NCBI GenBank assembly: GCA_964035545.1
Contig: CAXIUT010000060.1
Location: 1 to 45,769, forward strand
Reading direction: 5' to 3'
Length of the DNA stretch: 45,769 bases
Source of the DNA: Bugula neritina
Taxonomy: Eukaryota > Animalia > Bryozoa
In this document: positions 1-45,769 of the stretch, piece by piece
Position numbering within the stretch: the first letter of the stretch is position 1
How the letters are laid out: each line of letters opens with the position of its first letter
Position numbers and translations under genes: made by a program
The notes under the pieces: generated by a model
Databases searched by the model: none
Seen by the model: only the letters and a program-made list of their open reading frames with translations
What the model was told of the DNA's origin: nothing

Positions 1-81
1 CCCAACCCCAACCCCAACCCCAACCCCAACCCCAACCCCAACCCCAACCCCAACCCCAACCCCAACCCCAACCCCAACCCC
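1..81. repeat. Left telomere, (CCCCAA)n
   Basis: Perfect C4A2 array from base 1; Tetrahymena-type ciliate telomere repeat. Confidence 0.98.
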
Positions 82-210
<129 letters not shown>

Positions 211-265
211 ATCGATCAAATATAATATTTTATCTTTATAATAAGTATTTATTGATTAATAAAAA

Positions 266-2916
266 TCATGAATTTGGATTTTTTCTTACTATTAGTGAAG
301 AATTCTTCTCTTTTAACTGTTTCTTTATCTTTATTTTATTGGTTTATAAAGTTTTATTTAAAGGACTTTAGATATTTTAGTCTAAAATGTATTAGCCTTT
401 TCTTTATTATTAGAAATTATTCATTTTCTCTCTTTTCTCTATCTTGATTTCTGGTTTGATCTTATTATTGGGGCATATAAGTTTAATTATACCATAAATA
501 AAAACAAAAATTGAGTACAAAAGAAAAAGAAACTGATGAACTGAACCTAAAAAGTATACAGTTAAACATGCTATCGATGTTAACACTAAAATTTAATTCG
601 AAGAACACCAATAGAAAATCAAGAAACAAATATGAAATAGAAGTGGATAAGTTGAGAGGATAAAACTGTTAAGCCTTTGCTATTTTTTCTTAAAAGCTAC
701 ATATACTCCTAAAATAGTATAAAGCAGGATGACTATCAAAATATGATAGGATTTGGAAGAAGAACTAGACATGGATAAATGAAATTCGATTGACAAAGAT
801 ACCATTATTACACAAGTTATGCAGTTATTAATTGACTTAAAGTTATTTATTGTTGTTTTGTTATTTTCTTTGTTTTTTTCTCTTCTTTTAAAGCTTAGCC
901 ACTCTTCAAGTAAAGCTCCTTTTTTTTCTTATTATGGTTTTTAATTTTTTTAGGACTAAGAGATAAATCAGGCTTTTTTTATAAAGAATTGTTTTTCCAG
1001 TGAACTTCCTTATTTTGTTTTTTCTGCTTTTTTTTACCTTTTTTTTTTTGACTTTTATTTCTTGTAAAAGAAAAATCAAGGTCTACTTTTAAACCAATAT
1101 TTGGAGTCATCATAATAATTTTACTAGTTTATTTCTTTACTTATTTTTATTATTTTTGCTTTTAGAGCTGTTTTTCTTTTGATTTAAGCTACTATTTTTC
1201 TATTTTTCTGATCTATAAAAGTTACTTTTACTTCCCTTGAAGAAGATCAAAAAAGTAGTAGATGGGGAATACCAGAGCAACAAAATAAATAAAGGTATAA
1301 GTCAACATGTTAATTTTGCTGCTAAAATTTCTTAATCCTCCTTCTAAGATGATAAAAGTCCAAGGAAGAGTCAAAGGTATCAACATATTTATCAGATAAC
1401 CATAGAAGAAATTCCATTTTTCTTTATTTATTAGTTTTTTGAAAGGATTACTTTGGGATAGATTAGAGCAAAGCAGCTGAATTATCAGAATAATTATTAT
1501 GTATCCGAAAAGTAGAATAAAGGCTACTATATTATTCGAAAAATAGTTTGAAGAAATAGAAAAGGATAAGGCCTTTTTTCTATTGACTTTTTCTTTGCCC
1601 AATGGAGGTATTGAGATATCAATGCCTAGTGATGAAAATATATTAGTATTTAGTTTATTGTAAGTCGTTGAAAGGTAGTCATAGATTTTATCAGGGATAG
1701 GAAAGTTAAGGAACACATAAAGACTACAGATGGTTAAGTAGTTAAGAAAACCTAGAAAATACATAGTGAGAGGCAAAGTTGTGAGGACAGTTGATATTTA
1801 ATTGCCTATTTATGTTGTAACTGTTAAAGAATCATTTAAAGTAACTATTATTTGGGCTTATACTTCAGTTAATTCAGTAGGAAGAACCTATTATTATTAT
1901 TATTATTCAATAGGTGGAGAAGATGTAATGTAAAGCTGTTCTAAAAGATTATCATTGCAAATAAAGATATTACCTTGATAGTCACCCGTATAAGTAGTAG
2001 CTGGGATAAACGAAGTAGAATATTGCATATTATTATTGGTCAGATCGACTAATATGGTTGCTGTCTGGCAAAAGGCTACTATGTAGGAGTTGTTTGAGCC
2101 AACAAAGTGAACATAATGTATGACATCATTGATAGTGATGTTGTAAAGAATGTCATAAGTAACCATTTAAATGATTTGAATTGGGTTATAGCCATCAGAT
2201 TCGATTATTAAGAGAGTAGAGTCATGGTTCCAAGTTAAATTGTTTGTCGCTCCACTTGTAGGAACAACATCTGGATAATGAGTGTGTTATTTATCAATAT
2301 CAGGATACTAATAGATTCTGACGATTGAAAATTGAGTCCAAGCTCCTCCCCACTTGAAGTCTGGAGAGAGAACCATTCCTTGATAAAATTAATTCAATTT
2401 TTAGTCTTCTTATTTGTCTCCTGTATCCTACTATACTGTCCAAAGTTATGATTTTCCACTTCCTCGAGCAATGAAGAATTTGTATACAATCGATCCTTAA
2501 ATGGAAATATCATCTGAAACATCATTTTTTTAAACTTCACTTCTAGTGCCGTTATAGGAATAGTTAGCATTTAAATGATAAATATAAAAGCCTCCAATAG
2601 GATAGATAAAGCTTGTATCGAAAACTACTTTAGTTGCTAAGCTGTCTACTCCAAAGTTAGTAACTGTTGGAGATAATATAGTTACGTTGATTGTGTCAAT
2701 ACTTGTGAGAGAACCTTTGAACCAACTCTGATATGTTCCAAGAGTGTTGAGATGATGAACCGATGTGTTTCTTGCAATTATTTTTCTACACCTATCTCCT
2801 GCAAGGCCATAGTTATTAATGCTGGTGGATGAGATAGAACTCATTGAGAAAGAAGAATTTCCAAACCTATAAAGGGTACTTGAAGCGATGCTGATCAATA
2901 AACAGTAAAAGAACAT
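266..2916 (-). CDS. Signal peptide + beta-rich (WD40/propeller-like) ectodomain + multi-pass TM protein, paralog A (apparent indels near 610 and 740)
   Basis: With TAR=Glu the ORF-track fragments 2530-2916, 1903-2166 and 1228-1776 join in one frame. Shared family motifs YFLGFLNY, NFPIP, EKWNF, TLPWTF, EEWYLCQSNF. Ends TCA-TGA at 266. Confidence 0.85.
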
Positions 2917-3450
2917 TTATGTTTCTTTTTAAAAATAGAATATAAAGAACAATTTATAGAAGCTAATTTAAATATAATTAATCAAAAGTAAGTTATGTTA
3001 AAATTAGAAAGGATAAAATTCAAATTAAACTTAGTTTTAAATATTTTTTTATTAATATTTAATAGATAGATAGATAGATAATGGATACAAAGTATCATGC
3101 CCTTTCGGGTTAATCTATAAAAAAATTTTTGTTTTTGTTTTTTGACTCATTATACTCACTCCTAAACTCCCTTACTCAAATGACTACCAAAATAGATTTT
3201 TTCCCCGCCCTTAATGAAAAGGGAAACGCTTAATGGGATCCACCATGGCAAGCATCTAGTAACTCTCTCATCTCTCTTTTCCACCCTCTTTCCCTACTTC
3301 TTCTTCCTCTTTTTCTTTCTCCTGATCATCCATAAAAGTATAAAAAGATAAAAGAAAATATTTAATATATAATTATGCTTCATGATTTTTAATTGATAAT
3401 TTATAAGAGTAGAAAATAAAAAGAAGAATTATATCAAATCTATTTCAAGA

Positions 3451-6100
3451 TCATTAAAGTTTAGGAGGCTTATTAGGAGTAAACCTCGATACCAAGAACC
3501 CTGCATCTGTAAACTATATTTACCTTCTTACTGTAGACAAACGAATCTTATTCAATGACATAGTTTTCTCTTTCAAAGGAGATTGAATCTATAAAGAACT
3601 CATTGGTTTCTTCTCTAAAGAAAAAGATTTCTTATTATATTGATCCTTAACTTTCTTCTTAGTTTAACTACAAAAATTATTCTTAATAACCTCATAGAAA
3701 AAGTAAAATATTTAGTAAATAGCGATGAGAAGATGATGAGTTGACCCTATTAAGTAAATAGCCAGACAAATGATAGAAGTTATTATCAAAACGTTCATAG
3801 AAGAAGACCAGTAGAATATCATAAAGCAAATATGGAAAAGAAAGGGATACAAAGAGGTTATTCTACTGTTAAATTTCTGTTTTTATTTTTTGAAGGCTAT
3901 AATAACTCCCATAAAAGAGTAAAACAATATTATAATCAAGAAAAATTAAGGATTTGGTAAGAGAACCAGAAATGGATAGATAAAATTTGACTGGCACATA
4001 TACCACTCCTCAACAACCTCTACTGTCAAGAGATCAGTCAAGTATAAAGGCTTTTATTTGTATGATATTTACTATTATTACTTATTGGATTTTTAGATTT
4101 ATTGCTTTGAAACTTTACTTTTTGAGAAATTACCACCTGTTTCTGGAGTTTCAATTTTTGACGATCTCTTTGGAAGTTAATCTAGCCACTTTAAGTTTCT
4201 CGTTGTTTGGTTATTGCTTTTTTATACTTGCTATCCTTCAGATATTTTTTAGTTATTTTATGGAGAAATTAATGCGAAAGCTGGTCTCTTTCTTGGCTTA
4301 AGTTTTTATTTAGATCTTTTTCGATTGTTTTTCATTTTTTTCAAATACTATTATTTCTCCTGCTTTCTTTGTTCTATTAGTTAACTTTATTTATTTTGAA
4401 CAATATCAAAAAGATAGTAGATAGGAAAGACAAAGGCAACAAAAAATGAGAATACATATATAAGATACCCCATTTTGCTTCTAAAATTATTAACTCCTCC
4501 ACTAAACATCAGAAAAGTCCAAGGTAAAGTGATAGGTATTATCAAGCCAACTATATACCCAAAAACAAAATTATATTTTTAATTTTCAACATATTTCCTA
4601 AAAGAATTACTCCGATCCAAAGGCTGAGCTATTATTTGCATAAAGATCACTATGACAATACTAGTCATCAAAAAGATAAAGGAGGCTAAGTTGTTAGGAA
4701 AAACATCAGAAGATATTGAAAAAAATAGAGGTCTATTTCTGTTGACTTTTTCTTAACTGATGGAAGATATGCCGACATTTATCTATGCGTATGTAAAGAA
4801 GTTAGAGTTCATTTCGTTGTAAGCATTGGCCAAGTGTTTGTAGACTGGTTAGGGGATAGGAAAGTTGAGTAAGACATAGAGACTTCCCAAAGTAAAAAAG
4901 TTCAAGAAGCCAAGAAAGTACATAGTAAGAGGTAGAGTTGTTGTGAAAGTAGTCATGACACTTGATGTATCTGAACTAACAGATAATGAATTTTGAAGCA
5001 TTGTAACTGCCACTTCTTATTGATCGTTCATATCAAGAGTTTTATAGAATTAACTTTAGTCTATTTAGCTATTTGATGCCTTTAGAATTGTTTCAAATAT
5101 AATTTCTAGTTTTTAAAAGGTATTATTAGAACATTTAAAAATATTACCTTATTTATCAGTTATTGCAGCTGTAGCTTAAATAAAAGAAGTTTAATACTGT
5201 TTATTTGAAGTGAGATTAACGAAAATAGTTGAACTTTGACAGAATACAACTAAGATAGTGTTATTTGTATCCATGAAATGAACTGATTTGATCACTTAAG
5301 TGATATTGATGCTATAAATGACTTCTGCAGTACTTATATTGATCACCTGGATTGGATTATAAGAATCTGTCTCAATTATCAAAAGAGAAGAATCTTGACT
5401 GAATGTTATTGTGTTTGTACTATTATCTATTAAAGGACTTATCTTTGGAACAATTGTATGGATTAGACTGATCGTAGGGTTTAATTGATAGATATAGATA
5501 GTGGAAGATGATGACCAGCCTACAGCCCATGAGTAATCCTATGAAATAACCATATCTTTGAGATTCAATCCTAAATAGTAATTTTATTGACTCATGCCAG
5601 TGACTGGATTAGTTTTTCTTATCAAAGATTATCCACTACTAGTATTAATATAAAACTTATATACAGTTTATCCCTAAATGAAAATTCTATCAGAAATACT
5701 TGACCTTAAAGATCTACTAACTACTATTAAAAGAATAGTTAGAGTATAACTGATAGATGAAAAATCCTCCATCAGGATAAACAGCTGTCGTATCGAATAT
5801 CAATGTGGTTCCATCAATATTAGCTCCAAAAGATGTAACATTCAAGGAACCTGTAGTCACATTGATTTTATCAATACTTTAATCCAAAGAACTCTTTAAC
5901 CAACTTTCGTAGACAGATAGAGTGCTCATATGATATATTGTATCATTTCGGATTATGAGCTGACTACAAGTATCAGACTACGGACCATAAGAATAAAGGT
6001 TTCCTGAAGAAACTGAAGCTATTGAGATACTAATATCTTCAAATGAGTAAAGAGCAGCTATGACTGAGCTAGCAAGGAGAAATAGAATTCGAACAAACAT
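3451..6100 (-). CDS. Multi-pass TM receptor-like protein, paralog B (one apparent 1-nt insertion near 5704)
   Basis: MFVRILFLLASSVIAA signal peptide; same motifs (YFLGFLNF, EEWYMCQSNF, FHICFMIFYWSSS); ends TAA-TGA at 3451. Confidence 0.85.
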
Positions 6101-6250
6101 TTAAATTTATAATGTTCGAAACAAGAGTATGATTTCAATATCTATATTAAAATGATTTTAGATAATTTTATCGATATTTAAATGAATTTTATATCTTTCC
6201 TTAAAAGTAAATATAGAAAACTTTAAAACTTTATAATTTCTATAATATAG

Positions 6251-9200
6251 ATGCGACCTAAAAAGCCCATTTATCCCACCGAAGATCCATTTACTTCCGA
6301 AGCAGCCTTGAAATCTTTATCCCTTCTGTACTCTATCTGTCATTAAGGTATAAATAAAAAGATTACAACAAACTTGCTTCCAAATTAAGAAACTATCAGC
6401 ATTTAGCTCTTAGTTTACAAGCTCAACCTGCCCTCGATAGTCAACATCTCAATAGAATATAAGGAAATCTCATCATGTTCAATCATCTTATCCATGAAAT
6501 TCATCTTAATTGCGATTGTAGTTTTATTTTAATGAAGAAATTTAAGAAGATCTATCATCATTAGGATTTAGAAATCACTCAGATATTCTTGATATACTTG
6601 CACAAACTCTTAAAATAATGCATGAGTATATGTAAAGAAACGTTAGATAAGAACTTGCCGAATGTATTCAAGAAGGATAAAAATCAAAACAAAAAGTATA
6701 AATATGTCCTTTATGCCACTAACTCCAATAAGTCAACAGAATTAAAAAATTAAAAAATGATTTTGGATTAAATTAACACGATTCTTTACATCTATTCTCA
6801 AAAAGATAACTATAGTAATAAATATCAACCAAATAAACTGAAGAATTCATTGAAATGATCAACAACCTTTTAAACAAAAAGTAAAAAATATTAAATCTCT
6901 CCTTCAACACCAATAAACTACATAGTTTAGTAGAATCGATTAATAAATTAAACAACTTTAAATAATAAATCAATAATAATCATAGAGAACATATCAATAG
7001 TCGGAAAAGAGTTAAATAATATAAATAACCTTAGTCTTATTCAGTCAAAGAGTTAAATAAATAAAATTAAGAACTAGAAAACTAACATAAAAAAATAATA
7101 TAAGATATTCGATCAGTAATCACATCCAAATATAAGTAAAATTATATCGCAAGAATTAAAGATCTTCTTGGAAGATTCTAATAATCTCTAAAAAATGATC
7201 ATTCCTTCAAAGTTTAAAGAAAAAACTTTATAAATGTCATATCCACATAAAGTCAAGTATTTTATATCATAAATAGACCATTCAAAGTCCATAGTCATTT
7301 CAAATCACTCTTCTTAAAGAACAAATCTAAGAAAAAGATAAATAAATTATAGGTATCAAGGAAGGTAGAGCAAGAATGGAAGAAAGATTTATGGGACTTC
7401 TTTAAAACTAAAGAAAAATCATTCATAATCTTACTAATAAAGATCTTAAAGCCAATATTCTCAACAATTAAATAGAATAAAAATCAAAATAAATATAGTA
7501 TGTTATCTTTAATATAGAAACCTTAAAATATCACTCAGAAAAATGTAAGTTTAAAAAGAACAAGAATTCGAATAACAATTTTTATCAACCCATAAAATAA
7601 GCAATAATTGTAGCTAACCTACTACTAAAAAAACACTAAAAGAACTAAAGAAAGAAAGAATAAAAACTAAATCATACAAAAAAACATAAAGTTAATAATT
7701 CGGAATTCAAACTGAAGTTGTAGTATAGCTTGATTTGCAATCTGATTTGGTTGAATCTAACAATGGAAGTATTCAAAATTCAGGTAGAAAAAAATTATTA
7801 AAGAAAATGTCTAAGTTTCTTTTCAATTTACATGAAAATAACGATAAAAATAAAAATAATGATAAATAAAGATACAATCTCAGAAGTAGAACAGTCAATC
7901 TACATTTCTAAAAGATAAGTGAAATATAAAAATAAAATCAACTTTAATGCTATGATTATTAATCTTATCACTTTGGAGAGAATTAATCATAAAATAATAA
8001 TTAACTTTATCAATCAAACAGTGACTTGAGTCTCTCAAAAAGAAAATAAAAAAGTAAATATTTTACAAATAATAGAAAACCTAAAAGCATGTTCAAAGAT
8101 TCAAGTAATCTATCTAAAACAATGACCATTAGATAGTAATAATAAGAATTCTTTAAGAGATAAAGTTCAGATAGAGCCATAAAAACATAAACTTCATAAT
8201 TCACTACTAAAAAATCAATAGGAAACAATCTAAAAAATAACAACAAATCAACTAAAATACTAAAATCATAAAAATAATTATCTTTTCAACATGCTAAACA
8301 CTAAAATAAATAATATAAAGCACATATTGATACTCCTATAAAAAAGACTTATCATCTCAACCAACCTAAACTCCTATAAGACATACCATCAACACTAGAT
8401 CAGTATAATTCTCTTGTAAAACAAAAATAAAACAAAATAAGAATAAATAAATTTTAAAGAAAACATTCAAACAAAACCTAAAAATAAAAAATAAAAGAAA
8501 TGATGATGTTCCTTAAATCTAAAAAAAACAAAGATATTCATCTATCTCAAAATAATACTCTTAATCATACGCTTAAAATTATAGATAAATCAGATCATAT
8601 ATAATAAGCACAATAAAATTAATCAGATCATTCAATTAGACATTAAAAATAGTTATAGAATAAACCAGATAAATAATTTAGATGTGATTTCAAGTCAATT
8701 AGGTCAATGAAATCCATGAAATCTATTAAATTTGTTGAGTAAAATATACCTTAAGCTATCAGAAATGCTAAAATAATTATTTAGTGTGAATATCCTTATC
8801 TCAAAGCTACAGGATTTATAAATTATTTGCTTTCAATAGGCAAGAAATTATCAATAATTTAAAAAAACAGCTTAAAATATCAATTCTAATGGACTCATAT
8901 CAACTAAAGTGATCTTCAATTATTCGGAGGAATCTAATAATTAAAAAAATATCATAAACAAAAAGGTACATGGAAATAACTATTACTATAATAATAAATA
9001 CTAAAAATCAATTCTAAATACAACCTCTTTATCTCAAAAATAATAAAATACTTTAACCTTCTCAAAAAAATGAATACCTAATTACATAGATAATATTTAT
9101 TCTTCGTCTTATCTCCTCTTGAATATGCTATTAATTCTTTTGATATGGAATAACTGGAAGATATCGAATGGAATAAATAAGAATATTATTCAAAATAGAA

Positions 9201-9339
9201 GGAAAGACAAGGAAGGGAATAATAAATTTTATATTAAGGGTTATTAAAAATAATGAAATACCATGATAAATATCATGATAATTGCTAGCATATTAGTCAT
9301 TTTCTATAAAAAATAGGATATTATCGTTATCAGATCTGA
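6251..9339 (+). CDS. Hypothetical ~1000-aa K/N/E-rich protein with probable tiny introns near 6340-6361 and 6518-6537
   Basis: Starts MRPKKPIYPTEDPF, continues MHEYMERNVREELAECI..CPLCHE, ends KYHDNCEHISHFLEKIGYYRYQI-TGA. Middle not checked codon by codon; exon structure inferred. Confidence 0.6.
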
Positions 9340-9413
9340 TAGTTCATTTTGTTATCATCTAATTTTGTAAATTATAGTTATTCAATATATTTAAAAAATA
9401 ATTAGTTAAAAAA

Positions 9414-10376
9414 ATGATCTAATAAGAATCAATACCTCCTTCATCATAGAGAAAAACAACCTAAAACCTAGATTAAAAAACAACAATAAAAAATGAATAA
9501 ATCGACTCTGAATCAATCCATCCATGTCGTTCTAAAAATTGCTGCTATCTTCTATCATCAATTCTTTTTATCTGTCTTTGCTTCTCCTTATACCTTCTTC
9601 TATTTTCCGATCCCTTTGACAATCTAAATTTATAAATAAAACCTAAACCCAAATAAGTAAGCAATAAATTCAAACATGATAACAAATGTTTTACTGAAGG
9701 ACTGTCTTTTATCAACAAAACACATATCATATAATCATGCGGATTACGAAATAAATCATATTTCAGAATAATGAAGTACAGCCATAACTAAAATAAACTA
9801 TAGTAAACTTATAGATCTAAAATAATAAATTAAAGTTTATTCCTTGAAGGAAATACGTACTTTCCAGCCAATAACTTGCTCTACTTTCTCACCTATAAAA
9901 AACAAATTGCTATCAGATACACCATAGGAGAGTAAATCATAGAAAAAGATAGAATTAAATGGTCAAAAAAATAAGGATGGGGAATGACTCATAATTATAC
10001 TCACCTAATAATCAGTACAGGAAGTTATAACCTCTATGTTACAGATGGCGACCTCAATATCCTCTAAACCATTGTTGTAAAGGATTAAAATGGTTATCCA
10101 AAAAGATCATTGAATGAGCTTGAGTATGTTGTAGAGGATAATAAACCTTTTATTTATGCGAACATTTTTGAGAAAGATATTATAGTCAAGATCGACTATA
10201 AGAGTGGAAATATCGTAAAAACTTTTAATATGACAAAATATGTGTAAAAATAATTAGGTTTGAAATTGAAAGGACAGAAAGTTTTGAATGGAATAGTCTA
10301 TGACAAAGACAATAAATAGTTTATGATTACTGGTAAACTATGGAATTCCATGTATAGAATAAAAAACTTTTAATGA
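9414..10376 (+). CDS. Type I (plant/bacterial-type) glutaminyl-peptide cyclotransferase with N-terminal TM anchor, 320 aa
   Basis: Motifs in canonical order: HDNKCFTEGL, IIESCG, FLEG, EGWGMT, LNELEY, IYANIF, VLNGIVYD, FMITGKLW. Intact frame. Confidence 0.92.
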
Positions 10377-10942
10377 TTGTTTTCATATCTAATAATAGAG
10401 GACATTTAAATAATATAGAAATAACCTTCTTTTAGTATCAATCCAAGTTCTAGGACTACTTAACTTGATAGAAATAACAGATGATTAGGTTTATTCTCTT
10501 GTTTATAGATTTTATATTAAATAATTATCAAAATTTATGAGCAAATAGAATGATCAACTTCAATGAGATTATATTTAACTTAAACAATATCTAATAGACG
10601 ATATCATTAAGTTTATTATCACCTTATTTGATAAATTTTACCCTTATTTCTAATAATAAAAACAAAATAATAATTTTCATATCAATCTATTAAATCATAT
10701 ATTCAAAGACTTTTATATCTAAAATAAATGAATATTGCCTATCCCATTCTAAAAATGAAAAGTTCTTTATCTAAAACTGACTTTCAAATTTAATAAATAT
10801 ATTATATTTCTATTTTAATAAAGTATTTATAATCTGATAATAACAAAATAACTTATTTTCTTTTGCTACAAATTCCCATTTTATTTCAATATTCTTGTAA
10901 TTTAATTCAATAAATAATAAGTTATAATTATAATGTTATTGA

Positions 10943-13621
10943 TCATGATTTTTTGGGTCGATATTGCAAATTAGATGTAAATTTATTATTTTATTTTAAA
11001 CATTTCTTTATCTTACTTTGTTTTGGCACTGAAACAGAAACCTGCTTATCTTAGTCATTTTTCTAATCTTTAAATATATTAAGCGCAAGTTCCTTCAATA
11101 CCTTTTTCTTCTTCAAAGGAGTTTGAGGCGAAACTCTATTCTTCTTACAGTATTTTACAACTATCTCGTACAAAAATACACAAGATTCATAAAGCAAAGT
11201 TATGAAGTGATGAATAGATCCAAGCAAATAAACAATTAAACAAGCTATAGTTGTAAAAACAATCATCTCAGTAGAAGAACTCCAATAGAAAACCATGAAG
11301 CAAACATGAAAGAAAAAAGGATAAAGAGACAAAACAAAACTATTTAGTCTTTGTTTTTTCTTCTTGAAACCTATGTAAATACCCAAAGCTGTAAACAAAA
11401 AGATCACGATCATAAAATACAAAGGATTAGCCAGCAACACAAGGCAAGGATAGATAAAGTTAGCCTGACAAAGATACCACATCTATAGTATTTAAAAGGT
11501 AACTAGGTCACTAAAAGTTAATGGCTTTATTGGTACTTATTTTTACTTGTTTAAATCTTCTTCATAACATTCAACTTTCAGAAAATTGAATCTACTGTTT
11601 AATTCCTATTTTTTAATCTTTCTTAAATATGTATTTTTATTGTCTTCTACTTATTACTATTTGTTATCCCTTCTGGCCTTTTTCTCTTTCTTATTTTTCT
11701 TATTTTTTCCTAAAGAATTTTAGTTTTTTTATACTTTTCTTATCAGCTGATGTGGCATACTAAAGTTGAATACTCGTCTATTTTATAACCATTTTCTATG
11801 TTTTTCTCTTTATTATTTTTCTATCCTTCTTTTCATCAACAACATTTTTTATCTATCTGATAAAAGATCAAAGAAGTAGTATATTGGAAATACTAGAGCA
11901 ACGAAGTAGACAATTATGTAAGCCAACATGTTTAGTTTACTTCCTCCATTTCTTACTCCTCCCTGAAGCATCATAAAAGTCCAAGGCAGAGTGAAAGTAA
12001 TAAAGGTGTTTATCAAATAACCATAGAAGAAATTCCATTTTTCTTTAGATAAAAATCTTCTTAAAGGATTAGTTCGAAGACAATACGAACTTAGAAGTTG
12101 AATTCCTAGCATAGATAGAATATTAACTAGCAAAAAGATAAAAGAAACCAAGTTACTGGGTACAGTATCTGATGAAACTTAGAAAAAAAGAGGTTTTTTT
12201 CTATCAACTTTTTATTGACTTAGATCTCCAATATCTAGGTCAATTCCTAAATAAGCAAAGAAGTTGGCATTGATTTAATGATATACTGTTGATAAGTAGC
12301 GATAGATTGGTTCTGGAATAGGAAAATTCAAAAGGACATAAAGACTACACATAGTAAAATAGTTGAGAAACCCTAAAAAGTACATTGTTAAAGGCATAGT
12401 AGTGACAAAATTAGATATTATACTTGTCACATTACTAGTCACTTTCAAAGAACTGTTTAGAATTTCGATTGTTTTTGCTTAATTGTCACTTAAAACTAAA
12501 GAATTATAAAAAGAACTTTCTTCATCTTAAGTTTAGTTTGAAGCTGAACTTGAAGGAGGTGAGCTTGCTGGGGAACTTGAAGGAGGTGAGCTTGCGGGGG
12601 AACTTGCAGGTATAATTCTTGTAAAATTGACTTGAAATTAACTGAGATCATTATTACTACAAGTATAGAGATTATTATTTTGATCAGCCATTGCTATTGT
12701 TGCTGATATAGCTGGAGTACTATATTGATTTCCATTTGTTAAATCAACAAAGATAGTAGAAGTTAGTCCAAAGACAACCATGATAGAACTATTTGCATCT
12801 AAGAAGTAGGCTGATTGGATTGTATCGCTTATGTTTATACTATGAATGACTGAACTGTTTCCCAAATTGATGACTTGAACGGGATTATAGCTGTCTGTTT
12901 AAACTATTATCATCGAAGAATCTTTGCTAAATGTTACTATTCCTGTTGTGTTGGCTGGAGGAGTAGAAGAAGGAGTTTTTGTATGCTTCAAAGATATTGA
13001 AGGTTAAATTTGGTAGATTTTAATGGTTGAAAGTTATGTCCAACCAACTGCCCATTGAATATCAGGCGAATAGACCACATCAGTTAAGTTAATACCAAGA
13101 GGATATTTTCGAATACTCAAGCCTGATGTTGAGTTATTTCTTCTTAATTAAGATGTACCACCATAGTTTTTATAAAATTTGTAAATATTGGATCTCTAAA
13201 TAGTTACTCTACTAGCAATAGTTCCTTTATAAATAGTTGATTCATTATCAAAGGAATAGTTGGCCTTTAGGTTATATAAAATGAACGATCCTGTTGGGTG
13301 AGTAGCCTTTTATTAGAACAATATTTTAGTTCCTGCTATATCAGCTCCAAAATCTACTATTCCAGAAGAAAGGCTACTCACATTTTTAGTGTCAATAGAA
13401 GTAGATAGTGACCCTTTCAACCAACTTTCGTAGATATAGAGACTACTCAGATGATAGATAGATGTGTTACGGATGATAAGTTTTTTGCAAGTGTCAACAG
13501 AAGGACCATAATATGAAAGAGTAGTTGAAGAGGTAAGATTGACTTCAATTTTTGCATCTATAAAGGAATAGAGAGTGCAACGAGTCAAACTTACCAATAG
13601 AAATTGAACCAGGACTAACAT
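10943..13621 (-). CDS. Multi-pass TM receptor-like protein, paralog C, 892 aa
   Basis: ORF-track fragments 13313-13621, 12638-12865, 11849-12151 and 11063-11482 share one frame. Length is divisible by 3, family motifs are present, and there is a Ser/Pro stalk. Confidence 0.9.
12546..12606. repeat. 27-bp coding tandem repeat (about 2.3 copies) encoding an SSPASSPPS stalk in paralog C
   Basis: GAACTTGAAGGAGGTGAGCTTGC(T/G)GGG at 12546 and 12573. Confidence 0.85.
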
Positions 13622-13775
13622 TTTTTTAAATTATACCTATAGAATTAATAGAATATTTTAAATTAGAATATAAAGAAAATTTATTTTTATCTTTCAAACT
13701 GTATTCATAGATTTTTGATTGATATCTATCCTATATTAATTATTTTTACAATAAATTCAGATTATATTAAATATA

Positions 13776-15773
13776 TCATGATTTAACTATCTTCACTAAT
13801 TTTGATTTATTCCATATTCCTTCAACTATTCCTTCTGCACTATAAAACCTACCCATCCCATCAACTTCATCTCCTCTAAATTAACCCTAAAAAATCTACC
13901 CGCTATATAATTTAACCTTTCCCCGCCCCTACATCTGATCATCAACCAAATCGCCTTCATACCACTCGCAATACTTAAAAAATTAATCAAAATTCTTATA
14001 GTCAAAATTCTCATTCAATACAACCAAATCGTCATTGTAAACTTTACCCCTACCATTAAACATGTCATCCACCCACTCACCTTCATACGCCAACTTATTA
14101 CTAGAATAAAACAACCTCCCAAATCCATTCATTTTGTTGTCCCTCCACTCACCCTAGTAGTATCCTCCGTCATTATAATACAGCTTGCCTTGTCCGTTTC
14201 GCATTCCTTTTGATTTGTAGCCTTCGTAACGACCTTCTGTATCGTAGTTTTAGATCACAAATTCACTGTTTTTGTTCTAGATTTTTCTTATTGTCTAGGG
14301 CTGCTGTCCATTAACTTCTTATATTGATGAGTTTTGTTTTATATTTACAGGTTTAGAACTTGATGCTCTGCTTTTTTATTGTAAATGGTTATTTTTTTGA
14401 GGTTATATTGACTTTATATCTCCTTTATTCACTATTTTCTACATAGTTATCATAGAATTGTTTCTCATTACATTGAATTCTTCTCTTTTGCTCATTTGTA
14501 TATTCAAAGGCTTTTCTCTATACTATATTTTAACATTTTGCTTTACAGGTCTCTCTTAATATCCATTATTATTCATTCTGGGAGTTCCTTTCGGGATATG
14601 AGTTGATTCTATTCCATTTTTCAAATGATTTCCCTGATAAATATTCTTTTATCTTTATTATTTCTCCTGACTATATCTCTTTATTTACTTTCCCATTCCA
14701 TAAGACTCACCAATTGCTATGGGATTCTTACTTCTATCTTGACTTTCTGATCGATTAAAAGTAATATTAGGTCTATTTGATTTCTGCATCGAAATAGGAT
14801 TCATTGATGAAGTTCTAACTTAGGTCAATATTTGAGATTGAAGTATTCTTGGAGATTACAAAGGAGGAAATCTATTATTATTATTTTGTAGTTAGCTATT
14901 TGGTTATATGAAATTACTTTGTTACAATACTGGTTCTAGAAAATGTTTTTATCTATTTTATATTCCCCAAATCCGATAAATTTATTTTCTTTTATGAGGC
15001 TACCTACTAAATAAAATCTATATTCCTTTTCTCAACTTTTAATCTCTTATTTCTTTCACTCTTTGCCCCAGTTATCCCCAAAATATTTATTTCTTTCTAT
15101 AAACTCTATCAGCAAACTACAATCTCTTCAACTAAAGACTAATTACTCCCACACTCCATAAATTTGATAAATATTAATCATAATACTACGTTTCTGTTGA
15201 TAATAAAGAATGCAATTTCTATGGAGATGGGTAGCTTTGGATTATTTTTTGAAAGTTATCGATGTTCTAACCCTACTCGTTCAAAGACAACAATGGATCC
15301 TTCAAGTATATCCTCTTTGTTGACAAATCTAAAGCTAAATTTTCAACAGTCACTGAAATAAAATTCCTCTCAAATCTATTTTTGTACTCCTTCAGACCAC
15401 TCAAATAGCACTATATTATATTCCTGATCTCTTCTTCGCGAAATGGTCTTCCAAAGAACCTGCGTTTGACTATTTACTCTCTGAGGGAGTAATTGTTTTC
15501 TCCTTCAAAGATAAAATAGTGTAATTTTTACTGAGAACAGTAGCTGTTTCCCTCTGTCTTGTAGTAGCCTTTCAGTTTAGAGATAGACTAGCACTTAGAA
15601 CGTTTGTACTCGGACTCAATGCCATCAATGTGATCAGAGTTTTGGGAAGAGTTAGTGGTCATTTTGTGAAGAGTGCATAACTAGTTGGAACGACGATGCA
15701 GTACGAACGATTTGGAGTAGAGTTGGTACTAGGAGTGAAGAGTCTAAGAAGTTTATGGAGAAGACAAACCCAT
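13776..15773 (-). CDS. Pseudokinase domain + C-terminal MORN repeats, about 665 aa
   Basis: Kinase C-lobe motifs YPSPE and SNLWSVGVISLEL, with no recognisable GxGxxG, HRD or DFG. C-terminus has YEGYKSKGMRNGQG, YEGEWRDNKMNGFG, YEGEWVDDMFNGRG and FEGEFRGDEVDGMG. Confidence 0.88.
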
Positions 15774-15942
15774 CAATTGTTATTATTTATTTATATTAAA
15801 TACCATGCTATTATTTGATTAAGTATTTTTCAATTAAGTAAAATGATAAAAGTAAAGTATTTGATCATTGAAATGAGTTAATACTTTTGATAAGATTAAA
15901 TAAGATAAATTAATAGTTTAAAATTTACATTTAATCTGAAGA

Positions 15943-16521
15943 TCATTTTGAATGTTTTCCCCCTAAGAACATATCTTGGTAATAGATGATAAGAGCACGG
16001 CTATCACAAGGAATTGATTTTTCAATTAAAAACTGTTAAACTGTTTTATCTTTTATTTATTTATATAATACTTTTTTACCACAGATAATAATTCCAGTAT
16101 TTTACTTTACTTGACCTAAAAAGGATAAAAAATGAGGAGATTGAGAAAGAATATTTTCAAATTTTTAATTTTTAGAAACTTTAGCAACAGGATAAGATTT
16201 TCCTCCTTTAAAACTTACAATAGAAAAGTCAAAAACTTTATCAGCAGCAATTGTAGAACTAGTGGCTTTATAGTATTGAATAAGAGTAGTAAAAGGTCGA
16301 ATCTTCACTTGTCTAATACAATCACACTTACCACAATGAGCTGGATTAAGACAGTCTTCGCACAGAATATGTCCACAAGATAATAGCACAATCTTTTTCT
16401 TCTATTTCAATATAGATTCCTTACACATAGAACAAAATTGATAGTGAACTTCTTACTGCTAGAAATACTTCTTGTCTATGCCTTCACTAACCATCTTTTG
16501 GAAAAGAGCATCTTGACTCAT
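15943..16521 (-). CDS. C3HC4 RING finger + putative C-terminal ubiquitin-like domain ending LGG-KHSK (cassette 1), 192 aa
   Basis: CSMC...LLSCGHILCEDC...CGKC, then FDFSIVSF..VSKNEKFENIL..GIICGKKV..KTVEQFLI..ALIIYYQDMFLGGKHSK-TGA. The RING is clear; the UBL call is a pattern inference. Confidence 0.85.
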
Positions 16522-16692
16522 CTAATACTTTTATTTTATTAAAATATCAATTCTTCTTATTGATTTATTCCAGAAATACTTTTTTATTAAGATAATTTTT
16601 CCAATAAAAAATACTTTTTTTTTCACTTTTTTTATGATAAATTCTTACTCCTATAATTTATTATTAATATTTAATTTGGCATACTTTTTACA
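16522..16692. promoter_or_regulatory. Divergent promoter region of cassette 1 with 4 ATACTTTT motifs
   Basis: ATACTTTT at 16525, 16576, 16611 and 16681; also at 19503, 19526 and 19589 in cassette 2. Confidence 0.45.
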
Positions 16693-17517
16693 ATGGGAAT
16701 AATTTGTTATCAAAAAGAATAGCTGCAAATAATTCTGGATTAATAAAGAAAGCAAAATCTACAATTAGAAGGTTTGCCTAATGTTGGAAGAACATGTTAC
16801 CTAAACTCCGCTCTTCAACTCATATATTCAATGACAGTATTGAAATAAAAGATCAGAAATAAAAATGAAAAAACAAAAGAAAAGAACCAAAATATCACCC
16901 ATTTATTGATTGGAAATGTTTTCAAGTGTATTGATTAAGGAATGGCTTAATAAAAGAAACAATATCTCAACAAGTTAGCTCGTCACCTTCAAGAACTATT
17001 TAAAATAAAAATAAAAGAGAAGAATGATCTCTTAGATATCCTTATGAAGATTTTAAATCAACTAATTTCTTAAGACTAAACTATTAAATCTTACTTTACT
17101 CTTAAGTTTCAGCAACAATGCAAATGCCATACCTGGAATTTTGAATAAATGCTTATTACAACTCCTCAAATATGCTAAAAATGTTCATAGGAAATAAAAA
17201 TAATTGTAAAGGATTCAACTCCATATCTATTAGTTGATTCTAACCTGTCTGAAACCAAATAATTTCTAAAAAAAGATAAGTCAAAAGTACAATACAGACT
17301 CATATCCTACTCAACTTTTTCAAAAGAATATAACGGACACTATATCAGCTACAGAACGATAGATATTAATGAAGAGAAGAAGGTTAAGAAAACTTGGATA
17401 AAAATTAATGATAGCAATGTCACAATGATGCCTTATCATAGAAAAGATGATGATTCCCCTAAAATAGCAGTCTATCAAAGAGTTAGTATAGAAGATTAGA
17501 TGTTGAAGACCTTATGA
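16693..17517 (+). CDS. Miniature USP (peptidase C19) deubiquitinase-like protease 1, 274 aa
   Basis: Cys box GLPNVGRTCYLNSALQ; His box GHYISY..WIKINDS..IAVYQR; CxC..CxxC finger; N-terminus MGIIC. Confidence 0.9.
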
Positions 17518-17579
17518 CGATGATAGATATTTATAAGAAATTATCATATTATTTTATTTGACAAAAAAGTATAATATTT

Positions 17580-18170
17580 ATGGGAAATAAACAGTTGTCA
17601 TAACCAATATCAGATCCAAAAATGTAGGAATTCCTAAGGCAAATATTTTATTCAGGAGGATAGAAGACGAATCAATCTGTTTCTGATAACTCCTGCACTT
17701 TAGCTGCCAGAAGAGTTGCAAATGAGCTTAAAGAAATAAGCTAAAATCCTCCTATGAATTGGAAGGTTATCACCAATGGATAAAAATGGAACCGATGGGA
17801 TGTCTGGATCACAGCTGATGTAATTTACTTTTTAAGATAGTATTTTAGTCCTTTTCATGATATTCCATTCAAAGTTAATGTTGAATTTCCTTCCAATTAT
17901 CCTCATTAACCAGCTGAGATCAGAATAGACAAGCCTCATCTATTTTTTCACCCAAATATATCATCTTTTGGTAAAATTTGTGAAAAAACAGTCAATAGTT
18001 CTAGTCCCTCTATAAGAATAAGAGAAAAGCTTAATGCAGCTGTTGATGTTCTTTTGATTCCAAACCCTAATAGCGTATATAATGAAGATGCTGCATAACT
18101 ATATAAATAAGACCAAACTTCATATACCAGAAAAGCTGCCAGAATCTTTAGAGGAGTTTTGAAAAAATGA
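17580..18170 (+). CDS. Divergent ubiquitin-conjugating enzyme (E2) 1; probable 21-nt intron 17820-17840
   Basis: RRVANELKEI..NPP, FPSNYP, FFHPNISSFGKIC (HPN plus catalytic Cys), PNPNSVYNEDAA. Confidence 0.92.
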
Positions 18171-18232
18171 TTGTGACACATTTAATAGATTAAAAAACGT
18201 TATTCCTAACACCAATATATATTTATCAATTT

Positions 18233-18727
18233 TCATTGTTTTTAATACTGTTTCTAAAAATAAATCAATAAATATTAGTAAATATCAAATTATTTGAAAA
18301 AGTATTTTAACTATCTTTCTTATAGAACCTTTTAAAAACAAATATTTTTTATTCTATTTGTATGATACAGGACTAAAACTAGTTTATCTTTATTAAATGG
18401 TCTTCCAAAGAACCTGCGTTTGACTATTTACTATCTGAGGGAGTAATTGTTTTCTCCTTCGAAGATAAAATAGTGTAATTTTTACTGAGAACAGTAGCTG
18501 TTTCCCTCTGTCTTGTAGTAGCCTTTCAGTTTAGAGATAGACTAGCACTTAGAACGTTTGTACTCGGACTCAATGCCATCAATGTGATCAGAGTTTTGGG
18601 AAGAGTTAGTGGTCATTTTGTGAAGAGTGCATAACTAGTTGGAACGACGATGCAGTACGAACGATTTGGAGTAGAGTTGGTACTAGGAGTGAAGAGTCTA
18701 AGAAGTTTATGGAGAAGACGAACCCAT
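18233..18727 (-). pseudogene. Truncated duplicate of the pseudokinase-MORN 5' end
   Basis: 18395-18740 matches 15441-15786 with about 3 mismatches seen by eye, then runs into unrelated AT-rich sequence. Confidence 0.8.
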
Positions 18728-18835
18728 CAATTGTTATTATCTTATATCAATCACTTATTATCGATTTTCATTTTACTCATTAAATATTAAAATAAAGTTA
18801 AAGCATTTTGAATATTGAAATAATGGTGATGATAA

Positions 18836-19444
18836 TCATGAAGTCTATTTTGGGCCTCTATCTCTTTCATAGTAATAAATAGTTAAGAACTTATCAGAAT
18901 TAGTAGGGGAAGATATTAAATTTCTGATAATAAATTACTCAAGGGACATATTTTTGATATCACTATAATATTTATTTTTTCCAAAGATAATAATGCATGG
19001 TTAACCTTTAGTTTACTCCAAGAAGTTCATAAACTCAATAGATTTTTTTAGAATATTTTCAAAAACTTCATCTTTTGATACATTTGGAACAATTTTTGAT
19101 CTCCTAGCTTTTATATCCCATCTAGTAATAGAAACTTCGTAAAACTACTGTTCAGAAGCCCTAAAATATTCCAGAAGAGAAATAAAAGGATCCTTTTTAA
19201 TAGTACTTTTAGAACAAGAATTTAGAATTAAACCTATTCCACTACCAAATCCAGGACAACTAAACTTTCTTTAAATACATCTTTTACATAATATATGTCC
19301 ACATGTAAGAAGCACAGGTATAGTATCAGAATTATTAATTGATCCCTTACATATAGGACAAAATTAATAGAGTTCAACTGATTTAAAAGATTTTTCATCT
19401 AAACCTTCATCAATCATCTTTTGGAGAAGACTATCTTTACCCAT
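18836..19444 (-). CDS. RING finger + putative ubiquitin-like domain ending RDRGP-KETS (cassette 2), 202 aa
   Basis: CPIC...LLTCGHILCKRC..SCP; C-terminal VSKDEVFENIL..CIIIFGKNK..SLEEFII..FLTIYYERDRGPKETS-TGA; clear paralog of 15943-16521. Confidence 0.85.
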
Positions 19445-19604
19445 CAATACCTTCAACAAACTAATTATTATTACTATTTCTTGTTAATTTAACCAATTTA
19501 AAATACTTTTTTTTGACTTTAATTAATACTTTTTTTTTAACAAAATTATTATCACTATTTCTTATACATTTTTAATATAAGATTTATTATACTTTTTACT
19601 ATCA

Positions 19605-20447
19605 ATGTCAAGCTGTTGCTAATTTATCTACAAATGTCTGTTTTCTAGTTCTGAAAATGAAAACTAATCAAAAAATGAGAAACTAAACTTGACTAAAGAT
19701 TCTGGATTACCAAATATTGGAAATACATGCCACTTGAATTCTACCTTACAGCTCATCTACTCAATGAAGACCCTCAGATAAAAAATTCTCAATGAATTTA
19801 ACTATCAACTTACAACACATCAACTTATTAAAAATGTTTTTCAATATATGGACTTGGAAACACAAAATAAAAACAAAAATAACTCTATTAAAGAGAGTCA
19901 TCTTATTGTCTTGGAGAAACACTTATCAAAGTCATCAGGAGTTAATCTTAAATAGGCAAATGATTTGATTGATATTCTGTTGATGATTTTGGATAAACTA
20001 ATTTCTGAAGATAAAAAAGTCAGAAGCTACTTTAGATTGAAGTATAAAAAGAACTGTGATTGTGGTCTCTCCTGGAATTTTGATTAAATAGTTATAAGCA
20101 TTCCTGAATAATGCTAAAAATGTTAGAAAAAAATGGATCTAATAGTGGATGATTCTTCCCCTTATCTCCTAGTTTTTTCAAGCTCATAAGAAAAGTAAAA
20201 AAGAATCTATTTAAAAGATTAAAAAAACAAAAAAATTCTATTTTAAAACTTAAGTTTTGCCTGCTTTCAGGGAGATAAAAGATTTGGCCACTATATCAGC
20301 TACCGAATTGTTGATGGTTAATGGAAAAGGATAAGTGATAGCCAGGTTACAACTATCGATAAATACTAAGATATTCAAGATGAACCTAAAATTTTGATTT
20401 ACTAAAAGAAAGAATATTCTGTTAATCTGCCGAACAAAATGAAGTGA
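19605..20447 (+). CDS. Miniature USP (C19) protease 2, 280 aa
   Basis: GLPNIGNTCHLNSTLQ; FGHYISY..WKRISDSQV..ILIYEK; N-terminus MSSCC. Confidence 0.9.
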
Positions 20448-20506
20448 TGATCAAAATTCTATAAGAAATTCTTATATTATTTTTATTATAAAAAAAGTAT
20501 AATTTT

Positions 20507-21069
20507 ATGGGACCAAGCTTAGCTCAACAACTTACATAACATACCCAGTCTGCTCAGTCTACTCAGTTAACATCAACGTCGACTGTCTCCTCTTCTTTTG
20601 CAATAAAGAGGATATCAAACTAATTGAAAGAGATAAGAGATAATCCTCCAGTGAATTGGGAAGTTAGAACTAACAGCTAGAAATGGAATGAATGGACAGT
20701 TTGGGTTGCAGCATAAGTAAATTATTAATAAAATAGTATTTTACTCCTTTTTATGGAAAACCTATCAAAATAAACATTACTTTTCCTCAAAATTATCCTT
20801 TTTCTAAACCTATCATGAAAATAGATAAGCCTCATCTATTTTTTCATCCGAATATCTCAAGTTCAGGAGATATTTGTTAAAGATCGGCAATAAATAACGA
20901 CAATCCTTCTGTTACTATTCGCTAAAAAATAGGTGGAGTAGTAGAAATACTAATGTTTCCTAATCCTAAAAGTTCATTTAATTTGGAAGCAACAAAACTT
21001 ATTGAGAGGGATCCAAGATAATATAACCGAAAAGCTTATTAAATCTTTAATGAATTGAAGAAAAAATGA
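20507..21069 (+). CDS. Divergent E2 enzyme 2; 20-nt intron 20717-20736
   Basis: KRISNELKEIRDNPP, FPQNYPFSKP, FFHPNISSSGDIC, PNPKSSFN. Removing GTAAATTATTAATAAAATAG restores the frame. Confidence 0.92.
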
Positions 21070-21207
21070 TCCATAATCAAAATATTGAATCCTCAGTTAT
21101 TTTTCAAGATTAACATTTATAATTTTTACAAATATTATCTTTCTGATTATCTCAGACAAATAAATTCTATTTAAAAACAAAATAATTCATTTATCGTAAG
21201 ATCATTT

Positions 21208-22406
21208 TCAACATCTTATTTTTTCAACTGTGCTAATATTTTTCTTTTCTTAATTATCCCAAAAATAATCATAAAAACTTTCAATCTGCATTAAGAAAAA
21301 GATGACGACTTAGAAGGAATTAAATTTATTTCTTCCAAAATTTTTACATAATGAAATACCTCTTTTTTGGTGAGTTTATTTTTTATTTATATGAGAGTTT
21401 TATCTAATCAAAGGAAATCTATCCTTTTTTTTCATCTTTTCCTAGTTTCTAACTTTTATACTTTAGCTCTTTTACATTTATTAATTGCTTACTTTTTTAT
21501 ACAATAGTAATCTTGACTTTTTGGCCAACCTAAATTAAAAAAAACATACGAAGCATTATCATATTTTGAATATTGACTAAACTATCTCACTAGACTATCA
21601 TTTAAAATATACTTCTTTTAGTTTTCCACTCTTAGACAAGTATAATGACCATAATAACCAGTTCCATAGTACATGATAGAACTAACAAAACGATATTTAC
21701 TTTTCTGAACTTCTATAAAATCATCAATTTATTTCTATTCATTATTTGCAAACTGTATCATATATTATGGAAGTTTAAGATACTTTTTCTTGATTTTTTA
21801 TCCACATGATTCACATTATTGAGACGAACCAACATCATATAAAGATTCACTAATAAAACCATTGATAATACAGGGACACTTTAAACTTATCTACATATTG
21901 AATAGGTCCTTTATTGAATTTTCTGGTGACAAGTTCATTTCAATGTTGTCAATAAGATTTATCAAAATAGAAGAAGCATCATCAGGACTATATCTTTCAT
22001 AATAAGAGTTTATGCTTCTAAGATTTTTAACCATATGATCAAGGTAATACCTTTTTTAAGTATTTTTCTAATTTCTCTATTTGAGAAGATGAAAGATTTA
22101 ACCAAGTGTGTAGATAAAAGAACATTATTTACCATTGCTTTATCTCATTGTTTGAGCTTGTTTGATAATCCTCTATCTGAACTATTCTGCTCCATAAAGA
22201 AATTGAATAACACTGTTTAAGAAGCATGTATTACCTATATTAGGTAATCCTTAAGGAATTTTCTCTTAAAACTTATGTTATTTCTCTTAAAACTTATTTT
22301 ATTTTTCTTCTTCAGAAATCTTTGTATTAAAGCTATGGCAATAATATAAACGACCTAAAAAATAATAAGCTTTCGTAGAATACTTAGGACTTGGACTATC
22401 TTCCAT
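21208..22406 (-). CDS. USP (C19) protease 3, about 392 aa; 20-nt intron 21530-21549
   Basis: GLPNIGNTCFLNSVIQ; YGHYTC..ILNDS. Intron removal yields the expected SRLLLYKK terminal motif. Confidence 0.87.
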
Positions 22407-22681
22407 TATCACAATACTTAAATAATAAATATTTAGTAAGAATTATTATATTTAGATTTTATCAAAAATACTTATTTTTCTAGTTTTAACAAAATAAATA
22501 AAAATCTGATAAGAAATTATCATAAAGTTCAATATTAATCTTTTAGTTTAGTTTTAAGCTAAAAATTTACTATCTATCATCATTGATAAAAAATAAAATT
22601 TCCATCTTTCTTCTGAAGATAAAAATAATTAAAGTTGTTTATAAAGTTATTTATAAATACTAAAACTATTATCTATTTAAA

Positions 22682-23424
22682 TCAAATAAATTTAAGACTA
22701 TGACCTGATCTAGGTTATTAATCTTGCTTCATAATGCTTTAGGCTTGATATCTTTCCTTGTACGTGGTGTGAAAATTAAAATTTATCAACTCAAGTAGTC
22801 CCCACTAGATACTTGTTCCTATATTATTGAATACAAAGTAGTTATGATCCTTGCAATACTTATTCAAAATATTCCAAGTTCCTCTAATAATTTTTCTACG
22901 TTGAGATTGGCTAGTATGCAAACGAATCTGCTTCATGATCTTGTCGAGCAAACAGATATAGATCACCTTGAACTCATAGCTATTTTATGAAATAATGGCT
23001 GATGAAAATCCATGTTCTATCTCAGAAAAAGATTGACAATGATCTTCAAGTTATAAATTTTGCTAAGAGATCATGTTTTAGATTGAAGGTATGTAATGAA
23101 GACTTTTTTATTTGTGAGCTTTGTTGATATTGAGAAAAGATATCAGTTGATTGGTAGGTTTTGCTTGATGAGGATGAGCTATTTCTCTGAGAAAAGCATG
23201 AAAATTTTTTGTGATGAGACAGCATCTACTTGAATGTGATAGTTTCTTCGATGTGTAAAGGCGATGGTAAGGAGTGATGATTTTTCTTTTGTTGAGAATT
23301 GGTGATGAAGACGAGGGCATTAAATATGTGTTTATATCTTGATATATTGAGGGTTATTTGAAGCTTTTGGCGTTATTTGATAGAATCTATAAAAAATATA
23401 TCAAAAAAAACAAAGATAAAACAT
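22682..23424 (-). CDS. Hypothetical ~240-aa protein with a probable 25-nt intron after codon 4
   Basis: One frame is TGA-free for about 235 codons (..IIRGTWNILNKYCKDHNYFVF..); start inferred. Confidence 0.55.
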
Positions 23425-23534
23425 GATAAACTATGTTTAAATATTTAAAAAATTGATTAATTATTCATAATTATGATATTGTAGGGATAATTCTGATATT
23501 GATATATTCGACTATTTATGATTTGATAATTAAG

Positions 23535-23593
23535 TGGGGTTGGGGTTGGGGGTTGGGGTTGGGGTTGGGGTTGGGGTTGGGGTTGGGGTTGGG
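23535..23593. repeat. Internal telomeric (TTGGGG)n tract 1
   Basis: About 10 G4T2 units in right-end orientation. Confidence 0.97.
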
Positions 23594-26500
23594 ATCTCAA
23601 AAGTTTGACCTCAGAAAATAACATCCCTATTAATGACAAAGACCTTTTCTAGTAGTTCTGTCAGAAAGTCTTCCTTGAAAAGAACATCACTCCCGCTATC
23701 AAATAAATTATTCTCAAATTAGTTGATGAATAAATGGTTGAGCAGTTCACTTTGATAGTCCAAAAGAAGATAAAAAGCCTCGAACATTCCAAGGAAAAAA
23801 CCAAAATAGTTGGTGAAAAAAAGGTGAATTAATGATTTTTAACATGATGAAGATGATAATACTGATGAAGACTAATGTTATTAAATTGATCTGACATATG
23901 ACCCAAAAGGCACAGAAAAGAAACATTCTTGCATTAGTTTATAGCGACAAAAAGATCCAAAAAGTGAGTCTTGTTCAAATTTACCAAGGTACATAAATAA
24001 AATGTTAACAAATTTTCTTTTAAGATGACAAAAAATATGGATGCTGTTGCCTCATTTCCGGTAACTTCTAAATTTTATCATTAAAAAGTTATTCCCTTCA
24101 ATAGATTTTTTAAAGTTCTTTTTTGTCTTTTATTAGTAGTAGGGCACTTCCCAAAAAAGTAACAAACCTTGAATCAGAAGTAAAATACTATATCAATAAA
24201 GGAATAATAGAAGTTACTTAGAATATAGAAGAATATGAAAAACTGAGAAAAAAAAATGTTATTGAAAACATCTAATTTTTTGTTCTCTTTATAATTCTAG
24301 AAAAAAGGATGGCAAACAATAAAACCATGGTGGCATCTAATTCAACAAATTTATCCACCTTTGAAAGATATTTCATTAGAAAACTAAATCATTTCTTCAT
24401 TGGCATATGAGAAAAAAGATTTAATCTTTCCTAAATATTATTTATATCTTTTGAAAAGTATATTCAAATAAGAATACTAAGGTCTAAAAAATATGTGTAC
24501 ATCTTTCAGATAGATACCAATTGGTTAATCTTATTAAAAACCTAAAGATATTACTAAGGAATAATAGTAAATAGAACTATAATATCTGAGTTGTTTATTG
24601 AAAACAAAATACACTAATAAATAAATGAAAGTAGTTCACTGGAATATTGTATATCAAAATTAAAGGTTCAAAGAAATATTTTGATAAATTTAAAGAAGAA
24701 ATATATTGAACTCTTTGAAGATCTTGTTCAAAAAAAATTAATGGAAAATAAATATATTACTATGTTTAATTATACTGAAAAGTACTTTAAATATCTTAGA
24801 AGTAAAATAGATCAACAAAAACCATCAAAATAAACCTAAAGCTATGAACTTTAAGTGATATTTAAAGCTTTTACTTTTGATTTTAGACAAGGCAAAAAGT
24901 AAATGTAACTTAGGAATTGAACCTGATGATACTACCTATTTTAGAGAATAATTCAAACTTATGCTTGAAAGACCTTCATCCCAATGGAACTTATTAATCC
25001 AAGATTACCTTCAAATTAGTTCCTTAGATTTATAGAATTGTCAATCAAAGTATCAGAATATCAACCTTCTATTGGAAAAAGTATGATATCGGCTATGAAC
25101 TGGAATGGATATACAATAAAACCAGCTCTTAAAGCTAACTATACTTAAATGAGAGAAGCTATACTGGAGACAAAAGATGAAAAACTTGTTGGATTGCTGA
25201 AACAGTATCAAAAATAAGAAAATATACCTATGTAGCCTATGGTTAAAAGTAATTAAAATAAAGTTAAAATTCCTGAAGAAATAAGTAAAGTTCTGTCAAA
25301 TAAAATGTCAGAAGTTTTGATAGTCAATGTAGATATCAATTAAAATAAATAAGTTCCATTCTAAGATATTCCTGAGATTAAATAATAGGAAATATAAAAA
25401 AAATTTGATCAAGCATATTTCGTTTTAATTTCAAAAAATCCTGTGACTCATCTCATTGATGAAAAAACTAGAGTTTAAATACTGCCTTTTCAAAAAATAA
25501 AATCATAAAGAAGAATAAATATTAGTATCTTTATTGATTTATAAAAACTTTCTCATCTTTAAAGAAAGAGGTGTTTATGCTATTGATGAAAAAGAATAAA
25601 AATTCAGTATTATCTCTTAAAAACTCTTATAGAATCAAAATTAAAATGAAGTTTTAGTCTTTATAAAGCATGAAGAAGAAATATCTTAATAACTTTAATC
25701 CTATTTTCAACTATATTCTTTAAATTTTCTTTGTGGATAATATTCTCAAAATCTTGATGAAATAAGAAAATGGTTGAAGTTGTTTTCAAATGTAATAAAA
25801 AGTTAAAAAAAAGATACATTCTTGTCAAACCTTGACGCTTATCTTGACAAAATTTCAAATAAGAAGATAAATTTTGAATTTTTCTATTGCATATTAAAGT
25901 TGTCCATTGACTATTTCCAAGAATAAGCTGAAGAAATGTTATTTAAAAATTGCACTAAACTACGTAATTTTACAAGAATTAAACTTTTAAATATAAAACA
26001 AATTCTAATAAAAAATCAGTAATAAGAACTTAAAATTTTTAAACTTTTATCAAGAATATTTTTTATGCTATTTCTTAAAGACAAAAGTATTAGCCTCAGA
26101 TAAGTTGCCAAAATATTTGGATAAGGCCTATAGATAGTCAACAGTCCTTTAGGAAAATAACTTATTCATTATGCCATTCAAAAATAATGTCCCTCTTTAT
26201 TAGTAGAATCTAATTCACAAGTCTCTAAATATTGTGAAATAAATAATAACATATCAGCTCTTTAATTTTTCTATGTAAAATGTTTTTATCTCAATCGAAG
26301 TGATAAAAAACTAAAAGAACTTGTTGACCTTTGTGAAACAATTAATAAAAAATATTTAAAATAAAAAGATTATCCAGTCAATCCTCTTGAAAAATAATAT
26401 ATTTCAATAAAGTTATCAAATTAAACAGTTAAAAATGAATTAAATGACTTTATTTTTTCAAATGTCAACAGATAAAATTATAATTATTCACAATCAGATA

Positions 26501-29500
26501 TCAATGATAAAAAACAATGTGTTTTAATTGAAAAAAATGAAGATTTTTATTTAATCTATAAAGCAATCAAATGTCTTGAAGTCTAAGAAATATATTAAAT
26601 CTTTACTAATCTTCTAAAAAGTATCTTTGATTAAAGAATAATGAAAAACTTAAAAAATTAATCATCTTTCTCAAAAACTATTGAAATTGTTCTTACAAAA
26701 CCTATCAGAGATAGCTAGTATAAAATGCTTGAAGATTTTATCAAGATAGATAATTTCAAACCTGAAATATTATCAAAATTATTGACCTTTTATTGGACAG
26801 AACAATAAATTATCGGAGATCTACCTTTTGTTCAAGATATTCTTATAGGTTTAGTTAAAAATAATCCTAAAAGTGCATATAACAGTCTAAACTTTCTAAA
26901 ATAAATCAATAGTCTTTCAATTGAAAATAACTAAAACAAATAATCTTTTTATTAACAGATTAAAAACATATTCTCTTTGATTTTGATCAAAAAAGAAGAC
27001 TATAGTTCTTATCTTGCCCTTTGTGAGTCATTTTCAGATGAAAAACTAAGAGATATTTATCTAGCTCATATATGCAGTCAAATCTATAATCAAAATCGAA
27101 CAAATCTCAATAGATAAAACTGAGTTTTACTCGTATCTTACTTAAGCGTTTAGAAAAAATATGTCCCTCAAACATTCTTAAAAATAAATATCAATTATCA
27201 AAAGAAATGCTGTCACTATATATTTTAGAAAGCAGGAGATAAAAAAACTAAAAGCTTTCAAGAAAAAACAGCATAGTTTTGGAGTTATCTACTTGAAAAA
27301 CCTTAATTTGTTGAATACCTTTAATATAAATATTATCAGTAATTTACTTAAATCTTAAAATAAATATCTATTAAACTTTAAAAAAAAGATTATTTAAGTC
27401 ATTAGCTCGAAGAAATATTTAAAAACATGAAACTATTTCCCTAAATCATTGAAAAAAGAACCAATATTTATAAAATTTAAATCTATAACTTGAATCTTTT
27501 TGAAAGATTACTTGGAAATATTAAAGATTTGGTTGCTATTTTTTAAGAACTGGAAAGATCTTGAGAAATAATTTGAAGAGCTAAAGAAAATATTATTGAT
27601 AAAATCGAGTCTTAAAGTGTCTTAACTTTATCGAGTGATGTAAAGATATAAATAGTTTAAAGGTGAAATTAGATAAATAAAAAATTTTAATGAATCTAAA
27701 ATGTTTTAGACAGTAAAAAAGTTGGAAATTTTGATACTTTAATCAAATAATACAGACATACTAAATCATTTATCATTAAACAAATATAGTTGATCAATAA
27801 AATCAGCTTTAGATAGTTTCTTGATATTTTTGTTCACATTGATACTACTGCTTTAGTAAAAATTTTGTAATTAAGCTAAAGTTAACAATTTTGAGATCAT
27901 ATCTAGGTATACCAAAGCATTTAAGTCATAGTTTATAGAAAGTTTGAATGAAACAATCAACTCTATTGTCTTTATAAAAGAAATAAAATGTCAAGAAAGT
28001 CCTAAAGATATTTAGATAAAAGCTATATCACAAATGGAAAATCTCATAAAAGAAATGAAAGATTAACAAGATCAAAAAAATACTGTTGAAAAATCGTTAT
28101 TAGCTGATTCAAAATTGTTAAAAATTGGTTAAGAAAATCACAATGAAAACTGGCAGTAAGATATAAAAGCTAAAATATTGAGAGCTACATATAGATATAA
28201 AGATTTATTTGACAAGATGGACAAGAGTTAATTATCGAAAGATAAAATTAATAATCTTAAGGAATATAGTAATTAGATTCAAAACAGTGTAGCTAAAGTT
28301 GATATCATAAGATAATTTAGAAATGTTTATGAGTATTGGTCAGGTTAAAAAAAATATAAAAGTTTAAAAGATTTTTTGAAAAAAAATTGAAAATCTTATA
28401 TCAGGAAGAAATAAAAGTTTTCAATAATTATAATAAACATCAAGAGTTGCTACTTTAGTATTAATATGTTGTTTCAAAAATTAGAATAAGCTTCTGATTT
28501 ATCTCTTTCTTTCAAATTTTAAGTTTAAGCTCTTTTAAATCGTTCAGTTTTGACTCTTAGATAAACATAAAATGGATTTTAAATAAAAATTACTAAAATT
28601 TACTCAGGATAAAAGATGCCTGAAGATATTTCTTTTAATAAATTAAGCCTATTCAGATAAAAGTCAATGTTAGTTTAATTTAATTAGAACAATGAACTTG
28701 AAGAAAATCAGTCAAATAAAAGATAAATCTTGAAAGAATTTACTAACTTATTTGATAATATTGAACAAATAAAAAAATAATGTAATTAACTCATTGATTA
28801 TGGATATGATCCTCGACTTTTGACTAAAACTATTGACATATAAAATAAAAATTATTAATCAATAAAAAGTCTTAGATAGTAATTAATAATGATTCAAAGA
28901 AATTGGGTTGAAGGAATAAAATAAGTATATGCATAGTCTTTTGTTTTAACCCATTTTATTGGGAGAAATTTAGTTTAGTCTCATCAATTCTATTAAAGAA
29001 AAAAATCTTTATCAAAGTTTAAAAAATATATTGTATCTGACTAAATAGTAATTTTAAAAACTTCTAAAAAAACCTGATAATGAAAAACTAGTTAAAGACC
29101 TCAACAGTAGTTAACTGAATCAACTTGAGAAAGTAAAAATAGTAAAAGATATTTTCAAAGGTTATGATGCCAAGAGGATACCTCAATAAAAGAGAAAAGC
29201 TGAAAAAATAAAGCTTATAACATCATAACCTAAATATTTTATAAGTTACTTGATAAAATAAAACGATAATACTATTCCTCTAGCAAATCAAGTTCTTATG
29301 TGTCATGAAAACATATTTGCCCAAGAACTTGAATTCTTTCTCTATAGAGCTTTAATAAAATGATTCTAATTGTCATTTTATAGTCGGAATACATAAGGTA
29401 TCAGAGACAGTTAAAAATTCCTTCTGTTCTATTTTAAGTTAGCTAAATAAAAAAGAAATAATATTTTCATCAGTTCAAGCTAGTTTTCATTGATAATGAT

Positions 29501-32500
29501 GATACTAATGTGGTTTATACATATCTTAATAAAACAAAATCATTTAAGATTGAAACAAATAAAAATTTCTAAAGAATGTTCTCAGAACAAGCTGAAAATT
29601 ATAATAGGATTTTAGTCAAGAGTCTTTCAAAGACAGGAATTACTCGATCGATTAAAGCTGTCTAGGAAAGACATATTAGTTGAAGCAGGAGCATTAGCTA
29701 AAGGTAAAGAACTTTAATCATTTTCCAATAGGAGGAAATATTAACTTTAAAAGCTTAGGAAAAAGATTAAAATCATTAAATTTCATTGGAAAAGAGATAA
29801 TATTGCTGAAGATAGGTTCAGTTGTTAATAAAGATCATTTAGAGTTATTTTTGGCTTCACTTATATTATTTAGATGTTTCTTTTCTGAAGAATATATCTA
29901 TCTACATCTCTAAACTTAGATTGTCATTGAACTTGAAAACATATATCAAGAAAATCACGTCGTACAGTAAAAAAGGAATTAAGAAATCAATTTAATCAGT
30001 TAAATAAACTAATAATATCATATTCTTCATATTTTGAAGAAAAATAAACTTTAATTTATCATCGAAGGATTTGATCATAATCATATTAAACTATGAACAA
30101 ATGGATTAATAAGAAGAGTTTGTTTTTCTGTACTTAAATCTTTTCGATAAAAAAACTATCAATCTTACTAATATTCTATTCAAAGATATTAGAACCTATT
30201 AGTTTTATCTCGGAATAAAGAAAAAAACAGTTGATTTTAAAATATTATGCTGATTCTGTAAGAAGGAAACATATTGAACCTACTTTATTAACAATATAAA
30301 AACTTAATGAAAGTATTATTCAATATATTTGATACTTTTTCCAAAAAATTCATGTCTTTTACCAGAATTACTTCAAGAATAAAATCATTGGAATAATCTT
30401 AAAGAAGTAAACACTTCAGCAGTATCGATATCATTTTATTTAAATTTGTATTTAAAATACAATGAAACTACTAGAATAGATATATACTGAGAACAAATTT
30501 ATGAAGAAAATGTTTGAGAAAAGATCTTTTAGATAAATGGCATAAGATTATTCCATGCTTATTATGCCAGATTTTCTAAACTAAAGTTATCAATTTGTTT
30601 ATTTTAAAGATCAAGATGTACCTTTTCTTATCAAGTTCTATAATGTCATTCAAAACTTTGAAACTAATAAACAACTATATAGAGGAGCTGCTGCTTAAGC
30701 ATTTTAAACCATTTTTTCCAAAAATTGTTCTTATAATTCTTCAATTTTAGATAAGAAAGCTTTAGATAAAAAAATGCTTGATATTCTAAGAGCTACCACT
30801 GGAGATGATCGGATAGTCAGGATTGAATAAGAAGTTTAAAATAACAACTCTCAACTCTTTGATAACTATGTTTTAACTAAAGATAATTTCTTTAAGATGT
30901 GTCTAATCATTCAAAGATAAAGATCAGGAGTTCCATGTGTAATTTAAGGAGAATCAGGAGTTGGAAAAACAGCTCTTATCAGATTTTTAGTCTAATATAT
31001 CTACAAAACAAGACTATTAACCTTCAACATCACAGCTGGAACTCATTAAAAGGACCTTAAAAATATGGTTGAACAAATTTAAAATGAAGCTGAACTTTTA
31101 AGTCATCATAAATCTAAAAAAGTGTGGGTTTTCTTTGATTAATTCAACACTACTGAAGAATTAACATACATAAAAGAAAATGTTAGTTGAGCATAGATTC
31201 ATGGGCAAAAAGTTACCAAAAAACCTATACTTTGTTGCTGCATGTAATCCTTATAGAACTCATATAGCTAGGCATCGGGTCCATTAAAAAGGGATCCAAA
31301 TAAAATAGCTTTTCGTGTGAATCCTCCTCCTTTGTCAATGATTCAACTCATGTGGGATTATCAACAACTTACTGATGTAAGAAAATACAGTCTATATATA
31401 AAAAAATTCTTTAGAATTTAAAGTATCCTAGATAAAAAAGTTAGTGAAAGCAATGGTATAAGTCCATAAGCAAATAAAGTAGTTTGTATAAATCAGTGCT
31501 GTTAGTCTAAGAGATGTTTAGCGATTCAAAAAATTGTATGTATGGTTTACAGAATACTTAATCAATATAAATTAGATTATCTTATAAAAGAACAGAACTC
31601 GACAAAAATAAATGAAATAAAGTAGAAATAGTGATCTCGAAAGAGCTGATAGAGCAGCTATTCTTGCTCTTCTATTCTGTTATTGCCTCAGATTTTCTGA
31701 CTTGGGTGTGAGAGAAAAATACATAAACATTATTGAAAAAAAAATTAGATTTTTAATATAATTTTATGAAGAAAGTTATTGATGAAGAACAAAAATTGTT
31801 TATAAAAGGTTTGAAAATGCCAGCTGATGATATTGCCATTAATATGCTCTGAAGTAAACGTTTTTGTTTCCTTTGTATGTGTCATGAATAAAATTCCTGT
31901 CTTAATGATAGGTAGTCAGGTAGTTCTAAATCATTATCAGTCAGAATTCTTATTTCTAATTTGAATGGAAATAGTTCTTAAGCTTAAATATGTAAAAAAA
32001 TACCCTTAAATTAATATGATATATTTCCAAGGTTCTTAATCATCAACTTCTGAAGAGAATTTAGTAAGTCTTTAACAAGGTAAACTTGATGGACATTTCT
32101 AATAAATATAATTGTCAAAATTGTATCTATTTTGACGAGATAGGACTGGCATAAAAATCAGTACATAATCCTTTAAAAGTTCTTCATAGTAAGCTATAAA
32201 TCCATAATTAAAAAAAGGTGGCTTTTATCGGTATTAGTAATGACTAACTTGATGCAGCAAAAATGTCAAGATTTCTGTAATAAATAGACCTCCTCCATCA
32301 ATTGATTAATTGAGAACAACTGCTAGATAAATTTATTTGAAATAAAAAGAGATATTGAAGTTGAATAAAATATAAAAATAAAAATAAATAGAACATATGG
32401 AGATTTATATTTAATTTTATACGTATTTGGTAAAGTAAGCATGCAGGCAAAAAAGGATTTTTCGGACTCAGAGATTTTTTATAACTATGTCAAGTATGTA

Positions 32501-35500
32501 TGTAAGAAAATAAAAAAATACTCAGGATACTTTCCTTTCTAAGAAGAACTAAATAAAGCTATTTCTATTAATTTTGATGGTCAAGAATAAAGTCTTTCAA
32601 CTTTTAGATCAGAAAAAGCATTATTATTCAAAGAAAGAGGTAGAAACTAAATGATACAACCTCAATCTATCAAAGAAATAGTTTAATAAAATTTATCTGA
32701 GAATAATTCAAGATGTTTACTATTGATAATTAAAGGATAAACTCTTGTTCCTAATATTATAGAAAGCATCGCTGCCAATCGAAAGTCTGTTTCTATCATC
32801 TATGGAAGTGCCTTTTCTAATGATGCAAAAAATTAAGAATATAACTTAGAAGTAACCAACAAAGTTATTACTATGATGTCGAAAGGATAAATAGTTGCTT
32901 TTAAAGACATCAATAACTCTATCCAGAGTTCTCTTTATGATCTATTTAATAAATCCTATATAGCTATAGGCACTAAAAAGTATTGTAGAATCGCTGTAGG
33001 AGCCAATTCTAATCCTCAGTGCTTAGTTGGTTCTAACTTCAATGCTATTGTCTTTATGTAAGAATCTAAAGTTTCTTTATTAGATCTTCCTTTCTTAAAT
33101 AGATTTGAAAAACACTTTTTCAAGTCATAAACCATCTTGGATAAATACTAATTGAATCTTAAATCTTCAATTTTAACATGGTTGTAAAAAATACTTCCAA
33201 TAAATGAGAAAAACTTTCTGAAAAGATAAAATTTTATTTTTAATAGTTCTTAATAATCAATTATAACTCTTCTTCTTAAATACAGAAACTTATAATAGCA
33301 CTAAAAATAGAGATTAATTAAAAGAAACCTTCTTCAAAATGCCACATTTGATTTTATTGTCTTACATAAATACATTTCTTAATAAAGTAGATAAATATTC
33401 CAATAATAATTTCAAAATATAGGATATGAATCGCCTGCTACAGATCTTAGTGATCTTATTATTTACACCTACGATCAATTCGCTCACCTAGATGATTATA
33501 ATACAAGTGAACTACTGAAAGATGCCTTCAAAATTAAAATATCTTAGATACAATCATAAAAGCAGTTGAAGTAAAAGTTGGAAAAAGGATTTAAATTCAG
33601 ATAATATTCTAAATGTGCTATAATACTAAACTATTCTCAACATTATCATCTCATAGAACAAATTTTATTTTTATCGAAAAGAATTAAAAAATAAAGATAA
33701 TCTGATGGACAAATCATTATTGTAATTCAATTCCATAGATTTACCTTGATGAGAAAACCCGAACTAAATCTCACCATCAGTTATCTTCATCCTTTTAAAC
33801 AGTATTTCTTGTAAAATCTTGATGTTTAAATAAGTTAGTATCTTAGAAATTCTTCATTCTATTTTAATCTTTTCAAACTCTTTAAAATGGATTAAAAAAT
33901 ATAATCTTTGTACTCTGAAGCTATTTCTTTAATGAAAATCTTACCGAATGAATAAAATCTTGAAGAAAAGAATCTATTTGAAGTTGTAAGTTATCTTATA
34001 ACAAAAAATAAGATGAGAAATCAATTATTTGCTTTTCTTTAACAAATATTAAAGAACTAAAGAATAGATTATGAGGTTTTACATTCTTAAAGACTTAGAT
34101 TTTAAGATTATTCAACAACTTTGGAAGCTTTACAAGCCTTTACTTCATAAATAATTGTTAAATATATATTTATTTTTGTTGAATTAGTTGTTAGTGGAAA
34201 TCATTTGAAATTATTTGAACAATAAAGAATGTAAATGTAAGAAGAAGATCTTGAACAAAATATTCAAATGTCTCAGTTTAATTCTGATCTTGAACAACTA
34301 AAAATGTACATATTATCAAATTAAAAGAAAATAATTGATAAAATAAAGTATTAGAAGGAATCAAATGACATAGTTATCAGAAAAAATAACTATAAAATAA
34401 AAGGGATTTAAAATTTTATTGATAATCTTGAAATAACTTTCAGAAATAGAAGAAATATTTAACTTTCTTGTGGAGTTTAATCAGATTTAATGTCCTCAAA
34501 TGCATAATATATATGCTTTACTCATAGTTTTGATGCATAGTTGAAGAAAAACTCAATTATTAGAAATTACTATCAGAAAAAAGAATATCGAAATACCATT
34601 ATTAAAGATATAGTGACTTATTTACATCATTAAAAAGACCCGATTATTATTGAATTTATTGAAAAATTGATAGAGTAAAAAATAAAAACATCAGATTAAC
34701 TACCCAAAATATATTTCCTTTTATGCAAGAACAACGTCTTTGACATAGCAATTCATGTCCTTTAAAATATCTTAAAATATCACACTAATCTTAATAAATT
34801 ATTAGATGATTTCGAAAACTTATCTTTCTAGAGCAATATAAATTTGAACAATATTTGTAATAACTTCTTGACAGTTGTTATGGATAAAGCTATTAAGCTA
34901 TCCTTCGTTACTTTTGAAAATATTAAAGATTTCAATGGCCCCTAACACTTCTATTCCTACATCAAAGATCTTGATAGTACTATCTACTTGTTCAGCAATT
35001 AAATATTTTAAATATCTCCTATTTCACCTGAGTATTTCTTACTTAAAAATTTTTATTAACTTTTTGAGACAGGAAAACATGAAGAAAAATAACAAGGAAT
35101 TTATGACTTTTTAAACTTCTAAAATTAACAATCGTTATATTAAAGAATATATAATTTTACCTTACAGTTGAGAAAAAATGATGATAAAAATAAAGAAATA
35201 TATGAAAGTTTCTTAAGTTTAAAATTTTTTGAATGTTGGATCATGCATTAACTCAAATCTGGCTCTTAAACTAGTGTTAAATAATGTATAGCTCAATTTG
35301 TTGAATGGTGTAACTCAAGCATTCACTTCGCTAATCGATCTTATAACTTTTTCTGTTAATTTTTCAGTTAACTTTAAACTATGGACAACTTTTAAGATAT
35401 TCTGAAATATTTAAAAGGATAAAATAAAACTCAAATTATCAATAGATATTTAGTTGAAAAAAGTTCTTTTAGTTTGGCTGTTAATAATTTTTTCATTAAA

Positions 35501-38500
35501 AAAATTAATGAGATAATTAATGATGGATAAACTGATAGATAAGTTAAAATTATTGAAGAATATTTTGATATTTTTGAGATATTTACTTCAAGTGCAATAA
35601 ATCCTGAGACTACAGGTGGAAGTTTTAAAATAGCTTTCGTCAAGGTATATTTATCATCTTATCTGCAGTATCTAACTAAAGGTCTTCACTCAGATACAAT
35701 GAAGAGAATTGATGTTTGTCTTAATCAATAAGGAATGTTTAAAGAACATGCAAGACTTTATCTACTTAAATTGATTAAAAATACTCAAACTCAAGAAGAA
35801 ATCTAAACTAACTTCTTCAAGTGCAATCGATGTGAATGGATTAAAAAAGATTAATAAATAATATTGGACAAAAAAAGATCTTTTAAAGTAGTTAAGTTCT
35901 AATAACCTCAGTAGTTATTCAATGAAATAAAGGCATTTGACAATAGTTCTCGAAGTGGTCTTAAAGAATATGAAAATTTAGTCAAATCAGGATTAAAGAA
36001 TAATCACTCAACATATGAACTACTTACTTATTTTTTAACTCAAATTTACTTTGAACTTGAAGAAAATAAAAGATAAAATCTACTGAAACTTCTTGAAAAG
36101 AATAATCAACTCAAAAAAGTTGAAAATCAACCAATAAGATCTCTATTAGAACTATACTCAAAAGGTTTTCTCAAAAATAATAAGATCAAGTAAAGACAAG
36201 ATTCTTATAGTTTAAAATCAGCATACCTTTACAACTACCTTAATATAATTATTTCATGTAGAGATAAATAGTGTCCTTTAACTTAGATGTTTTTTTCACA
36301 AGGAAAAATACATAAATCTTTAACAAACTACTTAAAAGATAAATTTATCATTGGTAACAATCAAAATCCAGGTATTACAAGACTTTAATTTATCATGAAT
36401 CGCTAAAAATAGAATCATAAAGCTTAGATGTACTTAAAATGTTCAAAGGATTGTGATTTTTATATTCCAGTTGGTGGTAATTTCTATGGTTTCTACGATG
36501 GTTGTGATATTTACAAAAAACTTAAAAAATGCCCTTTCTGCAGCAAATAAATCAATCCTCATAAACTAAAATAAAATATGAAAAACTATATCACAATATC
36601 TGGAGATCAGATTGAAGACTAAATTATATCACTATCTTAGAAAAATATCTCATACTTCAACACTCACAAACTTGAACTAACTGGTTTGTCTAAGTTAGAA
36701 GGAAAAAGAGATCTAGAATAAAAACTTGAAAGAAAAAGATAAATGATTTAAACTCTTAGTTAAGGATTCATTAAAAATAAGTCAATTGTTTCATCATTTT
36801 TACTATAAATCATCGTCTATTTTGTTTATTCTTTCTGTCTTTAAAATTCTTTGATCAGCTCATAGTAATCATAAAAAGCTTTTGGATTTTCTAGTAGTAA
36901 AGCAGTGAATAAATTTTTAGATTTCACTTCATTGCTTGAAGAATAAATAATTCGTATTGAAGGTTTAAACCATGATGAACTATGTTTTTGGAATATTGGT
37001 GTGGGAAAGCATCTATTTGATTTAATATAATCATATTCTAAAGATGCAGCTAAGAGAGACTATCGAGGACTTACTAGTTCAACATAAAGAGATAATTTTG
37101 AACACTTATTCTAACAGTCAATATTCAAGATAGCTAACAATTCGATCTAATGCAAGAAATAGATAATATAAACAAGAAAAGTAGTAGATTTGAATATAAT
37201 ATAAGTCCTTGAAGAAAGTAGTTGTTCTTATTACTGGTAAACTAAATACAGATATCTTCATTTATTCAAAAATATGCAAACAATAGGTAAAATTAATAGA
37301 GATAATCAATAATAGTTCAGTTATTAGTATATGATGAGATATTATGATAATTATATCAGAAATCAACATCCTCTCCTTCACTATATAACTACTATCATTC
37401 AACCAGAATAAACCTATCAAACAAACTACTTTTTATAAAGCCTTAAAACTATTCTAATCTTCCTTTCTAAAATAAAAAAGATGACAAATCTAAAAATAAG
37501 AAGGCATTAGAAGAAAATATCAATAAAAAGCTTTATCAATGAAACAATTATAAATTCTTCTGAAAGATAAAAAACACATTAATAGCTAAAAAACTTTGTT
37601 AAAACCTGGAAAACTTTTATGACTAAAAGTAGAGATATTTTAGATCATTCAGATTATCCATTCATTGTTGATGTTTTAGAGATAAGCTAAACAGATTCAC
37701 TTAATAAATTTATTTTAGTTGAAAAAGATAAAGAATTCAATAACAAAGAGGGATAATATATGACTAATTGTACATAATGTCTAGCTAAAATATATAATCA
37801 AATATGTTTGACTTTAAAAACTATTGTTACCAGAATTAATCCTAACTCTGTGATAGCTACAAATAATTATGATCCTATTGATCCTACTGATCTTAGAGAA
37901 AATAGCAGATTGCTTGAACTTCCATAAATAAATTTAATTAAAGGGATTATTCATAAATATTCTAACTATTCTGTTTAAATGGGCATATCGAACTTTGAAT
38001 TATTTTTCATATAGATATAGAAAACTCTCATTAGCAAATTAAAACCAGTACCTTTGATGAAAGAAAAGAAAAGTTAGTTTAGTTATGCTAAATTTATTGG
38101 AGATAGTAGTCATTTCTTGATATAAATGAAAAAAAATACATAAAATAAAACTCTAAAAGAAATTAATAAGCTAGAAGCAGTAGAAGATTATTTCAAGGGA
38201 TAAAAATTAAGAAAAAACTAAGTCTATCACAAATTTTTGAAAAACTTTCAAAAAAGTTTAGAAATCATCATGGTTTATTACAAAAATATCAAAGTAGAAA
38301 TTGTCCCTAAGAATATTGAAGAATTATTTGAATACTATCACATTCCTCATATCATAACATAACTGAAGTAAGAACCCTTTAAAAAATTACCTCCAACTAT
38401 AATAGTTGATCTCTATGAGTACATTGAATCATTTAACTTTGAAAATATAGATTAAATGCTTTCTGATAACTACAAACAAAGAATGAATCTATAACAGGAG

Positions 38501-38854
38501 AAAAAACTTCACTAAGTCATCGAAATCATGAAGGAAAATAGAGATATTGAAGGTTATCCATCATACAATAGCTTCAAAAAGGCTTTATATCGTTTTGTAT
38601 TTAGAAAAGTTTTGACAGAATCAGGAAGTCTGGAAGAAACTCTCAGGTAGAACCTTTGCTCATTTTCATACTTTTGGGACAAAGAAGCATAGTTTTTGAT
38701 AGAAAAATTCGATAGAAAGTATGGAGAAGTCTTCAAAATAGAAATAAAGCATCTGTATTATGTCTTGCAGAAGATTAAGTGGATTGAAAAAAAATCTGAG
38801 GTCAACCCAAGAGGGTCTGGTTCAAATAAAAAACCCAATAAAAAGTGTTATTGA
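23594..38854 (+). CDS. RNF213/mysterin-like giant AAA+ ATPase-E3 ligase (about 5000 aa); 5' end missing at the telomeric tract; many 1-nt indels
   Basis: PCVIEGESGVGKT (about 30933-30971), VFFDEFNT, VAACNPYR, VSLRDVER, GS(P)GSSKS, YFDEIGLAE..PLKVLH, FIGISN.ELDAAKMSR, FGLRDF, SLYDLFN, LNRFEKH, an RZ-like finger near 36440, and a TGA at 38852. Motif order matches RNF213 as I recall it. Confidence 0.88.
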
Positions 38855-40197
38855 TTGTTGAATTGCATATTAATTTATGAAATATTCATTATTTAAAATT
38901 ATATTAATATTTTGATTTATTTGAAAGAATTTTGATCAGAATAATAAATTTATTATCCATATTGTAAAATTTCTTTGTACTTTCTTTCTTCCTTAAGCTT
39001 TTTTTTGAGTAATAATCATTTTTAGCTTATTTAATGTTGAAAAAAAATATCTATTGATCTTTTATCCAAGGTATTTTAGATTGTTTTTCAATAGACTTAA
39101 GTTCTTCCTTTTTTATTGCGGGGTCAAAATTGCCCTGTTGATTAATTTAAGTTCAAAATATCTCAAATTATTTCTTTTGAGTTTTATGTGATCCATTCAT
39201 GGATATTTTTTTTCCGATCATTTTTCAGACGTCAATAATTATTGAGAATGTTTGATTGGGATTTAACCTCTTTTTATTGTTAATGAGAAAGTCATTAGTT
39301 AGTTGACAGATACTAGAGATAACTTCTGATCTTTTCCTTTAGATCAAAATAAATCAAATTTTTTCGATGATGATTTTTTTTATACTCTACTTTCATCGCA
39401 GTTATGAACTTAAAGATCTTTCTTCATAATAAGTTCCATCTATCTAAAATAAGGCTATATCTGTCTTGAGTCTTTGGTCTTTAGAAGAATCAATATGATT
39501 AAAATATTATTAAAGTTTGATTTAATATCGATAAAAATATTTTTTGAAAATTTATATTTAATTATGATCTAACATACTTAGTTCTCCTTAATATCTTTCA
39601 CAAAAACATTAAATTTTTAAATTAGATTTTTTTTTTTCGAAATACAGAAAAAAACAACTTAGTAAATGATATCAAGAAATAGATATTATTAATATTGAAC
39701 TAAAATTATAGATGTGATCATTTAACACTCTTTTTAATATTTTCAATAGTTATCAATATAGTGTAAAAACACAAATACCCTTACCATTAATACCACAATT
39801 GATTCTCTTCTAATTTTAACTATCAAAAAAGCTTGTACCTGTTAAGAGTAACATTTTTCTACGATTGAGAGCCAACTTATAAATGACAAAATATGATGAT
39901 GATAATATATTGATGATCCAGGAAGAAGATGTATAAATGATCTAGTAAAATATTTATGAATTTATTAAAATATTTAAATAGTTTTGGGCTAAAAAGTAGC
40001 TTAATTACAGGTAGGGTATAAAAACTATTAGTTAGAGAAAAAGAGCAAAAAAAAATAAATGAGAAAATTAACTTGATGACCATTTTAGTCATAGTGTTCT
40101 CTTTGATTTGGTATACATAAATAATATCTATTTATCTAAGAATCTTTAACCGTAAAACTGATATTTAAATTTCTCAGTTATAATCATATAAATTTTA

Positions 40198-40586
40198 ATG
40201 GGAATTTCATCCTCAAAGAAGAGATATTCAAAAATATCGTATATTGTAATTGTTTTTTTATCTAGAAAAGACTAAAACTGATCAAATTGGTCTAAGAAGA
40301 TAGTATTGGAGTTACTAGGGCAGCCAAACAATTAAAGATAAAAATCCCAACTGCTAAAGTGATTTTAAGAAATTATCGAAATAAAGGCAGAGTATATAAG
40401 AAAAAAAAGGATCAAATTCAAGAATCTCCCCATTCAAGATAAGAAGCCCCTCAAAATACGGAACAAAATCCCATAGAAAATCCCAATAGTCCTGTTCAAG
40501 ATTTTTTTGTAGCGAATTAACCTCAATTCTTCTACAACTGGATGTACCCTTCGATGTTCTATTGGAATCCATACACTCATTTGTGA
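40198..40586 (+). CDS. Small helix-turn-helix (homeodomain-like) protein, 122 aa; 20-nt intron 40246-40265
   Basis: After splicing: YSKISYIKRLKLIKLVEEDSIGVTRAAKQLKIKIPTAKVILRNYRNKGRVY, typical of ciliate HTH families. Confidence 0.75.
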
Positions 40587-40666
40587 TATTTGTGAGAATC
40601 AAAATAACTTTATTTGAATATTATCACCTTGTTCATGATTAAAACTTTATTTTAAATCATAAATCA

Positions 40667-41443
40667 ATGAAAGACAGTCCAAACATTCTATTTCCAGATC
40701 AAAATACCCAAAAAAGAGTCTCTAAATAGTTAATTAACCTTTTTTTTTTAATGACGTTTCAGCATAGAATATGGATTATATTTAAATATTCTCCATTTAA
40801 AGTCTTTGTTTTGAAATAGGCTTTTTTCTCTAAACTGTAGCTATATTTTTTAGACAGTTTTAGATAAAAAGAAGCTGAAATATTTTCTATTTAAGTTAAG
40901 TCCTTCATGAATAAAAATAAAAATATCATTGATGAGAAAATGTCAAAAAAAAAAGTTAAATAATAATTTTGATACTGAAGCTAGACTATTTACTCATAAT
41001 TATGCCATAATAATCTTATTGGCATAAAGAAGTCTTCTTTATAAGAAAACTAAATTTACTAATATTCTCTCACAAGTTAGATTAAACTATTAATAAATCA
41101 ATCTAATCAAACTGAATTCTTAAAAACTTTGTTTTAACTTTTTTCATCTTAATACAACAGAAAATTATAAAATATCATTATATTTTACTTTCTTCACAAG
41201 TACATAAATATCATTTCTCATAATACTCATCATTTTCATGAGCATATCCTATTAATGGAGCAAAAAATTGAACTGAGTCTTCTTTTTATTCTCTTTTTCA
41301 TAATTATTAAGTTACTATCTTTCACTTATGCACCCTTATATGTTGAAGATCTTGATGTTTTTACTCATTTATTTTATCTTAAATTTTGTATAAATAACCC
41401 TCTAAAAGCATCGAGATATTATTAAAAGTTTAAAGAATGTTGA
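40667..41443 (+). CDS. Possible hypothetical protein with indels or introns
   Basis: Opens MKDSPNILFPDQNTPKK with coding-like composition; the frame cannot be followed cleanly. Confidence 0.3.
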
Positions 41444-41989
41444 TGTTTGGTGTTTTAGATGAAATAAAAAATAATAGCAAAGTAATTTCTTTCCACTATT
41501 TTATGACTAAAAATAGATGATTTATTCATGGAGTAGAAAATAAAATAAAAAAGGTTAAGGATAAGTTCCATGAGTCTTATGAATGATGACCAAAGCATCT
41601 GATAATAATTTTATCAAAATAATAATTATTCGTATGAATGTTCATCATCATCTAACTTCTTAATATTTTATATAAAAAAATTAATCCTTCATCATTTCAT
41701 CTTTCCTTGAACTAAAACTAAAAACTGATTTTAGACAAGCTAGAAAGCAAAAATATTGGTTAGATATTTTGATCAAAGCACTTGATTGTAAAGAAAATAC
41801 TTCTTTTCATCAACAATAACACTAATTGTCTCACTAACATTATTTATTATCTAGAACTTTAAACTATCGTTCAGATGTTTAGTTGATTTATTAATATCAT
41901 CATTCCTCTTTTTTCCTTCCAGGTCTGATTTACTTTCACTATAATCATCTAAAATATGTTCAATTATATCAATTAAATTATTAAAAAAC

Positions 41990-42073
41990 GGGGGGTTGGG
42001 GTTGGGGTTGGGGTTGGGGTTGGGGGTTGGGGTTGGGGTTGGGGTTGGGGTTGGGTTGGGGGTTGGGGTTGGG
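41990..42073. repeat. Internal telomeric (TTGGGG)n tract 2
   Basis: About 14 units with some G3/G5/G6 irregularities; right-end orientation. Confidence 0.97.
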
Positions 42074-42839
42074 AATTTTTATAATTATTTCTCCCAATAA
42101 GTCTTTAATCTTCTATAATTCTCCAAGTTCCAGTCTATATCATCTGTTGTTGTTGATTATAATGCCACTTTCCCATCATAACTTTATCTCCAATAAAATC
42201 TGAAGTATACACCATAGTTCTACGATCTCCATTTTGAAGTTATTTTTCAGGTTAGTAATAATATTTTATCATCCAGAAGAAAGGACCTGCTTCTAATATC
42301 AAAAAAGAACCTTAAGCCCTCCAATAACCTAATTAATCTTCTCCTTTTAATTCAAAATCTAAACTTAAAGATTGAGAATATTTACTTTATATATTTTAAA
42401 CATTACATCTTATTTATTTCATTCCTTTGTTCTCCAAAAATAATTTTTTACCCTCTTTAACTTCATAAATCAACCTCATAAAATTATTTTTCTATCCCTC
42501 AAAAATAATATTAATGGTTGATAAATTCCTCATATTATAGTAATACTATCTGATCTTACTAATTTACTTTTGTTTTTAGTCATTCTCTCCTTATTTTTAA
42601 TCATCTTTACAACAACAGCAGCAAACATTATTTTTCATACAAACATAAAAAGGAATACAAAGAGATGCACAAAGACATGTACAACAAGGATCACATATTT
42701 ATTTGCCAATACAAGTACAAATAGGAACACAAATAGCTTAGCAAATAGGTTTACATATAATCATGCAGAGAAATTAACAGATTGTCTAACACAAACATCT
42801 AAATATAGGCTAGCAGCAGGCTCCAAGAATTCTATCCAT
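42074..42839 (-). CDS. Protein with Cys-rich N-terminus; runs into the telomeric tract without a stop
   Basis: MDRILGACCEPIFRCLCETICEFLCMIICKPICEAICVPICTCIGKEICDPCCTCLCASLC..VCCCCCK, then a beta-rich domain (GEDELGYWRAEG..MGKWHY..TGTWRI); open for 255 codons. Confidence 0.8.
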
Positions 42840-43001
42840 ATTTCTTTTAATATTAATTTAATATTTTCAAAAATATGTATTTAATATATTGAAATAGAAG
42901 GGTTGTCAACCGTTATGACTTATTATTTAAAATTAATATAAAGCAATATAAAATATAAATAGGATTTATCCTTTTCTATCTAGAAATTTCATAATTTAAA
43001 T

Positions 43002-45632
43002 ATGCTTGTTCTATTTTTTTCAGTCGTTTTCATCCTCACCTCATCCACCCTCCATACCTTTGATGACATCTCCATCTCAATATCAACCATCTCATCAGGC
43101 AACCTCTACTCTAATGCTTCAATTGATACCTGTAAAGAACTCATCGTCAGAAACTCATCTTTATACCATCTCAGTTCTCTCTTCATCTTTCAAAACTGGC
43201 ACAAAGGTGCACTCGCATCAAGCATCAACTCACTCAACGTGTCCTAGAGTGTGCCTTCTGTGAGACCAACCGTCACAACATATGGAATAGATATCAATGG
43301 AAAATCTATTGTTTTCTAAACTGATAGCGTTTACCCAGATGGAGGCTTTTACATCTATTATTTGGATAATAGCTATTCTTTTGACTCAGGTGCTGAGGTT
43401 TACAAATCAAGTATCTCAGATAGAATATTCATAGAATAGTAACTAGTCTATAAATTCTATATCGATGTGGGAAACGGACAATCCCATATCAGAAAAACCA
43501 ATAAAACATCAGGATAAAGTCCATAATATCTCCATCTAGGAATAACCATCATTAATCTAGTCATTTCTCCTAACTATAATTGGGCCATCGGTTGGTCATA
43601 ACTATCTGTCGTTGAAATCTACCTCCTACAACCAAACATCACTCATAGCAACACCTACACTCCCAGCAATACACCATCTAAGAACATTACTAGCACTATT
43701 TCCTTCAGCCAAGATTCATCACTCTTTATTCTCTAAACAGATACTTTCAATCCAGTTCAAGTTATCAGAGTTGACACCCTCTAAGTCATAAATAATATCA
43801 GCATTGAATCAACTATCAACTCAGTACAATTTCTAGATTCAACCAACACGATCATAGTCGCTTTCTGCCCTAACTCAACTATCTTCATCAACCTCACCAA
43901 CAACAAACAGTATATAACACCATATATGTAATCGAATATTGCCCTAGCAGATCAGCAAAATAACATATTCACATGTTATAACAACAAAATCTCCCAACAA
44001 TCAGTTATCTTGAAAAACATCGATTAATAAATCGATCAAAGCGAATTCTACAAAGTTCTAACTCTCAATGAAAAATAATAAAAAGTTGTAACAGCCATGG
44101 ATCACACTTTAGACATCACAACCGATACATCAAGCATAATATCCACCTTCACAACTACCCTTCCTCTGACGATATACTTTTTAGGATTTCTCAACTACTT
44201 CACCATGTGCAGCCTCTATGTACTACTTAACTTTCCCATCCCGAAACCTGTATACGACTACCTGTCAACTGCCTACCACGGCATCAACAGCAACATCTTT
44301 AGCATCTTTGGAATAGAAATCACCATTGAACCCATAGGCGACTAAAAAGTCAATAATAATAGAGCTCTCTTTTTTGATGTCACGTCAGATATTATTCCCA
44401 GTCATCTCACTGGCTTTATCTTCCTCATCTGCAATATAATCGTCATTATCCTTATCCAACTCTTCTGCTCTTTCCTAGCAAGAAAAAATGCACTCAAAAA
44501 GTTTGTAAATAAGTAAAAATGGAACTTTGTCTATGGCTACATCATAAATCTAATGATTCCCTTTACACTTCCTTGGACATTTATGATGATGCAAGGTGGA
44601 GTCAGAAATATAGGAAGTAAGCTAAGTTTACTCACATATATTTTGATATACTTTGTGGCTCTTGTTTTTCCAATATATTATTTTTTTGATTTGATTCAAG
44701 GAAGATAGACTGAATTACTTAAGAAAAGAAAATTCAATAAAATTGAAGAAGAAAATAAGAAGATGTTAGAAATAAAGAAAAAATCATAAATTTTGAATAA
44801 AAAGTGTATATTTGAAGAAAGTGTTCATGAGTATGAGTTAAGACCTTCTGAAATATAAGAAAAACCAAAGAAAATCAAAAGTAATAATAAAAGTATAAAA
44901 TGGTTAGATTTATAAAAGAAATCAGAACAATAAGAAAGATAAAAATCAATTATATCAAATCAAAGAGATACTATTCTCAAAAAATCAAATAAAAAAATAT
45001 AAAACCAACCAAAAACATCAGAATAAATCAAATATCCACCTCTCACCTTCAGCTAACTTATCACATTTTAAATACTTGAAGAATGGTATCTGTGCCAATC
45101 TAACTTTGTCTATCCGTTTCTTGTCCTCCTATCCAACCCAATCTACTTCCTAGTCATGATCTTGTTCTACTCATTCATCGGAGTCTTCATCGCCTTCAAA
45201 AAACAAAAACAAAGAGTCAACAGCTTTATCTTAGCACTCTACCCCTTCTTCTTTCATATCTGCTTCATGATATTCTACTGGTCATCTTCAATGGACATTT
45301 TAGTAATAACTTCTATCATCAGCATGGCGATCTATCTTTTAGGTTCAATTCATCACTGTCTAACAATGATATACTAGATAGTAGCATTTTTTTACAATCA
45401 GATAAAGAACAATTGTCAAAAAAATATAATAGGCTTTAAAAATATGTTTTCAAATAAAGTATCACCTTCTGACGAAGAACCAAATCAAGTTAGTGTAAAA
45501 GATTGTATAATATCCCATGAACAATCAAAGAAAGGATCAACAAAAAAGGTACGTCTTTCAAATTCATTCAAAGACATTAAATAGATATAATTTCCATCAT
45601 TTTCTCATCGTCATCCACCAAAACAATAATGA
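43002..45632 (+). CDS. Multi-pass TM receptor-like protein, paralog D, 876 aa
   Basis: ORF-track fragments at 43002, 44097 and 45156 share one frame; family motifs present; ends TAA-TGA. Confidence 0.9.
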
Positions 45633-45692
45633 TTACACTATCATATATTATAATATCAAAATATAAATAATTGAATGAGTATGATAGTTAAT

Positions 45693-45769
45693 TTGGGGTT
45701 GGGGTTGGGGTTGGGGTTGGGGTTGGGGTTGGGGTTGGGGTTGGGGTTGGGGTTGGGGTTGGGGTTGGG
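45693..45769. repeat. Right telomere, (TTGGGG)n
   Basis: Perfect G4T2 array to the last base. Confidence 0.98.

Follow-up and report, generated by a model that had tools for sequence, protein, structure and literature searches.

The locus considered here raises the question of whether a ubiquitin ligase can itself be the modifier that it attaches. The window, i.e. the whole stretch of DNA that was analysed (45,769 nucleotides, contig CAXIUT010000060.1 of assembly GCA_964035545.1, deposited as Bugula neritina), contains a gene for a small RING protein, RU1. The original prediction had described its product as ending in a ubiquitin-like domain (UBL) with a di-glycine and a four-residue tail, and this was confirmed by the open reading frame and by models of homologs. 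It had further proposed that the whole RING E3 could be conjugated to targets or polymerised as a self-ligating modifier, with the neighbouring USP1 as processing enzyme.

Both ends of the window carry telomere repeats, (CCCCAA)n at the start and (GGGGTT)n at the end, its GC content is ~26%, and no long open reading frames emerge unless TAA and TAG count as sense codons, with TGA as the sole stop. The window is a complete, telomere-capped ciliate macronuclear chromosome. The assembly (216 Mb) is mixed: its Mb-scale contigs carry multi-exon genes in the standard code and were used solely for reference HSP70 and ubiquitin sequences, and its small contigs carry genes rich in in-frame TAA and TAG. 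The usual ciliate code 6, in which TAA and TAG (TAR) encode Gln, was dropped in favour of TAR as Glu after inspection of codon-column spectra, an HSP70 and strain polymorphisms. In alignments of the three cassette gene families, the residues opposite TAR codons were E (0.15), K (0.15), S (0.12) and Q (0.08), a spectrum that matches that of GAR-Glu codons; CAR-Gln codons in the same alignments showed a differing spectrum (Q 0.18). In a ciliate HSP70 from the same assembly, 8 of 16 TAR codons fell on Glu columns that are invariant in standard-code HSP70s and one fell on Gln, and TAG taken alone fell on Glu in four of four cases. TAG/GAG and TAA/GAA polymorphisms were also observed in a strain variant. 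These three tests point to Glu as the meaning of TAA and TAG in the window genes, a code which we take to be that of peritrich ciliates (NCBI table 30). The earlier reading of a string TVEQF in RU1, which requires TAA to encode Glu, is therefore right.

RU1 occupies positions 15943-16521 of the minus strand and comprises 192 codons followed by TGA, with no intron apparent; its frame is continuous with TAA and TAG as sense codons, of which it contains seven, and its product could be aligned with homologs over its full length. A conserved N-terminal helix, DALFQKMVSEGID, is followed by a C3HC4 RING finger (16324-16434, minus strand), by the conserved helix PFTTLIQYY and by ~95 residues ending in ...RALIIYYQDMFLGG-KHSK-TGA. 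The eight zinc ligands, read from their spacing in the sequence (C30, C33, C49, H51, C54, C57, C63 and C66), fit the canonical pattern C-x2-C-x(9-39)-C-x-H-x2-C-x2-C-x(4-48)-C-x2-C. Pfam zf-RING_5 reached 28.7 bits on the homolog L001, above its cut-off, and, on the half of RU1 that has no stops, 22 bits; zf-RING_UBOX likewise exceeded its cut-off on L001. The minus-strand segment 15943-16230 corresponds to the final 95 codons and the TGA stop, and the strings quoted from it in the original prediction, IICGKK, LIIYY and MFLGG with KHSK and TGA after it, were all present. The divergent UBL, a predicted beta-grasp domain delimited by AF2 models of homologs and by fold matches, spans residues ~95-188 (15958-16239, minus strand) and is closed by Gly187-Gly188 (15958-15963, minus strand). 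The tail KHSK, read from the sequence, follows at 15946-15957 on the same strand, and the TGA lies at 15943-15945. Contigs of a public run (X1) were identical to the window over 15839-16650, and X1 may represent the sample from which the window was sequenced. A second sample with the same species label showed 10 SNPs in RU1, six of them non-synonymous, which left the zinc ligands, the Gly-Gly and the tail unaffected. Di-Gly proteomics would miss RU1 because neither K nor R stands immediately before the Gly-Gly; the tryptic remnant on a modified lysine would have 13 residues (ALIIYYQDMFLGG). Family members with RGG or KGG at this position would leave a di-Gly remnant identical to that of ubiquitin.

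For the fold of the C-terminal domain, AF2 models were built with the family alignment for two homologs with long stop-free stretches, which stood in for the window protein. The model of L001:2886-3389 (168 aa, RING and UBL) had a pLDDT of 80.7 and that of L014:4794-5153 (120 aa, helix and UBL, terminating at the Gly-Gly) had one of 76.8. Both showed the order strand-strand-helix-strand-strand-short helix-strand, in L001 after the RING and the helix, and both placed the Gly-Gly 3-4 residues past the last strand, near its location in ubiquitin. The strand-strand-helix pattern that had been read from RU1 by eye was borne out by these models, and failure to predict a beta-grasp fold, which had been named in advance as evidence against the idea, did not occur: the homolog models are beta-grasp and their UBL part matched ubiquitin-like structures only. 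Foldseek against the PDB matched the N-terminal part to the TRIM21 RING, and the C-terminal part to SUMO, archaeal ubiquitin, ISG15, LC3, the USP15 UBL and the Ring1B RAWUL. When the domain model was run exhaustively through VIA-align, the best 50 matches were all ubiquitin-like domains (Z 8.4-6.7, 72-85 aligned residues, 2.4-2.9 Å); among the matches were the UBL of USP11 (Z 8.4), UBX (8.1), SUMO (7.9), a bacterial Ubl (7.3), a Polycomb ULD (5fr6, 7.3) and the UBL of SF3A1. Z values of 7-8 rank as modest on the calibration of VIA-align itself, but the match list was uniform. From these models and matches the C-terminal domain of the RU family is predicted to be a ubiquitin-like beta-grasp.

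Sequence methods gave no such match. With the UBL of L014 as query, Pfam returned no family at E <= 1, ubiquitin (PF00240) and PF11976 included, a PDB sequence search with the family profile of the UBL returned no chain at E <= 10, and hhalign of the UBL against ubiquitin was not significant (probability 0.3%). By eye, IICGKK parallels LIFAGK of ubiquitin and K-T-V-E-Q-F parallels R-T-L-S-D-Y, and in the alignment R or K stands four residues before the last Gly, the position of Arg72 of ubiquitin, in 10 of 13 members; these parallels are suggestive only. The nearest ESM Atlas clusters, both by features (0.89) and by shape (TM 0.59/0.62 across 138 residues of the homolog model), were metagenomic proteins of ~158 aa with Pfam ubiquitin and RING domains. 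In view of these clusters, compared by domains and predicted shape, the RING-UBL family may represent one divergent offshoot of a larger class of RING-ubiquitin fusions that is so far undescribed.

Relatives of RU1 were searched for exhaustively among 1.84 billion representative sequences with a 78-aa stop-free piece of the protein as query. Three true relatives were found, all of which were bacterial-code gene fragments on metagenomic ciliate contigs, one of them in a MAG labelled Bdellovibrionales. When the contigs of these relatives were fetched and JGI metagenomes were scanned with the family alignment, the set grew to 13 distinct complete RING-UBL members that share 25-45% identity. GC content and source indicate that they derive from five or more ciliate genomes or metagenome contigs; one further array copy (L006d) was truncated. 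A search of the window's own genome yielded the two window copies as the only members of the family. No ciliate RING-UBL member was found in the annotated proteomes searched, where protein and alignment searches gave bacterial-code gene fragments only, and scans of viral contigs and of GTDB genome contigs for the family gave nothing.

A Gly-Gly that was not conserved among homologs had also been named beforehand as evidence against a modifier. The first Gly was present in all 13 distinct complete members and the Gly-Gly in 10 of them, and the likeness exceeds chance because the pair occupies one ungapped alignment column at this low level of identity. With TAR translated as E, RU1 ends in LGG-KHSK, L001 in LGG-KH, L006a in LGG-KGK, L006c in KGG-HE, L014a in KGG-K, L017a in RGG-R and L017b/L018 in NGG-RP. 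L006b (IGG-stop) and L014b (LGG-stop) end exactly at the Gly-Gly, and L012 (LGG-GGEEL...) has a long extension. The second Gly is replaced in RU2 (RGP-KETS), L016 (MGD-stop) and L021 (LGS-S), and the adjoining E2 and USP are intact in these three cases. In all members but one the Gly-Gly position is followed by 0-4 variable, non-conserved residues. The RING is degenerate in some members of the 'type B' cassettes described below (L014b, L018). These C-termini show the pattern expected of modifier precursors and not of interaction domains, in that the Gly-Gly keeps its place and what follows it varies or is missing.

USP1 (16693-17517, plus strand), divergently transcribed at a distance of 171 bp from RU1, encodes a small USP-type cysteine protease of 274 aa, with Pfam UCH matches to both GLPNVGRTCYLNS (Cys box) and GHYISY (His box). 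At 62 bp past USP1, E2_1 (17580-18170, plus strand) encodes a UBC-fold E2 with the HPN motif and the catalytic Cys (FHPNISSFGKIC) and a match to Pfam UQ_con. A second cassette follows. Its RING-UBL paralog RU2 (18836-19444, minus strand), established by pairwise alignment, tblastn and the own-genome search, shows 37% identity to RU1 and an atypically spaced last RING Cys pair; it has no di-glycine, since its C-terminus reads ...ERDRGP-KETS. USP2 (19662-20447, plus strand) shows 40-42% identity to USP1 with intact catalytic boxes, and E2_2 (20600-21069, plus strand) shows ~48% identity to E2_1 with an intact HPNISSSGDIC. E2_2 probably contains one short intron, because its two matched pieces occupy different frames. 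The window thus holds the two cassettes RU1(-)/USP1(+)/E2_1(+) and RU2(-)/USP2(+)/E2_2(+), and since the paralogs are merely 37-48% identical, the duplication must be old. A third USP gene, USP3 (21681-22253, minus strand), was detected by tblastn and in the tree groups with USPs of type B cassettes from other loci.

Neighbourhoods of the related genes were mapped by tblastn with a table in which TAR is sense. Wherever a related locus had sufficient flanking sequence (L001, L006/L007, L014, L017, L019, L020, L021, L040 and L041), the RING-UBL gene was accompanied by a USP and an E2 gene; the short L043 contig showed a USP only. Two layouts were observed, type A (E2- USP- RU+) and type B (USP+ E2- RU+), often joined as an A+B hexad, and L006 carries four cassettes within 16 kb with no other gene families between them. 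The same cassettes clustered in both the RU and the E2 trees, indicating that cassettes duplicate as units. HPN..Cys was kept in 11 of 11 E2 copies, and all USP copies kept GLPN[IV]GN[TS]C and GHY, i.e. the Cys and His boxes. This conserved gene order supports a functional link of RU1 to the neighbouring USP and E2. A PDB sequence search with a piece of the USP gave no match, and a complex prediction for the L006 USP with its cognate UBL, each supplied in two pieces split at TAR codons, scored 0.02, a value that speaks neither for nor against binding. None of the RNA runs listed carried the window locus or L014, and one run guessed to be RNA gave zero coverage. No E1 gene was present in any cassette, related loci included; E1-like genes occur on other ciliate contigs.

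The reading that we prefer, with a probability of roughly one half, is that RU1 is a RING E3 fused to a divergent, conjugatable ubiquitin-like modifier, acting alongside the other two products of its three-gene cassette, a cognate E2 and a processing and deconjugating USP. Its architecture, the predicted beta-grasp, the conservation of the Gly-Gly with variable tails, the intact motifs of E2 and USP and the co-duplicating linkage are directly supported by the results above; we infer every biochemical step, as well as the identity of the E1. In such a pathway the USP would trim the short tail, KHSK in RU1, and expose the Gly-Gly. Adenylation of this end by an unlinked E1 would follow, after which the cognate E2 would receive the entire RING-UBL protein on its catalytic Cys. 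Either this RU molecule or a second one would then engage the loaded E2 through its RING and drive discharge onto a lysine, leaving the ligase covalently joined to the proteins it binds or to further copies of RU. The USP would also reverse this conjugation. Self-conjugation of an E3-modifier fusion is feasible, because engineered E3-ubiquitin fusions (UBAITs), RING E3s among them, pass through E1 and E2 and become conjugated to partners of the E3 in a manner dependent on both enzymes (PMC5103871).

The E2 is also the point at which the strongest alternative arises. Among solved structures, the nearest relatives of an E2 homolog were UBE2D2/D3 and UBE2N (E ~1e-10), which its first helix also resembles. 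By sequence it looks like an ordinary UBE2D-type ubiquitin E2 and would fit a plain ubiquitin E2/E3/DUB module equally well. In a module of this kind the E2 would carry ubiquitin, RU would act as its RING E3 and the USP would remove ubiquitin, and the UBL would never be conjugated. It would serve instead as a binding module, for the backside of the E2 as in the UBL of UHRF1, for the USP or for the proteasome, and its Gly-Gly would be a relic or have a role other than conjugation. This explanation is a serious rival, though less probable than a conjugatable modifier. Besides the likeness of the E2 to UBE2D and UBE2N, the three cassettes in which RU lacks the Gly-Gly and the E2 and USP are intact, the absence of an E1 from the cassettes and a UBL that sequence methods do not recognise as ubiquitin all favour it and count against conjugation. 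So does SF3A1, whose C-terminal UBL ends in a Gly-Gly with a basic tail and is not known to be conjugated. Engineered RING-UBL linked-domain proteins, moreover, occupy the RING-binding site and the backside of UBE2D simultaneously and so clamp it at two surfaces (bioRxiv 10.1101/2024.09.02.610852). The plain ubiquitin module leaves unexplained, however, why the Gly-Gly position is fixed in 10 of 13 members that share so little sequence, why all proteins but one end within four residues of it, and why the tails are not conserved and in two members are absent.

A signalling role for the Gly-Gly end, either as a pseudo-substrate that regulates or inhibits the USP or as a masked C-terminal degron that is exposed when the USP trims the tail, appeared improbable. 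The tight linkage to a USP and the Gly-Gly with removable tails would suit it, and C-terminal Gly-Gly degrons are known in animals, but it assigns no role to a conserved and catalytically intact E2, and members that are encoded as ending at the Gly-Gly would be constitutively 'exposed'. A ciliate counterpart of the PRC1 proteins RING1 and PCGF, which have an N-terminal RING and a C-terminal RAWUL domain and act on chromatin, was considered very unlikely. In this case the UBL would be an interaction domain. The domain order is identical, and ubiquitin-like domains of Ring1B and Polycomb were among the fold matches (3ixs and 3gs2 by Foldseek; 5fr6, Z 7.3, by VIA-align). Pfam, however, gave no RAWUL match at E <= 1, and RAWUL structures ranked below the USP UBL, UBX and SUMO in VIA-align; PRC1/RAWUL was rejected as the main explanation, as its signature is absent and its structures fit no better than other UBLs. 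To our knowledge, moreover, RAWUL domains do not end in Gly-Gly, nor do we know of PRC1 genes linked to E2 and USP genes in tandem arrays. Least probable of all is an incidental resemblance in a fast-evolving array of possibly decaying genes, whose C-terminal domain would have no specific ubiquitin-like function: a dN/dS of ~1 in one near-identical pair (just 10 differences), high between-strain amino-acid polymorphism and the truncated L006d speak for it, but against it stand intact open reading frames across at least five genomes, invariant catalytic motifs of E2 and USP, a confident fold prediction and a dN/dS of 0.38 in the better-sampled pair (24 differences), both pairs being weak tests of selection.

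We tentatively suggest, at somewhat less than even odds, that the compact, tandemly diversifying E2/USP/RING-UBL cassettes are eukaryotic conjugation systems in which modifier and E3 form one polypeptide, and that the ligase, loaded on its own E2 through the Gly-Gly end, is self-ligating or chain-forming. A role in conflict or self-marking at membranes of peritrich-type ciliates would be in keeping with the rapid divergence of the cassettes, with the joint duplication of cognate sets and with the lipidation-like or tail-anchor signals carried by the E2s and USPs.

Full-text literature searches turned up neither a natural RING-UBL fusion ending in a di-glycine nor a ciliate cassette of this kind, and we class the cassette as a variant of ubiquitin-like conjugation systems that is apparently undescribed in the literature searched. 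If the Gly-Gly end is used, RU1 would be a natural case of a ubiquitin-like modifier that carries its own E3, so far an engineered tool only (UBAIT); we know of no earlier natural case. It would also represent a rare eukaryotic conjugation pathway encoded as a linked, co-duplicating cassette, an arrangement that is elsewhere characteristic of ubiquitin-like systems in archaea and bacteria. The three proteins, of ~190, 270 and 200 residues, form a tractable trio for the co-evolution of E2, E3, modifier and protease specificities. Even if the cassette should prove to be a plain ubiquitin module, it constitutes a conserved, undescribed family absent from the annotated proteomes searched.

The RU proteins resemble known systems in different parts. 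With the precursors of ubiquitin, SUMO, NEDD8 and ISG15 they share the predicted beta-grasp, the Gly-Gly a few residues past the last strand, short variable tails, in most members a basic equivalent of Arg72, and the association with a cysteine protease and an E2. Unlike these precursors, the putative modifier domain of RU is not free-standing and forms the C-terminal half of a RING E3; it is undetectable as ubiquitin by sequence, E2 and protease are encoded beside it, and no dedicated E1 was identified for it. UBAITs (O'Connor et al. 2015, via PMC5103871) likewise place an E3, RING E3s included, N-terminal to ubiquitin, whose C-terminus is free; they are loaded via E1 and E2 and become covalently attached to proteins bound by the E3. 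They are artificial constructs that rely on true ubiquitin and on the general enzymes of the cell, whereas the RU fusion is natural, its UBL is very divergent, an E2 and a USP of its own are linked to it, and its conjugation is a proposal.

RING1B and BMI1 of PRC1 (RING and RAWUL; PMC2447854) also combine an N-terminal RING with a C-terminal ubiquitin-like fold in one polypeptide, but RU differs from them in that it is far shorter (~190 aa), shows no RAWUL signature, has a conserved Gly-Gly end and is linked to E2 and USP in tandem arrays. UHRF1 and the engineered RING-UBL inhibitors of UBE2D (bioRxiv 10.1101/2024.09.02.610852) indicate that a RING and a UBL in one chain, as in RU, could clamp an E2 twice; the UBL of UHRF1 is N-terminal, and in neither case does a Gly-Gly end play a part, as it would in the modifier proposed for RU. 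In gene arrangement the closest parallel is provided by the operon-encoded ubiquitin systems of archaea and bacteria, such as the Caldiarchaeum operon for Ub, E1, E2, RING and Rpn11 (PMC5654768), in which modifier, E2, RING and deconjugating protease lie side by side as in the cassette. These operons include the E1, keep modifier and RING separate and use a JAB/Rpn11 metalloprotease; the ciliate cassette, by contrast, belongs to a eukaryote, has no linked E1, encodes a USP as its protease and has the putative modifier fused to its RING.

The telomere repeats CCCCAA / GGGGTT were found at both ends of the window (1-80 and 45695-45769), which is a macronuclear chromosome extending from telomere to telomere. 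Further (GGGGTT)n repeats occur inside the window, in two tracts (about 23530-23610 and about 41990-42075) oriented like the telomere at the right-hand end. They may mark alternative sites of fragmentation or of telomere addition, or may reflect chromosomes that have been joined. An ORF of 322 codons (41871-42839, minus strand) begins with dense Cys-rich repeats (CCQPIFRCLCQTICQFLCMIICKPIC...). Multi-stretch Cys-repeat proteins appeared as spurious matches in the representative search, and this ORF may be of the same sequence kind. The assembly GCA_964035545.1 proved to be a mixture of Mb-scale eukaryote contigs using the standard code (e.g. C1, C2, C4 and C8) and small ciliate chromosomes (e.g. 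C58, C69, C87, C95 and C291). The former carried multi-exon genes, tandem intronless HSP70s and polyubiquitin, whereas in the latter Glu was encoded by TAA/TAG. These ciliate chromosomes, with a genetic code of the peritrich type, probably come from a contaminant of the sequenced organism or from a species associated with it.

A direct repeat of 351 bp (15441-15790 and 18395-18745; copies 98.9% identical) was associated with the two RING-UBL genes RU1 and RU2, one copy lying just 3′ of each gene. The repeat spans the 5′ end of a MORN-repeat gene (13776-15806, minus strand). Since the RING-UBL, USP and E2 paralogs flanking it are only 37-48% identical, the repeat represents a recent copy or a gene conversion within an old duplication. 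In a second sample with the same species label, amino-acid changes relative to the window were numerous. USP1 differed by 17 SNPs over its initial ~90 codons (16693-16960), 12 of them residue-changing, and RU1 (15946-16521) by 10, of which six altered a residue, including C68R at a position just outside the zinc ligands. Both genes evolve fast within the species.

Among the related ciliate metagenome loci, one lineage of type-B cassettes (USP+ E2- RU+, the signs giving the strand of each gene) showed an altered RING (L014, 4530-5153; L018, 48-674; L017, 3213-3839). The first CxxC spacing and the last Cys pair were lost and an insert of ~17 residues was gained, while the UBL and the GG end were retained. 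These may be RING-dead or U-box-like variants.

Terminal signals were compared in the E2 and USP copies of the window and of loci L006, L014, L017 and L021. The N-myristoylation pattern MG-x3-[SG] was matched by four of seven E2 N-termini; the window's own E2_1 and E2_2 gave no strict match. Type-B USPs ended in a hydrophobic stretch of ~20 residues resembling a tail anchor, and several USPs of type-A cassettes (E2- USP- RU+) had Cys-rich N-terminal stretches (MGIIC.., MMECC..CCC). Taken together, these sequence features hint that the cassette system operates at a membrane.

Follow-up and report, generated by a model that had tools for sequence, protein, structure and literature searches.

The stretch of DNA analysed here (45,769 nucleotides, hereafter the window) carries what we read, with a probability of roughly one half, as a tandem pair of diverged copies of a lineage-specific ciliate ubiquitin-type module in which a RING protein with a C-terminal ubiquitin-like (UBL) domain serves as the tag. 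The module itself is real and conserved, and is a variant of ubiquitin-like systems; the chances that its RING-UBL protein acts as a modifier are about even. Other uncultured ciliates possess the same genes in the same arrangement, which suggests an undescribed ubiquitin-like tagging system, and no paper on such a module was found in the literature. As we envisage it, the module would comprise a RING-UBL protein of ~190 aa (a TRIM-like RING, a short helix and a beta-grasp domain with an Arg-x-x-Gly-Gly end and a tail of 0-4 residues), a divergent E2 with its catalytic residues complete, whose gene is transcribed away from that of the RING-UBL protein, and two kinds of USP, one minimal (clade B) and one longer (clade A).

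The window DNA is that of a ciliate: UAA and UAG code for Glu, introns are ~20 nt long and the telomeres are of the C4A2 type. The preliminary description of this DNA, which had called for translation table 30 and a ciliate origin, was right on both counts. Reading of UAA and UAG as Glu is known from peritrichs. Gene models were accordingly built with UAR as Glu and TGA as stop. Both cassettes sit on a ciliate mini-chromosome and, as far as this ciliate's genome has been sampled, they are its only two modules. The stretch is also present in contigs of sequencing runs from three studies, with no RNA run among those recovered by the sequencing-run search.

Between positions 15943 and 21069, two tandem copies of a RING(-)/USP(+)/E2(+) cassette follow one another with a period of ~2.9 kb [Table 1]. 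The gene models and spacers agree with the gene order and orientation reported earlier as occurring twice: the head-to-head gaps between RING and USP measure 171 bp in copy 1 and 160 bp in copy 2, and the gaps between USP and E2, 62 and 59 bp, respectively. Protein identity between the copies is 43%, 43% and 46% across the three gene pairs. Families of direct repeats spaced 2892-2967 bp apart across the cassettes point to a tandem duplication, and both cassettes have retained the intergenic repeat families D5, D7, D8 and D10. A chance origin of the paired cassettes is ruled out by the direct-repeat families at this spacing. The 8-mer AAAAGTAT, of which nine of the 26 window copies (whole-window expectation, 10.5) lie within 452 bp of cassette spacers, is also found upstream of module genes in two other contigs, L006 and L009. 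The cassettes are separated by a duplicated piece of a MORN-repeat gene whose parent lies upstream (13776-15806), positions 18395-18694 being 99% identical to 15441-15740; this fragment is probably outside the system. Contig depth was doubled across it in run X1.

Table 1 Features of the two cassettes and their surroundings in the window
Feature	Position	Strand	Description
RING1	15943..16521	-	192 aa; ORF, translation, RING Pfam matches
RING1/USP1 divergent intergenic region	16522..16692	.	four AAAAGTAT copies (minus-strand reading)
USP1	16693..17517	+	274-aa minimal USP, clade B; Pfam UCH 34.8 bits, matches on pieces
E2_1	17580-17819 + 17841-18170	+	189 aa; UQ_con 68.2 bits; 21-nt intron 17820-17840
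Truncated duplicate of MORN-repeat gene 5' end	18233..18727	-	located between cassettes
RING2	18836..19444	-	202-aa paralogue of RING1
RING2/USP2 divergent intergenic region	19445..19604	.	three AAAAGTAT copies
USP2	19605..20447	+	280-aa minimal USP, clade B; Pfam UCH 48.5 bits
E2_2	20507-20716 + 20737-21069	+	180 aa; UQ_con 60 bits; 20-nt intron 20717-20736
USP3	21432..22583	-	383-aa USP, clade A; Pfam UCH 57.1 bits

Outside the window, the head-to-head RING-UBL/E2 pair flanked by the two USP clades was found in at least two other ciliate-like taxa, on L006 and L009, so that the synteny looked for in other ciliates does exist. On L006 the order is a clade A USP, an E2 tail-to-tail with it, and a RING-UBL gene head-to-head with the E2. 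L009, a 46.9-kb metagenome contig, harbors a 19-kb array of four units, bounded on both sides, that contains four RING-UBL, four E2 and ~9 USP genes and has one unit in the order of the window. The tail-to-tail arrangement of clade A USP and E2 is seen in the window (USP3/E2_2), once on L006 and three times on L009. On L009, two RING-UBL copies can be read through only with frameshifts in A-runs. The contigs carrying the module differ in GC (0.27, 0.35 and 0.37), and their proteins share 30-50% identity. Both the RING and the E2 trees contain the groupings (L009c,(L009a,L009d)), with 96-100% support, and (win1,win2), with 82-88% support; this congruence indicates that the genes duplicate together. 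In the USP tree, clades A and B are supported at 100/99, each with its own set place in the module.

Clusters of functionally linked genes are uncommon among eukaryotes, and genes are densely packed in ciliate macronuclear DNA. One may ask whether the clustering is meaningless, unrelated ubiquitin-pathway genes having simply been co-amplified when a segment of a gene-dense mini-chromosome was duplicated in tandem. That the two window copies amount to a single tandem duplication, that part of an unrelated MORN gene was copied along with them, and the gene density of macronuclear DNA would all suit this explanation; we nevertheless deem it improbable, given that the head-to-head pair is found again, as are both USP clades, at differing GC and 30-50% identity, that the RING tree agrees with the E2 tree, and that AAAAGTAT is a promoter-proximal motif common to the module genes.

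The enzymes of the window are well preserved. USP1, USP2 and USP3 all score above the curated cut-off of PF00443 and have locatable Cys, His and Asp/Asn boxes. USP1 keeps its Cys36 box, the His box GHYISY at 215, INDSNV at 238 and the CxC...CxxC zinc ribbon, and the same motifs are found in USP2, with catalytic boxes and zinc ribbon intact. Similarly, E2_1 and E2_2 exceed the PF00179 cut-off and present an HPN motif (at 117 and 107, respectively) and a catalytic Cys within GKIC and GDIC; the reading frame of E2_2 is kept only if its 20-nt intron is spliced out. Located motifs and Pfam scores thus bear out what had been said of USPs of ~275 aa with intact boxes and of E2s with HPN and Cys. HPN and Cys are kept in all eight E2s of the family, whose members have the intron position in common, and a 62-aa piece of the E2 searched against the PDB left Ubc13, Ubc12, UBE2S, Ubc9 and Rad6 tied at 19-24 bits, which places it in no known E2 subfamily. 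USP3, which is convergent with E2_2 and 40% identical to the L006 USP, belongs to the module, so that the module is larger than the preliminary description had it. In line with that description, no ThiF gene that could encode an E1 was found within the window, nor in the L009 array; where this ciliate has ThiF genes, they lie on other contigs.

RING1 consists, in this order, of an N-terminal helix, a C3HC4 RING with its full set of ligands (C30, C33, C49, H51, C54, C57, C63, C66), a linker helix and a C-terminal beta-grasp UBL domain that ends in FLGG-KHSK. Pfam RING families match stop-free pieces of the window RING genes, and a homologue scores above the cut-off with zf-RING_5 (28.7 bits) and zf-RING_UBOX (28.3 bits). 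Folds were modelled for the L006 and L009b homologues, and the window proteins were placed by full-length identities of 31-43% (35-43% for RING1 versus the modelled L006 and L009b proteins); against the family profile, RING1 scores 140.7 bits and RING2 103.3 bits. The AlphaFold model of the L006 protein (L006:2886-3389; pLDDT 80) contains a RING and a beta-beta-alpha-beta-beta-beta domain. Its residues 66-168 aligned with SUMO2 in VIA-align (Z 8.0, rmsd 2.4 A, 75/77 residues) and matched dozens of further UBLs, and its residues 1-68 matched RING/U-box domains. When the UBL domain of a second homologue was modelled alone (pLDDT 92, pTM 0.83), the best 50 Foldseek matches were all beta-grasp UBLs; SUMO, ubiquitin, ISG15 and other UBLs provide the best structural matches of the C-terminal half in both models. 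The beta-grasp nature earlier ascribed to the C-terminal domain of the RING proteins is thus upheld by homologue models with pLDDT of 80 and 92 whose match lists are filled with UBLs. The window gave no match to PF00240 at E up to 0.1, nor did the homologues match any Pfam UBL family, including Rad60-SLD and RAWUL, at E up to 10; kinship to true modifiers therefore rests on fold only.

Alignment of the eight family sequences, about 30-40% identical, showed the first Gly of the terminal pair to be invariant (8/8) and the second to be present in seven, the exception being window copy 2. An Arg precedes the last Gly by four residues in 7/8 members, by eye at the position of ubiquitin Arg72. Beyond Gly-Gly the sequences are no longer similar, and six of the seven Gly-Gly members reach TGA within 0-4 codons; the tail of the L015 member runs to ~60 residues, and one other member ends exactly at Gly-Gly. 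Seven of the eight proteins, window copy 1 included, thus have the exposable C-terminal Gly-Gly of a type I modifier. RING2, the longest branch of the family tree, has an atypical last pair of RING ligands (C-x12-C) and ends in DRGP-KETS, devoid of Gly-Gly. The earlier proposal of a modifier in each cassette accordingly stands for copy 1 and falls for copy 2, with its RGP-KETS end and atypical RING. Having lost Gly-Gly, the copy 2 protein may have taken on another role or be in decay.

Copy 1 fits the following scheme, which we consider the likeliest. A module USP would trim the tail and expose Gly-Gly; the RING-UBL protein would be activated by an unlinked E1, transferred onto the module E2, and ligated through its own C-terminus, with its own RING activating the E2~UBL intermediate in cis or as a RING dimer; the second USP would reverse the mark. 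Since the UBL is fused behind a RING, the E3 in its entirety would serve as the tag, and the ligase may thus itself be what is conjugated. More tentatively, ciliates with UAR=Glu could own a private system in which an entire E3 is the tag, the E2 co-evolves with it, one USP trims and another erases, and units of four genes multiply in tandem and diverge rapidly in the manner of immune or self-marking families.

There are well-known examples of RING proteins whose UBL is not conjugated, and many E3s have an integral UBL that never becomes conjugated. It is possible, if rather unlikely in our estimation, that the genes form a conventional E3/E2/DUB set working on ordinary ubiquitin, the UBL being a permanent dock for the E2 backside, the USP or the proteasome, and Gly-Gly a relic or a structural element. 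The protein would then resemble the UBLs of UHRF1 and Parkin or the RAWUL of RING1B/PCGF, and Ring1B RAWUL, NP95 and Parkin UBLs are indeed among the structural matches; likewise, no dedicated E1 is linked to the module in the window or the L009 array, copy 2 has dispensed with Gly-Gly in an intact reading frame, and the module E2 is nearest to ordinary eukaryotic E2s. Yet Arg-x-x-Gly-Gly and a short, variable, terminated tail have been kept across paralogues of 30-40% identity, one member stops exactly at Gly-Gly, and both USP clades are retained beside each unit. To our knowledge, docking UBLs do not normally conserve a terminal Arg-x-x-Gly-Gly with such a tail behind it.

The comparison with known systems cuts across several families. 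As a rule, ubiquitin-like modifiers are free proteins of small size. Like the module, the precursors of ubiquitin, SUMO, NEDD8 and ISG15 combine a beta-grasp fold with a C-terminal Gly-Gly and a short variable tail for removal by a cysteine protease, and further shared features are an Arg at the position resembling ubiquitin Arg72 and the company of E2 and USP enzymes. In contrast to these precursors, the module UBL makes up the C-terminal half of a ~190-aa protein with an N-terminal RING, has no sequence match to PF00240 or related models, and reaches only 8-15% structure-based identity. For the RING, the best matches are TRIM21, TRIM25 and TRIM32 (Foldseek probability 1.0, TM 0.55-0.64, 25-32% identity), and the module RING is flanked by helices as in TRIM dimers; a UBL replaces the B-box, coiled coil and PRY-SPRY of TRIM E3s. 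UHRF1/NP95 and Parkin also unite an E3 and a ubiquitin-like domain in one chain, but theirs is N-terminal, non-conjugated and without terminal Gly-Gly. PRC1 offers the same order of domains, an N-terminal RING (that of Ring1B is among the structural matches) followed by a C-terminal ubiquitin-like domain, which in RING1B/PCGF is RAWUL (PMC2447854). RAWUL, however, is an internal protein-binding domain lacking terminal Gly-Gly, PRC1 has no linked private E2 and USP genes, and the module has no chromatin context.

Prokaryotes encode modifier, conjugating enzyme and peptidase together, as does the module, in CBASS, in bacterial Ubl-E1-E2-JAB operons and in the Ub/E1/E2/RING/Rpn11 operon of Caldiarchaeum (PMC5654768). 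Type II CBASS even conjugates an enzyme itself, as proposed here for RING-UBL, a cGAS-like enzyme being attached through its C-terminal Gly by Cap2 and released by Cap3 (PMC10097602). These operons rely on JAB peptidases and a linked E1, whereas the module has USPs and no linked E1 (no ThiF gene was found in the window), and its genes are separate eukaryotic units on both strands, with introns, a RING and a eukaryotic-type E2. Horizontal gain from a bacterial Ubl/E2/peptidase operon is hardly credible: an E2-motif search of the genome contigs did match Pirellulaceae MAGs with a Ubl-E2-JAB-E1-JAB operon, but module E2s score 39-64 bits against ordinary ciliate E2s, over the whole core, versus 22-40 bits against bacterial ones, the peptidases are USPs rather than JAB, and the genes have spliceosomal introns of ~20 nt and the ciliate code.

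Should the RING-UBL protein prove to be a tag, an E3-fused modifier kept together with its own dedicated E2 and a pair of proteases would represent an architecture new to ubiquitin-like signalling, a eukaryotic counterpart of the bacterial systems that conjugate an enzyme via its own C-terminus, and a natural test of RING activation of a tethered donor. The system is small (four proteins of 180-380 aa), making reconstitution in vitro practicable, and illustrates how a Pfam-invisible protein family absent from model ciliates may be recovered from contaminant and metagenome contigs.

Relative to the strain in run X2, the listed differences comprise at least 23 non-synonymous and at least 12 synonymous changes, a crude ratio. 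A role in host defence would rest only on this crude count and on the divergence between copies, both read from sequence. The same count, together with the long branch, odd RING and missing Gly-Gly of RING2 and the A-run frameshifts on L009, might instead betray cassettes that are decaying or non-functional, pseudogenes in the making whose divergence reflects relaxed constraint. We consider this very improbable, in that all six window frames are intact with complete catalytic residues, the frame-shifting 20-nt intron has been retained, the family persists across taxa, and the coding-sequence indels seen in other strains are all multiples of three.

Calling genes with TGA as the sole stop codon yielded six genes in two tandem sets (Table), with gaps of 171 and 160 bp between the head-to-head RING and USP genes and of 62 and 59 bp between the USP and E2 genes, in agreement with the double RING/USP/E2 set of identical order and orientation claimed in the preliminary description. 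A third USP gene, USP3, converges on the second E2. Both copies exceeded the Pfam cut-offs for UCH (USP) and UQ_con (E2), and RING models matched stop-free pieces of the RING genes of the window. The USP Cys/His/Asp boxes and the E2 HPN and catalytic Cys, also described previously as intact, were located in both copies, and the USP zinc ribbon was likewise intact. Protein identities between copies 1 and 2 were 43%, 43% and 46%, direct-repeat families of ~2.9-kb period tie the two cassettes together, and no RING-UBL genes (N-terminal RING joined to a C-terminal ubiquitin-like domain, UBL) other than the two window copies were present in the portion of the ciliate genome that was sampled. Between the cassettes, a stretch of 300 nt is 99% identical to the 5′ end of the neighboring MORN-repeat gene and yields a truncated reading frame of 164 residues; contig depth in sequencing run X1 was doubled across this repeat. 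Given its 99% identity against the 43-46% protein identity of the adjacent cassettes, the repeat is read as a much younger copy than these or as a product of gene conversion.

Features of the window and of related contigs (positions refer to the window unless a contig is named)
Feature	Position	Strand	Remark
Telomeric (CCCCAA)n	1-80		opens the window
MORN-repeat gene, 5′ end	15441-15740		
RING1	15943-16521	-	ORF, TGA-only stops
Spacer with AAAAGTAT	16522-16692		
USP1	16693-17517	+	ORF, TGA-only stops
Spacer with AAAAGTAT	17518-17579		
E2_1	17580-18170	+	ORF, TGA-only stops; intron 17820-17840
Truncated 164-aa reading frame	18233-18727	-	from MORN-gene repeat
MORN-gene repeat	18395-18694		300 nt
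RING2	18836-19444	-	ORF, TGA-only stops
Spacer with AAAAGTAT	19445-19604		
USP2	19605-20447	+	ORF, TGA-only stops
Spacer with AAAAGTAT	20448-20506		
E2_2	20507-21069	+	ORF, TGA-only stops; intron 20717-20736
USP3	21432-22583	-	converges on E2_2
Telomeric (GGGGTT)n	23537-23593		internal tract
2137-aa reading frame	32441-38854		second telomere-bounded unit
Telomeric (GGGGTT)n	45690-45769		3′ end
AAAAGTAT in L006	2629, 2771		
AAAAGTAT in L009	6621, 6668, 9817, 9926, 9995		

The window corresponds to C69, a contig in a 216-Mb assembly in which the large contigs follow the standard code and about 300 small ones use TAA and TAG as sense codons. In the ubiquitin gene of this genome, TAA/TAG occupy canonical Glu sites (Ub E16, E24 and E64), and in a Rad6-like E2 gene they fall on three Glu positions of Rad6. 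From these positions the code is UAR=Glu with TGA as stop, and the earlier choice of code table 30 was borne out; a UAR=Glu code is known in peritrichs (PMC4967479, citing Sanchez-Silva 2003). Telomeric repeats divide the window into two telomere-bounded units, one of 23.6 kb and one of 22.2 kb, which meet at the internal tract. The tracts at the window start and at the junction thus place both cassettes, together with USP3, on a 23.6-kb telomere-to-telomere unit; the second unit holds a 2137-residue reading frame. Contigs of runs belonging to three studies, with three organism labels between them, also contained the DNA of the window, in one run as a variant that was 2-3% different. This recurrence marks the ciliate as a genuine associate or contaminant that turns up repeatedly and not as an invention of the assembly.

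All of the window proteins contain TAA/TAG, and sequence searches were run with stop-free pieces. A 78-residue piece of RING1 compared to 1.8 billion representatives returned ten matches, seven of which were dropped as Cys-rich or repeat proteins, leaving three true fragments (P0004, P0005 and P0010). P0005 lies on contig L006 (JAGQZZ010000160.1, GCA_020434865.1; 3.8 kb, GC 0.35, TAA/TAG as sense codons), in which a USP of clade A (+) and an E2 (-) stand tail-to-tail and the E2 and a RING-UBL (+) head-to-head, these genes bearing a tiny intron. NCBI lists L006 within a ‘Bdellovibrionales bacterium’ MAG, into which this ciliate DNA was mis-binned. A set of JGI metagenome contigs (L009-L014 and L019-L022; up to 46.9 kb, GC 0.37) harbors a 19-kb array of four units: USP-B(-), USP-A(+), E2a(-), RINGa(+) in unit a; E2b(-), USP-B(-), RINGb(+) in unit b; USP-A(+), E2c(-), RINGc(+), USP-B(-) in unit c; and E2d(-), RINGd(+), USP-B(-), USP-B(-), USP-A(+) in unit d. 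The order of unit b is exactly that of the window, and the flanks searched, 3 kb ahead of the array and 9 kb beyond it, contained no family member. Synteny of the triad outside the window, proposed earlier as a check, was thus found in L006 (RING-UBL/E2/USP-A) and in the L009 array. Further contigs add an E2 (L005) and a RING-UBL (L015/L016). L005 was the one locus returned by a metagenome scan with the E2 motif, and comes devoid of upstream context because its E2 sits at the contig edge. A word-index protein search with a piece of the E2 and a genome-contig scan with the RING-UBL gave no match, word-index searches with P0005 or the family alignment returned only fragments of the contigs already known, and annotated proteins of sequenced ciliates were missing among the matches of the representative and word-index protein searches.

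The preliminary description had inferred a ubiquitin-like modifier fused to the RING. In Pfam profile searches, PF00240 matched nowhere in the window and no UBL family matched the RING-UBL homologues at E up to 10; membership of this domain in the ubiquitin or RAWUL Pfam families was rejected, and Pfam was found to hold no model for the UBL of this family. PDB sequence searches with RING and USP pieces yielded nothing useful. A 168-residue stop-free stretch of L006 spans the whole RING and C-terminal domain, and its model (15-row family alignment; pLDDT 80, pTM 0.60) displayed a RING followed by a beta-beta-alpha-beta-beta-beta domain; the C-terminal domain of L009a, modeled alone (pLDDT 92, pTM 0.83), had the same topology. 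Residues 1-68 of the L006 model matched the RINGs of TRIM21, TRIM32 and TRAF6 and U-box RINGs (Foldseek, VIA-align). Residues 66-168 matched SUMO2 (Z 8.0, rmsd 2.4 Å, 75/77 residues) and further matched SUMO1, Smt3, ISG15, Caldiarchaeum ubiquitin, a bacterial Ubl, the UBLs of USP11/15, Parkin and NP95, and the RAWUL of Ring1B. For Z values of this size the tool cautions about common arrangements. Because the match lists consisted almost wholly of one fold and covered nearly whole target domains, we consider the beta-grasp fold of the family to be established on these predicted structures. We extend this fold to the window proteins on the strength of their 31-43% full-length identity with the modeled members. 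As a lead, the nearest ESM Atlas clusters (unnamed proteins of ~156 residues, PF00240 and RING families, score 0.89) may represent wider kin.

The alignment comprised eight reconstructed members: both window copies, the four L009 genes, and a single gene each from L006 and L015. Of the L009 genes, two were readable only with A-run frameshifts (L009 4640-4700 and 15300-15900), which may be either homopolymer assembly errors or decaying copies. Conservation was seen at the zinc ligands, in a PF..L..Y helix that follows the RING, at a [G/N]-K in a loop corresponding by eye to ubiquitin G47-K48, and at the C-terminal glycines, the first present in 8/8 and the second in 7/8 members. An Arg four residues ahead of the last Gly, replaced by Met in window copy 1, was found in 7/8 members at what we take to be the place of ubiquitin Arg72. 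Similarity ends at the Gly-Gly and is followed by tails that vary in length and sequence: ELGG-KH in L006; ELGG-KGK, TIGG (immediate stop, no tail), EKGG-HE and ELGG-EH in L009a to L009d, respectively; and ALGG with a tail of about 60 residues in L015. The modifier previously claimed for each cassette is consistent with window copy 1, ending in FLGG-KHSK, and not with copy 2, which ends in DRGP-KETS without Gly-Gly and is further set apart by its branch, the longest in the tree, and by an unusual final pair of RING ligands. The main rival reading is that of a conventional E3 for ubiquitin with a UBL serving for docking, like RAWUL or the UBLs of UHRF1 and Parkin; it draws support from the Gly-Gly-less window copy 2 and from the lack of an E1 linked to the module, but a Gly-Gly followed by a variable tail is the pattern of a precursor modifier rather than that of an internal docking domain.

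Both the RING and the E2 tree contain the grouping (L009c,(L009a,L009d)) (support 100/99 and 99/98 for RING, 96/94 and 98/96 for E2) and both unite the two window copies (support 82-88), indicating that RING-UBL and E2 were duplicated as a pair. With support of 100/99, the USP tree separates clade A, made up of USP3 of the window, the USP of L006 and three L009 USPs, from clade B, made up of USP1 and USP2 of the window together with four L009 USPs. Clade A genes converge on the 3′ end of an E2 in four of five cases, the last L009 copy ending the array with no E2 after it, and those of clade B lie between RING and E2 or converge on the 3′ end of the RING-UBL. All E2s harbor an intron at one shared place, 20-21 nt long in the window. 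The 8-mer AAAAGTAT (often AAAAAGTATA/T) occurs 26 times in the window vs 10.5 expected, nine copies falling inside the 452 bp of cassette spacers. In L006 and L009 it likewise closely precedes the starts of RING, E2 or USP genes, and it thus accompanies module genes in three taxa including the window. Usually located 0-40 nt 5′ of the ATG, and absent ahead of the other window genes examined, it is a candidate shared promoter element of the module genes. RING-UBL(Gly-Gly), E2 and two USP types, as compared here, form a conserved, co-duplicating four-gene unit with intact active sites.

The strain in run X2 was 2-3% different from the window over 15778-19964. The differences listed in the six genes included at least 23 non-synonymous and at least 12 synonymous ones, among them a TAA -> GAA change that is synonymous under the Glu code, and all coding-sequence indels were multiples of three. 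Together with the 43-46% identity of within-lineage duplicates and the long branches, the 23 vs 12 listed differences suggest rapid evolution of the module, from which we draw no conclusion on defense.

A genome-contig scan with the E2 motif returned two contigs of Pirellulaceae MAGs (L017 9444-13638, and L018) carrying an operon of Ubl (ending in IVAG), E2, JAB, E1 (ThiF) and JAB, the known bacterial type of ubiquitin-like operon. The L017 and ciliate E2s have the motif FHPNISSSG in common. Descent of the module from a bacterial operon is unlikely, its E2s being closer to ordinary ciliate E2s than to those of the Pirellulaceae operons, which were rejected as close kin and retained as superfamily-level relatives. 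The full-text literature searches turned up no account of a Gly-Gly UBL fused to a RING or of a ciliate gene cluster of this kind. The module may thus represent a ubiquitin-like conjugation system not previously described in this form, with RING-UBL as its putative modifier.

In such a system, the tail of RING-UBL would be matured by one module USP, RING-UBL would be activated by an unlinked E1 and carried by the module E2, its discharge would be promoted by the RING, in cis or via a TRIM-like dimer, and the mark would be removed by the other USP. ThiF genes of this ciliate lie on contigs C246, C252, C234 and C147 of the source assembly; on C252 (14327-17029), an E1 gene with two ThiF repeats and a UQ_con E2 gene are direct neighbors in the same orientation. 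The closest logical precedent is type II CBASS, in which Cap2 conjugates a cGAS-like enzyme through the glycine at the C-terminus of the enzyme itself and Cap3 releases it (PMC10097602). Most module proteins start with Met-Gly (MGIICY, MGNKQLS, MGKDSLL, MGPSLAQ, MGGWGSK and MGGGQSS; window 16693, 17580, 19444 and 20507, L009 5734 and 9795). N-myristoylation or membrane anchoring of these proteins is possible; by eye, only some of the starts fit the PROSITE pattern.
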